64,000 nt of DNA from the NCBI GenBank assembly GCA_945946655.1, contig CAMEWM010000004.1, forward strand, positions 1,809 to 65,808, written 5' to 3'. The position numbers and the translations under genes are program-made. Source of the DNA: an uncultured Clostridium sp. (lineage in GTDB: Bacteria; Bacillota; Clostridia; TANB77; CAG-508). The notes below the pieces were generated by a model. It ran no database searches. It had not been told where the DNA came from and worked only from the letters and a program-made list of their open reading frames with translations. Positions 1-64,000 of the stretch are shown here, piece by piece; position 1 is the first letter of the stretch; the number at the start of each line of letters is the position of its first letter.

Positions 1-168
1 GGATCTAGAATTCCAGATGTTGCTTTTGATATTCAAAATAGAGTAAAGACAGCAGTTGAAGGAATGACTGGATTAAAAGTTGTAGCAGTTAATGTACATG
101 TTCAAGGTGTTAACACAGAAGCTTCTGAAGAAGAAAAAGAAGAAGAAACGGATACAGAAAATAAATAA
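1..168 (+). CDS. Asp23/Gls24-family envelope stress protein, C-terminal fragment (5' end outside window)
   Basis: Frame 1 is open from base 1 to TAA at 166-168. Translation GSRIPDVAFDIQNRVKTAVEGMTGLKVVAVNVHVQGV... matches the conserved Asp23 C-terminal core. The usual AmaP and DUF2273 partner genes follow. Confidence 0.6.
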   Translation, partial: GSRIPDVAFDIQNRVKTAVEGMTGLKVVAVNVHVQGVNTEASEEEKEEETDTENK

Positions 169-231
169 ATATTAATACTTATAAGGCACGTTGCTTTTCG
201 TGCCTTTATGTAAGTATATGGAGGTAATTAT

Positions 232-792
232 ATGAAGTTCATAGATAAAATGATATTATGTGTATTTTCAGTTGTGATTTTGTTAGCATCAGTACTATCA
301 TGCTTTTTGATATTTGGATGGGCTGATATTACTAATTTTTATGTTCTTATAACAAAAATACTAGCAGACAAAACAACTTGTAATATATTATTGGGATTAA
401 ATGCTATATTTATTTTATTAGCAATAAAAGGAATATTCTTTGAATCAAAAACAGAAGAAGAAAAGAATTTTAACAATGGAATTTTATTAGAAAATGATGA
501 TGGAAAATTATTAATAACTAAAGAAACTTTAACCAGTATTGTAAACTCAGTAGTTTCAGGATTTGAAAGTGTAAAAGATCAACAATCTAAAATAATATTA
601 GATGAAAATAATGACTTATCAATACTATTAACTATAGAGGTATCTGATAATGCTATTATAAAAGAATTAAGCAATAATATACAAATACGTGTAAAAGATG
701 CAATAAAAAAATCTTTAGATGTAGAAGTAAAAAGTTTAGACATAAAAGTAAAAAATATGATTGTACCAACAGATGAAACAAAAGATGCATAG
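232..792 (+). CDS. Alkaline shock response membrane anchor protein AmaP-like
   Basis: 186 aa with N-terminal TM helices followed by a soluble domain. SD ggagg lies about 7 nt upstream. It occupies the conserved position between the Asp23 and DUF2273 genes. Confidence 0.55.
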   Translation: MKFIDKMILCVFSVVILLASVLSCFLIFGWADITNFYVLITKILADKTTCNILLGLNAIFILLAIKGIFFESKTEEEKNFNNGILLENDDGKLLITKETLTSIVNSVVSGFESVKDQQSKIILDENNDLSILLTIEVSDNAIIKELSNNIQIRVKDAIKKSLDVEVKSLDIKVKNMIVPTDETKDA

Positions 793-823
793 TAAGAGTT
801 AATGAATAATTTGGAGGCTAATT

Positions 824-1027
824 ATGAATGAAATAAAGAAGTTTCTAAGAACATATGGTGGAGCACTAATTGGAGCATTAATAGCTATTTTAATACTATG
901 TACCCATTTATATGATCTTATAATTTGGATAGTATTTATATGTTTAGGAATATTTGTAGGTAATTATGTACAACACAATAAAAATGAAGTAAAAGAAAAA
1001 TTAAAAAATTTCATAGATAGATTATAG
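824..1027 (+). CDS. DUF2273-like small integral membrane protein
   Basis: 67 aa with two hydrophobic helices (GGALIGALIAILIL, IIWIVFICLGIFVG). SD ggagg upstream. Third member of the Asp23 stress cluster. Confidence 0.5.
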   Translation: MNEIKKFLRTYGGALIGALIAILILCTHLYDLIIWIVFICLGIFVGNYVQHNKNEVKEKLKNFIDRL

Positions 1028-1040
1028 TAAGGGGAAAGCA

Positions 1041-1442
1041 ATGGAAGAAATGACAAGAAGAGAACTTGCATTTTGCTATATATATAGCCAAGAAATACAA
1101 GGCCAAAATAGCAAGGCTCAGGTAAAATTATTTTTAGATAGTACAGAAGTAGAAGATGGACGAGCAAGAGAATATGTTAAAGAAGTTGCGAGTGGCATTA
1201 AAGAAAACGATGAAGAAATTACAAATATGATAGCAAAAAATCTTAAATCTGGCTGGACCATAGATAGAATATCTACAGTAGATTTAGCTTTATTAAAGCT
1301 TGCTATATATGAGATAAAATATAAACAAGTACCTTTTAAAATAATAATAAATGAAGTTGTGAATATGGCAAAAAAATATGGAGAGGAAACATCACCCTCT
1401 TTTATAAATGGAGTTCTTGCAAAAATAGTAGAACAACAATAG
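1041..1442 (+). CDS. nusB: Transcription antitermination factor NusB
   Basis: 133 aa. RRELAFCYIYSQE..., WTIDRISTVDLALLKLAIYEI and SPSFINGVLAKI are typical NusB blocks. The nusB-xseA-xseB order is conserved. Confidence 0.9.
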   Translation: MEEMTRRELAFCYIYSQEIQGQNSKAQVKLFLDSTEVEDGRAREYVKEVASGIKENDEEITNMIAKNLKSGWTIDRISTVDLALLKLAIYEIKYKQVPFKIIINEVVNMAKKYGEETSPSFINGVLAKIVEQQ

Positions 1443-1450
1443 GAGAAAAA

Positions 1451-2653
1451 ATGGAATATAATCCAATTACAGTAACAGATTTGAATAAATACATAAAAGA
1501 TAAAATTGATAATGATGAAATGTTAAATAATGTGCTAGTAAAAGGCGAAATATCAAACTTTAAAAATCACTATACTGGACATATGTATTTCACTTTAAAA
1601 GACGAAAATTCACTAATTAAATGTGTAATGTTTAAAAGCTATACTACACATTTAACTTTTATGCCAAAAGATGGAATGAAAGTAATGATATTAGGAAGTG
1701 TGTCTGTATTTGAACGTGATGGAGTTTATCAAATTTATGCCAAAGCGATGAAAGAAGACGGACTAGGAAGTCTTTATACTGCATATGAAGAATTAAAGAA
1801 AAAATTAGAACAAGAAGGGCTTTTTGCACAGGAACATAAAAAGAAAATCCCATTTATGCCTAAGACTATAGGAGTATTAACGTCTAATACAGGAGCTGTA
1901 ATACGAGATATAATAAATGTAAGTACAAGAAGAAATCCTAATGTTCATATTAGACTATACCCTGTACCAGTGCAAGGGCCTGGGGCGGCAGAGAAAATCT
2001 CTGAAGGCATAAAGTTTATGAATGAAAATAAACTAGCAGATGTCTTAATTATTGGTAGAGGTGGTGGCTCATTAGAAGATTTATGGCCATTTAATGAGGA
2101 AATAGTAGCTAGAAGCATTTACGATTCAGAAATTCCAATAATATCTGCCGTAGGACATGAAACTGATTTTACAATAGCGGATTTTGTCGCTGATTTAAGA
2201 GCCCCAACACCATCAGCTGCAGCAGAATTAGCAGTAGCAAATATAGATGATGTTAAAGAAAGCTTACATATGTATAACAATAGATATAAAGTAGCTTTAA
2301 AAAAGAAAATAGAATTAATGAGACTATCATATGAAAAATGTATGTCTAGACCAGCTTTCAAAAATCCAACACAGAAAATTAACGAACAATATATGATAAT
2401 TGACATGAAATTAAAAAAATTACAAAGTAGCATGCTACTAAAACTTAAAGAAGCAAGAACTAACTTTGTAAGAGAAACATCAAAATTAGATTCACTAAGT
2501 CCATTAAAGACACTAACTAGAGGATATAGTATTGTTAGTAATGCTGAGAGTGGAAAGATAGTTAAATCAATTAATGATTTACACCAAAATGATAATATCA
2601 AAATAAGGCTAATTGATGGAGAATTAAATGGAACTATTAGAGACGGTTCTTAA
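1451..2653 (+). CDS. xseA: Exodeoxyribonuclease VII large subunit
   Basis: 400 aa. OB-fold N-terminus (VKGEISNFKNHYTGHMYFTLKD), GRGGGSLEDLWPFNEE and GHETDFTIADFVADLRAPTPSAAAE motifs. Confidence 0.93.
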   Translation: MEYNPITVTDLNKYIKDKIDNDEMLNNVLVKGEISNFKNHYTGHMYFTLKDENSLIKCVMFKSYTTHLTFMPKDGMKVMILGSVSVFERDGVYQIYAKAMKEDGLGSLYTAYEELKKKLEQEGLFAQEHKKKIPFMPKTIGVLTSNTGAVIRDIINVSTRRNPNVHIRLYPVPVQGPGAAEKISEGIKFMNENKLADVLIIGRGGGSLEDLWPFNEEIVARSIYDSEIPIISAVGHETDFTIADFVADLRAPTPSAAAELAVANIDDVKESLHMYNNRYKVALKKKIELMRLSYEKCMSRPAFKNPTQKINEQYMIIDMKLKKLQSSMLLKLKEARTNFVRETSKLDSLSPLKTLTRGYSIVSNAESGKIVKSINDLHQNDNIKIRLIDGELNGTIRDGS

Positions 2654-2702
2654 TGGTACCACCTGTTCCTAAATAGGACAAAAAACAGATAGGAGATTTA
2701 TT

Positions 2703-2933
2703 ATGAACGAAGATATAAATTTTGAAGATGCAATGAAAAGACTAGAAGAAATAGCAAATGAACTAGAAAAAGGAGATTTGACTCTAGACGAATCTGTAAA
2801 GAAATTTGAGGATGGTATAAGTTTATCAAAAAAATGTAATGAATTTTTAGATAATGCAGAAAAGAAAATTACAATGCTTATAAATAATGGTGAAGAAATA
2901 AAAGAAGAAAATTTTATACCAAAAGAAGAGTAA
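2703..2933 (+). CDS. xseB: Exodeoxyribonuclease VII small subunit
   Basis: 76 aa. FEDAMKRLEEIANELEKGDLTLDESVKKFEDG is typical of XseB. It sits directly after xseA. Confidence 0.9.
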   Translation: MNEDINFEDAMKRLEEIANELEKGDLTLDESVKKFEDGISLSKKCNEFLDNAEKKITMLINNGEEIKEENFIPKEE

Positions 2934-2975
2934 TGTGAATATATTACTAATAATATATTTAAATGGGAGATAATA

Positions 2976-3425
2976 GTGGAAAAAATTATAAATTTTTATG
3001 TTCAATACAGATACTTAATAGTTCCATTTTTTACATGGGTTGGAATCCAATTGTTTAAAGTTATTTGGGATTTAGTTGAAACGAAAAAGTTAAATATTAA
3101 AAGACTATGGGGAGCTGGTGGCATGCCAAGTGCTCATTCAGCAGTTGTTATGTCAATAACAACAATGATTGGACGAAGCCAAGGAATAACATCTCCAATA
3201 TTTGCTGTATCCTTTGTATTCGCAGTTGTAGTATTATATGATGCATGTGGAGTAAGATATGAAGCTGGTAAACAAGCGCATGTATTAAATACAATAATGA
3301 GCAATCCGGATTTTGAACTCTCTAATATGAATTTTAATGGTAAGTTAGAAGAGCTTGTAGGGCATACACCATTTCAAGTTGCTATAGGCGCACTAATAGG
3401 ATTAATAATAGGTTTGATTTTTTAA
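2976..3425 (+). CDS. Divergent PAP2 family membrane protein (YuiD/DUF212-like)
   Basis: 149 aa with a GTG start. GGMPSAHSA, LYDACGVRYEAGKQAHVLN and GHTPFQV motifs of the acid phosphatase/vanadium haloperoxidase-related family. Confidence 0.75.
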   Translation: MEKIINFYVQYRYLIVPFFTWVGIQLFKVIWDLVETKKLNIKRLWGAGGMPSAHSAVVMSITTMIGRSQGITSPIFAVSFVFAVVVLYDACGVRYEAGKQAHVLNTIMSNPDFELSNMNFNGKLEELVGHTPFQVAIGALIGLIIGLIF

Positions 3426-3449
3426 AAATAATCTTAAAGGAGGATGTTT

Positions 3450-5114
3450 ATGGAGGATATAGACATTGCAAGAAATACTAAATTAAAAGACATAACTGAG
3501 ATAGCTAAAAAAGTTGGAATTAACGATGAAGAATTAGAACAGTATGGAAAGTATAAGGCAAAAATAGATAGTAAAAAAATATATGACAGATTAAAAAATA
3601 AAAAAGATGGAAAATTAATTTTAGTAACTTCAATCAACCCTACTCCTTTAGGAGAAGGAAAAACTACGATGGCAATAGGATTAGCGGATGGATTGACTAG
3701 AATTGGTGAAAAAGCCATATTAGCTTTAAGAGAGCCATCACTAGGACCAGTATTTGGAATTAAAGGTGGGGCAACAGGTGGAGGATATGCACAAGTTGCA
3801 CCAATGGAAGATATAAATCTGCACTTTACTGGAGATATCCATGCTATTACATCTGCAAATGACTTATTGGCTGCAATGATAGATAATCATATATATTTTG
3901 GAAATGAACTGGGATTTGAAAAAGTAACATGGAAAAGATGCATAGATTTAAATGATAGGCAACTAAGAAAAATTGAGACGGGTTTATCGGGAGAAAAGAA
4001 CATAATCCAAAGAGAAGATGGATTTGATATATCTGTTGCTTCAGAAATAATGGCAATTTTATGCCTATCCACAGACATAAAAGATTTAAAAAGACGAATT
4101 GCTAACATTATAGTGGGATATAATAAAGAAAATGAACCTATTACAGCTCATGATTTACATGCAGAAGGAGCCCTAACTGTTTTATTAAAAGATGCTATTA
4201 ATCCTAATTTGGTACAAACATTAGAACATACTCCTGCAATAATACATGGAGGTCCGTTTGCAAATATTGCCCATGGATGCAACAGTATAATTGCAACAAA
4301 AACAGCAATGAAACTTGCTGACTATACTATAACAGAAGCTGGATTCGGATCGGATTTAGGCGCAGAAAAATTCTTAGATATAAAATGCAGAAAAGCAAAT
4401 CTAAAGCCAGATGCTGTTGTATGTGTAGCAACAATAAGAGCACTAAAATACCATGGTGGTCAGTCTAAAGAAGAAGTTAAACAAGAAAATCTTGAAGCAC
4501 TATCAAATGGATTGCATAATTTAAATAGACACTTGGATAACCTAAAAAACAAATTTGGATTAAATGTTATAGTTGCGATAAATAAATTTAGTACTGATAC
4601 TGATGCAGAAATAGAACTACTTAGCTCAAAATTAAAAGAACAAGGCATAGAGATGAGTTTAGTAGAAAGCCACCAGAAGGGGAGCGTTGGTGCTATTGAT
4701 TTGGCAGAAAAGATTGTAAAATTAACAGAAAAACCGGAAGATTTTAGATTTATTTATGAGGATGAAGAAAGTATAAAAGTTAAGATAGAAAAAGTTGCAA
4801 AAAATATATATGGTGCTGAATCGGTAGAATATTCAGATGAAGCTATAAAACAAATTAATAAAATAGAAAAAATGGGATATTCAAAATTACCTGTATGCAT
4901 AGCAAAAACACAATATTCTTTCTCTGACGACGCAAAGAACTTAGAATGCAAGGAACCATTCACACTACATGTAAACGAGATTTTACTAAAAGCAGGAGCT
5001 GAATTTGTAGTAGCAATTACTGGAAAAATAATGACAATGCCAGGACTACCAAAAGTTCCAGCTGCAGAGAAAATAGATATAGATGAAAATGGAAATATAG
5101 TAGGAATTTTTTAA
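3450..5114 (+). CDS. fhs: Formate--tetrahydrofolate ligase
   Basis: About 554 aa with TPLGEGKTT P-loop and strong full-length family resemblance. ATG at 3450 is preferred over 3444 because SD aaaggagg ends at 3443. Confidence 0.95.
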   Translation: MEDIDIARNTKLKDITEIAKKVGINDEELEQYGKYKAKIDSKKIYDRLKNKKDGKLILVTSINPTPLGEGKTTMAIGLADGLTRIGEKAILALREPSLGPVFGIKGGATGGGYAQVAPMEDINLHFTGDIHAITSANDLLAAMIDNHIYFGNELGFEKVTWKRCIDLNDRQLRKIETGLSGEKNIIQREDGFDISVASEIMAILCLSTDIKDLKRRIANIIVGYNKENEPITAHDLHAEGALTVLLKDAINPNLVQTLEHTPAIIHGGPFANIAHGCNSIIATKTAMKLADYTITEAGFGSDLGAEKFLDIKCRKANLKPDAVVCVATIRALKYHGGQSKEEVKQENLEALSNGLHNLNRHLDNLKNKFGLNVIVAINKFSTDTDAEIELLSSKLKEQGIEMSLVESHQKGSVGAIDLAEKIVKLTEKPEDFRFIYEDEESIKVKIEKVAKNIYGAESVEYSDEAIKQINKIEKMGYSKLPVCIAKTQYSFSDDAKNLECKEPFTLHVNEILLKAGAEFVVAITGKIMTMPGLPKVPAAEKIDIDENGNIVGIF

Positions 5115-5168
5115 TCATGTATAAATTCACCAATTAAAGGAATAATAACTTTAAGAGGTGGATTTTTT

Positions 5169-5864
5169 ATGTTCAATGGAAATAAAAAATATAAAAAAGC
5201 AGTTGGTATAATATCTGTTTTATTAATAATATTTTTATTATATAATATATTTTTTACAAACGATAATATTTTTGCTTTATCCAAATACGGATCGAGAGGA
5301 GCAGAAGTAACTCAAATACAAACAAAGCTAAAAAGATGGGGATATTATAGTGGAAATATTGATGGGATATATGGATCGCAAACATTAGCTGCTGTAAAGT
5401 ATTTTCAAAGAAAAAATGGATTAACTGTAGATGGAATTGCCGGCAAGCAAACACTTGAGGCAATGGGAATATTTAACTCCCCAGGAAACTCTAATTCAAG
5501 TAATAGTACAAGCAATAACGACTTGAATCTATTGGCGAGGGTTGTATATAGTGAGTCTAGAGGAGAACCGTATGCTGGACAAGTTGCTGTTGCTGCAGTT
5601 GTATTAAATAGAGTAAAAAGTAGTTCCTTTCCGAATACAATATCCGGAGTAGTATATCAACAAGGAGCGTTTACAGCTGTATCAGATGGACAAATAAACC
5701 TAAGCCCAAATCAAACGGCTTATAATGCAGCAAGAGATGCTCTAAATGGCTGGGACCCATGTTATGGAGCAATATATTACTTTAATCCCAATACTGCAAC
5801 AAATGCTTGGATATGGTCAAGACCACATGTGATAACAATAGGAAAGCACAGATTTTGCAAATAA
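5169..5864 (+). CDS. sleB: Spore cortex-lytic enzyme SleB-like (PG-binding domain plus Hydrolase_2 domain)
   Basis: N-terminal signal/TM, a PG_binding_1 repeat (GSRGAEVTQIQTKLKRWGYYSGNIDGIYG) and cell wall hydrolase block LLARVVYSESRGEPYAGQVAVAAVVLNRV. Confidence 0.8.
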   Translation: MFNGNKKYKKAVGIISVLLIIFLLYNIFFTNDNIFALSKYGSRGAEVTQIQTKLKRWGYYSGNIDGIYGSQTLAAVKYFQRKNGLTVDGIAGKQTLEAMGIFNSPGNSNSSNSTSNNDLNLLARVVYSESRGEPYAGQVAVAAVVLNRVKSSSFPNTISGVVYQQGAFTAVSDGQINLSPNQTAYNAARDALNGWDPCYGAIYYFNPNTATNAWIWSRPHVITIGKHRFCK

Positions 5865-5893
5865 AAGCATAAAAAATATTATAGAAATACGTA

Positions 5894-5923
5894 GACAGGA
5901 TATAGTAATATATCCTGTTTTTA
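5894..5923 (+). terminator. Rho-independent terminator after sleB
   Basis: Stem acaggata/tatcctgt followed by a T-run. Confidence 0.7.
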
Positions 5924-5961
5924 TAGAAAAAAGTTAATTCTTTTAATAAGAGATAATTTGC

Positions 5962-5990
5962 TTGACAAACACATAACATATTGATAAGAT
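5962..5990 (+). promoter_or_regulatory. Sigma-A-type promoter candidate upstream of yqeG
   Basis: TTGACA (5962-67), a 17-nt spacer, then TAAGAT (5985-90). Confidence 0.4.
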
Positions 5991-6018
5991 AAAGTAGCAA
6001 TAATGTTAGGAGGATACA

Positions 6019-6543
6019 ATGATTTTTTACCCTAAAAGCTACTTTAATAGTATATTAGAAATTGATAGCAATTTTTTCTTGAAAAACAATATAAAAGCTA
6101 TATTATTAGATATAGATAATACAATTTTAGATACTGAAGATAATATGGTAGAAGGCTTAGAAGATTGGGTTAAAAATATACAAAATCAAGGAATAAAATT
6201 TTGTATTGTATCTAACACAAATAAGAAGAAAAAAGCGGAAAGAATGTCTAAAATATTGGATATACCATATGTATACTTTGCAAAAAAACCGCTTAAATTT
6301 GGATTTAAGAAAGCAAAGAAGATATTACAAGAAGAGAATAATCAAAATATTGCTGTAATAGGTGACCAAGTGTTAACCGATGTCTTAGGAGCGAATAGAT
6401 GTAAAATGTATTCTATTTTAGTAGCTCCTCTTAAAAGCAGTGATATTTGGGTTACAAAATTTAATAGACTTTTAGAAAAGCAAATATTAAAAAAATACTT
6501 TAGAGAAAATAATATAGAAATAAAAAACAAATGTAAAAAATAA
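6019..6543 (+). CDS. yqeG: YqeG-family HAD IIIA phosphatase
   Basis: 174 aa with LLDIDNTIL, VSNTNKKK and GDQVLTDVLGANRCKMYSILVAPL motifs. Confidence 0.75.
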   Translation: MIFYPKSYFNSILEIDSNFFLKNNIKAILLDIDNTILDTEDNMVEGLEDWVKNIQNQGIKFCIVSNTNKKKKAERMSKILDIPYVYFAKKPLKFGFKKAKKILQEENNQNIAVIGDQVLTDVLGANRCKMYSILVAPLKSSDIWVTKFNRLLEKQILKKYFRENNIEIKNKCKK

Positions 6544-6557
6544 AAAGAGGTATTTGA

Positions 6558-7304
6558 ATGTATATTAATAACATAAATATATTGTATTATTTATTTATCG
6601 GAATTATCGGTTTATGTGTAGGGCAGTTTATATCCTGGTGTGTAATCAGACTGCCAGAATATAGAAAAGTTTTTGTTAGAGAATTTTTTACTATATATTT
6701 AAAGAATGAAAAACCTAAATACATATATATGATAGTAACTTCATTATTGTTCGTGGGAGTTTTATATCTATATGGATTTCAATTAAAAACATTGGCATAT
6801 ATAATATTAATTCCAATGTTAATTTGTGCATGTGATATTGATTATAAATTGAAGATTATTCCAAATAGATTAAACCTTACAATATTTGAAGTGGGACTTG
6901 TTTTTACTTTTATAGAAGGAATTGTAAATATTAATATAGCTATTGATATGTTATTAGGAATGGTAGTAGGAGCTGGAATTTTCTTATTTATAACATTAGT
7001 TGGTGGATTAATTGCAGGCAAAGAAGCTATGGGCTTTGGAGATGTAAAATTGATGGGAGCCTTAGGACTTTTCTTTGGCTGGAGAACTATAATAATAATC
7101 TCACTTATAGCGTTTTTGTTAGGAGCAATAATTGGAGTAATTTTAGTGCTATGTAGAAGAAAGAAAGGAGAAGAGTATATTCCTTTTGGTCCTTTTATAG
7201 TGATAGCAACAATAATTGCAATATTTGTACCATTTAATATATTACTAATTGCAATGCTAAAAATATTTACATTAGGGACATATAATATACAATTAGCATC
7301 ATAA
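6558..7304 (+). CDS. Prepilin (type IV leader) peptidase, A24 family
   Basis: 248 aa polytopic membrane protein. Catalytic Asp contexts CDIDYKLKIIPN and GFGDVKLMGALGLFFGW. No N-terminal Cys-rich methyltransferase domain is evident. Confidence 0.8.
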   Translation: MYINNINILYYLFIGIIGLCVGQFISWCVIRLPEYRKVFVREFFTIYLKNEKPKYIYMIVTSLLFVGVLYLYGFQLKTLAYIILIPMLICACDIDYKLKIIPNRLNLTIFEVGLVFTFIEGIVNINIAIDMLLGMVVGAGIFLFITLVGGLIAGKEAMGFGDVKLMGALGLFFGWRTIIIISLIAFLLGAIIGVILVLCRRKKGEEYIPFGPFIVIATIIAIFVPFNILLIAMLKIFTLGTYNIQLAS

Positions 7305-7351
7305 ATATAATAAAATGAAATAATAAAAGAATAAAGAAATGAGTGATATCT

Positions 7352-8425
7352 ATGAATAATAATATTCGTTGGCTAAGAGACAAAATAAAAATGTTAGATA
7401 TGCAGGGAATAATAATATCAAATCCAATAAATATTAAATATTTAACTGGAATTGAAGCAGAAGGAACATTTATAGTTACTCAAAAGGAAAATATTTATAT
7501 AACAGATGGAAGATATATAGAAGCAGTAAACAATAAACTAACGTTAAATGATGAAATTGTCGTATATGACATGAAAGACTTATCAAGAGATGATTATGAG
7601 AATTTTTTCTTGTTCTGTGAAAATGTTGGTTTTGAAGAAGAATATGTTACATATGCAAAATATAAAGACTTTATGCATAGATATAAAATAAATAATTTAG
7701 AAGAAACAGAGGGAATAATAGAAAAGCAAAGAATGATTAAAGATCCAGAGGAGATTGAGCTTATTCAAAAAGCTTGTCAAATAACTGATGCATGTTTTGA
7801 TCATTTAAAGAGTTATATAAAAATAGGATTAACAGAAAAACAAATTGCAAAAGAAATAGATGAATTTTTCATAGAGAATGGAGCTGAAGATGTTTCGTTT
7901 GACACTATTGTAGCCTCAGGTAGTAATTCATCAAAACCACATGCAATACCAACTAATAAAAAGATAGAAGCAGGAGATCCTATCACTATAGATATGGGAT
8001 GTAAATATCATGGATATTGCTCAGATATGACAAGGACAATATTTGCTGGATATGTCCCAGAGGAAATAAAGCCAATATATGAGTTAGTCTTAAAAAACCA
8101 AAAACAAGTAATAAATGAAATGAAAGAAGGAGTAAATCTAAAAATAGTAAGTAGAATGGTAGAAAATGATTTTAAACTACATGGATATGATTTAATCCAT
8201 GCTTTAGGTCATGGAGTTGGTTTAGAAATTCATGAACTTCCATTTGCAAGCACTAAAGTTGATTTTGCTTTAAAGAATAATATGGTTATTACAGATGAGC
8301 CAGGAATCTATATTCCAAATAAGTTTGGAGTAAGAATAGAAGATACAATATTAGTTAACAGAGGAATGGCAACTAGTTTAACGAAGTCTGAAAAGGATTA
8401 TATTATAGTTGATGAAACACATTAA
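7352..8425 (+). CDS. M24 family Xaa-Pro aminopeptidase/dipeptidase
   Basis: Creatinase-like N-domain plus pita-bread fold. Metal-ligand blocks DMGCKYHGYCSDMTRT, HGVGLEIHE and GIYIPNKFGVRIEDT. ATG at 7352 is preferred over GTG at 7343. Confidence 0.85.
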   Translation: MNNNIRWLRDKIKMLDMQGIIISNPINIKYLTGIEAEGTFIVTQKENIYITDGRYIEAVNNKLTLNDEIVVYDMKDLSRDDYENFFLFCENVGFEEEYVTYAKYKDFMHRYKINNLEETEGIIEKQRMIKDPEEIELIQKACQITDACFDHLKSYIKIGLTEKQIAKEIDEFFIENGAEDVSFDTIVASGSNSSKPHAIPTNKKIEAGDPITIDMGCKYHGYCSDMTRTIFAGYVPEEIKPIYELVLKNQKQVINEMKEGVNLKIVSRMVENDFKLHGYDLIHALGHGVGLEIHELPFASTKVDFALKNNMVITDEPGIYIPNKFGVRIEDTILVNRGMATSLTKSEKDYIIVDETH

Positions 8426-8547
8426 TGAGCTAAAAAAGCCGTAAACACTTGATTTTTATAAGAATTTGTAGTATTATAATATAGTCGCAATTTTAAATAA
8501 GTAAAAAATATAAAAATATAATAAAAAATTAGAAAGGGGTAATAATA

Positions 8548-9114
8548 ATGGCAAGCGTATATTCAGCAGGCGATTTTAGAAACGGAACAACATTTGAAAT
8601 GGATGGCAATGTATTCAGAGTAGTAGAGTTCCAACATGTAAAACCAGGAAAGGGATCAGCATTTGTAAGAACAAAGTTAAAGAATGTAATAACAGGTGCA
8701 GTTATTGAGAAAACATTTAATCCATCAGAAAAATTTCCAGGAGCTCAAATAGAGAAAAAAGAAATGCAATACTTATATAATGACGAGAATTTGTATTATT
8801 TCATGGATAATGATACATATGAGCAAATTCCATTAAATAAAGAACAAATTGGAGATGCATTAAAATTTATTAAAGAAAATATGTCTGTAACAATGTTATC
8901 TTACAAGGGAAGCGTATTTGCAGTTGAACCACCAATGTTTGTTGAGTTAGAAGTTAAATATACAGAACCAGGATTTGCTGGAAATACAACTACAACTTCT
9001 GGAAAACCAGCAACACTAGAAAATGGATATGAACTAACAGTTCCAATGTTTGTTAATATAGGAGATATTATTAAAATAGATACAAGAACTGGCGAATATA
9101 TGGAAAGAGTTTAA
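8548..9114 (+). CDS. efp: Elongation factor P
   Basis: 188 aa. [20 protein letters not shown] carries the conserved loop Lys. Full-length EF-P resemblance. Confidence 0.95.
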
Positions 9115-9131
9115 TTTAGGAAGGTAATTGT

Positions 9132-9620
9132 ATGTCAAAGTTAAGTGAGGAATATCTTAAAATTTTAAATGATATAGATGAGCATATTTCTGATGAGGAT
9201 GAGAAGAAATATGTATTAAAAAAAGTATCAGAATTATCATCGTTATATATGGATATAATTGATAGAATAACTAGTGTAAATTCAAAAAGAATGGATGAGC
9301 TAGAGAAATATCAAGACGAATTGGAAGAAAGGCTAGATAAAGTAACTGGAATTGTAGACCTAATAAAAAAAGATATATATGAAGATGAGGACTATGATTT
9401 TGAAATAGTATGTCCATATTGTAATCATGAATTTGTTGCTGATGTTGAGGACGAATTAAAAGAAGAAATTGAGTGCCCAGAATGCCATAATATCATAGAA
9501 TTGGACTGGGATGGAGATGATGAAGGATGTTCTGGATTCTGTTCTTCTTGTGGACTTCATGATGAATGTGATGATAAAAAGGATAAAGATGACAACCAAG
9601 ATAATGACGACGACATGTAA
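9132..9620 (+). CDS. Zinc-ribbon protein of the family commonly found after efp in Clostridia (CD1247 N-terminal domain-like), acidic tail
   Basis: 162 aa. CPYCNHEF...CPECHN four-Cys zinc ribbon, then a Cys-rich segment and a D-rich C-terminus. Confidence 0.5.
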   Translation: MSKLSEEYLKILNDIDEHISDEDEKKYVLKKVSELSSLYMDIIDRITSVNSKRMDELEKYQDELEERLDKVTGIVDLIKKDIYEDEDYDFEIVCPYCNHEFVADVEDELKEEIECPECHNIIELDWDGDDEGCSGFCSSCGLHDECDDKKDKDDNQDNDDDM

Positions 9621-10256
9621 CTAATTAGATAAATTAAAATATTCTAAAGGATTGACGGCAATGCCGTCTTTTTTTATAGTTAAATGAAGGTGACAACCAG
9701 TAGTAGCGCCATTAGTTGGATTTCCGTATGAATCATAATATGGATTATTTGATATACTATATACATTTTTGGGCCCAACATTAGAGATTATCTGGCCAGA
9801 AACAACAGTATCATTTTTAAATACAATAAAATTTGGAGAGACATGGCAATAAGATACTTTGATATCATCTTTTTCAACTACAATAGTATAACCTCCTCCA
9901 GCGCCCCAACTAGCAAAAGTAACTGTACCATCACATATTGATAGAATCTCTGTACCTTCAGGTGCTGGAATATCAATACCAGAGTGATAACTAGATGCTC
10001 CAATGGTAGGAGAATCTCTATACCCAAAATATGAACTAATATAGGTATACCCAGGCAATGGCCAAATGTATTCATCATCACTAGAGATAGGTAAGATGTT
10101 GGAATATATATAAATAATAAAAATAAAAATAATTAATAAAAAAATTACTAAGAAATATAAATATAAGTATTTAAAAAAACTACTAAACAAGATAACAACT
10201 CCTTTTGTGATATCTATACTAGTAGTTTTAAATCTATTTCGATTTTTTAAATGCAA
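9621..10256 (-). CDS. M23 family metallopeptidase (membrane-anchored)
   Basis: 211 aa with an N-terminal TM helix. HSGIDIPAPEG (HxxxD) and CHLHLTI (HxH) zinc motifs. Its stop codon abuts the stop of the convergent gene at 9620. Confidence 0.8.
   Translation of the reverse strand: MHLKNRNRFKTTSIDITKGVVILFSSFFKYLYLYFLVIFLLIIFIFIIYIYSNILPISSDDEYIWPLPGYTYISSYFGYRDSPTIGASSYHSGIDIPAPEGTEILSICDGTVTFASWGAGGGYTIVVEKDDIKVSYCHVSPNFIVFKNDTVVSGQIISNVGPKNVYSISNNPYYDSYGNPTNGATTGCHLHLTIKKDGIAVNPLEYFNLSN
9654..9676 (+). terminator. Terminator-like hairpin for the 9132-9620 gene, embedded in the 3' coding end of the convergent M23 gene
   Basis: Stem gacgg/ccgtc with loop caatg, followed by T8 (9669-9676). 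Confidence 0.5.
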
Positions 10257-10656
10257 AGAATTTACTTATAAAAAAATTTAATATTATTACTAATATTGTA
10301 AGTACTATTTTTACTGGCATTAAAGGTAATTTTAAAAGAGTATTAAATAATATTACACCACCTTCTTCTAATATCATTGTACCAGCTCTTCCTAAAATAA
10401 ACTTTCCAAATTCTCTTAGATTTGCTTTAAAACCTTTTGCCTGTGAATTAAAGACCATTTTTCTATTAGTGAAATAAGCTACTAAAATTGCAGAAATAAT
10501 TCCTATTGCACTGGATAGAGCACCGTTGATACTGAAAAAGTGATTTAATACATATGTTACTACTAAATTAATAATAGTTGTCAACACACCAAAAATTACA
10601 TATAAAATTACCTCTTTAGTACAAAATTTTTTAATTAATGCTTTTATCTTTTCCAT
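10234..10656 (-). CDS. GtrA family membrane protein
   Basis: About 140 aa with four TM helices (typical GtrA layout) and a K-rich tail. The second ATG (10656) is preferred because GGAG lies inside the first codons; the ORF track start is 10668. Confidence 0.7.
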   Translation of the reverse strand: MEKIKALIKKFCTKEVILYVIFGVLTTIINLVVTYVLNHFFSINGALSSAIGIISAILVAYFTNRKMVFNSQAKGFKANLREFGKFILGRAGTMILEEGGVILFNTLLKLPLMPVKIVLTILVIILNFFISKFFAFKKSK

Positions 10657-10826
10657 ATAAAACTCCATTTCATTTGTTTATAAAATACTAACCAAAATAA
10701 TATATTGCAGTATAGCACATAAAAATGGCTTTGTATATACTTTTTATTAAAAAATCTATTTTATCATTGGAGGGTATTGTACCACTTGAACTGTTGTTAA
10801 ACCGAAATTAGTGTTTTTTAACATTT

Positions 10827-11435
10827 TTATTTGTTATTTTTCTTATACATATTTTGGATAATTTCATTCTTTTCATTTTCTCTTTGTATCTCATAAATGG
10901 TCATATTATCAACCTTATCACCATATTTATATCTTTGAGTATCTTTATATGTTTCTACTATTGTATTTGATACACCACTTATAACTAAGAATGTGACTAC
11001 TATTGCTGCAATTATTCCCCATAAAATACTATTTAATGCAAAAGATAAAATTACAGATAAAACTATACAAACAATTAAAGTTGCTACTATAGTAGCGCTT
11101 TTATCATCTTTTTGTGATTTCAACTGTCTTTCTTTTTCAGCTTTTTCTTCCTCAGCTTTCATTTTTGCTTGTCTAAATTCTTCTTCTTCATATATCTTCT
11201 GATTTGTCATTGAAAGATATTCAGCTTTATCTATATATTCATCAGTCATCTTTTCTTTGGAGCTCGAAATATAACCCTCTGATAATAGTTGCTGAACTAT
11301 TTCTTTCCAAATTACTTTTTCTTGATGTTCAAATTCTTTAATATAATTGTTATATTCTTCTCGAGAATTAAATTCAGCCATATTTTTTTGTCGATAACTT
11401 AGTAATTTATCTCTATCTAATGTGATATATCCCAT
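10827..11435 (-). CDS. Hypothetical membrane protein (charged coiled-coil segment plus two TM helices)
   Basis: 202-aa ORF. EEEFRQAKMKAEEEKAEKERQLK segment, then TM helices IVATLIVCIVLSVILSF and WGIIAAIVVTFLVI. No family recognised. Confidence 0.45.
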   Translation of the reverse strand: MGYITLDRDKLLSYRQKNMAEFNSREEYNNYIKEFEHQEKVIWKEIVQQLLSEGYISSSKEKMTDEYIDKAEYLSMTNQKIYEEEEFRQAKMKAEEEKAEKERQLKSQKDDKSATIVATLIVCIVLSVILSFALNSILWGIIAAIVVTFLVISGVSNTIVETYKDTQRYKYGDKVDNMTIYEIQRENEKNEIIQNMYKKNNK

Positions 11436-11590
11436 ATTACATGAATCTTTTTTAATTTCATTTAATATATCTAATTCAATTGAAATATATTACTTACGTA
11501 ATATATAAAACATATCATAATTTGCAATAAAATACAATAAAACATTTGGGAGATACTCGTTTTTTATTTTCAATATTAAAAAACACCTTA

Positions 11591-11620
11591 AAAAGAGATT
11601 AGCTAAATAGCTAATCTCTT
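11591..11620 (-). terminator. Rho-independent terminator after tRNA-Trp
   Basis: Stem agagattagct/agctaatctct, with a T-run on the minus strand. Confidence 0.7.
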
Positions 11621-11625
11621 TGACT

Positions 11626-11701
11626 TGGCAGGGGTACTAAGATTCGAACTCAGACTTGTGGTTTTGGAGACCATCGTGCTAACCATTGACACTATACCCC
11701 T
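11626..11701 (-). tRNA. trnW: tRNA-Trp (anticodon CCA)
   Basis: Hand-folded cloverleaf. Acceptor stem AGGGGTA/TACCCCT, D stem GTGT/GCAC, anticodon loop CTCCAAA, T arm CTGAG-TTCGAAT-CTTAG, discriminator G and encoded CCA. Confidence 0.9.
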
Positions 11702-11797
11702 ATTTGACTTTATTATAATAGCATAAAATATAGAAATGTGCAATACTAATTTCAAAAAATATAAAAAAGAAAAGTATAGTTTAATATTATAAAATAA

Positions 11798-11826
11798 TAG
11801 ACTTTATCAATAAAATGTTGTATAAT
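11798..11826 (+). promoter_or_regulatory. Promoter candidate for ssrA
   Basis: TAGACT (11798-803), a 17-nt spacer, then TATAAT (11821-26), 10 nt before the mature tmRNA 5' end. Confidence 0.4.
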
Positions 11827-11836
11827 AATAACATAT

Positions 11837-12202
11837 GGGGATGTATTTGGTTTTCGACAGTATCCCAGAAGTATATATAGCGAGTAGTGGATGGCTGCTT
11901 CGGCCACTATAAAAAAGCAGAACTAAAAATAAACGCTGATAATAATAGAGAATTAGCATACGCTGCCTAAGCTTAGGTAGCTCGTCTTACTAGGAAGGCC
12001 TACGGTCTTGGTTAAGGCGTCAATTAGTAGGATAACAAAGCTACTTTTGCTATTGAAGTAGTAGGTATTTTTAATAGCTACTCTAAAATTACGGTTGTTT
12101 GTTAATGTGATTTTAGGGGAATACAAGAATAACAAACTGCACTCGGAGAAGTATATATGGAAAGAATATTGGACAGGAGTTCGACTCTCCTCATCTCCAC
12201 CA
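11837..12202 (+). ncRNA. ssrA: tmRNA (SsrA)
   Basis: 5' GGGGATG pairs with 3' CATCTCC-A-CCA, including the G3:U alanine identity pair. T-arm GGAGTTCGACTCTCC. Internal tag reading frame at 11935-11970 encodes ADNNRELAYAA followed by a stop. Confidence 0.92.
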
Positions 12203-12368
12203 TGATTTAAATATTTAATAAAGAAATACTAGAACTTTCAGTAACAAGAGAGTGCTAGTATTTTACAATTTACATAAAAAATGGTATAATAATATTGTAA
12301 CTCAATGTTGATCTGCTAGAATAACAATTCATTTTAGCAGTTTTTGTCAAAGAAATAAGGAGTAAAAT

Positions 12369-12782
12369 ATGTACAACGAAAGACAATTATATGGCGTTGA
12401 TATTGCAATGCTGAAAAATCCAGAACAAAGACATTTTTTAAAGATTTTAGCCGTAAACGCAAAGACAGGATATGGACTACACCAATTTGCAGTATATATA
12501 AAATACTGTCCTGAATCACATCAGTGGCTTAGAGAGGATATGACTGCTAATGGTGAAGATGAGAAGCAATTAGTGAGAAGATTTATTATTAAGAACAATG
12601 ACCATGCTATTTATTTTAATTCAATTGATTCACTACTATCTTTGATAGAGGTTTTAGACGCCGTGGAAAGAGAAAATGTTTCAGTTAACGAAAAGAAGGA
12701 AGAAAATCACAAGAAAGGTACAAGTAAAGGAATATTTAGAAGAGTAATATCTACTGTATATCAGAAAATAACAGGAAAATAA
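12369..12782 (+). CDS. Hypothetical protein (tmRNA-adjacent islet)
   Basis: 137-aa ORF. SD aaggag about 7 nt upstream. Own promoter-like TTTACA-17-TATAAT and own terminator. More GC-rich than the flanks. No family recognised. Confidence 0.5.
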   Translation: MYNERQLYGVDIAMLKNPEQRHFLKILAVNAKTGYGLHQFAVYIKYCPESHQWLREDMTANGEDEKQLVRRFIIKNNDHAIYFNSIDSLLSLIEVLDAVERENVSVNEKKEENHKKGTSKGIFRRVISTVYQKITGK

Positions 12783-12799
12783 CGAAACGCTTTGACAAG

Positions 12800-12828
12800 A
12801 AGGCACTCACTTATGTGAGTGCTTTAAA
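12800..12828 (+). terminator. Terminator after the 137-aa islet gene
   Basis: Stem gcactcac/gtgagtgc with loop ttat and a ttt tail. Confidence 0.6.
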
Positions 12829-13000
12829 CATTCAAAGTTTACGTAAATATTGATTTATTTGCAATATTATGTTAATATATGTATAGGCATAGCAATATGC
12901 AAGTAATCAACAGAGAGCACAATAAAGCTTTCAGAAAGGAGTTGTCATAAGTTAAATATGTTCGTCATAAATCGTCCAATATAAGGACAGGAGGTAAAAC

Positions 13001-13735
13001 ATGGAAAACGACACTATTTTTGTAAAACCAGAAGATTTCATATGGGACTCAGTCCAAAGAGAAATCAGAGGAAAGATTAACGGCATAAATTTTTTGGTTC
13101 CAACAAGTGAATTGTGCTTACAAAGTCTTAGATGGGATAAAACAGACTTCCCACGGGAGATTCAGCGAGTAGTTGAAAATGGTTTCGATGGAGTTGTGCA
13201 AACCTCAAAAAATGGAGAGCTTATCGTTTCAATTAGAGAATGGCAATCAAGAGCTTTTGAGCAGATAGAGGAAGGAATGATATATCAAGGTTCAATTATG
13301 TCCGTAGCACCGGATGCAATTTTTGTTGATGTTAATACATTAAGTGTAAGGGTATATGCAACAGAATGTAGCAGGGCTAGGATGAATAATGTCCAACATT
13401 TCTTCAAACCTGGAGACAAAGTCAAGGTGAAAATCGTAAAAAAAGACAAAGACTTTCCATTCCATATTTCTGGTAGCAGAAAAGAAGCATATCCCAGCAT
13501 TGCTGAAACGACTCACAATTATGAGGTTGGTCAATACATCTATGTTAAGACATGCGAACGCCTAAACAATGATGGGTACTGGGTTGAAGTTACACCTAGT
13601 ATTCCAGGCATACTTAACGGTCCGGAAGAACTACTGGATTTGATTCATCGAGGAGAAAGAATTAAAGTACGCATTATAAAGGTTGACGAACTAGGAATAA
13701 AATGCAAAATTGCAAAATGGCGACTCATAGGTTAA
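13001..13735 (+). CDS. Hypothetical protein with two S1/OB-like RNA-binding-type segments
   Basis: 244 aa. SD ggagg upstream. EGMIYQGSIMSVAPDAIFVDV...GDKVKVKIVKKD and VGQYIYVKTCE...GERIKVRIIKVD resemble S1 motifs. GC-rich relative to the flanks. Confidence 0.5.
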   Translation: MENDTIFVKPEDFIWDSVQREIRGKINGINFLVPTSELCLQSLRWDKTDFPREIQRVVENGFDGVVQTSKNGELIVSIREWQSRAFEQIEEGMIYQGSIMSVAPDAIFVDVNTLSVRVYATECSRARMNNVQHFFKPGDKVKVKIVKKDKDFPFHISGSRKEAYPSIAETTHNYEVGQYIYVKTCERLNNDGYWVEVTPSIPGILNGPEELLDLIHRGERIKVRIIKVDELGIKCKIAKWRLIG

Positions 13736-13915
13736 AATATTAAACCTGCATGACCGGAACAAGCATCAATGGCAAATCAAAAGATGTGTGTTTCCGGCCA
13801 TTTATTATTTTATAAATAAATAATAAAAATTTTTTATATGTTCACACAATTTATAAAAAGTATGTTAAAATAAATACGAAATTATTTTGAAATAGTAAAT
13901 AATATAAAAAGGAGT

Positions 13916-14767
13916 GTGATTTTTTTGAAAATTTCAGACATTAATGAATTAAGAAATATAGCTAACAATATTAGAATCGATATAATAGATGAAGTATATA
14001 ATGCGAAGTCAGGGCATCCAGGTGGAGCACTATCGATAGCAGATATATTAGCAGTGTTATATTTTAATCAAATGAATATAGACCCAGAAGAAGCAAAATC
14101 AAATTTAAGAGATAGATTGGTACTATCAAAAGGCCATGCCTCAGCTGCATTATATGCAGTTTTGGCGGAAAGAGGATATTTATCGAAAGATGATTTGAAA
14201 ACCTTTAGAAAATTAGGTGCAAAGTTACAAGGACATCCTGATATGGAGAATATACCAGGAATAGATATGTCTACAGGTTCTCTTGGACAGGGATTATCTG
14301 TAGCAAACGGTATGGCTATTGCATCAAAAATGGATAACCTAGGATGCAGAGTATATTGTATTTTAGGAGATGGAGAAATAGAAGAAGGGCAAGTTTGGGA
14401 AGCTGCCATGACTTCAAATAAATATAAATTAGATAATTTATGTGCAATATTAGATTATAATGGATTACAAATAGATGGAAAAGTAGAAGACGTAAAAGCA
14501 TTAGATTGCTTAGAAAGCAAATGGAAGGCTTTTGGATTTAATGTTATTCTATGCGATGGACACAATATAGAAATGTTGATAAATAGCTTTGAGGAAGCAA
14601 GACAAACTAAGGGGCAACCAAGTATTATCATTGCAAAAACTATAAAAGGAAAAGGTGTAGCATTTATGGAGAATAAAGCTGAATGGCATGGAAAGGCTCC
14701 AAATGAAGAAGAATATAATGAAGCAATGGAATTGTTACAAAATAAATCTGGAAAGGAGGAAAAATAA
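13916..14767 (+). CDS. Transketolase, N-terminal (TPP-binding) subunit
   Basis: SGHPGGALS, GHPD, GSLGQGLS and GDGEIEEGQVWEA motifs. The true start is probably TTG at 13925, because SD aaaggag ends at 13914. Confidence 0.9.
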   Translation: MIFLKISDINELRNIANNIRIDIIDEVYNAKSGHPGGALSIADILAVLYFNQMNIDPEEAKSNLRDRLVLSKGHASAALYAVLAERGYLSKDDLKTFRKLGAKLQGHPDMENIPGIDMSTGSLGQGLSVANGMAIASKMDNLGCRVYCILGDGEIEEGQVWEAAMTSNKYKLDNLCAILDYNGLQIDGKVEDVKALDCLESKWKAFGFNVILCDGHNIEMLINSFEEARQTKGQPSIIIAKTIKGKGVAFMENKAEWHGKAPNEEEYNEAMELLQNKSGKEEK

Positions 14768-14768
14768 G

Positions 14769-15719
14769 ATGATGTTAGATAAAAAAATTGCTACACGTCA
14801 AAGTTATGGTGAAGCTCTAGCAGAGCTTGGAGAAAAAAATACAAATGTTGTAGTATTAGATGCTGATTTATCAGGTGCTACTAAAACATCGATATTTGCA
14901 AAAAAATTTCCGGACAGATTTTTTGATATAGGAATAGCAGAACAAGATATGATGGGAACTGCAGCAGGACTTGCAACATTTGGAAAAATTGCATATGCAA
15001 GTACATTTGCAGTATTTGCAGCAGGAAGAGCATATGATCAAGTAAGAAATACAATAGCACACACAAATGCTAATGTAAAAATATGTGCAACTCATGCTGG
15101 AACAACAGTAGGAGAAGATGGAGCAACTCATCAAATGTTGGAAGATATAGGAATGATGAGAGCACTTCCTAATATGATGGTTATAAGTCCATCAGATGAT
15201 ACTCAGACTAAATGGATAATAAAAGAGATAGCAAAAATAAATGGTCCAGTATATGCACGACTATCAAGGCTATCTACTCCAATAATATATGATGAGGAAT
15301 TTATTAAACAGAATAATATAAAATTTGAAATCGGCAAAGCAATTCAAATTGGAGATGGAATGGATGCAAGTATAATTGCAACTGGAGTAACAGTAGCAGA
15401 AGCACTTAAAGCCCAAGAAAAACTAAAAGAGCAAGGAATAAATGTGAGAGTATTAGATATACATACGATAAAACCAATAGACAAAGACAGTATAATAAAA
15501 TGTGCAAAAGAGACTAAAAATATAATTACAGTAGAAGACCATAGCATTATTGGAGGATTAGGATCTAGTGTATGTGAGGTACTATCTGAGAATTATCCTG
15601 CCAGAGTAATTAGAATGGGAATAAAAGATACATTCGGAGAATCTGGCAAGGCAGAGGAATTAATGAAAAAATATCAAATAGATTGTGATAGTATAGTAGA
15701 AAAAATAAAAAATATATAA
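14769..15719 (+). CDS. Transketolase, C-terminal (pyrimidine-binding) subunit
   Basis: MMLDKKIATRQSYGEAL... and GIAEQDMMGTAAGLA motifs. ATG at 14769 follows SD ggaaaggagga and the tktN stop at 14767. The ORF-track start of 14688 is an upstream in-frame artefact. Confidence 0.9.
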   Translation: MMLDKKIATRQSYGEALAELGEKNTNVVVLDADLSGATKTSIFAKKFPDRFFDIGIAEQDMMGTAAGLATFGKIAYASTFAVFAAGRAYDQVRNTIAHTNANVKICATHAGTTVGEDGATHQMLEDIGMMRALPNMMVISPSDDTQTKWIIKEIAKINGPVYARLSRLSTPIIYDEEFIKQNNIKFEIGKAIQIGDGMDASIIATGVTVAEALKAQEKLKEQGINVRVLDIHTIKPIDKDSIIKCAKETKNIITVEDHSIIGGLGSSVCEVLSENYPARVIRMGIKDTFGESGKAEELMKKYQIDCDSIVEKIKNI

Positions 15720-15783
15720 ATATATCATTATAAATTTTGTAAATTTTTTGTGAACTTTAAAAAAAGCATAAAATGTGAAGAAA

Positions 15784-15830
15784 GTAGTAATTTAAGCCTG
15801 AAAAGTAGACTTAAATTACTATTTTTTTTT
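15784..15830 (+). terminator. Rho-independent terminator after transketolase
   Basis: Stem agtaatttaag/cttaaattact followed by T9. Confidence 0.8.
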
Positions 15831-15943
15831 GAAAAATACTATTGCAATTAATGTCGTTTATTGTTATGATAAATGAGAATAAAATGTACAATTTTAAAAT
15901 TATGCATAAATGCAATTATATACGAAAACAAGGAGATATAAAA

Positions 15944-16627
15944 ATGATAGAATTTAGAAATGTTTCTAAAGTATATGATACAGGAACTGAAGCTGTTCAT
16001 AATGCAAATTTTACAATTAATAAGGGGGATTTTGCATTTTTGGTTGGAAGTTCAGGCTCAGGAAAGTCGACATTAATAAAATTAATATTAAAAGAAGAGG
16101 AGCCAACAACAGGAAATATTATAATAAATGGAAAAGATACAACTTTTTTAAAGCCAAAGAGAGTTCCATATTTAAGAAGAAGTATGGGAGTTGTTTTCCA
16201 AGATTTTAGATTATTACCGGACAAAACTGTATATGAGAATGTAGCTTTTGCAATGTATATAGTAAGAGCAACGCCAAAACATATAAGAAGACAAGTTCCA
16301 ATGGTTTTGTCAATGGTTGGGCTTTCTGACAAAGCAAATGTATATCCAAATGAATTATCAGGCGGAGAGCAACAAAGAGTTGCTCTAGCAAGGGCTTTAG
16401 TAAACAACCCTTCAATGCTAATTGCAGACGAGCCAACTGGAAACTTAGATCCAGATACAGCATGGGACATAATGAGATTATTGAACGAAATTAATTTAAG
16501 AGGAACAACTTTAGTTGTGGCAACACATGCAAAAGACATAGTTGATAGAATGAATAAAAGAGTTATTCGTATAGAAAACGGAAATATTATAAGTGATAAA
16601 AAAGGTGGGTACGATAGTGAAGCATAG
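15944..16627 (+). CDS. ftsE: Cell division ATP-binding protein FtsE
   Basis: Walker A GSSGSGKST, ABC signature LSGGEQQR and Walker B LIADEPTG. The start at MIEFRNVSKVY is preceded by SD aaggag. Confidence 0.93.
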   Translation: MIEFRNVSKVYDTGTEAVHNANFTINKGDFAFLVGSSGSGKSTLIKLILKEEEPTTGNIIINGKDTTFLKPKRVPYLRRSMGVVFQDFRLLPDKTVYENVAFAMYIVRATPKHIRRQVPMVLSMVGLSDKANVYPNELSGGEQQRVALARALVNNPSMLIADEPTGNLDPDTAWDIMRLLNEINLRGTTLVVATHAKDIVDRMNKRVIRIENGNIISDKKGGYDSEA

Positions 16628-17516
16628 TATAATTGGTTATTTATTAGGAGAAGGATTTAGAAATGTATTTCATAATAAAAAATCTTCAGGTGCATCACTT
16701 GCGATAATGTGTGCTACCATGTTGATTTTTGGATTGTTTTTTATGATTATAGAGAATTTAAACAATGCTGTAGAAACATTGGAAACACAACAAGGAATGC
16801 AGATATTCATAGAAAAGTCTGCTACAGAATCTCAAATTACTCAAATTGGAGAACAGATACAAGAAATAGATGGAGTAAATACAGTAACATATGTGTCTAA
16901 GGAAGATGCTTTAAATCAGACTAAAGAGAAGCTAAAAAACAAACAAGCATTACTTGCAGGATGGGATGAAGATAATCCTTTTAGAGCATCATATATGGTA
17001 ACTTTGACTGATTTAAAATTAAGTTCTCAAGTACAAGAGGAAATTTTAAAAATTGATAATGTTGCAGAGATATCAAGTAGAGATGAAACTATTAATGGGT
17101 TAGTTACTATTGCAAATGGAGTAAGAATAGTATCTGCCGTTATATTAACTTTATTGGTTTTAATATCAGTATTTATTATTGCAAATACTATAAAACTAAC
17201 GGTTCATGCAAGAAGAAAAGAAATTTCTATAATGAAATATGTTGGTGCTACTGATAGTTTTATAAGATGGCCATTTATTATAGAAGGTATAATAATTGGA
17301 ATAGTAGCAGCTCTTATTTCGATTGTCGTGCTAGGAATAGCATATAATCTAATTTCAAATGCGATGGCAGGCTCAACTTTATTAAGTAAAATGGGAATGA
17401 GTTTATTATCATTTACAGATATGACAACACTATTAGTAATAGTTTACCTAACTTTAGGCATTGGAATAGGAGCTTTAGGAAGTAGTCTTTCAATGAGAAA
17501 ATACTTACAAGTTTAA
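16617..17516 (+). CDS. ftsX: Cell division permease-like protein FtsX
   Basis: Four TM helices with a large first extracellular loop, overlapping the ftsE end. GTG at 16617 follows aaggtgg; the alternative start is 16593. Confidence 0.87.
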   Translation: MKHSIIGYLLGEGFRNVFHNKKSSGASLAIMCATMLIFGLFFMIIENLNNAVETLETQQGMQIFIEKSATESQITQIGEQIQEIDGVNTVTYVSKEDALNQTKEKLKNKQALLAGWDEDNPFRASYMVTLTDLKLSSQVQEEILKIDNVAEISSRDETINGLVTIANGVRIVSAVILTLLVLISVFIIANTIKLTVHARRKEISIMKYVGATDSFIRWPFIIEGIIIGIVAALISIVVLGIAYNLISNAMAGSTLLSKMGMSLLSFTDMTTLLVIVYLTLGIGIGALGSSLSMRKYLQV

Positions 17517-17541
17517 AATAAAAAATAAAGGAGAAAAACCC

Positions 17542-18768
17542 ATGAAAAGAAAAATGTTATTAACGGTGCTGACTATACTAACAGTATTTATGCTAATATC
17601 ATCTATGGTGGTTAGTTCTTATGCAGCATTAGAGGATGACAAAAAAAACGTACAAAATAAAATAGATCAAGCTAAAAGTGATCTTAGTGATATATCAGAT
17701 GATAAAGACGAAGCTGAAACTGAGCTACAAAAACTTACTAACCAAGTAACAGAAGTTCAGAGAGAATTAGACTCTTTAAAAGCTCAAATAGAAGATTTAA
17801 ATGCCTCTATAGATGCTAAACAAAAAGAGATAGAAGATGAAGAAGCAGAAATAGAAAGAAAAGATAATTTGTTAAAAGAGAGAATGGTTGCCTTATATGA
17901 GGTTGGGGAAACCTCATATTTAGATGTATTATTCAATTCTGAAAATATATTGGACTTTTTATCTAATTATTCAATAATTCAACAAATTCTTGAAACAGAT
18001 ACAGCTTTGATAGACGAATTAGAACAGCAAAAACAACAATTAGAAAATGATAAATCTAGTTTAGAAGATGATAGGGCTAAAGTTGAACAAACCAAAGCAG
18101 ATCAAGAAGTAAAGAGCGCGGAATTAAAGACGTTACAAGATAAGAAACAAGCAGAAGTCAATAAATTATCAGCAGATGAAAAAGCAAAGCAGGCAGAATT
18201 AGACGAATATAATTCTAAATTAAGAGAAATAGACAATGCTATAGCAGAAGCTTTAAGAAAAGCACAAGAAGAAGAGAAAAAGAATAATGCTTCAACAGGA
18301 GGAAACGGAAGTAGTTTTGATGGGACCTTTGCATGGCCACTTGACTATTCACCAAGAAGAGTGACTTCTAGAATGAAATTTAGAGGAAGTAGATGGCATA
18401 AAGGAATTGATATTGGTACAAATGCAGAAACAGGAAAAAGAGTAGTAGCTGCAGCTTCTGGAACAGTTGTGTATAGCGCATACCAATCGGGAACATCGGC
18501 GAGTCCAGGTTATGGTAATTATCTAATAATATATCATGGAAATGGATATTGTTCATTGTATGCACACATGGCATCAAAATCAGTAAGCACAGGACAAAAG
18601 GTATCTCAAGGACAATTAATAGGATATTCAGGGAATACAGGAGGAGTTGCACCACATTTACATTTTGAAATAAGAAAAGCTACTTCAGTGGGAGATTTCT
18701 TTGGAAATAACTGGCTAGATCCACTTGATTATTTACCAGGAGGATATGTACTAGCTCCTGGAGCTTAA
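17542..18768 (+). CDS. Coiled-coil M23 peptidoglycan metalloendopeptidase (EnvC-like architecture, catalytic motifs intact)
   Basis: Signal/TM, about 230 aa of heptad-rich coiled coil, then a LytM domain with WHKGIDIG (HxxxD) and PHLHFEI (HxH). Confidence 0.85.
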   Translation: MKRKMLLTVLTILTVFMLISSMVVSSYAALEDDKKNVQNKIDQAKSDLSDISDDKDEAETELQKLTNQVTEVQRELDSLKAQIEDLNASIDAKQKEIEDEEAEIERKDNLLKERMVALYEVGETSYLDVLFNSENILDFLSNYSIIQQILETDTALIDELEQQKQQLENDKSSLEDDRAKVEQTKADQEVKSAELKTLQDKKQAEVNKLSADEKAKQAELDEYNSKLREIDNAIAEALRKAQEEEKKNNASTGGNGSSFDGTFAWPLDYSPRRVTSRMKFRGSRWHKGIDIGTNAETGKRVVAAASGTVVYSAYQSGTSASPGYGNYLIIYHGNGYCSLYAHMASKSVSTGQKVSQGQLIGYSGNTGGVAPHLHFEIRKATSVGDFFGNNWLDPLDYLPGGYVLAPGA

Positions 18769-18797
18769 AATAAATACATAAGAGAGGAGAAACATTT

Positions 18798-20042
18798 ATG
18801 GAAAGAAAAATACTAACGATGGTCATTATATGTTTGATATTAGTATGCTTTTCCATAAATGTTTTTTCTAACAATGAAATAGCAAATACAGAAAATGCAA
18901 CTAATATTGAAGCAAATAATATGACTTTACAAGAACAAAAACAAGATGTTGAAAATAAGCTAAATGAGTCAAATAGTAAATTAGAATACGTTAAAAGCGA
19001 ATTATCAGCATCACTTCAGAAAGTTCAAGAATTAGACGATTCTATTGCGGAATATGAACAAAAGTATAATGAAATTCAAAATCAAATATCTACACTAGAG
19101 GCTGAAATAGCAAATACGGAAACAAGTTTAAAAGAAATAGAAACTGAGTATGAAAGAAAAGAAAAGCTACTAAAGAAAAGAGTTGTAGCTCTTTATGAAG
19201 ATGGAGATACAACATATTTAGATGTGCTATTATCATCAAAAAGCTTATTTGATTTTTTATCTAATTATTATATGCTAGAGCAAATTGTTGAATTTGATAG
19301 CAATTTATTAGATGAGTTGGAAGAGAAAAGACAGACAATAGAAACTAAAAAAGCTGAACAAGAAAAGAAGAAAATGGACTTAAAAGTTGCAAGAGCAAAA
19401 GAAGGTCAAATGCAAATTTTAATGGAGAATCAAAAGATGCTTCAAGAAAATTATGCATCTAAATTAACTGACGAAGAGAAAAAATTACAAGAACAAATAG
19501 AACAATATAAAAATGAGCAGGCTGAAATAGAAAGGCAAATACAAGCAGCGATACAGTGGAGTGGAGACTTAGCAATACAATATACAGGAGGAGTAATGAT
19601 ATGGCCTGTAGGAATAGAAGGAACATACATAACATCACCATATGGTAACAGATTGCACCCTATACAAGGAGTGTATAGATACCATGATGGAATAGACATA
19701 GGAAATGCAGGATATGGAGCCCCAGTTGTAGCTGCAGCAGATGGAGTAGTGACATATACAGGAGTTATGAGTGGTTACGGAAACTGCGTTGTGATTAATC
19801 ATGGCAGTGGAATTGTAACACTATATGGACATGGACAAGAAATAAAAACAACGCTAGGAGCGGTAGTGAAACAAGGAGATATCATAATGACCGTGGGTTC
19901 AACAGGCAATTCAACTGGACCTCATTTACACTTTGAAGTTAGAAAAAATGGCGTGGCTGTAGATCCTATTCCGTATTTAAAAGGTGATGCCGATATTCAA
20001 CAAAATGCTGATAGTACTAATGAAGTGATAAATTTGGACTAG
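18798..20042 (+). CDS. Coiled-coil M23 peptidoglycan metalloendopeptidase, tandem paralogue
   Basis: Same architecture as the preceding gene, with a shared block RVVALYEDGDTTYLDVLLSSKSLFDFLSNY. LytM motifs YHDGIDIG and PHLHFEV. Confidence 0.85.
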   Translation: MERKILTMVIICLILVCFSINVFSNNEIANTENATNIEANNMTLQEQKQDVENKLNESNSKLEYVKSELSASLQKVQELDDSIAEYEQKYNEIQNQISTLEAEIANTETSLKEIETEYERKEKLLKKRVVALYEDGDTTYLDVLLSSKSLFDFLSNYYMLEQIVEFDSNLLDELEEKRQTIETKKAEQEKKKMDLKVARAKEGQMQILMENQKMLQENYASKLTDEEKKLQEQIEQYKNEQAEIERQIQAAIQWSGDLAIQYTGGVMIWPVGIEGTYITSPYGNRLHPIQGVYRYHDGIDIGNAGYGAPVVAAADGVVTYTGVMSGYGNCVVINHGSGIVTLYGHGQEIKTTLGAVVKQGDIIMTVGSTGNSTGPHLHFEVRKNGVAVDPIPYLKGDADIQQNADSTNEVINLD

Positions 20043-20112
20043 AAAGAAATAAAATGTAATAAAATAATTGTTATCTCGTATAATAAAATGAAAGGAAGAA
20101 AATAATATAAAA

Positions 20113-21333
20113 ATGAAAAGACAGAATGTTTATAAAATAATAATGCTTGTTATATTAACAGCTACAATCACTTTTATGCTTACAACAATGGTAATGTATA
20201 ATAAATTTTCAAATGTTTATAGTAATAACTATTCTAGTACAAATGAAGAGTATACGTCGACAGAAATGTCTTTAGTAAAAACATTAGAATCTTTTAAAAC
20301 AATGTTAGAACAAAAATATATTGGTGAAATTGATGAAGAAAAGATGATAGATGGAGCCATAAAAGGCTATGTAGAAGGAATAGGCGATCCATATACAACA
20401 TATCTAACAAAAGATGAAATGAAGGAATTTACAGAAGAAACAAATAGTGAATATGTAGGAATAGGAGTGTATCTAACTAATAATAAAGCAGATAACACAA
20501 TTTTAGTTGTTGGTATAATGAAGGCTGCGCCAGCACTAGATGCGGGGATGCAAGCAGGAGATATAATTGAAAAAGTAAATGATATAGTTTATACAGGAGA
20601 TCAGCTTGATGATGCAATAAAAATTTTAAAAGGTGAAGAAGGAACAAATGTTAAAGTTACTGTCTTAAGGGATGGAAAAGAAATAGATTTAACTATAACT
20701 AGAAAGAAAATAACAGTAGAGCATGTAGCTTCACAAATGCTAGAAAATAATATAGCATATATACAAGTAGATTCATTTGATAGTGGAGTAGCCAAAGCTT
20801 TTGAACAGCAAATAACAGAATTGAAAAATGGTGGGGCAAAAGGAATCATAATAGATTTAAGAAGCAACGGTGGAGGAATAGTAGATGAAGCTACTGGAAT
20901 TGCAGATTTATTTTTAAAGAAGAATGAAACAATACTTATAACCAAAGGAAAAGAAGACAAAGAAGAAGTAACAATATCTAAAAATGATCCAATAATACAA
21001 GATATACCAGTAGTAGTATTAGTAAATGAAGGAACAGCAAGTGCATCTGAGATATTAGCAGGAGCACTAAAAGATAAATATCCAAGTACTACAATAGTAG
21101 GCAAAAAAACATATGGAAAAGGAGTAATTCAAACTTTGTATAACTTATCAGATGGTAGTGGACTAAAAGTAACTACAGAAGAATATTATACGCCAAACCA
21201 TAATAAGATAAACAAAGAAGGAATAAAGCCAGATGTTGAAATAAACCTTACGAAAGATGAAGATGGATATTATGAAACAGATATTGACAAAGATGCACAA
21301 ATACTAAAAGCCAAAGAAATATTATCGAAATAA
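20113..21333 (+). CDS. S41 family C-terminal processing peptidase (Ctp)
   Basis: N-terminal TM, a PDZ segment (GIMKAAPALDAGMQAGDII), and catalytic blocks DLRSNGGG, GTASASEILAGALKD and TYGKGVIQ. Confidence 0.88.
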   Translation: MKRQNVYKIIMLVILTATITFMLTTMVMYNKFSNVYSNNYSSTNEEYTSTEMSLVKTLESFKTMLEQKYIGEIDEEKMIDGAIKGYVEGIGDPYTTYLTKDEMKEFTEETNSEYVGIGVYLTNNKADNTILVVGIMKAAPALDAGMQAGDIIEKVNDIVYTGDQLDDAIKILKGEEGTNVKVTVLRDGKEIDLTITRKKITVEHVASQMLENNIAYIQVDSFDSGVAKAFEQQITELKNGGAKGIIIDLRSNGGGIVDEATGIADLFLKKNETILITKGKEDKEEVTISKNDPIIQDIPVVVLVNEGTASASEILAGALKDKYPSTTIVGKKTYGKGVIQTLYNLSDGSGLKVTTEEYYTPNHNKINKEGIKPDVEINLTKDEDGYYETDIDKDAQILKAKEILSK

Positions 21334-21350
21334 ATACAAGAAGGGCTGAA

Positions 21351-21386
21351 TAGAAACTAATTTTTTAATTAGTTTCTATTTTTTTA
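21351..21386 (+). terminator. Rho-independent terminator after ctp
   Basis: Stem tagaaactaatt/aattagtttcta with loop tttt, followed by T7. Confidence 0.8.
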
Positions 21387-21401
21387 TCAGAACGCAAAAA
21401 A

Positions 21402-21522
21402 AGTCGAAAACTTCTCATAAATCGATAAAACTAGTCAAATTTTGCTATTGGAAAAATATGGAAAACGTAGTATATTGGTATAAGAAAAATGAAGGTCAAG
21501 GAATTTCTATGACTTCGTTAAT
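21402..21522 (+). promoter_or_regulatory. Possible Spo0A box and SigH-like -35 upstream of the spoIIA operon
   Basis: AGTCGAA at 21402-08 matches the 0A box TGTCGAA at 6/7 positions. AAGGAATT at 21498-505 resembles the SigH -35. The -10 (gttaat at 21517-22) is a poor match. Confidence 0.25.
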
Positions 21523-21545
21523 AGAGAAAGAAAGGGGAGAAAAAT

Positions 21546-21875
21546 GTGGAATGTATTTATGTGCCTAAGGACAAGCAGCTGACTTTAAAAATTACGGAAG
21601 AGATCGATGAGCATACTACAGAAAAATTAAGGAGGAAAATTGATAATGAAATTACTAGATTTTTGCCTAGAAAAGTTATATTTGATTTTAGTAATGTTTC
21701 TTTTATGGACAGTGCTGGAATAGGAATGCTATTAGGAAGATATAAGGTGATCAAAATGCTAGGTGGACAGCTAGAATTAGCAAATGTAAATAAGCAAATA
21801 GAGAGAATATTTGAAATTAGTGGAATACTAAAAATTATTCCATTAGTCAAAAATAATGAGGAGAATGTTAGTTAA
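21546..21875 (+). CDS. spoIIAA: Anti-sigma F factor antagonist SpoIIAA (STAS domain)
   Basis: 109 aa with a GTG start. [20 protein letters not shown] contains the phosphorylatable Ser context. First gene of the spoIIA operon. Confidence 0.87.
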
Positions 21876-21888
21876 TTGGAGGAGAAAA

Positions 21889-22374
21889 ATGATAGGGATA
21901 TATGATAATGAGATGAAATTAGAGTTCACAAGCAAATCTTCAAATGAAGCTTTTGCTCGTATAACAGTTGCAGCTTTTGCTTCTCAATTAGATCCAACCA
22001 TAGAAGAACTTGCAGATATAAAAACAGCAGTATCTGAAGCTGTAACTAATTGTATTATACATGGCTACGAGAATACCATTGGCATAGTAAAAGTGGAATG
22101 TAAATTAAAAGACAACTGGATAGAGATACAAATATCTGATTCTGGAAAGGGAATTGAAGATATAGAACTTGCTAAAAAGCCACTTTATACAACAAAAGCC
22201 AATTTAGAACGCTCAGGAATGGGCTTTACTATTATGGAAAGCTTTATGGATGAAATGAAAGTAGAATCTATTCCAGAAATGGGAACAAAAGTTACAATGA
22301 AAAAATACATATCTACAGAACAAGTTAATAATGAGAAAGTTGAAGAGCAGAGTAAATTAAAGGAAGGTATTTAA
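21889..22374 (+). CDS. spoIIAB: Anti-sigma F factor SpoIIAB (serine kinase)
   Basis: HATPase_c blocks [22 protein letters not shown] and [12 protein letters not shown] at 21889 follows SD ggaggag. Confidence 0.9.
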
Positions 22375-22376
22375 TA

Positions 22377-23108
22377 ATGCTTGAAAATACATATGAGGAC
22401 ATACTGAAAGCTCAAGAAGGCAATAAAGAAGCTATGGCTAGCCTTGTAACAAATAATATGGGGCTGGTCTATAATATTGCTAAAAGATTTATAGGGAGAG
22501 GCTACGAAATAGAAGATTTAAACCAAATTGGTGCAATGGGGTTAGTAAAGTCAATAAAAAAATTTGACATTTCTTATAATGTACAATTATCAACATATGC
22601 AGTTCCTTTTATAATTGGTGAGATTAAAAGATATATACGAGATGATGGAAGAATAAAGGTGAGTAGAAGTATAAAAGAATTAGCAATAAAAATAAATCAA
22701 ATACAAAATGAATATGCTTTAAAACATGGGGAAGAAATAAAAATAGAAAAAATAGCAGAGATGTTGAATATATCGAAAGAAGAAGTGGCACTGGCTATTG
22801 ATGCTAATGCTTCAAATGTTGTTACATCTATTAATGAACCAATATACAACGAAAAATCAGGAAAAGAGGTATGCGTAGGAGATATTATTCCTGATGAAAA
22901 TAACGAAGAAGTAGATATTGCAAATAAATTAACAATAAATAAGCTGATAGATGAATTGAACGAACAAGAAAGAGATATTGTAAAATTAAGATATTTTAAA
23001 GGAAAAACGCAAACAGAGGTGGCAAAAAAATTAGGCATCAGTCAAGTTCAAGTATCAAGGATAGAAAAAAGAATTTTACATTCTATGAAGCAGAAATTAG
23101 TAATATAA
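22377..23108 (+). CDS. sigF: Sporulation sigma factor SigF
   Basis: Sigma-70 regions 2-4 (DLNQIGAMGLVKSIKKFD, STYAVPFIIGEIKRYIRD, QTEVAKKLGISQVQVSRIEKR). Third gene of the spoIIA operon. Confidence 0.9.
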   Translation: MLENTYEDILKAQEGNKEAMASLVTNNMGLVYNIAKRFIGRGYEIEDLNQIGAMGLVKSIKKFDISYNVQLSTYAVPFIIGEIKRYIRDDGRIKVSRSIKELAIKINQIQNEYALKHGEEIKIEKIAEMLNISKEEVALAIDANASNVVTSINEPIYNEKSGKEVCVGDIIPDENNEEVDIANKLTINKLIDELNEQERDIVKLRYFKGKTQTEVAKKLGISQVQVSRIEKRILHSMKQKLVI

Positions 23109-23128
23109 ATTATATTATGGAGAGAAAT

Positions 23129-24142
23129 ATGAAAAAAATAATTTTAATTGTGTTACTAATCATATTAGCAACATTTATTATTCCGATAATATTTACAAAT
23201 AAATTTGCTATGCAGGAAGTAAATTCTAATTTAATTAAAGAAGTTAATAATATAGAGATTGTTACAGAAAATAGTAGTAAATATGCATATAATAAATATG
23301 GAAAAGTAAAACTATTGCATATAAAAGATAATACTATAGAAGAATTAGATATTGATGAATATCTTTTAGGGGTCGTATCAGCTGAGATGCCAGCTGATTT
23401 TGAAGAAGAGGCTCTTAAAGCACAGGCTGTTGTGGCTAGAACCTATACAATATATATGATAGAGCATAATAAAGGAAAACATGAAAATGCAGATATATGT
23501 GATGATTCATCATGCTGCCAGGCTTGGATTTCAAAAGGAGATAGATTATCACGTTGGGATGAAGAGAAGAGAGATAATAATTGGAAGAAGATAGAAAGAG
23601 CTGTATACTCTACCGCAGGAAAAGTAGCAACATACAATGGAGATGTAATTGATGCTTTTTTTCATTCTAATAGTGGTGGGAAAACAGAAGAGGTATCTAA
23701 TGTGTGGGGAGGCGAAAATTTACCATATCTTCAAAGCGTAGAAACCTCCGGAGAGGAAGCATATAGTCAATATGCATCTGAAGTAGTTTTAGGAAAATCA
23801 GATTTTGAGGATAAAATAAAGCAAAAATATCCTGATTTTGTTATTGATTATAATAATACAGAATGCATAGAAATTATAGAATATACACAAGGAAATAGAG
23901 TAAAAACAATAAAAATTGGTAATTTGGAACTATCTGGAGTAGAAGTAAGAAGTTTGATAGGACTAAGATCTGCTAATTTTGTGGTAGAAATAAGTGATGA
24001 TAACATAAAATTTTCGGTGAAAGGATATGGACATGGAGTTGGAATGAGCCAAACTGGAGCTGATAGTATGGCAAAGCAAGGCAGTAATTATGAAGAAATT
24101 ATACAACATTACTATACAGGAGTTGAAGTCACTAATATATAA
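23129..24142 (+). CDS. spoIID: Stage II sporulation protein D (SpoIID/LytB lytic transglycosylase)
   Basis: AQAVVARTY, FHSNSGGKTE and GHGVGMSQTGA motifs, with an N-terminal TM. ATG at 23129 follows ggagag; the ORF-track start is 23117. Confidence 0.85.
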   Translation: MKKIILIVLLIILATFIIPIIFTNKFAMQEVNSNLIKEVNNIEIVTENSSKYAYNKYGKVKLLHIKDNTIEELDIDEYLLGVVSAEMPADFEEEALKAQAVVARTYTIYMIEHNKGKHENADICDDSSCCQAWISKGDRLSRWDEEKRDNNWKKIERAVYSTAGKVATYNGDVIDAFFHSNSGGKTEEVSNVWGGENLPYLQSVETSGEEAYSQYASEVVLGKSDFEDKIKQKYPDFVIDYNNTECIEIIEYTQGNRVKTIKIGNLELSGVEVRSLIGLRSANFVVEISDDNIKFSVKGYGHGVGMSQTGADSMAKQGSNYEEIIQHYYTGVEVTNI

Positions 24143-24204
24143 AGTCTGTATATATTTAGAAAAAATGGAAATACTTATATTAATAAAAAATAAGGAGGAA
24201 AGAT

Positions 24205-25032
24205 ATGAATAGAAGAGGAAGAAGAGATACAGACTCTAATACAAATATAAGTATGATTGTTTTTGCAACTATAATTGTTATAGCTATTGTTGCTTTTATT
24301 TTGTCATACATGTTGTATAGTAGAAAGCTAAATACACAAGCGAAAACGATAAATAATACTCAAAAAATATCTTCAGTAGCAGAAAATAACATGATGAATA
24401 TAATAGAAAACACGGAAGTGGCTAGTTCATCAATTGGAAAAAGTGTTAATGAGATGGAGAACACAGTAGAAAATACTTTAAGTACTAATAAAACTGAAAA
24501 GATGGCTATTAATACAAGTAATATAGAAAAAAAGCAAACAGAGAGTAAACAAACAGAAACTAAACAAACAAATAATAAAGATATATCTATAAATGAAGAA
24601 CAAATTGAAGAAACAGCAAAAGATCCTAGCTTTATAAAGCCGGTAGAAGGTGAGAAAATAAAGGATTATTCAAAAGATAATTTAGTTTATTCTAGCACAT
24701 TAGATGAATGGACAACACATTTAGGAATAGATTTTACCGCAGAAAAAACTGATATAGTAAAAGCAGCAGCAGATGGTAAAGTTAAATCTATAAAAAACGA
24801 TCCTAGATATGGACTTACAGTAGTTATCGAACATGAAAATGGATTTGAAAGTATATATTCAAGCCTATTAACAGCTGAATTTATTAATGTAGGAGAAGAA
24901 GTAAAGCAGGGACAAACTATTGCAACTGTTGGAAATACGGCAAGATTTGAAATATCTGATGAAACACATATTCATTTTGAAATAAAAAAAGATGGGATAA
25001 ATGTTGATCCGAACATTTATATAAAAGAATAA
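24205..25032 (+). CDS. spoIIQ: Membrane-anchored LytM (M23) protein, SpoIIQ-like
   Basis: N-terminal TM, a low-complexity KQTE linker, and a LytM domain with THLGIDF (HxxxD) and THIHFEI (HxH). Adjacency to spoIID as I recall for Clostridioides difficile. Confidence 0.55.
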   Translation: MNRRGRRDTDSNTNISMIVFATIIVIAIVAFILSYMLYSRKLNTQAKTINNTQKISSVAENNMMNIIENTEVASSSIGKSVNEMENTVENTLSTNKTEKMAINTSNIEKKQTESKQTETKQTNNKDISINEEQIEETAKDPSFIKPVEGEKIKDYSKDNLVYSSTLDEWTTHLGIDFTAEKTDIVKAAADGKVKSIKNDPRYGLTVVIEHENGFESIYSSLLTAEFINVGEEVKQGQTIATVGNTARFEISDETHIHFEIKKDGINVDPNIYIKE

Positions 25033-25105
25033 AAACAAATAAATATCCGATATAGTATAGTGAACGATATTTATTGTTCTATAATTTTCATTAAGATTGT
25101 TAAAG

Positions 25106-25153
25106 GACTAGAAATATAATAAAATATATTTCTAGTCAAATTTATTTTTTGCT
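25106..25153 (+). terminator. Terminator after the spoIIQ-like gene
   Basis: Stem gactagaaatata/tatatttctagtc with a T-rich tail. Confidence 0.65.
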
Positions 25154-25303
25154 AAACTTTTATTATATTAAATAGTTAATGATTTTATCAAAATATTAAA
25201 GTTATAGTAGTAAAAATTTAAATAAAATTAGAAATATAAAATGATATTTTGTCCTTGACAATATTTCGATAATAATAGATAATACTGCTGAAAAGGAGTA
25301 ATA

Positions 25304-26620
25304 ATGGAAGCAAAAGAAAAAGTATTATCGGAAAAAAGAAAGAAAAATATGAAAGTATATTCTATCCATAGAATGTTAACTTTTGACTTGTTATTTTATT
25401 ACGCTATAAAGTTTTTGTTTTTAACGCAAATTAAAGGTTTTAAATCAGAAGATGTCGTTATAGCAAGTGCTTGTTGGGGACTATTTAGAGTGCTATTCCA
25501 AGTACCAATTACTACATATATAGACAAATTTGGAAACAAAAAAAGTCTGATAACAGCAAATATATTACAAGCTATTGGAACTATAGTGTTAATGTCGTCA
25601 GAAAACATGTATACATTAATATTAGCAAATTTATTTGGTGGAATAGCGTATGCAATGAAAGAGGTTGCTGAAACAGAAATATTAAATCTATCAATTCCAG
25701 AAACTGAAAATAAAAGTCAAATATATTCAAAAATAGATGGTAAAGCAACTGGCAATTATTATTATCTATCTGCGATTTCAGCAATATTATCAGGAATATT
25801 GTTTGACGTAAATGGATATATACCAATGACTATAAGTGTAATAGTGCAATTATTAGCGACAAGAATTGCGTGCGAATTCGAAGATATAAATTTGAATGAA
25901 AAAAGATTAGAAAATACAGGAGAAAATATTAAGAAAACATTTAAGCAATATATTAAAAATTTAAGACTGGCTTTCTCATTTATATTTAATTCAAGAAGAC
26001 TCAAAGCTTTAATGATATTTTCCGGAGTAATGTATGGAATTATTATGGTAATGGGAACATATGAAATGAACTTGTTGGATGCTATAGGAATATCTGCAAC
26101 AGGAATAGGCATAATCTATGCGATAATGCAAGTAATTGCAGGAATGTCTTCCAAAGCACATAACAAATTTCACGAAAAATACAGAAATAAAAGTTTAACG
26201 ATTATTGGAATCTCATATACTCTAGCTTGTTTAATAGCAGGAATTATATCTAGTGTTCAAATACCAATCTTTATCGTAATTGGAATAATAATAATTACTT
26301 ATATTATAAGATATACAGATACAGGACTTTATTTTGTTCTAATAAAGAAATATATGACTAATTTTACAAATGTAGAAGTGGCAAATAAAGTATATGCAGC
26401 CAATGAACTGGTTACAGGAATAGGAAATTCAATAATCTGCATATTTGGTGCAATAATTGTATCACATAATAGTATCATGAAATCGATGATAATATTTGGA
26501 ATAGTATTTTTAGTCATAATGATTTTAGTTTTACAATACATGAAAACAAGAGTTGGCTTAAAACCAAATGATTATAGAAAAAAAGATATAAATTACAAAG
26601 AATATATTAGCTTAAAATAG
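25304..26620 (+). CDS. MFS-type transporter
   Basis: 438 aa with about 12 predicted TM helices and a central cytoplasmic loop. Own terminator downstream. Confidence 0.65.
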   Translation: MEAKEKVLSEKRKKNMKVYSIHRMLTFDLLFYYAIKFLFLTQIKGFKSEDVVIASACWGLFRVLFQVPITTYIDKFGNKKSLITANILQAIGTIVLMSSENMYTLILANLFGGIAYAMKEVAETEILNLSIPETENKSQIYSKIDGKATGNYYYLSAISAILSGILFDVNGYIPMTISVIVQLLATRIACEFEDINLNEKRLENTGENIKKTFKQYIKNLRLAFSFIFNSRRLKALMIFSGVMYGIIMVMGTYEMNLLDAIGISATGIGIIYAIMQVIAGMSSKAHNKFHEKYRNKSLTIIGISYTLACLIAGIISSVQIPIFIVIGIIIITYIIRYTDTGLYFVLIKKYMTNFTNVEVANKVYAANELVTGIGNSIICIFGAIIVSHNSIMKSMIIFGIVFLVIMILVLQYMKTRVGLKPNDYRKKDINYKEYISLK

Positions 26621-26623
26621 ATT

Positions 26624-26663
26624 AAAGAGGGACAGGTTGCCATTGGCAAAGAAGTCCCTCTTT
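26624..26663 (+). terminator. Terminator after the MFS transporter gene
   Basis: Stem aaagagggac/gtccctcttt. Confidence 0.65.
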
Positions 26664-26682
26664 ATGCATTTGAAAAAAGTAC

Positions 26683-26711
26683 TTGACAGTTATGGAGAAT
26701 AAATATAAAAT
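26683..26711 (+). promoter_or_regulatory. Sigma-A-type promoter candidate for rny
   Basis: TTGACA (26683-88), a 17-nt spacer, then TAAAAT (26706-11). Confidence 0.45.
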
Positions 26712-26852
26712 AGTATAAGATAAAGTATATGCTAATATTAAAATTATAGATAGATAAGTAGATAGATAAAATTAAAAATTTATATATGTTTAGAGATATT
26801 AGATATATATTTTTATGCACATTGAAAATTTAATAGAAAGAGGTGTAAAATT

Positions 26853-28394
26853 ATGCAAATCGTAATTTATATCGCCATTTTTCTAGTCTCAGCAATTATT
26901 TTTACCTTTGTAGGTATGGCAATAAGAAAGAAAGTAGCAGAATCAAAAGTAGGTAGTGCAGAGGAAGAAGCAAAAAAGATAATTGACCTTGCACAAAAAG
27001 AAGCCGAAAATAAAAAGAAGGAAGAAATTTTTAAAGCACAAGAAGAGATCATGAATAGTAGAAAAGATCTTGACAACGAGATTAGAGAAAGAAGGAGCGA
27101 AGTACAACAACAAGAAAGAAGATTGTTGCAAAAAGAAGAGAACCTTGAAAACAAAATGGAGCACATTGAAAAGAAAGAACAAGATATTGAAGAAAAGAGA
27201 CAAGAATTAGAGAATAAAAAGCAAGAAATTACAAAAACGTTGGACAAACAAATGGAAGAGCTTCAAAGAATATCAGGGCTATCAAAAGACGAAGCAAAGA
27301 AACAATTACTTGCAGAAATGGACAAACAGTTAACTTTGGAAAAAGCTAATTTAATAAAAGCTACAGAAAATAAGGTTAAAGAAGAATCTGTAAAAAATGC
27401 AAGAGAAGTAATTGGATATGCAATTCAAAAGTGTGCGGCAGATCATACTGCAGAAACTACAGTATCAATTGTTCCACTACCAAATGATGAAATGAAAGGT
27501 AGAATAATTGGTAGAGAAGGTAGAAATATTCGTACACTAGAAACATTAACAGGAGTAGATCTAATAATTGATGATACACCAGAAGCAGTAGTAATCTCTG
27601 GTTTTGATGCGTTAAGAAGAGAAGTTGCTAGAATAGCGTTAGAAAAATTGATGGAAGATGGGAGAATTCATCCTGCAAAGATTGAAGAGATGGTTGAAAA
27701 GGCAAAAGAAGAAGTTGCAGAAACTATCAAGGAAGAAGGAGAAAGAGCTTGTATGGAAACAGGTGTAATTGGACTTCATCCAGACCTAGTAAACTTACTT
27801 GGAAAATTAAAATATAGAACAAGTTATGGACAAAATGTATTAAACCATTCGATAGAAGTTTCAAACTTAGCAAGAATTATGGCTGATGAATTGGGACTAG
27901 ATCCAAAACTAGCTAGAAGAGCAGGATTACTACATGATATAGGAAAGGCATTAGACCATGATGTTGAAGGAACACACGTTCAAATAGGAGTTGATGTATT
28001 AAAAAAATACAAAGAAAATCCAATAGTAATAAATGCTGTTGAAGCACACCATGGTGACGTAGAACCACAAACAGTAGAAGCTGTTTTAGTGGCTGCTGCT
28101 GATGCAATATCTGCTTCAAGACCTGGAGCAAGAAGAGAGACGCTTGAAAATTATATTAAACGTCTTGAGAAACTTGAATCCATTGCAGACTCATTTAAAG
28201 GCGTTGAAAAGTCTTTTGCAATACAAGCTGGTCGTGAAGTTAGAATAGTTGTAAAGCCAGAGCAGATAACAGATGCCGATATGACAATTCTTGCAAGAGA
28301 TGTTGCAAAAAAGGTTGAGGAAGAGATGGAATATCCTGGCCAAATAAAGGTAAACATCATAAGAGAAACGAGAGTTGTAGATTATGCAAAATAA
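26853..28394 (+). CDS. rny: Ribonuclease Y
   Basis: N-terminal TM, coiled coil, KH domain ([26 protein letters not shown]) and HD domain (LLHDIGKA). Confidence 0.95.
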
Positions 28395-28400
28395 ATTGCA

Positions 28401-28436
28401 ATAGAGCAAATAGCAAAACTATTTGCTCTATTTTTG
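28401..28436 (+). terminator. Rho-independent terminator after rny
   Basis: Stem atagagcaaatag/ctatttgctctat followed by T5. Confidence 0.8.
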
Positions 28437-28521
28437 TTATATAAATGTAAGAAAAAATTAATATAATTGTAACAAAAAAATATATAAAATGTTATATAAT
28501 AAAAACATAATATAGTATATT

Positions 28522-29559
28522 ATGGAGAATTATATGAATATATCAAGAGATTTAGAGAAAATAGGGATATTTCCTAAAGAAGAATTAAGGATAGAAGAGA
28601 AAAACAGAATAGCAAGAGATGTTACAGAAAAGTTATGTTCAAACTTAAAAGAACTATATGATTGCTACAATGAATTGTATATGAGATTATTTAACTGTGA
28701 TATGTATTATGCTGATGTGCATGAAAAGTTTGGAGATGTATTTTATTATTATAAAAATAATACTATATATATAGATAGTAAAAAAGATATTTCTAATATA
28801 GATTCATATATGATTCATGAAACTATACATTATCTACAAAACTTCAGCAAAATAAATAAAGATAAAGAATCAAATAGAGCCGGAATATGTCAATTTATGG
28901 AATTTAAATTATTTGGCTTAGGAATAAATGAGGCAATAGTTCAGTATATTACAGCTAAAGCTCTAGGAAATAAAATACACAGAATTAACAATGAAGCAAT
29001 AACTATAGCAACAAATAGCGAAAACTATTATAAATATATGACAAGCTTAGTTGGACAAATATTATTATTAATAGGAGAAAAAGAAGCAATAGAGAGTTGC
29101 TTAAATAGTACAGAAAATTTTGAAAATAAATTATATAACACATTTGAAGAAAATACAGATAAGATAGTAAAGAATTTTGATTTAATATTAGAGGAAAATA
29201 ATAAAAATGACAGAGATGAGTCGAAAATTATAGAAATATATATGCAAACACAAGAACTAATATATACAACATACTTTACTAAAATGTGTAAAAGATTAAC
29301 GACAATAAAAGAAGTAGATACAGAAGTAGAAAAATTAGAAAATTACAGTAATATAGTAGGAAGACTATTAGAAACAACTATTGAAGAAGATAAATTTAAG
29401 AACTTTAAAAAAGATATGGAAAGTAAATTCCTAAAAAAGTATATTGAAATCAACAAAAATCAATCAAGAAATTCATTAACGATTGTATACAAAAATTTTA
29501 TTAACAATCTGTGGAATAAAATAATAAGTTTTTTCCAAAGTAAAATAATAAAAAATTAA
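28522..29559 (+). CDS. Hypothetical protein with HExxH zincin-like motif
   Basis: 345-aa ORF. YMIHETIHYLQ contains HExxH, with a possible third ligand Glu in GINEAIVQY. No family recognised. The alternative start is 28534. Confidence 0.4.
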   Translation: MENYMNISRDLEKIGIFPKEELRIEEKNRIARDVTEKLCSNLKELYDCYNELYMRLFNCDMYYADVHEKFGDVFYYYKNNTIYIDSKKDISNIDSYMIHETIHYLQNFSKINKDKESNRAGICQFMEFKLFGLGINEAIVQYITAKALGNKIHRINNEAITIATNSENYYKYMTSLVGQILLLIGEKEAIESCLNSTENFENKLYNTFEENTDKIVKNFDLILEENNKNDRDESKIIEIYMQTQELIYTTYFTKMCKRLTTIKEVDTEVEKLENYSNIVGRLLETTIEEDKFKNFKKDMESKFLKKYIEINKNQSRNSLTIVYKNFINNLWNKIISFFQSKIIKN

Positions 29560-29569
29560 ATATATAAAC

Positions 29570-29601
29570 AAAAAATCCAACTCAGTAAGAGTTGGATTTT
29601 T
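29570..29601. terminator. Bidirectional terminator between convergent genes
   Basis: aaaaaatccaactc-agta-agagttggatttttt, with A/T runs on both sides. Confidence 0.75.
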
Positions 29602-29921
29602 TAGAAGAAGAATTTTATAAAATTAAGTGTAAATATTGAAATAGCGATTCTCCATATATTTTTAAAAGTTTTTACCACAACATTTTTAACAATAGATAAA
29701 CTGTAATCCTTTTTGACTGTTAAAGCCAAACAGTTAACAACCTCAGAAGATTCATTTTCCTGAGTTGTTCGTTCTTCTTGAATAGTATTATCTAAATTTG
29801 TTACATTTTTATCTGATGTATTTTCTTGCTCAACATTATCAGTATTATCTAATGTTTGGTCTAAATCATTAAGTTTTTCAGATTCTACATCGATTTCGGT
29901 CTTATTTGGTGAATCTACCAT
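29601..29921 (-). CDS. Hypothetical protein (acidic N-terminal half, hydrophobic C-terminal tail)
   Basis: 106-aa ORF sharing a bidirectional terminator with the upstream convergent gene. No recognisable family and weak coding evidence. Confidence 0.3.
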   Translation of the reverse strand: MVDSPNKTEIDVESEKLNDLDQTLDNTDNVEQENTSDKNVTNLDNTIQEERTTQENESSEVVNCLALTVKKDYSLSIVKNVVVKTFKNIWRIAISIFTLNFIKFFF

Positions 29922-30268
29922 AATTCGAATCCTTCCTTTGTTAGTTTAATTAGATTATAACATAGTGCAAAAAAAAGTCAATAAAAATTTTTTTATAAAA
30001 TATTTTGAAACTAACGGCAAATTTCGTCAATATCTAATAAAAAATACATAAAACACTTATGTAAACCCAAAAAACGATGCTTATTTTAATGAAAAATGCG
30101 AAATTATATTGCAAAATAAGGAATTTTGTGATATAACTATGTATGTATTTTTCTAGGTACATAAATTTTCCAAATAAGGAGTATTTTACATTATTTGGAA
30201 TAATATGTATTAGATATTATAAATAAACATCTAGTAAGATGAAATCTATTTTTTAGAAAGGGGAAAAT

Positions 30269-31270
30269 ATGAAAAAATCAACAATCAAATTAGTAGCATT
30301 TGGAATGTTGGTATTAATGCTACTATCAATTTTCACAGTGCCAGTTAAGGCAGAAACTTATGAGAAAGTCGTATTAAAAAAAGCAAACAAAGAATTCTTA
30401 ATATATTATAAAGATATTTGTAATGATGAATTTGAGTTCGCTTTTTCTTTGGATAAGAGCCAACCAACAGACGACTTGTTTACAAGATCAGCTAAAGACC
30501 AAGCAGATGAGGGTGCTTTAGATGTAGCTTATATAGACGCAACATTGTATGACACATATTTTGCTACAAACAAAGCTTACATCTGGATAAGAGATAACAA
30601 CGATCAAATGGTTGTTTCAGCAGACTTAGTTGATTTAACAGATGCTCTAAATGATGGAATGATAGAGCTAGTTAACAATACTACAAAAAGGATTGATGTA
30701 GATACTACACAAACTCATGAAACACATGAGATAGTTGACGGAGTAGATACAACAATAACAACAGGTAAAGTAGTAGTTGATGAAAAGAGTGGAGCTAAAT
30801 ATTCATATACTTTAACAAGATTAACTGATACTACTACAAAAGCTAACAAATTATTTGAATTAGCAGAAGCATTAAAAGAGGATATAAGTGACACGTATAC
30901 AAACTTAAGCTTAAGTAAACAATTCTATGACTTATATATGGAGTTAATGCCAACAGATTCTGAATGGACAGAAGTAGAAAATTCAGAAATATTACAACCA
31001 GACAATACTGTTGAAGGAGATAAATACATAGTATATCTTAAAGAAGAAACAGCTGACAGTACAACAGTAGATGCAAAATTCTTAACATGTGTATACAAAG
31101 CAGATGAAGGCGTTGACCAGAAAGAAGAAACTATTACAGAAACTGTAAAATTACCAGTTACATTTGATAGTGGAACAATTTTGTTTATCATATTAGGAAT
31201 TATAGTTTTAGCTTTAGTTATATTTGCAATAATTAGAGTAAAAGCAAATAAAAAAGACGAGAACAAATAA
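30269..31270 (+). CDS. Secreted surface protein with sorting-signal-like C-terminus (LPVTF - hydrophobic helix - basic tail)
   Basis: Signal peptide MKKSTIKLVAFGMLVLMLLSIFTVPVKA. The C-terminus is KLPVTFDSG-TILFIILGIIVLALVIFAII-RVKANKKDENK. SD aaagggg upstream. A sortase gene starts 2 nt after its stop. Confidence 0.6.
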   Translation: MKKSTIKLVAFGMLVLMLLSIFTVPVKAETYEKVVLKKANKEFLIYYKDICNDEFEFAFSLDKSQPTDDLFTRSAKDQADEGALDVAYIDATLYDTYFATNKAYIWIRDNNDQMVVSADLVDLTDALNDGMIELVNNTTKRIDVDTTQTHETHEIVDGVDTTITTGKVVVDEKSGAKYSYTLTRLTDTTTKANKLFELAEALKEDISDTYTNLSLSKQFYDLYMELMPTDSEWTEVENSEILQPDNTVEGDKYIVYLKEETADSTTVDAKFLTCVYKADEGVDQKEETITETVKLPVTFDSGTILFIILGIIVLALVIFAIIRVKANKKDENK

Positions 31271-31272
31271 TT

Positions 31273-31863
31273 ATGAAAGAGAAAATTTACAATTTTATAA
31301 TTCTTGTTTTAGTTATTGCACTAATAGTAGTACTTGCTATGATAATCATAAAATATGGTGGCAATTACAAAAATGAAAAAGAAGTATCAGCAACATTAAC
31401 TACATTAGAGCAAGAACTTGAAAATAGATCTTCAGAAGATGAAGAGGAAATACTAGATGTAGAATATAAAGGGTATAAAATAGAAGGAATTATTGAAATT
31501 CCGAAGATTAATATCAAATATCCGATAATAAATCAAACTAACGAAGAAACAATGAAACTATCTGTTACAAAGTTCTGGGGACCACAAGCAAACGAGATTG
31601 GAAACTATACGATAGCAGGACATAATAATAGAGATGGAACAATGTTTGGAAAAACTAAATATTTACAAATTGGGGACATTATAAAATTAACCAATTTAAA
31701 AAACGAAACAATAGAATACACAGTTTTTAAAATCTATTCAATAGATCCAGACGACGTATCATGTGTGGAAAGTGTAGAACCGGGAACACGTGAAATAACT
31801 TTAATAACATGCACAAATGGACACAAGAATAGATTAGTAACTAAAGCAAGGCAAAATATATAG
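31273..31863 (+). CDS. Sortase (small, class D/C-like)
   Basis: 196 aa with an N-terminal TM. Catalytic His context YTIAGHNNRDGTMFG, Cys in ITLITCT and conserved Arg in KNRLV. Confidence 0.85.
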   Translation: MKEKIYNFIILVLVIALIVVLAMIIIKYGGNYKNEKEVSATLTTLEQELENRSSEDEEEILDVEYKGYKIEGIIEIPKINIKYPIINQTNEETMKLSVTKFWGPQANEIGNYTIAGHNNRDGTMFGKTKYLQIGDIIKLTNLKNETIEYTVFKIYSIDPDDVSCVESVEPGTREITLITCTNGHKNRLVTKARQNI

Positions 31864-31872
31864 TTTATTAAT

Positions 31873-34800
31873 ATGGGGGTAAAAAAATTGAAAGCGAAGA
31901 TTAATTATAAGAGTAGGAAAACCATTATAATTATAGCTATAGCAGTAATCTTAGTAATAGCAGCAATCGCAGGTACAGTTGCATTCATAAAAGGTAACAA
32001 TAATGCAGCCGCTGCAATGCCAGAAGACGAGCAAACAACAATAGGAGATGCTCAAAATAATAATGGTGGAGATGCTAATCAAAATGGTGGAAATCCTAGT
32101 GAAAATCCTAGCGATAATCCACAAACTGAATTACCAGCAGTAGATGCTAATAATGATGGAACAACTACTGCAGGAAATGATGGTACCGTAACAGGAAATA
32201 ATGGTACTACAGGTACTACAAATGGTGGTACTACAACAAATGGAAATGGAACAGGAACAACTGCAGGTACAACAACAGGTACAGCAGGAACAGGTGCTAC
32301 AGTTCCAAACCAAGACTATACACAAACAACAACAGTAATAACAGAAAATCCTTGGGAAACAAAAACAATAGGATGGAGTCCTTTAAGCATATCAGCTTAC
32401 ACAGCTGCTGCTAATTTAGGAATAAACAAACCAGAATTATCAACTGAAAAATTAGCTTATGTACAAGGAGATTCTCTAACAGAAGCACCTGTACATACAG
32501 CAATTCAAAAGGGTGAAGTAATTACATATGTAATAAAAGTTACAAACAAAGGTAACTTAGATGCTACAAGCATTCGTACAATAGATACAGTACCAGAAGG
32601 TACAGAACTAGTAGAAGGTTCTATTACAGCAAATGGAACTGAAAGTAATGGAAAAATAACTTGGAAAACAGACATAAAAGCAGGAAAACCTGTAGAACTA
32701 TCATTCCAAGTAAAAGTTGTTGCAGATTCAATAGATATTATTGAAAACACTGCAAAAGTAAATGGAACAGAAACACCTACAACACAAAATCCAATTATAA
32801 CAAGTGCCAAACAAGCAAGTGTTGTAATATTAAAAGATGGGGAAGAAGCTCTAGAAGATAGAGATGCAAAAGTTGGAGAAACAATTAGATATACAATAAC
32901 AGCAATAAATAAATCAGAAGTTGATGGTACAACAAGTATAACAGATAAAGCACCAGAAGGAACAACTTATGTAAAAAAGTCTGCAAGTGAAGGTGCAGTA
33001 GTTGCAGATGATGGCACAATCACATGGGAAAAAGTAACAGTACCAGCAGGAAAAGAAGCTACAGTAAGCTTTGACGTAACAGTAAATCAAGATACAAAAA
33101 CAAGCGTAACAAATATTGCAGTTGTTGGAGATACAGAAACACCAGAAACAAAAACAAAAGTAGCCAATATAACAACAACAAAATCAAGTGTAGGAATAAG
33201 AAATGGACAACAATTAGAGCAAGGTGCAACATTACATGAATTTGATGTAATAGAATATACATTAACAGCTACAAATAGCGGAAACGGTGAAGGTTCAGTT
33301 GTTATATCAGATAAAGTACCAGAAGGAACAACACTAGTACCAGGAAGCATAAAATTAGATGGAACAGGCTCATATGATGAGGACGATTTAAATAATGGAA
33401 TAACAGTATTAGTAGCAACAACACCAAGAAGAGTAACATTCAAAGTAACAGTAAACAAATTAACTGAGGCTGAAGTGCACATCAAAAATGAAGTTGCAAA
33501 ACAAGATGGCACAACTATAACGCCAGGTACAGACGATAAAGTAGAGAAAGAATATGTTACAGTAACAGCAAACAAAGACTTTGTTGATAACAATGGCGTA
33601 GATGGCAAGAGACCTGCTAGCGTAGAGCTAGAACTATATGCAGATGGCAAGACAACAGGCAAAACAGCTACAACAGATGCTAACTGGAAAGTTGAATTTA
33701 CTCAATTAGACAAATATACAGAAGCTGGAAAATTAATAAAATATTCTGTAAAAGAAAATAATGTAAATGAATATTATAAAGATACTTACAGTACTCCAGA
33801 AGTTGAAGGAAACCATACAACAATTAAGGTTACAAATACATTGAAATATGAAATGATAACGAGATCTGTAGAAGCAACAAAAGTATGGGATGATGGAGAC
33901 AATAAAGCAGGAGTAAGACCTGATAGTGTAGAATTTGAATTATATGCAGATAATGCTACAACAAACAAGACACAAACAGTAAGTAAAGTTGAAGATAGCA
34001 ATGAATGGAAGACAACATTTGAAGGCGTAAATAAATACACATCAGCTGGAAAAGAAATAGTATATTCTGTAAAAGAAACAACAACACCAGCACACTATAA
34101 TAAACAAGAAAATGGTTTAACAGTAACAAACAAAATTGATTATACATCAATACCAACTAAAGAAACTGCAACTAAGAGTTGGGATGATGCAGACAATGCA
34201 AATAGACCTTCTGAAGTAGTAATTGGAGCATATAATGGAAGTGAAACTCCAGTTAAAACTGCAAAAGCAAATGCTGGAAATAACTGGACAGCAACATTTG
34301 AAGGACTACAAAAATATACAGCTGAAGGTAAAAAAATAGAATATACATTTAAAGAAGTAACAGTTCCAGAGGGATATGTTGCAACAGTAAAAGATAATGT
34401 TATAACAAATGCTTTACCAAGAATTGAAGTTACAAAAACAGTAAAATCAATAAATGGTGAAGATGCAACAACAGTAAATAGTAGTACTGTAAAAGAAAAT
34501 GATATTATAGAATATCAAATAACAGTAAAAAATACTGGTTCAGTTACAGTAAATAATATTACAGTAACAGAAAGCCTAAATGTATATTTAGACGCAAATA
34601 AACCAGATGAGAAGACAACATCGGTTGGAACAATTTCAGAATTAAAAGCAAATGAACCTCAATCATTCACAGTTTACTATAAAGTAGTTGCTGAAGATGT
34701 AGATAATGTTAATGAAAACTTAGTAAACGTTGCAACAGCAACAGGTAAATATACTGATGGAAACGGCAACGAAAAAGATGTAACAGGTGAAGGTAGAATA

Positions 34801-37800
34801 TCAGTTACTCCAACAGAAATAAATGACTTAAGTATTACAAAATCTCAAAAAGTAAATGGAGAAGACGTAACAGATAATACAGAGGTAGTACCAGGAAATG
34901 TAATTACTTATACAATAATAGTAAAGAATACAGGAAACACAGTATTAAACAATGTAGAAGTAACAGATTCAATGTTAACAAATTCTAACTTTGTATTAAC
35001 AGATAATGGTGGATTTACATTAGAAAATGGAAAATTAAAAATTGCTTCATTAGCTCTTAATGAAACAAAAACAATAACTGCAAAATATACAGTACAAGAA
35101 TCTGATATGAGTACAACAGTAGGAACAATAGCTAATACAGCTACTGCAAAATCAGATAAAGCACCAGAAGAGTCTTCAGAGGTTGAAGTACCAACAGAAG
35201 CTTGGTATGCAGATATTTCTACTACAAAAAGAAGTGATGGAACACATGCAGATGGTACAGCTGTAAGTGCAGCTAGCCCATTACATGAGTTAGATACAAT
35301 CACATATACATTAACTGCAACAAATAATGGTACAGATGATGGAACAGTTAAATTATCAGATACAGTTCCAACTGGAACAACACTAGTAGCAAACAGCATT
35401 AGACTAGAAGGTGTAGACACTCCATATACAGAAACACAATTAAATAATGGAATAGAAGTACATTTAAATGCTGGAGAAAATAAGAAATTAACATTTAGTG
35501 TAACAATCAATCCATTTGAAACAGAAACTATAAATATTGTAAATGATACTGCTACACAAGATGGAACACCAATATCAGGAACAACTGATACAGTAGTAAA
35601 AGAATATACTAGTGTTACAGTAAACAAAACTTGGGTTGATAATGCAACACAAGCACAAAGAAGACCTGACAAAATAAGATTTGAATTATATGCAGATAAT
35701 AATGAGCCAATGCTTTACTACGATATGAGCAAAACAGAAAGTTCATATACTTTTGATAAGTTATCAAAATATAATTCAGATGGAACAACTATAACATATA
35801 CAATTCAGGAAAAAGAAATTAATACAGGAGACTTAAAATTCTACACATCAGTAGTAGGTAATCCTACTGTAGATGCTAATGGTAAGACATATAATGTTAC
35901 AAATACATTTACAGTACCACAAGTTACAAAAAATGTACCAGTTATAAAAGTATGGGACGATAACAATAATGCTGCAGGTAAGAGACCTGATTCTGTAACA
36001 ATAGAATTAAATGGAGAACCTGTAGAATTAACAGCAAGCAATGCAAGTAATGCAGACGGAAATAAATGGTCTAAAATACTAGAAAAACCTGTATATAACG
36101 AAAATGGAAAAGAAATTATTTACACATTAACAGAAAATAATGTACCACAATGGTATGAAGAATCAGTAAATAATGATCAATATAAAGTAACAAATACATT
36201 TAAGGCTCCAACAGATCAAACATATGGCATAACTATAATAAAGGTTTGGGACGATAAAGGAAATGTAGCAGGTAAGAGACCAACAAGCATTAAATTAACA
36301 TTAAACAAAATTGATGTAGCTGGAAATACTGTAAAAGTTGAAGATTTAACTCTAACAGGAAATTCTAAAGCAGAACAATGGACAGCAACAGAAAATGTTC
36401 AAAAATATGATGAAAAAGCAAATGAAATTAAATATTTTGTAACAGAAGAAAGTACAGGTTCAATGTTCTATGTAAATACTGATACAGATACAACAGACTT
36501 AACAGTAACAAATAAATTTGTTGTTCCAAATGACAAGGCAGAGCTAACAGTAAGAAAAATATGGAATGATAATAATAACACATCAAAGAGAACCCCAGTA
36601 ACAATTAGAGTTACAGGAAATGGCAAATCAGAAGATGTGACATTAACAAGTAACAATGCAAATGCTAATAATGGAAACGTTTGGGAGAGAACTGTTACAG
36701 CTACTACATTACCAAAATATGATAATTTAGGAGAAATAATAAATTACAGCTATGATGAAGTAACTGTTCCAACAGGATACATTAGAACAGTAAAAGGAAA
36801 TGAGATAACAAACTCATTACCAGGAATAAAAGTTACAAAAACAGTTGAAAAAGTAAATGACCAAAGTATGAATGGAGTTAACCAAATAACTGTAAAAGAA
36901 AATGATGTTATAGAATACCTAATAACAGTAGAAAATCTTGGAACAGTTGAGTTAACAAATGTAAATATAACTGACAATTTAGATGTATACACAGATACAA
37001 CAAAACCAGAAACTACAACAAAAACATTATTAACTAATGGAAAATTAGCTGTAGGAGAACCAAAAACATACACTGTATATTATAAAGTTAGTGCAAATGA
37101 TGTAAAAGTTGGAGGTCAAACTTTAACAAATACAGCAACTGCAACAGGAAACTATACAGACTCAAATGAAAAACCACAAACAATAACAGGTACTGACTCT
37201 GCAGATGTTACAATAGCAGATGCACCAGGAGTTAGCATTGTAAAATCTCAAAAGGTAAATGGAAAAGAAGTAACAACTAATACAAAGGTAGTACCAGGTG
37301 ATGTGATTACTTATACAATTACAGTAACCAACACTGGAAATATAGTATTAAATAATGTAACAGTAACAGATTCAATGACAGGAAAAGAAGGATTTACAAT
37401 TACAAGTGGAAGCCTAAATATTGGAACACTAGGAATTGCTCCTAACAATGTTGTGACAATAACAGCAACATATACAGTAAAAGAATCTGACATGCAAGAG
37501 AAAGAAAGCAAAATTGCAAATACAGCAACTGTTAAGACATCTTCAACACCAGATGGTTCTTCAACAGTTGAGGTACCAACAGAAGCTTGGTATGCAGATA
37601 TAAATGTTACAAAATCTAGTAAATTAATCAAGAATAAAACGCTTGGAAATAAAATAGCTGGTAAAGCTGAATATGGCGATACAATTAAATATACAATAAC
37701 AGCAACAAATAGCGGTAAAAAAGCTGGAACAGTTGTTGTAAAAGATACAGCACCAGAAGGAACAACACCAGTAGAAAGTGATATTTATACAGCTATATCA

Positions 37801-38895
37801 TCAGAAAATGGATACTCATTAGATGTACCAGCAAAAGGAACAGCATCAGTAAGCTTTGATGTAACTGTTACATCAAAACCAACAACTACAATTACAAATA
37901 CTGCAAAAGTAGATGGAAATCCAGTAACAGATCCAGAAACGCACCAAGTTGAAAAATCAGTTTCAGTTAAGATGACACCACAGATTCCAACGATTAAAAA
38001 CAGTAATGTTGTAATAGTACTAGACATTTCAGGAAGTATGAATAATACACCAGAGGGAAATCCAACATGGTATTCAACGGAAACTCGTTTATATGCTGCT
38101 AAACAAGCATGTAATAGCTTTATAGATGCCATGTTCAAAGATGATGCAACAGGATGCAAGGTTTCAGTAGTAACATTTAGTTCGGGTACAAGATGGGGAC
38201 AATATGTTGACAATGCAGAGACAATAGGTACAGCAACAAGTAGTACTGAAGCAACAACTTTAAAGAATAAAATTAGTAGATTAAGTGCAAATGGTGGAAC
38301 ACGTATTGCTGCAGGTATAAATCAAGCAAATACAGAAATAAACAAATTAGCAGAAAATAATAATAATAAGAATATTGTTATAGTATTAAGTGATGGTGAC
38401 TTTACGATTGGTAGCGATAAAGATGGAACTATCATAAATAGTGGTAACGAAACAAAGACAAGAGTAGAAACAGCTTCAACAAATTTGAAAAATAGTGCTT
38501 GTAAGCCAACAGTATATGCAGTAGCATTTGCTTCAAGCCAATCTGGACTAATGCAAAACACAATAGCATCAGATGCTAATAATACATTTAAAACAGCTAG
38601 TAATTATTCAACCTTATTAAAAATATTTAATGAAATAGGTTCAGAGCTAGGCGAAGATGAAATACAAGATGTAGCATCAGTAAATGGATTAATAGAATTA
38701 CCTGGATTAGATGCAAGTGAAGACGTAACAATAAAACTAAATGGAGATACAACTGGAACAACAGGCAAAGTTTCAGCATTTGTAGATAAGATTGTACAAA
38801 ATCAAGATACTGGAGTATACTATTTAGACACAACTCAATTTGATGCTGACGCAAAAATTGAAATAGAATATTTCGAAGTTCAATCACAAAGCTAA
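31873..38895 (+). CDS. Giant (2340 aa) surface adhesin: N-terminal TM/signal, G/T/N-rich linker, multiple DUF11-type and Cna-B-type Ig-like domains, C-terminal VWA domain
   Basis: DUF11-like blocks (VITYTIIVKNTGN..., YTLTATNSGN...), Cna-B-like blocks (KVWDDxxNxAGxRPDSVxxELY...), and a VWA MIDAS VVIVLDISGSM at 38023-38037. There is no LPXTG-type C-terminus. The alternative start is TTG at 31888. Confidence 0.85.
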   Translation: MGVKKLKAKINYKSRKTIIIIAIAVILVIAAIAGTVAFIKGNNNAAAAMPEDEQTTIGDAQNNNGGDANQNGGNPSENPSDNPQTELPAVDANNDGTTTAGNDGTVTGNNGTTGTTNGGTTTNGNGTGTTAGTTTGTAGTGATVPNQDYTQTTTVITENPWETKTIGWSPLSISAYTAAANLGINKPELSTEKLAYVQGDSLTEAPVHTAIQKGEVITYVIKVTNKGNLDATSIRTIDTVPEGTELVEGSITANGTESNGKITWKTDIKAGKPVELSFQVKVVADSIDIIENTAKVNGTETPTTQNPIITSAKQASVVILKDGEEALEDRDAKVGETIRYTITAINKSEVDGTTSITDKAPEGTTYVKKSASEGAVVADDGTITWEKVTVPAGKEATVSFDVTVNQDTKTSVTNIAVVGDTETPETKTKVANITTTKSSVGIRNGQQLEQGATLHEFDVIEYTLTATNSGNGEGSVVISDKVPEGTTLVPGSIKLDGTGSYDEDDLNNGITVLVATTPRRVTFKVTVNKLTEAEVHIKNEVAKQDGTTITPGTDDKVEKEYVTVTANKDFVDNNGVDGKRPASVELELYADGKTTGKTATTDANWKVEFTQLDKYTEAGKLIKYSVKENNVNEYYKDTYSTPEVEGNHTTIKVTNTLKYEMITRSVEATKVWDDGDNKAGVRPDSVEFELYADNATTNKTQTVSKVEDSNEWKTTFEGVNKYTSAGKEIVYSVKETTTPAHYNKQENGLTVTNKIDYTSIPTKETATKSWDDADNANRPSEVVIGAYNGSETPVKTAKANAGNNWTATFEGLQKYTAEGKKIEYTFKEVTVPEGYVATVKDNVITNALPRIEVTKTVKSINGEDATTVNSSTVKENDIIEYQITVKNTGSVTVNNITVTESLNVYLDANKPDEKTTSVGTISELKANEPQSFTVYYKVVAEDVDNVNENLVNVATATGKYTDGNGNEKDVTGEGRISVTPTEINDLSITKSQKVNGEDVTDNTEVVPGNVITYTIIVKNTGNTVLNNVEVTDSMLTNSNFVLTDNGGFTLENGKLKIASLALNETKTITAKYTVQESDMSTTVGTIANTATAKSDKAPEESSEVEVPTEAWYADISTTKRSDGTHADGTAVSAASPLHELDTITYTLTATNNGTDDGTVKLSDTVPTGTTLVANSIRLEGVDTPYTETQLNNGIEVHLNAGENKKLTFSVTINPFETETINIVNDTATQDGTPISGTTDTVVKEYTSVTVNKTWVDNATQAQRRPDKIRFELYADNNEPMLYYDMSKTESSYTFDKLSKYNSDGTTITYTIQEKEINTGDLKFYTSVVGNPTVDANGKTYNVTNTFTVPQVTKNVPVIKVWDDNNNAAGKRPDSVTIELNGEPVELTASNASNADGNKWSKILEKPVYNENGKEIIYTLTENNVPQWYEESVNNDQYKVTNTFKAPTDQTYGITIIKVWDDKGNVAGKRPTSIKLTLNKIDVAGNTVKVEDLTLTGNSKAEQWTATENVQKYDEKANEIKYFVTEESTGSMFYVNTDTDTTDLTVTNKFVVPNDKAELTVRKIWNDNNNTSKRTPVTIRVTGNGKSEDVTLTSNNANANNGNVWERTVTATTLPKYDNLGEIINYSYDEVTVPTGYIRTVKGNEITNSLPGIKVTKTVEKVNDQSMNGVNQITVKENDVIEYLITVENLGTVELTNVNITDNLDVYTDTTKPETTTKTLLTNGKLAVGEPKTYTVYYKVSANDVKVGGQTLTNTATATGNYTDSNEKPQTITGTDSADVTIADAPGVSIVKSQKVNGKEVTTNTKVVPGDVITYTITVTNTGNIVLNNVTVTDSMTGKEGFTITSGSLNIGTLGIAPNNVVTITATYTVKESDMQEKESKIANTATVKTSSTPDGSSTVEVPTEAWYADINVTKSSKLIKNKTLGNKIAGKAEYGDTIKYTITATNSGKKAGTVVVKDTAPEGTTPVESDIYTAISSENGYSLDVPAKGTASVSFDVTVTSKPTTTITNTAKVDGNPVTDPETHQVEKSVSVKMTPQIPTIKNSNVVIVLDISGSMNNTPEGNPTWYSTETRLYAAKQACNSFIDAMFKDDATGCKVSVVTFSSGTRWGQYVDNAETIGTATSSTEATTLKNKISRLSANGGTRIAAGINQANTEINKLAENNNNKNIVIVLSDGDFTIGSDKDGTIINSGNETKTRVETASTNLKNSACKPTVYAVAFASSQSGLMQNTIASDANNTFKTASNYSTLLKIFNEIGSELGEDEIQDVASVNGLIELPGLDASEDVTIKLNGDTTGTTGKVSAFVDKIVQNQDTGVYYLDTTQFDADAKIEIEYFEVQSQS
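34408..35235 (+). repeat. Intragenic super-repeat copy 1 inside the giant adhesin gene (two DUF11-type domains)
   Basis: Protein segment NALPRIEVTKTV...EVPTEAWYADISTTK parallels NSLPGIKVTKTV...EVPTEAWYADINVTK. A 28-nt identical DNA core gtaccaacagaagcttggtatgcagata lies at 35188-35215. Confidence 0.8.
36811..37625 (+). repeat. Intragenic super-repeat copy 2 inside the giant adhesin gene
   Basis: Parallel to copy 1 throughout. The 28-nt identical core lies at 37573-37600. Confidence 0.8.
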
Positions 38896-38906
38896 AAATA
38901 TAAAAA

Positions 38907-38937
38907 AATATGAGCTAGAAATAGCTCATATTTTTTT
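38907..38937 (+). terminator. Rho-independent terminator after the giant adhesin gene
   Basis: Stem aatatgagcta/tagctcatatt with loop gaaa, followed by T7. Confidence 0.8.
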
Positions 38938-38953
38938 AACAGAAATCATAAAT

Positions 38954-38988
38954 AAAACATGATAGAAATCAACATCTATCATGTTTTT
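38954..38988 (-). terminator. Terminator after the 169-aa minus-strand gene
   Basis: Stem aaaacatgataga/tctatcatgtttt. Confidence 0.65.
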
Positions 38989-38997
38989 ACGTTATGT

Positions 38998-39507
38998 TTA
39001 TTCAATAGAAATTTTATAATCTTTAACTTCTGATAAATCACTGGTGCATAATACTCTATACGTTGTCTCAGAATTTGCAGTTATTTCTGGAATAGTTAAA
39101 GGCATTCCAAAAATTATATTACCTTCTGAATCAAGAGCATAGAAGTGAGCCTTAGTTTCCTTAGAAGTTGTATCAGATGAGTTCCTAAAATGGATTTCTA
39201 TTATAGAAGAATCCTTGTTAGAAGTAGAAATATTTATGCCAGTAATACTTATTGATTCTAAGCCTTCTACATTTTTTGTATCTGAGATACTATTAGAAGA
39301 AACAGGCTTAAATTCAGAATCATCTGATTTTTGCTTAGCAATAGAAGCTGGAACATACCTATAAGCTACATATACTAAGACTGATAAAATTAGAATAATT
39401 AAAAATACAATAAAGAACTTTTTAAAATTAAATCGTTTTTCTTCTTTAAATCTTTTACTTGTAGATTTATGAGAATGATTATCTACCATTCTTTTACCTT
39501 TTGCCAT
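38998..39507 (-). CDS. Hypothetical N-terminally membrane-anchored protein
   Basis: 169 aa with a basic N-terminus, one TM (FFIVFLIILILSVLVYVAY) and a beta-rich ectodomain. SD ggggag upstream and a terminator downstream. Confidence 0.5.
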   Translation of the reverse strand: MAKGKRMVDNHSHKSTSKRFKEEKRFNFKKFFIVFLIILILSVLVYVAYRYVPASIAKQKSDDSEFKPVSSNSISDTKNVEGLESISITGINISTSNKDSSIIEIHFRNSSDTTSKETKAHFYALDSEGNIIFGMPLTIPEITANSETTYRVLCTSDLSEVKDYKISIE

Positions 39508-39615
39508 TTTTATCTCCCCTTTTCACAAATTATATAATACGATAAAAAAAGTTATATGTCAAGAAATAAGAACTATAATATAGATACAAAAGTGTGAGGC
39601 ACAACATTAAAATAT

Positions 39616-39663
39616 TTGCAAAAATGTGATTAAAACTATAAAAATGCTTGCAAAAATGTGATT
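39616..39663 (+). repeat. Direct repeat of 16 nt (ttgcaaaaatgtgatt) 32 nt apart, each providing a TTGCAA -35-like hexamer
   Basis: Copies at 39616-39631 and 39648-39663 were read directly. Confidence 0.8.
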
Positions 39664-39675
39664 TTATAGTATAAT
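39648..39675 (+). promoter_or_regulatory. Sigma-A-type promoter candidate for the AAA+ ATPase gene
   Basis: TTGCAA (39648-53), a 16-nt spacer, then TATAAT (39670-75), 33 nt upstream of the ATG. Confidence 0.45.
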
Positions 39676-39707
39676 TAATATAGGATTGAATATTCTAGTA
39701 TAAGGAG

Positions 39708-41015
39708 ATGAATATTTTGCAAAGATTTATACTGAAAAAGTTAATAGAATGGAAAGAAAGTAAATATAGAAAACCTCTTATATTAAAGGGTGCTAGACAA
39801 GTTGGAAAAACTTATATTTTAAAGCAATTTGGAAAAGAAAATTATGAAGGTGTTGCGTATTTCAATTTTGATCATGATGAAGATTTATATAATCTATTTC
39901 AAAACACTAAAGATCCTAAAAGAATATTGGAGCAATTAGCATTTATATATGGAAAAGCAATTATTCCAGGTAAAACATTAATAATTTTTGATGAAATACA
40001 AGAATGCCCAAATGCATTAAATTCTTTAAAATATTTTTATGAAGAAGCGAACGAATATCACATTGCATGTGCTGGAAGCTTATTAGGAATTAGATTATCA
40101 CATACATCATTTCCAGTTGGAAAAGTTGATTTTTTAAATATGTACCCAATGACATTTAGCGAGTTTTTAATAGCAGATAATGCACAGAATCTAGTAGACT
40201 ACATGAATTCACTAGAAAAAATAGAAAAAATTCCAGACATATTCTTTAATCAACTAGAAGAAAAATTAAAAGCTTACTTTATAATTGGCGGCATGCCAGA
40301 AGCAGTTTCTGCTTGGGTAAATGAAAAAGATATGGAACTCGTTAACAAAATTCAAGACAATATATTAAGTGCATACGAAAGTGATTTTTCAAAACATACA
40401 CAGGATAGCGAAGCAAATAAAATATCATTAATTTGGAATAGCGTTCCATCCCAACTTGCAAAAGAAAATAAAAAGTTCTTGTATCAAGTTGTAAAAGAAG
40501 GTGCTAGAGCAAGAGAATATGAAAATGCTTTAAATTGGTTAAATGATGCAAACCTTATTTATAAAATTTATAATGTAACAAAAACAGACTTTCCTTTAAA
40601 AGCATACAACGATTTATCAGCATTTAAAATATATATGAATGATGTAGGGCTTTTAAGAAAAATGTCAAATTTAGATAGTAAAATTGTTGTAGAGGGAGAT
40701 AAATTATTTGAGGAATTTAAAGGCGCTTTTACAGAAAATTATGTATTAAATATGTTGATATCTACATTAAATTCGGTACCAAATTATTATACATTTGATA
40801 GAAATGAAATTGATTTTGTAATTCAATTCAAAAACAATATAATTCCAATAGAAGTAAAGGCAAATAAATCAACTAACAGTACAAGTTTAACAAAATATAA
40901 TGAAAAATTTAACAATGAAATATCAGTTAGATTTTCTATGAATAATCTATCAAAAGATGGAAAAATTCTTAACATACCATTATTCTTAATAGAATATGTG
41001 GAAAAATTTATATAA
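39708..41015 (+). CDS. AAA+ ATPase (AAA_14-type) with C-terminal DUF4143 / PD-(D/E)xK-like segment
   Basis: Walker A GARQVGKT and Walker B LIIFDEIQ. C-terminal EIDFVIQFKNNIIPIEVKA fits D...ExK. SD aaggag abuts ATG 39708, so TTG at 39717 may be the real start. Confidence 0.75.
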   Translation: MNILQRFILKKLIEWKESKYRKPLILKGARQVGKTYILKQFGKENYEGVAYFNFDHDEDLYNLFQNTKDPKRILEQLAFIYGKAIIPGKTLIIFDEIQECPNALNSLKYFYEEANEYHIACAGSLLGIRLSHTSFPVGKVDFLNMYPMTFSEFLIADNAQNLVDYMNSLEKIEKIPDIFFNQLEEKLKAYFIIGGMPEAVSAWVNEKDMELVNKIQDNILSAYESDFSKHTQDSEANKISLIWNSVPSQLAKENKKFLYQVVKEGARAREYENALNWLNDANLIYKIYNVTKTDFPLKAYNDLSAFKIYMNDVGLLRKMSNLDSKIVVEGDKLFEEFKGAFTENYVLNMLISTLNSVPNYYTFDRNEIDFVIQFKNNIIPIEVKANKSTNSTSLTKYNEKFNNEISVRFSMNNLSKDGKILNIPLFLIEYVEKFI

Positions 41016-41048
41016 GATTTTATCGTTAAAAGAAAGGAAGAAGAAATT

Positions 41049-41822
41049 TTGAAAATTTTAGCAGTAGGAGACTTAGTAGGTGAGGGCGGAGTAAAAAAAT
41101 TGAAAGAGCTTTTGCCAAGAATAAGAGAAGAAGAGAAAATCGATTTTGTAATAGTAAATGCGGAAAACTCAGCTGGAGGAATGGGAATAACAACAAAAAT
41201 ATTTAATGAATTAAAAGAGTTAGATATAGATGCAGTAACAATGGGAAACCATACTTGGGGTAAAAAGGATATATTTACACTTATAGAAGACCAAAAGCTC
41301 ATAAGGCCAGCAAATTATCCAAATAATGTGCCGGGGAAAGGGTATGGAATATATACGTGCAAAGGCAAAAAAATATGTGTTGTGAATTTAATAGGAAGAA
41401 CTGACATGAATGTTTTATCAGAGAATCCATTCTTAAAAATGCAAGACATATTAAAAGAAGTGAAAAGCCAAGCAGATATAATAATTCTAGACTTTCATGC
41501 AGAAGCAACGGCTGAAAAAATTGCGATGGGATATTACTTAGATGGCAAAATTACTGCTATGTTTGGAACACATACACATGTTCAAACAGCAGATGAAAAA
41601 ATATTGGAGCATGGAACAGGATATATTACAGATATTGGAATGACTGGTCCAATAAAGTCAGTAATAGGAATGGATATAGCTGTATCAATAAAAAGATTTG
41701 AAACAACACTACCAGAAAAATATAAATTAGCTGAAGGAAATTGTATATTAAATGGTTGCATTTTTGACATAAATGATGAAACTTGTCGAGTAAACAAAGT
41801 TACTAGAGTTGTAAGAAAATAA
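41049..41822 (+). CDS. ymdB: YmdB-type metallophosphoesterase (2',3'-cyclic-nucleotide phosphodiesterase family, TIGR00282)
   Basis: TTG start. ILAVGDLVG, VNAENSAGGMGIT, GNHTWGKKD, DFHAEATAEK and GTHTHVQTAD motifs. Confidence 0.87.
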   Translation: MKILAVGDLVGEGGVKKLKELLPRIREEEKIDFVIVNAENSAGGMGITTKIFNELKELDIDAVTMGNHTWGKKDIFTLIEDQKLIRPANYPNNVPGKGYGIYTCKGKKICVVNLIGRTDMNVLSENPFLKMQDILKEVKSQADIIILDFHAEATAEKIAMGYYLDGKITAMFGTHTHVQTADEKILEHGTGYITDIGMTGPIKSVIGMDIAVSIKRFETTLPEKYKLAEGNCILNGCIFDINDETCRVNKVTRVVRK

Positions 41823-41957
41823 ATGACGAAAAATGCAAAAATAAGACGACAAAAACTGTAAAAAATTTCCATTTTTATATAGACAATTAATCCTAAATAT
41901 TATATAAATATAACTGTACTTAAACATACAAAAAAATAAAATATTAGGAGGATAAAA

Positions 41958-42221
41958 ATGGAAGTTTTAAAAATCTCATCAAAATCAAATCCAAACTCAG
42001 TAGCAGGAGCTATAGCTGGATTAGTAAAGGAATCTAACAAAGCAGAGATGCAAGCTATTGGTGCAGGAGCTTTAAATCAAGCAGTAAAAGCTGTTGCAAT
42101 AGCTAGAGGCTTTGTTGCTCCAGCAGGGGTTGACTTAATATGCATACCAGCATTTGCAGAAGTAGAAGTTGAAGGTGAAGAGAGAACTGGTATAAAACTT
42201 ATAGTAGAATCTAGAAAATAG
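41958..42221 (+). CDS. spoVS: Stage V sporulation protein S
   Basis: 87 aa. MEVLKISSKSNPNSVAGAIAG...QAIGAGALNQAVKAVAIARGF closely matches the highly conserved SpoVS sequence. Confidence 0.93.
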   Translation: MEVLKISSKSNPNSVAGAIAGLVKESNKAEMQAIGAGALNQAVKAVAIARGFVAPAGVDLICIPAFAEVEVEGEERTGIKLIVESRK

Positions 42222-42250
42222 TTTGTATATTAGAATAATTAATAAATAAT

Positions 42251-42278
42251 AGGGCATGTATAGAGCATGTCCTTTTTT
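42251..42278 (+). terminator. Terminator after spoVS
   Basis: Stem agggcatg/catgtcct (one G:U pair) followed by T6. Confidence 0.7.
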
Positions 42279-42364
42279 GTATAGTAATTTCAAAATATAT
42301 ATTGAAAAAAATATCCATTTAATGTATTATAAGCATGTATAAAATAGAGGTGAAAGGGTGCAAC

Positions 42365-43960
42365 ATGAAAATAAGTAGTATCTTTAAATATATATTCATA
42401 ATATTTGCAGTGGGAATTATTGCATATGCAGGATATAGAATTTATAACAATCAGAATAAAGAAGCTTCAAATAATCAAGAAAATGAAAATGTAGTGGAAG
42501 AAAATATAATAAGAGATATCAGATTGTCTCTTACGAATTATGATACGATGAATCCTCTTTTAACTAAAAACAAAGAAATATTAAATATAGATACACTAAT
42601 ATTTGAACCACTTTTTACACTATCACAAGATTATCAGCTACAACCATGTTTAGCTAAAGAATGCTCTAAGACAGGAGATAATATTTATGTTATCAAGACA
42701 GCTAATAATGTTAGTTGGCATGATGGCACACCATTTACGTCAAAAGATGTACAATTTACAATAGATGTATTAAAAAATGGTGATTCAATATATAAATACA
42801 ATGTAGATCATATAATAAATGTTGAAGTTATAGATGCGACAACTATAAAACTGACATTAGATAGTGATATTCCATTTTTCGAATATAATTTAACATTTCC
42901 TATAATGTCTAGTAACTATTATTATGGTGAAGATTTTTTCACTAGCACCAAGATACCTATAGGCACAGGAAGATACAAAATAACGAATACTAGTACTAAT
43001 AGCATAACATTGGCTAAAAATGAGAAATGGAAAAGCTTTACTGGAATAGAAGAGGTAAAAATAGAAAATATAAAAATAAATTTATATTCTTCTATGGGAG
43101 AGGCTTACAATAGCTTTAAGATTGGAAATGTAGATATATTAAATACTTCAAATCCAAACTTTCAAGAGTATATTGGAACAATAGGATTCAATAAAACGGA
43201 TTATGCAGGAAGGCAATTTGATTTTTTAAGTTTAAACTGTACTGATACAATTTTACAAGATAAAGCTGTAAGACAAGCTATAAGCTATGCTATAGATAAA
43301 AGTAATATAGTGTCGTCTGTTTATAATAATCAAAATATGGTGGCTGAGTATCCATTGGACTACGGCAATTATTTATATACTAACAACAATGCAAGTTCTG
43401 GGTATAATGCAGAACAAGCCAAAAAAGTTTTAGAGGATGGTGGATGGACATATATTAACAATCGCTGGAAAAAAAATATAGACGGCAGTACAAAAACATT
43501 GAGACTTAAAATAACTGTATGTAGCGATAATGAAGCTAGAATTAGAGTAGCTGAGGTAATAGAACAGCAACTCGAGCAGATAGGTATAGATGTTACGATA
43601 AATAAAGTGTCAAATGATCAATATAATAACTATATAGATAATAAAGATTATCAAATATTACTTACAGGTGTATATACAAGCTATAGTCCAGATTTGACGT
43701 ATTTTTTTGCACCAGGCAATTTAGAAAATTACTCTAATGAAAAAATGTTTGAATTAATAAAAAATGCAAGTATAATAAAAGATACAAAGCAATTAAAAGA
43801 TATATACCAGAAAATATATAACTTATATAAAGAAGATGTTCCATTTATAGGTTTATATAGAAATAAAAATATGACAATATCAACTCAATCTTTAATAGGA
43901 ACAGTAGAACCAAATAATTATACAAGCTTCTATGGTATAGAAGAATGGTATAGAAAATAA
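42365..43960 (+). CDS. ABC-transporter family-5 (peptide/nickel type) substrate-binding protein, TM-anchored, orphan
   Basis: About 531 aa with SBP_bac_5-like blocks (WHDGTPFTSKDVQFT, RQAISYAIDK). The N-terminal TM helix has no lipobox Cys. No permease or ATPase genes are adjacent. Confidence 0.75.
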   Translation: MKISSIFKYIFIIFAVGIIAYAGYRIYNNQNKEASNNQENENVVEENIIRDIRLSLTNYDTMNPLLTKNKEILNIDTLIFEPLFTLSQDYQLQPCLAKECSKTGDNIYVIKTANNVSWHDGTPFTSKDVQFTIDVLKNGDSIYKYNVDHIINVEVIDATTIKLTLDSDIPFFEYNLTFPIMSSNYYYGEDFFTSTKIPIGTGRYKITNTSTNSITLAKNEKWKSFTGIEEVKIENIKINLYSSMGEAYNSFKIGNVDILNTSNPNFQEYIGTIGFNKTDYAGRQFDFLSLNCTDTILQDKAVRQAISYAIDKSNIVSSVYNNQNMVAEYPLDYGNYLYTNNNASSGYNAEQAKKVLEDGGWTYINNRWKKNIDGSTKTLRLKITVCSDNEARIRVAEVIEQQLEQIGIDVTINKVSNDQYNNYIDNKDYQILLTGVYTSYSPDLTYFFAPGNLENYSNEKMFELIKNASIIKDTKQLKDIYQKIYNLYKEDVPFIGLYRNKNMTISTQSLIGTVEPNNYTSFYGIEEWYRK

Positions 43961-43984
43961 TAAAACAAATGTTTGAGAAAACTA

Positions 43985-44012
43985 TTGACAATTTTAAAAA
44001 ATAGTATATAAT
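43985..44012 (+). promoter_or_regulatory. recA promoter candidate
   Basis: TTGACA (43985-90), a 16-nt spacer, then TATAAT (44007-12). Confidence 0.55.
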
Positions 44013-44030
44013 GTACAAAGAATGAAATGC

Positions 44031-44042
44031 AAACATATGTTT
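44031..44042. promoter_or_regulatory. LexA (Cheo/SOS) box-like palindrome downstream of the recA -10
   Basis: AAACATATGTTT is a perfect palindrome of GAAC-N4-GTTC type with A/T at the outer positions. A second, weaker copy AAACAAATGTTT lies at 43963-43974. Confidence 0.45.
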
Positions 44043-44101
44043 ATATATTGCAAGATAATTTATCAAATATGATATTTACAAAATTTAGGAGGAAGAAATT
44101 T

Positions 44102-45172
44102 ATGAGTATTGAAAACAATGAAAAGAAAAAAGCTCTAGAATCTGCATTGGGACAGATAGAAAAACAATTTGGAAGAGGTTCTGTAATGAAATTAGGAGAT
44201 TTTACAGCCATGAATGTAGAAGCAATACCTACAGGAGCGCTAAGTCTTGACGTAGCTTTAGGTATAGGGGGAATCCCAAAAGGAAGAATAGTAGAAATAT
44301 TCGGACCTGAATCTTCAGGAAAGACAACTCTTGCATTACATATGATTGCTGAATGTCAGAAAAAAGGTGGAGAAGCAGCTTTTATAGATGCAGAACATGC
44401 ATTGGATCCAGTATATGCAAAACACTTGGGAGTAGATATTGATAATTTGATTGTTTCGCAACCAGATACTGGAGAGCAAGCTTTAGAAATTGCTGAAGCC
44501 TTAGTTAGAAGTGGTGCTATAGATATTATAGTTGTAGACTCAGTTGCTGCCTTAGTTCCAAAAGCAGAAATAGATGGTGATATGGGAGATGCACATGTTG
44601 GACTTCAAGCAAGACTTATGTCACAAGCGCTAAGAAAATTAGCAGGTGTACTTAACAAATCAAACACAGCAATAGTATTTATAAACCAATTAAGAGAAAA
44701 AGTTGGAGTTATGTTTGGAAACCCAGAAACAACACCAGGAGGAAGAGCATTAAAGTTCTATGCTTCTGTTAGATTAGATATAAGAAAAACAGAAAATCTA
44801 AAACAAGATGGGGAAGTATTTGGAAATAGGGTAAGAGTAAAAGTTGTGAAAAACAAAGTGGCTCCACCATTTAGAGAGGCTGAATTTGATATAATCTATG
44901 GAAAAGGAATATCTAAATCTGGAAATATACTAGACCTAGGAGTCAATCTAGATATAGTAGAAAAGAGTGGATCTTGGTTTGCATATGAAGGAACAAGAAT
45001 TGGACAAGGAAGAGAAAACGCTAAAAAATATCTAGAAGATAATCCAACTGTTATGGAAGAAGTAGAAAAGAAAGTTAGAGCAAAATTTAATGAAGCTTTT
45101 GAAAAAAGTTTAAGTGATGATAGTGAAATAGATGATGAGCAAGATATAGAACCTACAGATAATGAGGAGTAA
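44102..45172 (+). CDS. recA: Recombinase RecA
   Basis: ATG at 44102 follows SD aggagg. [20 protein letters not shown], Walker [10 protein letters not shown] and IVVDSVAAL. The ORF-track start of 44027 is an upstream extension. Confidence 0.97.
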
Positions 45173-45173
45173 A

Positions 45174-45629
45174 ATGTATACTATAGAAGAATATGATAAG
45201 GAAAAATCAAAAGTATTAAAATATATCTTATATAAGAAAAGAAGTAAACAGGAAATAAAAAACAAATTTTATAATACAATAGAAAACGAAATGCTTGACA
45301 ATATAATAGAGGAACTAGAAGAAAATGGATATATCAATGATAATAATTATATTGAAAGGGCTGTAAATGAGTATAAGGCTTTAAATAATTTATCATTAAA
45401 AGAAGTAAGATATAAATTAATGTCAAAGGGAATTCCAAATGAATTAATAGAAGACTATATAAGCAAGCATCAAGAACAGATGGAAGAATATGAGATAAAT
45501 TCTGCAAAAACAATAATAATAAAAAAACAAAATACTATGGAAGAAGAGGCTATTATTCAATTTTTAGTAAAAAAAGGATATAAAACGAGTAATATAAGGA
45601 AAGCTATTGAAATGTTAGATGAAGATTAA
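45174..45629 (+). CDS. recX: RecA regulator RecX
   Basis: About 151 aa of helical repeats (GYINDNNYIERAV, KGYKTSNIRKAI), immediately after recA. ATG at 45174 follows SD gaggag. Confidence 0.78.
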   Translation: MYTIEEYDKEKSKVLKYILYKKRSKQEIKNKFYNTIENEMLDNIIEELEENGYINDNNYIERAVNEYKALNNLSLKEVRYKLMSKGIPNELIEDYISKHQEQMEEYEINSAKTIIIKKQNTMEEEAIIQFLVKKGYKTSNIRKAIEMLDED

Positions 45630-45647
45630 TAGAAAAGGAAGATTAAA

Positions 45648-46400
45648 ATGCAAAATATATTAACATTGGAAACAAACAAATATGCAATAAAAATAGAAAA
45701 TTTTGAAGGACCCTTAGATTTACTATGTCATTTAATAGATAAGAATAAAATGAATATAAATGATATTAGGCTAAGTGAGATCACAGATCAGTATATTGAA
45801 TACATAAATAAAATGGAAGAAATGAATTTAGAGATTACAAGTGAATTTCTAATAATGGCATCAACCCTTATATACTTAAAATCCAAAAGCTTACTTCCAA
45901 AAGAAAATGAAGATGAAGAAGAAATATCTGAAGAGGAACTTTTAAGAAGAATTATAGAATATAAAAAGTACAAAGAAATCACAAAAATACTTAGAGTTAT
46001 GTATGATAATAATGCCATTAGATTTTATAAGTTACCAGATCAGATACAATTACCAAAACAAAAATTAGAAAGAGAATATGACAAATCTACTATCGTAGAG
46101 GCATATGAAAATATAGTAAAAATTAATACAGAAAAGGTTAACGAAAACGCAAGTAATATAGAAAAAATAGCTATAACAGACAAATATACTGTAGCAAGTA
46201 AGGTAAAAGAAATATTAAAAGAACTTGTAAATCGACCAAAGTTTATATTTAATGCATTATTTTCTTTAAATAAATGTGAAAAAGAGGAAGTTGTTACAGC
46301 TTTTTCTGGATTATTGGAATTGTCTAGAAGAAATAAAGTAATTACCAATCAAGAAAGAATATTTGGAGATATATCAGTAGAGAAACATAATGATAAATAA
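45648..46400 (+). CDS. scpA: Segregation and condensation protein A
   Basis: FEGPLDLLCHLIDKNKMNINDIRLSEITDQYIEYI is a typical ScpA N-terminus. 250 aa. Confidence 0.85.
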   Translation: MQNILTLETNKYAIKIENFEGPLDLLCHLIDKNKMNINDIRLSEITDQYIEYINKMEEMNLEITSEFLIMASTLIYLKSKSLLPKENEDEEEISEEELLRRIIEYKKYKEITKILRVMYDNNAIRFYKLPDQIQLPKQKLEREYDKSTIVEAYENIVKINTEKVNENASNIEKIAITDKYTVASKVKEILKELVNRPKFIFNALFSLNKCEKEEVVTAFSGLLELSRRNKVITNQERIFGDISVEKHNDK

Positions 46401-46458
46401 TATTGTTTAAATTAGAAAAAAATGGAAAAACTAATATCAGAATTGGAGTGAAACGATT

Positions 46459-47130
46459 ATGATATTAGTTTTTTGTATTACCTTGGCAATTATCTGTGGA
46501 ATTGGTATATTGGCTTTATTAATATATCTATCTAAGATAGAATTAAATATTAAAAATCTATATATGAATAGTGAAAGTAAAAAGCAAAATAACAAAAATG
46601 TAATCATATCAATATCCTTAAAATTAGGTGGATTTAAGTGGTTTGAATTTAAGATGAATAAAAATAAAATTTCAAGTCTGTACGCGAAAATGAAAATAAC
46701 AGAATACAAACATAATAAAGATATAAAGAATAAAATGAAGAGATTGTTAAAAGCTTGTATTCAAGATAAAAGAATAATAAAGTTAGCGTCTAATCTAGGC
46801 ATAGAAATAAAAGAATTTAAATCAGAAATTTTTTTAGGAACAGAAGATACTATAGTAACATCATATCTAGTTGCAGTCGTGGCTATCATAATATCAAATG
46901 TGATACCACGTACAATAAAAAACAGTCTAAATGCCATACAATATAAAGTATTACCAATATATAAACAAAAAAATATGTATATATTAAAATTAGATAGTAT
47001 TATAAATATAAAAATAATGAAAATAATAGAGATTATATTAAAAGTAAAAAGAACGATAAAAGAGAATAATGATAATTATAAATACAAAAATATAAAGAAT
47101 CCCATTAAAACCAAAGTTCAAGTTGTATAA
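46459..47130 (+). CDS. DUF2953-like sporulation-associated membrane protein (YtfI-like)
   Basis: 223 aa with an N-terminal TM. It sits directly upstream of a ytfJ/gerW homologue, the conserved pairing. Confidence 0.5.
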   Translation: MILVFCITLAIICGIGILALLIYLSKIELNIKNLYMNSESKKQNNKNVIISISLKLGGFKWFEFKMNKNKISSLYAKMKITEYKHNKDIKNKMKRLLKACIQDKRIIKLASNLGIEIKEFKSEIFLGTEDTIVTSYLVAVVAIIISNVIPRTIKNSLNAIQYKVLPIYKQKNMYILKLDSIINIKIMKIIEIILKVKRTIKENNDNYKYKNIKNPIKTKVQVV

Positions 47131-47189
47131 AAAAGAAAAAATTGGTACATATTATTTATATATTTATAAAAAAAGAAAGAAGTGATTAT

Positions 47190-47810
47190 ATGGGAGAGCA
47201 CCCAATAGAGAATTTGATGAATACTGCTATGAATAGCATAAAAGATATGATAGATGTAAATACAATCATAGGGGAACCAATACAAGCATCAAATAATACT
47301 GTAATTATACCTATATCAAAAGTAGGATTTGGATTTGCTGCAGGAGGTAGCGAATTTAGAGGAGAAACACTAGATGAGTATACAAAAAGAGATAAAGAAG
47401 AACAAGTACAATATAGATTGCCGTTTGGAGGGGGCTCAGGAGCAGGAGTAAGTATTGTACCAGTAGCATTTTTGGTAGTACAACCAAATACAGTAAAGTT
47501 ATTGCCAGTAGACCACAATTCTTGCTTAGACAGACTATTAGATTATGTGCCGGATTTAATAGATAAAGTTAATGCAATACTTAATAAACAAATGCAAAAT
47601 AAAAAAGATGAAAAGGCTCAAGAAGATAGAAGGAAAGAGAAAGAAAGACAGGAAGAAAGAGAAGACAGAAAACAAGCAATGCAATCACAAAACACAACTA
47701 CCCAGACACAAGTAAAGCCAAAGAAAAATATAAAATATCATAAACCTGTTAATTACGAGTTTGAATATGATGAAACAAACTATGATGATTATGATGATGA
47801 CAATAAATAA
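47190..47810 (+). CDS. ytfJ: Sporulation protein YtfJ / GerW family, with K/E/R-rich C-terminal extension
   Basis: MGEHPIENLMNTAMNSIKDMIDVNTIIGEPI and VGFGFAAGGSEF blocks. ATG at 47190 is preferred over 47142. Confidence 0.75.
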   Translation: MGEHPIENLMNTAMNSIKDMIDVNTIIGEPIQASNNTVIIPISKVGFGFAAGGSEFRGETLDEYTKRDKEEQVQYRLPFGGGSGAGVSIVPVAFLVVQPNTVKLLPVDHNSCLDRLLDYVPDLIDKVNAILNKQMQNKKDEKAQEDRRKEKERQEEREDRKQAMQSQNTTTQTQVKPKKNIKYHKPVNYEFEYDETNYDDYDDDNK

Positions 47811-47847
47811 TAATGAAGAAAATTAACAAAAACTAAATAATTGAATA

Positions 47848-47905
47848 TTATATAAAATATACTATGTTTGTAATTAAATTTATAAACATAGTATATTTTA
47901 TATAA
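47848..47905. repeat. Perfect 22-bp inverted repeat (ttatataaaatatactatgttt / aaacatagtatattttatataa) between ytfJ and cysK
   Basis: Read directly. Arms are at 47848-47869 and 47884-47905 with a 14-nt loop. The right arm runs into the cysK SD aaggagg. Confidence 0.85.
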
Positions 47906-47915
47906 GGAGGAGTCT

Positions 47916-48884
47916 ATGTTTAAAGGAAATGACGTTATAGGAAATACACCAATGATAAGAATCGAATATAGATACAAAAGAGAAAAAAGACATGTGTTTG
48001 CTAAACTGGAATATTTTAATTTAACAGGAAGCATAAAAGATAGAGTAGCTTATTACATAATAAAAAATGCTAAAGAAAGAGAAGAACTAAAAGAAGGAAT
48101 GCCAATAGTAGAAGCAACAAGTGGTAATACAGGAATTTCTTTAGCTGCATTAGGAGCATATTATAAGCATCCAGTTTACATATTTATGCCAGACTGGGCA
48201 AGTGTAGAAAGGGTAAAATTAATGTCAAGTTATGGTGCAAAAGTAATTCTTGTTTCTAGAGAGGCAGGAGGCTTTAAAAAGTGTGTAGATGAAGCTAAGA
48301 AGATGGCAAAAGAAATAAATGGTTTTCTTGCAAATCAATTTGCAAATAGAGATAATTATCTAGTACATTATGAAACAACTGGAGAAGAAATTATAAAACA
48401 AATGACAGAAAAAATAGATGGTTTTGTATCAGGTGTTGGAACGGGAGGAACCTTGATTGGAACAGGGGATAGGCTAAAAAAGAAGTTTAGTAATATTTAC
48501 ATAACTGCTATCGAACCAGATAAAATGCCAATAATATCGGGAGGTAAAATCAAAGGACAACATAAGATAGAAGGAATAGGAGATGATTTTATTCCAGATT
48601 TAGTAGATAAGAATAAGATAGATAAAGTATTACTAATTAATGATGACGATGCAATAAATATGTCGAGAAAATTAGCAAGAGAGTTAGGCCTGGGTGTAGG
48701 GATATCTTCAGGAGCAAATCTATTAGGAAGTATATTATTAGCTGATGAAATAAAAGGTAATGTCGTAACGATTTTTGCTGATGACAGTAAAAAATATTTA
48801 TCCACAGATTTATTTAAAGATAAAAACATAGGTGGTAACTTTATATCAGATAAAGTAGAGTTAATAAATTATGAAAAAGTATAG
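47916..48884 (+). CDS. cysK: Cysteine synthase (PLP-dependent, CysK/CysM family)
   Basis: LTGSIKDR (PLP Lys), SGNTGISLA and GVGTGGTLIGTG motifs. 322 aa. Confidence 0.85.
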   Translation: MFKGNDVIGNTPMIRIEYRYKREKRHVFAKLEYFNLTGSIKDRVAYYIIKNAKEREELKEGMPIVEATSGNTGISLAALGAYYKHPVYIFMPDWASVERVKLMSSYGAKVILVSREAGGFKKCVDEAKKMAKEINGFLANQFANRDNYLVHYETTGEEIIKQMTEKIDGFVSGVGTGGTLIGTGDRLKKKFSNIYITAIEPDKMPIISGGKIKGQHKIEGIGDDFIPDLVDKNKIDKVLLINDDDAINMSRKLARELGLGVGISSGANLLGSILLADEIKGNVVTIFADDSKKYLSTDLFKDKNIGGNFISDKVELINYEKV

Positions 48885-48992
48885 AAAATAATGTAAAACT
48901 ACTTGACAAATTTACAAAAATGTTGTAAAGTATATAAGCATTACAAAATTAACAAAATTGTTATGAGAGCCTTGTGAAATGGAAGTGATTAA

Positions 48993-49340
48993 ATGGAAAA
49001 GAAAGTTCAAATTGGAATGTTATGTGAGATATACGGGAAGCTTTTAACTAAAAGACAATTAAGTATCCTGAATGATTATTGCAATGAAGATCTTTCATTA
49101 ACAGAAATTGCTGAAAATAACCATATAACAAGGCAAGCTGTTAACGACATTGTTAAGAAAGGAGAAAGTAAGCTTTTGGAATACGAACAAAAGCTGGGGA
49201 TTATGAAAAAGACAATAGATCAAGAAAAGCAAATCCAAAATATTCTTTCAGAACTAAGTAAGATTACAGATAGTTCATCTGATAAAAAGATTGAAAAAAT
49301 CTTAAATAGTGTAAGAAAAGAATTAATTAGCTTAAGCTAA
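48993..49340 (+). CDS. ylxM: YlxM-type putative HTH protein (UPF0122) preceding ffh
   Basis: YGKLLTKRQLSILNDYCNEDLSLTEIAENNHITRQAVNDIVKKGE is a sigma region-4-like HTH. Position upstream of ffh is conserved. Confidence 0.8.
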   Translation: MEKKVQIGMLCEIYGKLLTKRQLSILNDYCNEDLSLTEIAENNHITRQAVNDIVKKGESKLLEYEQKLGIMKKTIDQEKQIQNILSELSKITDSSSDKKIEKILNSVRKELISLS

Positions 49341-49385
49341 TAGTTAAGCTAGGATTTTACAATAGAAAAATGGAGGTTTTAGAAT

Positions 49386-50753
49386 ATGGCTTTTGAAGGA
49401 CTATCTTCTAAATTACAGGAATTCACAAAAAAATTAAGAGGAAAAACAAGAATTACAGAATCTGACTTAAAAGAAATGCTAAGAGAAGTAAAACTTGCCT
49501 TACTAGATGCCGATGTAAATTATAAAATAGTAAAAGAATTTACAGCCAGTATACAAGAAAAAGCCTTGGGCCAAGACGTTTTAAAATCTTTAACTCCTGG
49601 ACAACAAGTTGTTAAAATAGTAAAAGATGAATTAGTAGAGCTACTTGGAGGAACAGAGACAAGTATTAACTTTAGCCCTAATCCACCAACAATAATAATG
49701 TTAGTTGGACTTCAAGGCTCTGGTAAAACGACTACCGCAGGCAAACTTGCAAATTTACTAAGAAAAGAAGGTAAAAAGCCATTACTAGTAGCTTGTGATG
49801 TATACAGACCAGCTGCTATAAAACAATTACAAGTAGTAGGAGCTCAACTAAATATTCCAGTATTTGCAAACGAGAACTCAAAAGATGTTGTACATATAGC
49901 AAAGCAAGCTATGAATATAGCATATTCAAAAATGAATGACGTAATTATATTAGATACAGCAGGACGTTTACAAATTGATGAAGAACTTATGAATGAGCTA
50001 AAGAATGTAAAAGTAAATGTGCATCCACATGAAATACTATTAGTAGTAGATGCGATGACTGGACAAGAAGCGGTTAATGTTGCAAATGGTTTCAATGACG
50101 CTTTAGGAATTGATGGAGTTATACTTACCAAACTAGATGGTGATACTCGTGGTGGTGCGGCACTATCAGTAAAGAAAGTAACTGGTAAACCAATAAAATT
50201 TGCAGGTACTGGTGAAAAGTTAAGTGAACTTGAAGTATTTCATCCAGATAGAATGGCATCAAGAATCTTAGGCATGGGTGATGTCCTATCAATAATAGAA
50301 AAAGCAGAAGAATCATTTGATCAAGAAGAAGCAGAAAAGCTTACTAAACAATTAGCAAAAAGAGAGTTTGACTTAAATGATTATCTAGCTCAACTAAGAC
50401 AAGTAAAGAAAATGGGTTCATTTTCATCGTTATTAAAAATGGTACCAGGGATGGCTGATATAAAAGACTTGAAAGTTGATGATAAAGAATTTGTAAGAAT
50501 AGAGGCCATTATATGTTCTATGACAGATAAAGAAAGAAGAAACCCTAAAATATTAAATGGACAAAGAAGATTACGTATAGCCAAAGGTAGTGGAACAACT
50601 GTACAAGAAATAAACATATTTATGAAATCTTTTGAAATGACACAAAAAATGATGAAGCAGATGAAAGATAAAAAGTCGATAAAAAAGATGATGAATGAAA
50701 TGAAAAATATGGATCCAAAAGAAGTACAAAAACTTAAAGATTCAATAAAATAA
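49386..50753 (+). CDS. ffh: Signal recognition particle protein Ffh
   Basis: N domain, G domain (GLQGSGKTTT, DTAGR, TKLDGD) and a Met-rich M domain. Confidence 0.96.
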   Translation: MAFEGLSSKLQEFTKKLRGKTRITESDLKEMLREVKLALLDADVNYKIVKEFTASIQEKALGQDVLKSLTPGQQVVKIVKDELVELLGGTETSINFSPNPPTIIMLVGLQGSGKTTTAGKLANLLRKEGKKPLLVACDVYRPAAIKQLQVVGAQLNIPVFANENSKDVVHIAKQAMNIAYSKMNDVIILDTAGRLQIDEELMNELKNVKVNVHPHEILLVVDAMTGQEAVNVANGFNDALGIDGVILTKLDGDTRGGAALSVKKVTGKPIKFAGTGEKLSELEVFHPDRMASRILGMGDVLSIIEKAEESFDQEEAEKLTKQLAKREFDLNDYLAQLRQVKKMGSFSSLLKMVPGMADIKDLKVDDKEFVRIEAIICSMTDKERRNPKILNGQRRLRIAKGSGTTVQEINIFMKSFEMTQKMMKQMKDKKSIKKMMNEMKNMDPKEVQKLKDSIK

Positions 50754-50875
50754 AAATTAGTTTTTAATATTTTCCATGAACCAATGAGAAAAGGTGATAT
50801 CATTAAGCACTGTTCATAATGGTTCAAAAGGAAAATTTAAAATAAATAGTATAAACTTTGCGGAGGTGAAAATAA

Positions 50876-51109
50876 ATGGTAAAAATAAGATTACAAAGAG
50901 CAGGTGCAAAAAAGGCTCCATTCTATCACATTGTAGTTGCTGATTCAAGATCTCCAAGAGATGGTAGAATAGTAGAAAAAATTGGAACATATGATCCAAT
51001 GACAAATCCAGCAACAATAAAATTAGATAAGGAAAAAGTTGCAGCTTGGATTAAGAATGGTGCAAAACCAACAGATACAGTAAAAGCTTTAATAGAAAAG
51101 GCACAATAA
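50876..51109 (+). CDS. rpsP: 30S ribosomal protein S16
   Basis: [31 protein letters not shown] is a canonical S16 N-terminus. Confidence 0.95.
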
Positions 51110-51136
51110 TAGTGTGAAAAAGAAAGGCAAAATTGT

Positions 51137-51367
51137 ATGGAAGAAATTTTAAAGACAATAATTGAAAGTCTTGTAGACCAAAAAGATCAAATTCAAATCA
51201 CAAGAGTTGACGATGAAAAAGGAGTGCTTCTTAAAGTAAAAGTTGCAGAAAGTGATATGGGTAAGATTATTGGAAGGCAAGGTAGAATTGCAAAAGCAAT
51301 AAGAACTGTTATGAAAGCTGTTACATCTAAAGAACATAAAAAAGTTGGAATTATATTTGAGGAATAA
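51137..51367 (+). CDS. KH-domain RNA-binding protein (YlqC/UPF0109)
   Basis: 76 aa with GKIIGRQGRIAKAIRTVMKA (GxxG KH loop). Position between rpsP and rimM is conserved. Confidence 0.85.
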   Translation: MEEILKTIIESLVDQKDQIQITRVDDEKGVLLKVKVAESDMGKIIGRQGRIAKAIRTVMKAVTSKEHKKVGIIFEE

Positions 51368-51370
51368 GGA

Positions 51371-51877
51371 ATGAATAAATATTTAGAACTTGGACAGATC
51401 GTAAATACATTTGGAATAAAAGGACAAGTAAAAGTTAATCCTTTTACAGATGATATTAGGAGATTTGACGAACTAAAAGAAGTGTATATAGAAAAAAAGA
51501 ATGAATTAAAATTATTCCAGATAGAAAAAGTTAATTATAGCAAAAATATGGTTATTCTTAAGTTAAAAGGAATTGAAACTCCAGAAGAAGCTGAAAAGTT
51601 AAGAAGTAGCTATTTAAAAATAAATAGAAAAGATGCAAAAAAGCTTCCGGAAGGAACATATTATATAGCCGATTTAATAGGATTAGATGTATATACAGAT
51701 GAAAATAAATTGCTTGGAAAAGTAGATTACATATACAATACAGGCAGTAATGACATATATGTTGTAAAAGATGAGCAAGGTAAAGAAATATTATTACCAG
51801 CTATAAAAGATGTACTACAACAAGTAGATTTAGAAAATGGAAAGATAATAGTTCATATTATTGAAGGTTTAATTTAA
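51371..51877 (+). CDS. rimM: 16S rRNA processing protein RimM
   Basis: GQIVNTFGIKGQVKV, PRC-barrel C-terminus and conserved operon position. Confidence 0.88.
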   Translation: MNKYLELGQIVNTFGIKGQVKVNPFTDDIRRFDELKEVYIEKKNELKLFQIEKVNYSKNMVILKLKGIETPEEAEKLRSSYLKINRKDAKKLPEGTYYIADLIGLDVYTDENKLLGKVDYIYNTGSNDIYVVKDEQGKEILLPAIKDVLQQVDLENGKIIVHIIEGLI

Positions 51878-51891
51878 AAAGAGAGGTAAAA

Positions 51892-52608
51892 ATGAAATTT
51901 GATGTACTAACATTATTTCCAGAAATGTTTGAACCACTTAAACATAGCATTATTGAAAGAGCGTCTAAACAAAATTTTATAGATATTAATTTTATTAATA
52001 TTAGAGATTTTTCAAAGGACAAACATAAAAAAGTAGATGATACACCATATGGTGGTGGGGCAGGAATGGTTGTAAGAGCAGATGTTGTATATGACGCATA
52101 TCAGTCTGTAAAAGATGAAAGTTCAAAAGTTATATATTTATCTCCTCAAGGGAAAAAATTAAACCAATCAAAAGTTCAAGAATTATCTAAAGAGAAACAT
52201 TTAATTCTTCTATGTGGTCATTACGAAGGTATAGACCAAAGAGTTCTAGATGAAATTGTAGATGAAGAAATTTCTATTGGAGACTATGTTCTAACTGGGG
52301 GAGAGCTACCAGCAATGGTACTTATAGATTCAGTTAGTAGATATGTAGAGGGAGTATTAAGTATAGACTCTACAAAGGAAGAATCCTTTTCACAGGGCTT
52401 ATTAGAATATAGCCAGTACACAAGACCAGAAGAGTTTCTTGGTAAAACAGTTCCAGAGGTTCTAACTTCAGGAAATCATCAAAAGATAGATGAATGGAGA
52501 AGAAGAAGTTCTCTTATAAATACATTTTTGAAAAGACCAGAGCTTCTTAATCAAGAGGATATAATAGAAGCAGAAAGAATTATTTCAGAAGAGAAAGCTG
52601 AAAAATAA
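51892..52608 (+). CDS. trmD: tRNA (guanine37-N1)-methyltransferase TrmD
   Basis: FDVLTLFPEMF, DDTPYGGGAGMV, LLCGHYEGIDQRV and SIGDYVLTGGELPAMVLIDS motifs. Confidence 0.93.
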   Translation: MKFDVLTLFPEMFEPLKHSIIERASKQNFIDINFINIRDFSKDKHKKVDDTPYGGGAGMVVRADVVYDAYQSVKDESSKVIYLSPQGKKLNQSKVQELSKEKHLILLCGHYEGIDQRVLDEIVDEEISIGDYVLTGGELPAMVLIDSVSRYVEGVLSIDSTKEESFSQGLLEYSQYTRPEEFLGKTVPEVLTSGNHQKIDEWRRRSSLINTFLKRPELLNQEDIIEAERIISEEKAEK

Positions 52609-52637
52609 TAAATAAAAATTAAGAAAGGAGAATATCG

Positions 52638-53177
52638 ATGGATATCATAAAATCAATAGAACACGAACAATTGAAAAATAAGATTCCAGACCTTAAAGTT
52701 GGTGATACTGTAAGAGTACATCAAAGAATTAAGGAAGGAAACAGAGAAAGAATCCAAGTATTCGAAGGAATAATAATTAAGAAACAAGGTGGCGGAGTTA
52801 ACGCTACATTTACAGTAAGAAGAATTGCTTATGGAGTAGGAGTAGAAAAAACATTTTTAGTTCACTCTCCACTAGTTGAAAAAGTAGAAGTAGTAAGAGT
52901 TGGAAAAGCAAGAAGAGCAAAGTTATACTATTTAAGAAATAGAACTGGAAAAGCTGCTAAGACAAAGGAAAATGTTGGAGCTAAAATTGAATCTAAATAT
53001 ATTGATATTAAAGAGGATTTAACAGAAGAACCAGCACAAGTTGAAGAAGTTAAAGAAGAACCAGCTGTTGTAGAAGAAGCACCTAAAGCTGAAGAAAAAG
53101 TTGCTGAAACAGAAGTAAAAGCTGAAGAAGCTACTAAATCAGATGCTAAAGTTGAAGATAAAAAAGCTGATAAATAA
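52638..53177 (+). CDS. rplS: 50S ribosomal protein L19 with about 68-aa acidic/lysine-rich C-terminal extension
   Basis: The core is aa 1 to about 111 ([24 protein letters not shown]...RRAKLYYLR). It continues in frame through an E/K/A/V-rich low-complexity tail to 179 aa. Confidence 0.9.
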
Positions 53178-53179
53178 TT

Positions 53180-53214
53180 AAAAAGCCAAATAGAATTTTC
53201 TATTTGGCTTTTTT
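53180..53214. terminator. Bidirectional terminator between rplS and the convergent Lon-like gene
   Basis: aaaaagccaaataga-attt-tctatttggcttttt. Confidence 0.8.
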
Positions 53215-55603
53215 AGTATTCAGATTTATTACTTATTTTTGCATATTTTCTCAATTTAGCATAGGCTAAGCAGTTAACGCTGCCAGCAGGAAATCTTCCA
53301 GTATCGTCTTTTTTTCCAGCAGGAACTCCTGTTAATAATTCTATTCCTTGTTCAATTGTAGAAATTGCATATATATGGAATTTCTTATCTTTTACTGCTT
53401 CTATAACTTCATCTGATAAGTTTAAATTTTTTTCATTTAGTTTAGGAATCATTACACCATGAGATCCATCAAGACCTCTCATTTTACAAATTTTAAAGAA
53501 ACCTTCTATTTTTTCGTTAACTCCACCAATTGGTTGTATTTCACCTTTCTGATTTACAGATCCCGTAACAGCTATTGATTGATTAATTGGAATTCCAGAT
53601 AAACTAGATAAAATTGCATATAACTCTGTACTTGAAGCGCTATCACCATCAACGCCATTATACAGTTGTTCAAAACATAAGCTTGCTGTTAAAGATAGAG
53701 GCATATCTTGTGCAAACATTTCACCTAGGTAACCCGTAAGGATTAATATACCCTTCGAATGAGTTGAACCAGACATTTCAACTTCTCTTTCAATATCTAT
53801 AATCCCACTTTTTCCAACATAAGTGTTGGCGGTGATTCTAGCAGGCAATCCAAAAGAATAATCTCCAATATTCATAACTGTTAGACCGTTTATCTGTCCA
53901 ACTTTAAAACCTTTTGTATCTATTAAAAGAGTACGATTATCGATCATTTCTGTATATTTTTCATTATACTTTTGAACTCTTTCAATTCTTTGAGCAAGAG
54001 CTTCATCAACAATACTTCCTGTGATAATTTTTTCCCTACGTAATTTTGCAAGTGTAGCAGCTTCACCAACTATTTGAGTAATTTCGCTAAATCTAGTTGA
54101 AAGTTTTGTTTGATCATCTGCGAGCCTTGATGCGTATTCTATAATTCTAGCCATACCAGATCTATCTAGTGGAGGCAATTCTTCGTTTTGGCAAAAACCT
54201 TGAACAACTCGTGCAAGCTTATTCATATTTTCTGCTGTTAAAGGTGCATCATCTTCAAACTCAACTTTAATTTTAAATAATTTTCTAAAATCAGCATCTA
54301 CAGAGATTAAAGCTTGATACAATGATTCATTGCCAATTAAAACAACTTTTAAATTAAGAGGAATAGGTTCAGGTTTTAGAGAAACCATAACCATAGATGA
54401 ATGCTGATCAACTAAATTTTCAATTCCTAATTCTTTTGTTCTTAAAACTTTTTTGAATGTTTCGTAACAAGACTGATTTGCAACAAGGTCAGCTGCTTGC
54501 ATTATTAAATATCCACCATTAGCGATGTGGAGTAAACCAGGCTTTAACATTGTGTAATCTGTCTTTAGACTTCCATAATAATTCTCATATTCTAACTTAC
54601 CAAAAATATTAGGGTATGAATAGTTAGAATCCATTATAACAGGAGCACCTTCAGCTTTACTATTATCTATAAATAAATTTACTCTATAGTTTAACCAAGG
54701 TCTTTGAACTTCCTGTTTTTGTGATTGCGCATTAGATTTATTATTGTCATCTGCTATTAAAAAAGCACTTACATTTTTTAAAATATCTTTTTTTATATCA
54801 TCTAGAAATTTTGTTATTTTTCTATTTCTTTTAAAGTTAGATTTAATGTAATTTATATGTGCATTAACTGTCAAAAGTGCAACATTAGATTGCCATTCAT
54901 TAATCTTTTTATCAGACTCTGATTGAATAGCTTTAATCTGAGAAATTGCTTCCATAACATGTTGTTGAACAATAGTAGACTTATCTTCAAATTCCTTTTT
55001 AGTATCATCATCTAATTTTTCAAATTCTTCTTCTTCAATAGTCTTCCCATTAATAACTGGCATCATATAAATCCCATTAGTTGCAGACTTTACTTGGAAA
55101 CCGTATTGAGAAGAGGTTTCGTTAAGCTTATCCATTAATGCGGATCTCTTTGAATCATATTCTTGTTTAATTAATGCTTTTTCTTTTTCGAAATCCTCGT
55201 TGTTAAAGGTTTCTTTTATATCATGTTTAATATCTTTAATAAATCTATCCATTGCATCTCTAAATTCTTTTCCCTGACCAGCTGGAAGAGAAAGAGCAAT
55301 AGGTTCATTAGGATTATCAAAATTATAAATATAACACCAATCTTGAGGTATTTTCTTCTTTTTAGAAATGCTGTCTAGATAGTGTTTAGTGTACATTGTT
55401 TTGCCAACTCCACTTGGACCTTCAATATATAGATTATATCCATTAATATCAACATTAAGCCCAAACTCTAATGCTTTAATACCTCTATCTTGACCGATAC
55501 CGGTTGAAATAGGCTCTAAATTCTCTGTTGTTTCGAATTTAAAAAGGTTTGGGTTACATGTGGATTTTAAGTTTTTATAAGAAAGTTCATATTGGTTCTT
55601 CAT
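53213..55603 (-). CDS. Lon-like AAA+ protease (AAA_32-type ATPase with long helical insertion plus Lon S16 proteolytic domain)
   Basis: Walker A GPSGVGKT. C-terminal Lon domain GDSASSTELYAILSSLSGIPINQSIAVTGSVNQKGEIQPIGGVNEKIEGF (catalytic Ser context). ATG at 55603 follows SD aggagga. Confidence 0.8.
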   Translation of the reverse strand: MKNQYELSYKNLKSTCNPNLFKFETTENLEPISTGIGQDRGIKALEFGLNVDINGYNLYIEGPSGVGKTMYTKHYLDSISKKKKIPQDWCYIYNFDNPNEPIALSLPAGQGKEFRDAMDRFIKDIKHDIKETFNNEDFEKEKALIKQEYDSKRSALMDKLNETSSQYGFQVKSATNGIYMMPVINGKTIEEEEFEKLDDDTKKEFEDKSTIVQQHVMEAISQIKAIQSESDKKINEWQSNVALLTVNAHINYIKSNFKRNRKITKFLDDIKKDILKNVSAFLIADDNNKSNAQSQKQEVQRPWLNYRVNLFIDNSKAEGAPVIMDSNYSYPNIFGKLEYENYYGSLKTDYTMLKPGLLHIANGGYLIMQAADLVANQSCYETFKKVLRTKELGIENLVDQHSSMVMVSLKPEPIPLNLKVVLIGNESLYQALISVDADFRKLFKIKVEFEDDAPLTAENMNKLARVVQGFCQNEELPPLDRSGMARIIEYASRLADDQTKLSTRFSEITQIVGEAATLAKLRREKIITGSIVDEALAQRIERVQKYNEKYTEMIDNRTLLIDTKGFKVGQINGLTVMNIGDYSFGLPARITANTYVGKSGIIDIEREVEMSGSTHSKGILILTGYLGEMFAQDMPLSLTASLCFEQLYNGVDGDSASSTELYAILSSLSGIPINQSIAVTGSVNQKGEIQPIGGVNEKIEGFFKICKMRGLDGSHGVMIPKLNEKNLNLSDEVIEAVKDKKFHIYAISTIEQGIELLTGVPAGKKDDTGRFPAGSVNCLAYAKLRKYAKISNKSEY

Positions 55604-55674
55604 TAGTAAATTCCTCCTATATTTTATCTTTTTAGTATATCTTATTAAAAATTGATGAACTTTTAAATAAACTA

Positions 55675-56130
55675 TCAATTTAAAAATGACAGTGACATCA
55701 ATATAGCATCATATGTATTATTGTAATATTTTTTTCTTAAACCGACTTCTTTGAAATTATACTTTTTATAAAAATTAATTGCAATAGAATTTTGAGCATT
55801 TACCTCTAAATTTAAAGATTTTAATTTAACTGATTTACAATAAGTAATCAAATATTCTAGAATGGACGATGCGATACCTAAGCTACGCATATTTTTTTTT
55901 GTTACGATATTCATTAAATCTGCTTCATCTAAAACAATTTTTATACCAGCAAAACCAACAATAGTATTGTCAGAACTTCTAGCTACGATATATTTAGAAA
56001 AAGAAGAAGAGAGTTCTTCTTTAAAAGTAGTATAGTCCCAAAATTCATCAAAATCAGATTGCAAAATATCTTTTATTTCATCGAGATCATTAAAAGTCAT
56101 TGGCAGTATTTTTAGATTATTTTTCTCCAT
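55675..56130 (-). CDS. rimI: Ribosomal-protein-alanine N-acetyltransferase RimI (GNAT)
   Basis: 151 aa with GNAT motif A (NMRSLGIASSILEYL). tsaE-tsaB-rimI order is conserved. Confidence 0.78.
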   Translation of the reverse strand: MEKNNLKILPMTFNDLDEIKDILQSDFDEFWDYTTFKEELSSSFSKYIVARSSDNTIVGFAGIKIVLDEADLMNIVTKKNMRSLGIASSILEYLITYCKSVKLKSLNLEVNAQNSIAINFYKKYNFKEVGLRKKYYNNTYDAILMSLSFLN

Positions 56131-56833
56131 CTTTTGCCCTTTCTGCTTGAGATTTTCTTAGATAAAGAGGGGAGATATAGTTTGAATCTCCATATAATCC
56201 ATTTAAGTATTTATCATAAGCACATCTTGCTAAAGATATACTAGATTGTAAATTATTGTTTGAAAATATAATTTTATGGTCTGAAAATTTTTCTTCAATT
56301 AATTCTTTATATAAAATACTTCCATCTCCAATAAATGTTATATTGCTAGATGAATTTAAATATTGTGAAAAATTATCTAAAGCTGTAATTATATTCTCTG
56401 CAATATTATTCCCAATTTGAGTATAAGTATTATTTTCATGCGAAAATAATGCTGCATAAACGTTTTGATTCTTGCAATCTATAATTGGAAAAATTAAAGA
56501 ATTATCATCTTCATTATAAGCTAAGCTTTCAAGAGAAGTAACTCCAACAGTAGCAATATTCTTCGCATCTGCAAATGCTTTCATTGTTGCAATTCCAATT
56601 CTGATACCAGTAAAAGAACCGGGGCCTAAACAACATGCAAGTAAATTTATATCATTCAAAGATAAATGATGTTCTCTTAAAGCTTCATCTATCATAGGCA
56701 TCAGCTTTTGTGAGTGAGTTTTCTCATCATCGTTATTTTTTTCTACTAATATATTAAAATTTTTATTTTCTTCAACTTCAACAATTGCTACAGAACAATT
56801 TTTAGAAGAAGTATCAACTGCTAATATTTTCAT
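56117..56833 (-). CDS. tsaB: tRNA t6A37 threonylcarbamoyl transfer protein TsaB
   Basis: MKILAVDTSS and GPGSFTGIRIGIATMKAFA motifs, between tsaE and rimI. Confidence 0.85.
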   Translation of the reverse strand: MKILAVDTSSKNCSVAIVEVEENKNFNILVEKNNDDEKTHSQKLMPMIDEALREHHLSLNDINLLACCLGPGSFTGIRIGIATMKAFADAKNIATVGVTSLESLAYNEDDNSLIFPIIDCKNQNVYAALFSHENNTYTQIGNNIAENIITALDNFSQYLNSSSNITFIGDGSILYKELIEEKFSDHKIIFSNNNLQSSISLARCAYDKYLNGLYGDSNYISPLYLRKSQAERAKDGEK

Positions 56834-57258
56834 TTATTAATTTCCTCAATTCTTAGTCTTCTTAAATCAACATCTTCTAAATCCCTTGAAAATGTAATTT
56901 TGATATATGTAGCTGGAAGTATTTCTTCAATCATTTCACCCCATTCAAAAATACAAATACCATTTTGTAAATATTCTTCTCCACCAATAGCGTAAAATTC
57001 ATCGATATCTGATAATCTATATAAATCAAAGTGATAAATTTTTTGATTATTTGCATCGTACTCATTTACGATAGTAAAGGTAGGACTGGAAATTTCATTT
57101 TCTAATCCAAAATATTTTAATATACCTTCAGTAAATTTCGTCTTTCCTGAACCTAAATCTCCTGATAAAACTATGGTAGAATGACTATTTAATTTTGATG
57201 CAAATTTACTTGCAAACTCTATAGTGTCATTTTCTGAATGTGAAATAAACTCGTACAT
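56830..57258 (-). CDS. tsaE: tRNA t6A37 ATPase TsaE
   Basis: 142 aa with LSGDLGSGKTKFTEGI (P-loop), SPTFTIVNEY and YHFDLYRL motifs. Confidence 0.88.
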   Translation of the reverse strand: MYEFISHSENDTIEFASKFASKLNSHSTIVLSGDLGSGKTKFTEGILKYFGLENEISSPTFTIVNEYDANNQKIYHFDLYRLSDIDEFYAIGGEEYLQNGICIFEWGEMIEEILPATYIKITFSRDLEDVDLRRLRIEEINK

Positions 57259-57348
57259 ATAAATTCTCCCGTAAATATATCTGTCCTTATTTTATATTAA
57301 TATGACATAATTTGCAAGAGTAAAGCAATATATAAATTACAATTTTAA

Positions 57349-57377
57349 TTGACAAAATGGTTTATAAAAATTATAAT
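57349..57377 (+). promoter_or_regulatory. Consensus sigma-A promoter P1 upstream of the DUF4190 gene
   Basis: TTGACA (57349-54), a 17-nt spacer, then TATAAT (57372-77). Confidence 0.5.
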
Positions 57378-57432
57378 CTAATAAGATAATGGAGAAAAAC
57401 TATGATTTTATTGCTCTTGCTATAAAAACTAA

Positions 57433-57461
57433 TTGACAATTATTAACATAAAAAGTATAAT
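57433..57461 (+). promoter_or_regulatory. Consensus sigma-A promoter P2 upstream of the DUF4190 gene
   Basis: TTGACA (57433-38), a 17-nt spacer, then TATAAT (57456-61). Confidence 0.5.
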
Positions 57462-57486
57462 TATATAGAATGTGGGAGGTATTGAA

Positions 57487-57858
57487 ATGGGAGTAGCTGC
57501 TTTAATATTAGGTATTGTATCAACAATATTCGGATTTGTTCCATTTTGTGGAATAATAGCGTTTGTTCCAGCAGTGGTAGGGCTAATATTAGGTATTATT
57601 GATATAGTACAAAAATCAAAGAAAAATGAACCAAGGGGAATGGCAATTGCAGGAGTTATATTAACAGGAATTGCTATTATAGTAATTAGCTTATGGACAT
57701 TTATTTTTAGTGCAATTTTTATAGGAACAGCCGATTATTTAGATAATAATCAAGATGAAATTTCTACATATTTTAATGATGAAATAGATACTTGGGAAGA
57801 CTTTGGTCACGATTTTTTAGATAATTATTATTCAAACTATTATGAAGAAAGTTTATAA
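57487..57858 (+). CDS. DUF4190-like small membrane protein
   Basis: Two or three TM helices (AALILGIVSTIFGFVPFCGIIAFV...) and an acidic tail. ATG at 57487 follows SD gggagg. Confidence 0.55.
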   Translation: MGVAALILGIVSTIFGFVPFCGIIAFVPAVVGLILGIIDIVQKSKKNEPRGMAIAGVILTGIAIIVISLWTFIFSAIFIGTADYLDNNQDEISTYFNDEIDTWEDFGHDFLDNYYSNYYEESL

Positions 57859-58246
57859 GATTATAAAAGAAAATTACATATATATAAATATTACTTTTTT
57901 AATTTTATCTATATATGTAATTTTTTTCCCTATAATATCAACTTTAATCCAGAAAATAATACCTCAATTTGGAATATGTCCATATTTGGCTATTACAGGG
58001 AAGCAATGTCCTTTATGTGGAGGGACAAGATATATACAAAATCTACCTGAAGTTAGTAGGAATATTACATATTTATTTAATCCTTTTGGAATAATCATAA
58101 TCATGATACTTATAGAGATAATATTCAGAATTATAAATATCATATTAAGACAAAAATCTGACAAAGTAATTAGATTTGATATAATTATACATATTATAGA
58201 AGGCATAGTGTTTGTTGGCTATGAAATATTATTTTTTATAGTATAA
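57842..58246 (+). CDS. DUF2752-like membrane protein
   Basis: 134 aa with CPYLAITGKQCPLCGGTR Cys motif and flanking TM helices. Overlaps the preceding gene by 17 nt. Confidence 0.6.
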   Translation: MKKVYKIIKENYIYINITFLILSIYVIFFPIISTLIQKIIPQFGICPYLAITGKQCPLCGGTRYIQNLPEVSRNITYLFNPFGIIIIMILIEIIFRIINIILRQKSDKVIRFDIIIHIIEGIVFVGYEILFFIV

Positions 58247-58258
58247 AGGAGACCTTTA

Positions 58259-64000: not shown

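Follow-up and report, generated by a model that had tools for sequence, protein, structure and literature searches.

A three-gene cassette in a 64,000-nucleotide stretch of DNA from an uncultured Clostridium sp. (the window) encodes a small exported protein, a sortase, and a giant adhesin. With moderate confidence, we propose that the sortase attaches the small protein to the cell wall and that the giant is an adhesin of reversed polarity, which is held by its N-terminus, perhaps through docking to the small protein. The cassette constitutes a conserved module for surface display in uncultured gut Clostridia that have a low GC content and form spores. Because these bacteria are relatives of Clostridium sp. 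CAG:245, they probably belong to the order TANB77. We found no published description of such a locus in the literature that we searched, which agrees with the preliminary description of this DNA: it had not matched the arrangement to any described pilus or anchoring locus.

Organization and conservation of the cassette

The three genes are closely packed. The preliminary description had given gaps of 2 nt (between genes 1 and 2) and 9 nt (between gene 2 and the ATG of gene 3), and we obtained the same gaps and the same coordinates for all of its features (Table 1). Gene calls in other strains use a TTG start codon for the giant, and the true start in the window is probably the TTG at 31888, which follows a Shine-Dalgarno-like run (GGGGG). 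This start would widen the second gap to 24 nt.

Table 1. Coordinates of the cassette and its surroundings in the window.
Feature	Position	Strand	Details
Candidate accessory pair	28522..29921		345-aa cytoplasmic protein (+, 28522-29559) and 106-aa protein (-, 29601-29921)
Bidirectional terminator-like hairpin	29569..29603		Perfect, 14 bp; closing hairpin of the upstream gene pair; 5' limit of the unit
Intergenic leader or promoter region	29922..30268	+	AT-rich; strong RBS AAAGGGG ahead of the ATG of gene 1
Gene 1, sortase substrate of an unannotated family	30269..31270	+	333 aa; from sequence, family, and predicted structure
Gene 1, signal peptide	30269..30352	+	Residues 1-28, ending between VPVKA and ETY; from sequence; helix 2-21 in the model
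Gene 1, sorting motif LPVTFDSG	31151..31174	+	LPVTF is residues 295-299, nt 31151-31165
Gene 1, hydrophobic helix and basic tail	31175..31267	+	Residues 303-322, then RVKANKKDENK (residues 323-333)
Gene 2, sortase	31273..31863	+	196 aa; TM helix at about residues 8-27, short linker, catalytic domain 71-193
Gene 2, catalytic triad	31621-31623; 31810-31812; 31831-31833	+	His117 (AGHN); Cys180 (TLITC); Arg187
Gene 3, giant fibrillar adhesin	31873..38895	+	2340 aa from the ATG
Gene 3, N-terminal signal or anchor	31873..32016	+	n-region K-x-[IL]-N-Y-K-S-[KR]-[KR], 23-residue hydrophobic core, AxA box
Gene 3, low-complexity spacer	32017..32301	+	Residues 49-143, rich in G, T, and N; LPAVDAN at residues 87-93, nt 32131-32151
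Gene 3, conserved peptide	32302..32421	+	Residues 144-183, TVPNQDYTQTT...GWSPLSI; invariant Trp168; outside the first folded domain
Gene 3, stalk	32422..37962	+	CLIPPER (DUF11), CLIPPER_2 (DUF7507), DUF7927, and Cna_B isopeptide-type domains
Gene 3, VWA domain	38005..38631	+	MIDAS DISGS at residues 2051-2055, nt 38023-38037; GGT and SDGD downstream
Gene 3, end module	38632..38892	+	About 85 aa, beta-rich, C-terminal, ending ...IEIEYFEVQSQS; no sorting signal
Bidirectional terminator-like hairpin	38901..38938		17 bp; directly 3' of the giant gene; 3' bracket of the unit
Candidate accessory gene, convergent with the giant	38998..39507	-	169 aa; N-terminal TM helix, extracellular domain

A contig of 1432 nt from a pig-gut metatranscriptome covers the junction of genes 1 and 2, which shows that these two genes are co-transcribed. 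Metatranscriptome contigs start at about 30261-30292, and the depth upstream of 30261 is zero. The leader contains no convincing repeats of the kind that flank invertible promoters.

The order of small protein, sortase, and giant recurs in all 28 of the 28 species loci where the contig permits a check, so the arrangement is not due to chance. The same order is found in two further loci (L029 and L039) whose sorting motif has glycine after the threonine. Because the scan that yielded the 28 loci required T[FY] in the motif, conservation of the cassette with a glycine motif rests on L029 (along with its short duplicate, L030) and L039. The contig of L040 covers the small gene and the first part of the sortase gene but no more of the cassette; this locus also encodes a second sortase, adjacent to a substrate of its own with MPKTG and a TM helix at the end. 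Across the loci, the sortases are 49-98% identical, with the catalytic triad intact throughout, and the small proteins are as little as 31% identical. The linkage of the three genes persists despite differing flanking genes.

The small protein and its sorting signal

The product of gene 1 belongs to a family with at least 245 clusters at 50% identity (E ≤ 1e-3). Its predicted fold (pLDDT 89) has two beta-sandwich domains and a helical hairpin, and residues 302-329 form a helix in the model. We did not find a pilin domain from Pfam or any pilin-like structure: the Foldseek hits were only to generic FnIII or Ig-like domains (TM ~0.2). Also, no lysine is invariant among 46 members of the family.

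As the preliminary description had it, the small protein ends with a tripartite signal: LPVTF and DSG, a hydrophobic stretch (20 residues by our count, 21 in that description), and a basic tail. The window protein has LPVTF instead of the LPXTG pentapeptide, but the hydrophobic segment and the positively charged C-terminus are both there. Its scores are below the cut-offs of the LPXTG profiles (14.9 bits vs. 20 for PF00746 and 12.5 vs. 15.9 for TIGR01167), which may be why one near-identical NCBI record is named "hypothetical".

The phenylalanine in place of glycine had been pointed out. The residue after the threonine is indeed not glycine in the window, but phenylalanine is not conserved at this position. 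Among 130 tail-bearing members from the best 150 of the 245 clusters, this residue is tyrosine in 59, glycine in 44, and phenylalanine in 21, so about one third of the family has a canonical LPxTG. In contrast, the proline is invariant, the threonine is present in 128 of the 130, and the leucine in 123. The next position is aspartate (111) or glutamate (17), and the one after it is usually serine (77) or asparagine (33). In a tree of 112 members, the residue after the threonine switched at least 17 times between glycine, aromatic, and other residues. Judging from these sequences, phenylalanine is one of three interchangeable residues. Thus, the signal is L-P-[V/I]-T-[Y/G/F]-[D/E]-[S/N], followed by a TM helix and a basic tail, rather than an LPVTF specialty.

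An aromatic residue after the threonine is chemically plausible because LPATF and LPATY peptides are in vitro substrates of class A sortases from L. monocytogenes, S. pneumoniae, and S. pyogenes (PMC10763551); the active site of a sortase can thus accommodate LPxTF or LPxTY. Unlike this promiscuity towards peptides in the laboratory, the aromatic residue is a natural and conserved state here, in 80 of the 130 members. Some sortases cleave in vitro behind the aromatic residue that follows the threonine (PMC10763551), so the scissile bond could be between Phe and Asp instead of between Thr and Phe.

A compact sortase, nearest to C. perfringens SrtD

The catalytic histidine, the cysteine in TLITC, and the arginine had already been recognized; all three, and the N-terminal TM helix, are kept in 24 aligned orthologs. 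Classification by HMM places the protein in the sortase superfamily (93.6 bits vs. a cut-off of 26.6 for PF04203, with E = 1e-26, and 70.5 vs. 39.35 for TIGR01076), but it does not reach the curated cut-off of any of classes B through F or GN. The highest-scoring named-class model from NCBIfam is for class C (NF033745; 64.9 bits vs. 160), and the scores for the other models are also below their cut-offs: class E, 60.6 vs. 160; class D, 57.5 vs. 140 (NF058671) and 42.7 vs. 165 (NF033746); class GN, 26 vs. 158.25; class B, 22.6 vs. 153.75; and class F, 19.5 vs. 166. The protein is nearest to SrtD from C. perfringens, which is the best sequence match in PDB (4d70, E = 1.3e-12); the second best is SrtA from L. 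monocytogenes (5hu4). The lid motif DP[WFY] (as defined in PMC4498605) is absent ahead of the catalytic domain. There is no C-terminal TM helix either, as the protein ends with TKARQNI without a second hydrophobic segment.

Several class D sortases are encoded next to their substrates, such as SrtC with BasH/BasI in B. anthracis and YhcS with YhcR in B. subtilis. Similarly, SrtD from C. perfringens lacks a lid, and its LPQTGS substrate is encoded in the same operon (PMC4498605). The window sortase resembles SrtD in being compact and without a lid, in having an N-terminal TM helix and an arginine seven residues after the cysteine, and in coming from a spore-forming host. It also resembles SrtD in that its gene adjoins that of a single substrate, with a motif that differs from LPXTG after the threonine. 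However, the residue after the threonine is glycine, alanine, or serine for class D and aromatic or glycine here; the window sortase falls below both class D models; and its gene is invariably linked to that of a giant adhesin without a sorting signal.

The giant adhesin

Profile matches agree with the preliminary description of the giant, which had DUF11-like and Cna-B-like arrays and a C-terminal VWA domain with DISGS. We count 7 Cna_B, 9 DUF11/CLIPPER, and 6 DUF7507 stretches, as well as one VWA domain (49.2 bits for VWA and 56.1 bits for VWA_2), which has the MIDAS residues (DxSxS, Thr, and Asp). With tandem stalk domains and an adhesive end domain, the giant has the architecture of a fibrillar adhesin. 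About 600 aa of the stalk are duplicated (residues 572-1176 and 1363-1971 are 43% identical).

Both the tip and the length of the stalk vary across species, and also across strains with identical sortases, whose giants have 1517, 2158, or 2341 aa and two types of ends. The end module of the window giant is one of at least three alternative types across strains and species. Most homologs have VWA at the C-terminal tip, and others have MucBP or no recognized domain.

The giant had been reported to lack an LPXTG-like motif or a hydrophobic tail. This is true of the window protein, which has no LPxT-like motif near its C-terminus (...IEIEYFEVQSQS), and no C-terminal sorting signal was found in any of 16 complete homologs. 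The giants of 13 species, of L029, and of three strain variants have neither a C-terminal signal nor a C-terminal TM helix. Pfam and NCBIfam searches of the giant found no recognizable anchor (such as LPXTG, SLH, LysM, choline-binding, or OmpA-like).

What stays constant among the giants is the N-terminus. The preliminary description had mentioned only an N-terminal TM helix or signal. This is the giant's sole hydrophobic segment (residues 12-43), but it belongs to a larger conserved module. The n-region and the AxA box (AAA/M, residues 48/49) are conserved in 24 sequences, and they are followed by the spacer and by the peptide with the invariant Trp168. This peptide is predicted to be disordered (pLDDT below 50, vs. 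~90 for the neighboring CLIPPER domain). The conserved N-terminal module suggests that the giant is retained by its N-terminus, with its polarity reversed. Searches for YSIRK or KxYKxGKxW signals gave no match at E ≤ 10 (with Pfam for four giant N-termini and with NCBIfam for three). As a lead only, Y-K-S-[KR]-[KR] in the n-region resembles specialized signal peptides.

Proposed mechanism and alternatives

We think it likely, given the rules for these families, that the dedicated sortase anchors the small protein to the wall. A normal signal peptide would direct the export of the small protein, and the C-terminal helix with its basic tail would keep this protein in the membrane. The sortase encoded next to it, itself anchored in the membrane, would then recognize the family's signal, cut after Thr298, and transfer the protein to a peptidoglycan precursor. 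The residue after the threonine would be part of the leaving group, which would leave it free to be Tyr, Phe, or Gly. The two proteins would thus form a dedicated pair, as with class D sortases and their neighboring substrates.

We are similarly confident that the giant is not a donor substrate for the sortase but a fibrillar adhesin of reversed polarity. Its constant end (signal or anchor, spacer, and conserved peptide) would be N-terminal and its variable binding end would be C-terminal. The long hydrophobic signal might remain uncleaved, in which case the 95-residue spacer could cross the wall. Instead, or in addition, we speculate that the disordered Trp168 peptide might dock on the wall-anchored small protein as the base of the fiber; we regard this as possible but somewhat improbable, and the peptide could equally have a role in secretion, glycosylation, or wall binding. 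Cleavage at the AxA box in the absence of docking would release the adhesin. A more doubtful idea is that the cassette represents a new mode of mounting, with an LPxT-aromatic sortase installing a base that captures the giant's disordered peptide by strand addition, conceivably with a covalent bond like that of SpyTag/SpyCatcher. If so, strains could freely swap the length of the stalk and the tip while keeping one constant socket.

Alternatively, instead of delivering the small protein to the wall, the sortase might join Thr298 to an amine of the giant (a lysine side chain or the N-terminus exposed once the signal peptide is removed), which would give a minimal pilus-like fiber of two covalently linked proteins. 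The layout resembles a pilus island (a structural gene, a sortase, and a VWA protein), the genes are closely packed and co-transcribed, the giant is made of isopeptide-type, pilin-like domains, class C is the top named class for the sortase, and most homologs of the giant have a lysine after the hydrophobic segment (F-[IVT]-K-G-N). But this lysine is missing from L023 and L025, the predicted N-terminus of the mature giant varies (M, F, S, V, A, or I), and just one lysine of the N-terminal region is invariant; it belongs to the first CLIPPER strand, at a site expected to carry an intramolecular isopeptide bond. The score for class C falls well short of the cut-off, and the sortase lacks the lid and the C-terminal TM helix. 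Furthermore, without a pilin fold or an invariant lysine, the small protein cannot polymerize, and the ligated product would keep no wall anchor. We consider this kind of ligation rather unlikely. It also seems unlikely that the sortase anchors only the small protein and that the giant is released or loosely associated, with the operon reflecting co-regulation. The AxA box, which resembles a signal peptidase site, is conserved in all of the giants, and profile and sequence searches detected no known type of anchor, as would fit release. However, wherever the contig extends far enough, the linkage is kept, in 28 species loci and two glycine-variant loci whose flanks differ, and a constant N-terminus with a conserved non-domain peptide would not be expected for a protein that is freely released. 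A stalk of at least 16 isopeptide-type domains also argues for a load-bearing attachment, which we infer from PMC12617251.

Could the arrangement be an artifact or a product of decay? Truncation, a frameshift, or misassembled repeats might have cost the giant an LPXTG tail, or else the tail with LPVTF might be just a C-terminal membrane anchor. Repeat-rich genes often break assemblies, several of the loci end within the giant gene, one long assembly has a frameshift in it, and PF00746 and TIGR01167 are below their cut-offs on the small protein. But no signal is present at the end of sixteen independent and complete giants, whose genes have further genes behind them, and in the window, a terminator-like hairpin lies directly behind the giant. 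Also, the L-P-x-T core varies little or not at all across the family, one third of whose members have the canonical motif, and every locus has a sortase gene behind that of the small protein. These observations contradict an artifact or decay, which we view as very improbable.

Comparison with other adhesins

Pilus tip adhesins with VWA domains, such as RrgA, SpaC, and GBS104, have a C-terminal LPXTG and act as sortase donors. Like them, the giant has a stalk of isopeptide domains (CnaA/CnaB type) that bears a VWA domain with a MIDAS, and its gene adjoins a sortase gene. Unlike them, it lacks LPXTG, and the locus has no shaft pilin and no pilin-motif lysine. The analogy to pili that the preliminary description drew from the VWA domain therefore fails, and a sortase-assembled pilus is not supported: the cassette has no class C score above the cut-off, no lid or C-terminal TM helix on the sortase, and no pilin fold or invariant lysine in the small protein.

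In the usual fibrillar adhesin of Gram-positive bacteria, the adhesive domain is N-terminal and the LPXTG anchor is C-terminal. In the giant, this polarity is reversed and no such anchor is present. The giant does resemble the fibrillar adhesins with stalks of CLIPPER (DUF11), CLIPPER_2, and Cna_B domains (PMC12617251) in its tandem stalk families, its size (over 2000 aa), and its adhesive end domain.

For docking, an analogy might be ScaE from Ruminococcus flavefaciens, a sortase-anchored protein that holds the scaffoldin ScaB: a small beta-sandwich protein anchored to the wall could likewise support a very large one that lacks an anchor of its own. The analogy is limited to docking. Neither Pfam profiles nor Foldseek found any similarity to cohesins or dockerins.

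Neighboring genes

The genes for the 345-aa and 106-aa proteins adjoin the cassette in two differing arrangements. The extracellular domain of the 169-aa protein has a weak FxLYD-like match, and homologs of this protein are at the same position in L006, L007, L029, and L031-L037. There are also sporulation genes near the locus.

The three-gene cassette and its conservation

The three packed genes lie where the preliminary description had placed them, with gaps of 2 nt between genes 1 and 2 and 9 nt between genes 2 and 3, and checks of ORFs, motifs and domains found every element of that description correct. Hairpins flank the unit, which sits between rny and ymdB/recA; in the strain contigs, spoIIAA-spoIIAB-sigF-spoIID are upstream of it. 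The annotated ATG of gene 3 has no ribosome-binding site, and a TTG within the gene is 7 nt behind GGGGG. This TTG is the start in the gene calls of other strains and is therefore the more likely one.

Features of the cassette and its surroundings (positions in the window)
Feature	Position (nt)	Strand	Remarks
tmRNA gene adjoining tRNA-Trp (minus strand)	11626-12202		tag peptide of the tmRNA ADNNRELAYAA
345-aa protein gene	28522-29559	+	cytoplasmic; no family match
Upstream hairpin	29569-29603		
106-aa protein gene	29601-29921	-	convergent to the 345-aa protein gene
Gene 1 (small sortase substrate)	30269-31270	+	333 aa
LPVTF motif	31151-31165	+	in gene 1
Gene 2 (sortase)	31273-31863	+	196 aa
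Gene 3 (giant adhesin)	31873-38895	+	2340 aa; annotated ATG at 31873
TTG start of gene 3	31888		more likely start
Spacer motif LPAVDAN	32131-32151		residues 87-93 of gene 3
Stalk block, copy 1	33586-35400		residues 572-1176 of gene 3
Stalk block, copy 2	35959-37785		residues 1363-1971 of gene 3
VWA motif DISGS	38023-38037	+	followed by GGT and SDGD
Downstream hairpin	38901-38938		
169-aa protein gene	38998-39507	-	single-pass membrane protein; convergent to gene 3
DUF4143/AAA_14 ATPase gene	39708-41015		between cassette and ymdB

A genome scan whose pattern came from a closer alignment, required Phe or Tyr after the Thr (T[FY]) and was biased against variants with Gly found 28 species loci. 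(The 46-member alignment of the small-protein family had no usable conserved stretch for scanning.) In all 28, the sortase gene comes after the small gene, and a giant protein with CLIPPER (DUF11) and Cna_B domains is next wherever the contig continues. Two loci with Gly variants of the small protein, L029 (LPITGDS) and L039 (LPVTGES), were checked separately and keep the same three genes. Throughout, the predicted sortase is intact, strongly conserved, and always adjacent to gene 1.

In two RNA-Seq runs from pig gut, we found contigs over 30261-31862 and over parts of 32088-33536, and one contig of 1432 nt bridges the junction of genes 1 and 2. Depth is zero across 28400-30260 in the same runs. 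Contig depth gives a rough measure, and the runs may contain carried-over DNA; the abrupt 5' edge where gene 1 begins argues that the contigs over genes 1 and 2 reflect a transcript.

The sorting signal of the small protein

The product of gene 1 begins with a signal peptide and has a tripartite tail: LPVTFDSG, a hydrophobic stretch of 20 residues, and RVKANKKDENK. When the tails of all ORFs in the window were checked, no other resembled a sorting signal. No Pfam or NCBIfam family was recognised in this protein, and models of the LPXTG anchor score below their cut-offs. The AlphaFold2 model (46 family members, pLDDT of 89) has two β-sandwich domains and a helical hairpin, then a disordered linker that contains LPVTF, and a transmembrane helix. 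Foldseek matched this model only to generic FnIII/Ig-like folds (TM ~0.2), with no pilin, CnaA/B, or cohesin among the matches.

A word-indexed homologue search was uninformative about conservation of the motif, as the 120 relatives listed were all at least 96% identical, so we searched the representatives of 50%-identity clusters exhaustively, which gave a family of 245 clusters. Among the best 150 of these clusters, 130 have the tripartite C-terminal signal. In these 130 members, the Pro is invariant, Thr is found in 128 and Leu in 123, and Val or Ile occupies the third position. After the Thr comes Tyr in 59, Gly in 44, and Phe in 21; the next two positions are usually Asp (111) or Glu (17) and then Ser (77) or Asn (33). 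Thus L-P-x-T is almost always kept in the family, and the Phe is not. In a neighbour-joining tree built without the tail, the position after the Thr shows at least 17 switches among Gly, aromatic, and other residues (mean of 38 with shuffled tips), so Phe is, on these alignments, one of the states permitted at a labile position in the leaving group rather than part of a Phe-specific motif. As judged from the family's sequences, the predicted signal itself is genuine. One family representative of 540 aa (P0240) appears to be a fusion of small protein and sortase, or a read-through, and ends in ...REITLLTCTNGRKERLIIKAIEII.

In vitro, class A sortases of Listeria and streptococci act on LPATF and LPATY peptides, in some cases with the cut one residue further on (PMC10763551), which makes an aromatic residue after the Thr chemically plausible. 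As far as we found in the literature, an aromatic residue at this position is otherwise known only from such promiscuity in vitro, and full-text searches for a sortase with LPXTY, LPXTF, LPVTF, LPITY, or LPVTY found none, in line with the earlier remark that the arrangement is unlike described loci. The cassette defines a family of natural sorting signals that, as a rule, have an aromatic residue next to the Thr at which cleavage is predicted.

The sortase

Gene 2 encodes a sortase (PF04203, E = 1e-26) with a single N-terminal transmembrane helix and the expected triad of His117, Cys180 (in TLITC), and Arg187. It passes the generic sortase models, and the class models all score below their cut-offs: 64.9 against 160 for class C, 60.6 against 160 for class E, 57.5 against 140 for SrtD, 42.7 against 165 for class D, and lower still for classes B, F, and GN. 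Its best relatives of known structure are SrtD from C. perfringens (4d70, E = 1.3e-12) and SrtA from L. monocytogenes and B. anthracis. It has neither a DP[WFY] lid nor a C-terminal transmembrane helix. Across 24 aligned sequences, the sortase is 49-98% identical to the enzyme in the window, and its substrate only 31-96%.

Like the window's sortase, C. perfringens SrtD is lid-less and is encoded beside its own substrate, sharing an operon with a protein that carries LPQTGS (PMC4498605). A second, distinct sortase (211 aa) is found in L040, a related locus, where it directly follows a protein that ends in ...PEMPKTG, a transmembrane helix, and KVYKK. The two, at 1-999, form another dedicated pair with a motif of its own; secG and the gene for RNase R adjoin it, and the contig also carries a small-protein gene with LPVTGES. 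This second pair fits a logic of one enzyme for one neighbour in these genomes. The window's sortase would be of interest for the rules of sortase specificity and as a possible orthogonal ligation tool.

The giant adhesin

The array of DUF11-like and Cna_B-like domains and the VWA domain noticed at the outset resolve into 7 stretches of Cna_B, 9 of DUF11, and 6 of DUF7507, with the VWA domain at the C-terminus. Both DUF11 and DUF7507 are isopeptide domains of the CnaA-like kind that is typical for the stalks of fibrillar adhesins (PMC12617251). A stalk block of ~600 aa is duplicated at 43% identity; the only tandem repeat in the DNA of the gene is a trivial 21-nt array, and the repetition is at the level of domains.

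The only hydrophobic segment of the giant is N-terminal, and the lack of a sorting signal reported for the window protein extends to its relatives: neither an LPxT motif nor a transmembrane helix is found at the C-terminus of 13 complete homologues (1043-2166 aa), of L029, or of three strain variants, all of which end in a β-rich module. As predicted from these termini, the product of gene 3 cannot be a donor substrate of the sortase.

The constant part of the giant is its N-terminus. First come an n-region with the pattern K-x-[I/L]-N-Y-K-S-[K/R]-[K/R], a hydrophobic core that spans 23 residues in the window's copy, and an invariant box of the AxA type (AAA|M, AKA|F, SLA|S, TSA|A, or ASA|V). 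A spacer rich in G, T, and N follows (~85-160 residues; 95 in the window's copy), and then a conserved peptide, NVPNQ[D/E]Y...GW[S/A/N]P, whose Trp is invariant. YSIRK or KxYKxGKxW signals were not supported. AlphaFold2, run with 13 database fragments on residues 127-316, predicts the first CLIPPER domain with pLDDT of ~90; residues 127-183, which include the conserved peptide, are unstructured (pLDDT below 50).

A motif similar to a sorting signal, [LIVAT]-P-x-x-[G/D]-[D/E/S/A]-[N/D/Q/E], occurs in the low-complexity spacer in 11 of 28 giants; besides the window, examples are L003, L006, L009, L011 (LPNTGEN), and L020 (LPVTGSD). With a pattern set post hoc, 14 matches were seen against ~0.5 expected in total from shuffling. 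LPxxG[DE]N was not adopted as a second sortase site: it is present in only 11 of 28 giants and missing in the distant clade, the pattern is post hoc, and the position equivalent to Thr is mostly not Thr.

The distal end is variable. Most homologues have VWA, L017 has MucBP, and L010 has no recognised tip, and there are at least three types of C-terminal end. Strains whose sortase is identical to the window's (L031-L038) have giants of 1517, 2158, and 2341 aa with two end modules, ...IEIEYFEVQSQS and ...ILITYYVK; a third end, ...YYIVRAD, is found in L001, whose sortase is 98% identical. Such variation in length and end module at an identical sortase suggests that the tip recombines or is under diversifying selection. 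The variable VWA/MucBP tip offers a strain marker and is likely to help determine which host or partner is bound. Because the N-terminus is constant while the distal end varies, the polarity appears to be the reverse of the usual LPXTG adhesin, with the constant N-terminus proximal to the cell.

How the adhesin might be held

By established sortase chemistry, the sortase would cleave the gene 1 protein after Thr298, a candidate for the scissile bond, and transfer it to a peptidoglycan precursor. The adhesin may be held through its N-terminus. Either its long signal is left uncleaved and the spacer spans the wall, or the gene 1 protein, once anchored in the wall, serves as a docking site for the conserved disordered peptide.

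Alternatively, the sortase might ligate the gene 1 protein to the giant. Against this, the sortase lacks class C features and a conserved acceptor Lys is absent; also, the product would be left without any anchor. A pilus was rejected on the sortase's class C score and on the small protein, which matches no pilin fold and whose family has no invariant Lys. Simple release of the giant is less plausible given that the genes are strictly linked and that its N-terminal module is conserved. Truncation or misassembly of the giant is contradicted by 16 independent complete homologues.

What appears to be new is a dedicated pair of sortase and substrate, with an unusual natural signal, that is obligatorily coupled to a signal-less adhesin of reversed polarity. 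The giant would be a conserved example of a very large adhesin with isopeptide domains that depends on the sortase system next to it without being a substrate of the sortase. Predictions of surface proteins from LPXTG models miss both the small protein and the giant.

Hosts and neighbouring genes

The window has ~29% G+C and carries sporulation genes and a tmRNA. Nearly identical proteins come from gut metagenomes, the sequencing runs that contain the locus are mostly from pig gut, and a sortase identical to the window's is on a 1.57 Mb contig. All of the related loci are from uncultured gut Clostridia, including Clostridium sp. CAG:245, and all carriers of the cassette are uncultured. Genus CAG-245 is assigned to the uncultured order TANB77, which has been associated with the response to immunotherapy (PMC11680825). 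The hosts are abundant gut Clostridia with small genomes, relatives of CAG-245 in TANB77. The "pilin" described for TANB77 does not account for this locus, as that paper concerns a Tad-type pilus and never mentions sortase (PMC11680825).

The genes for the 345-aa and 106-aa proteins travel with the cassette as a pair: L001-L014 and L039 have them upstream, and in L017, L018, L021, L027, and L028 they lie on the downstream side of the giant. We rejected the reading that the 345-aa protein is an HExxH protease that acts on the giant (the window's motif reads HETIH), as only 15 of 26 homologues have HExxH and the protein lacks a signal peptide, although its gene remains linked to the cassette. 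A phase-variable inverton upstream of the cassette was not supported either: the inverted repeats are imperfect and AT-rich (75-83%), and no strand-switch joints were seen.

Downstream, the 169-aa protein has a weak FxLYD-like C-terminal domain. Homologues are at the same position in L006, L007, L029, and L031-L037, in L029 despite different flanking genes. The ATPase gene is also present in L007, L011, and L031-L037.
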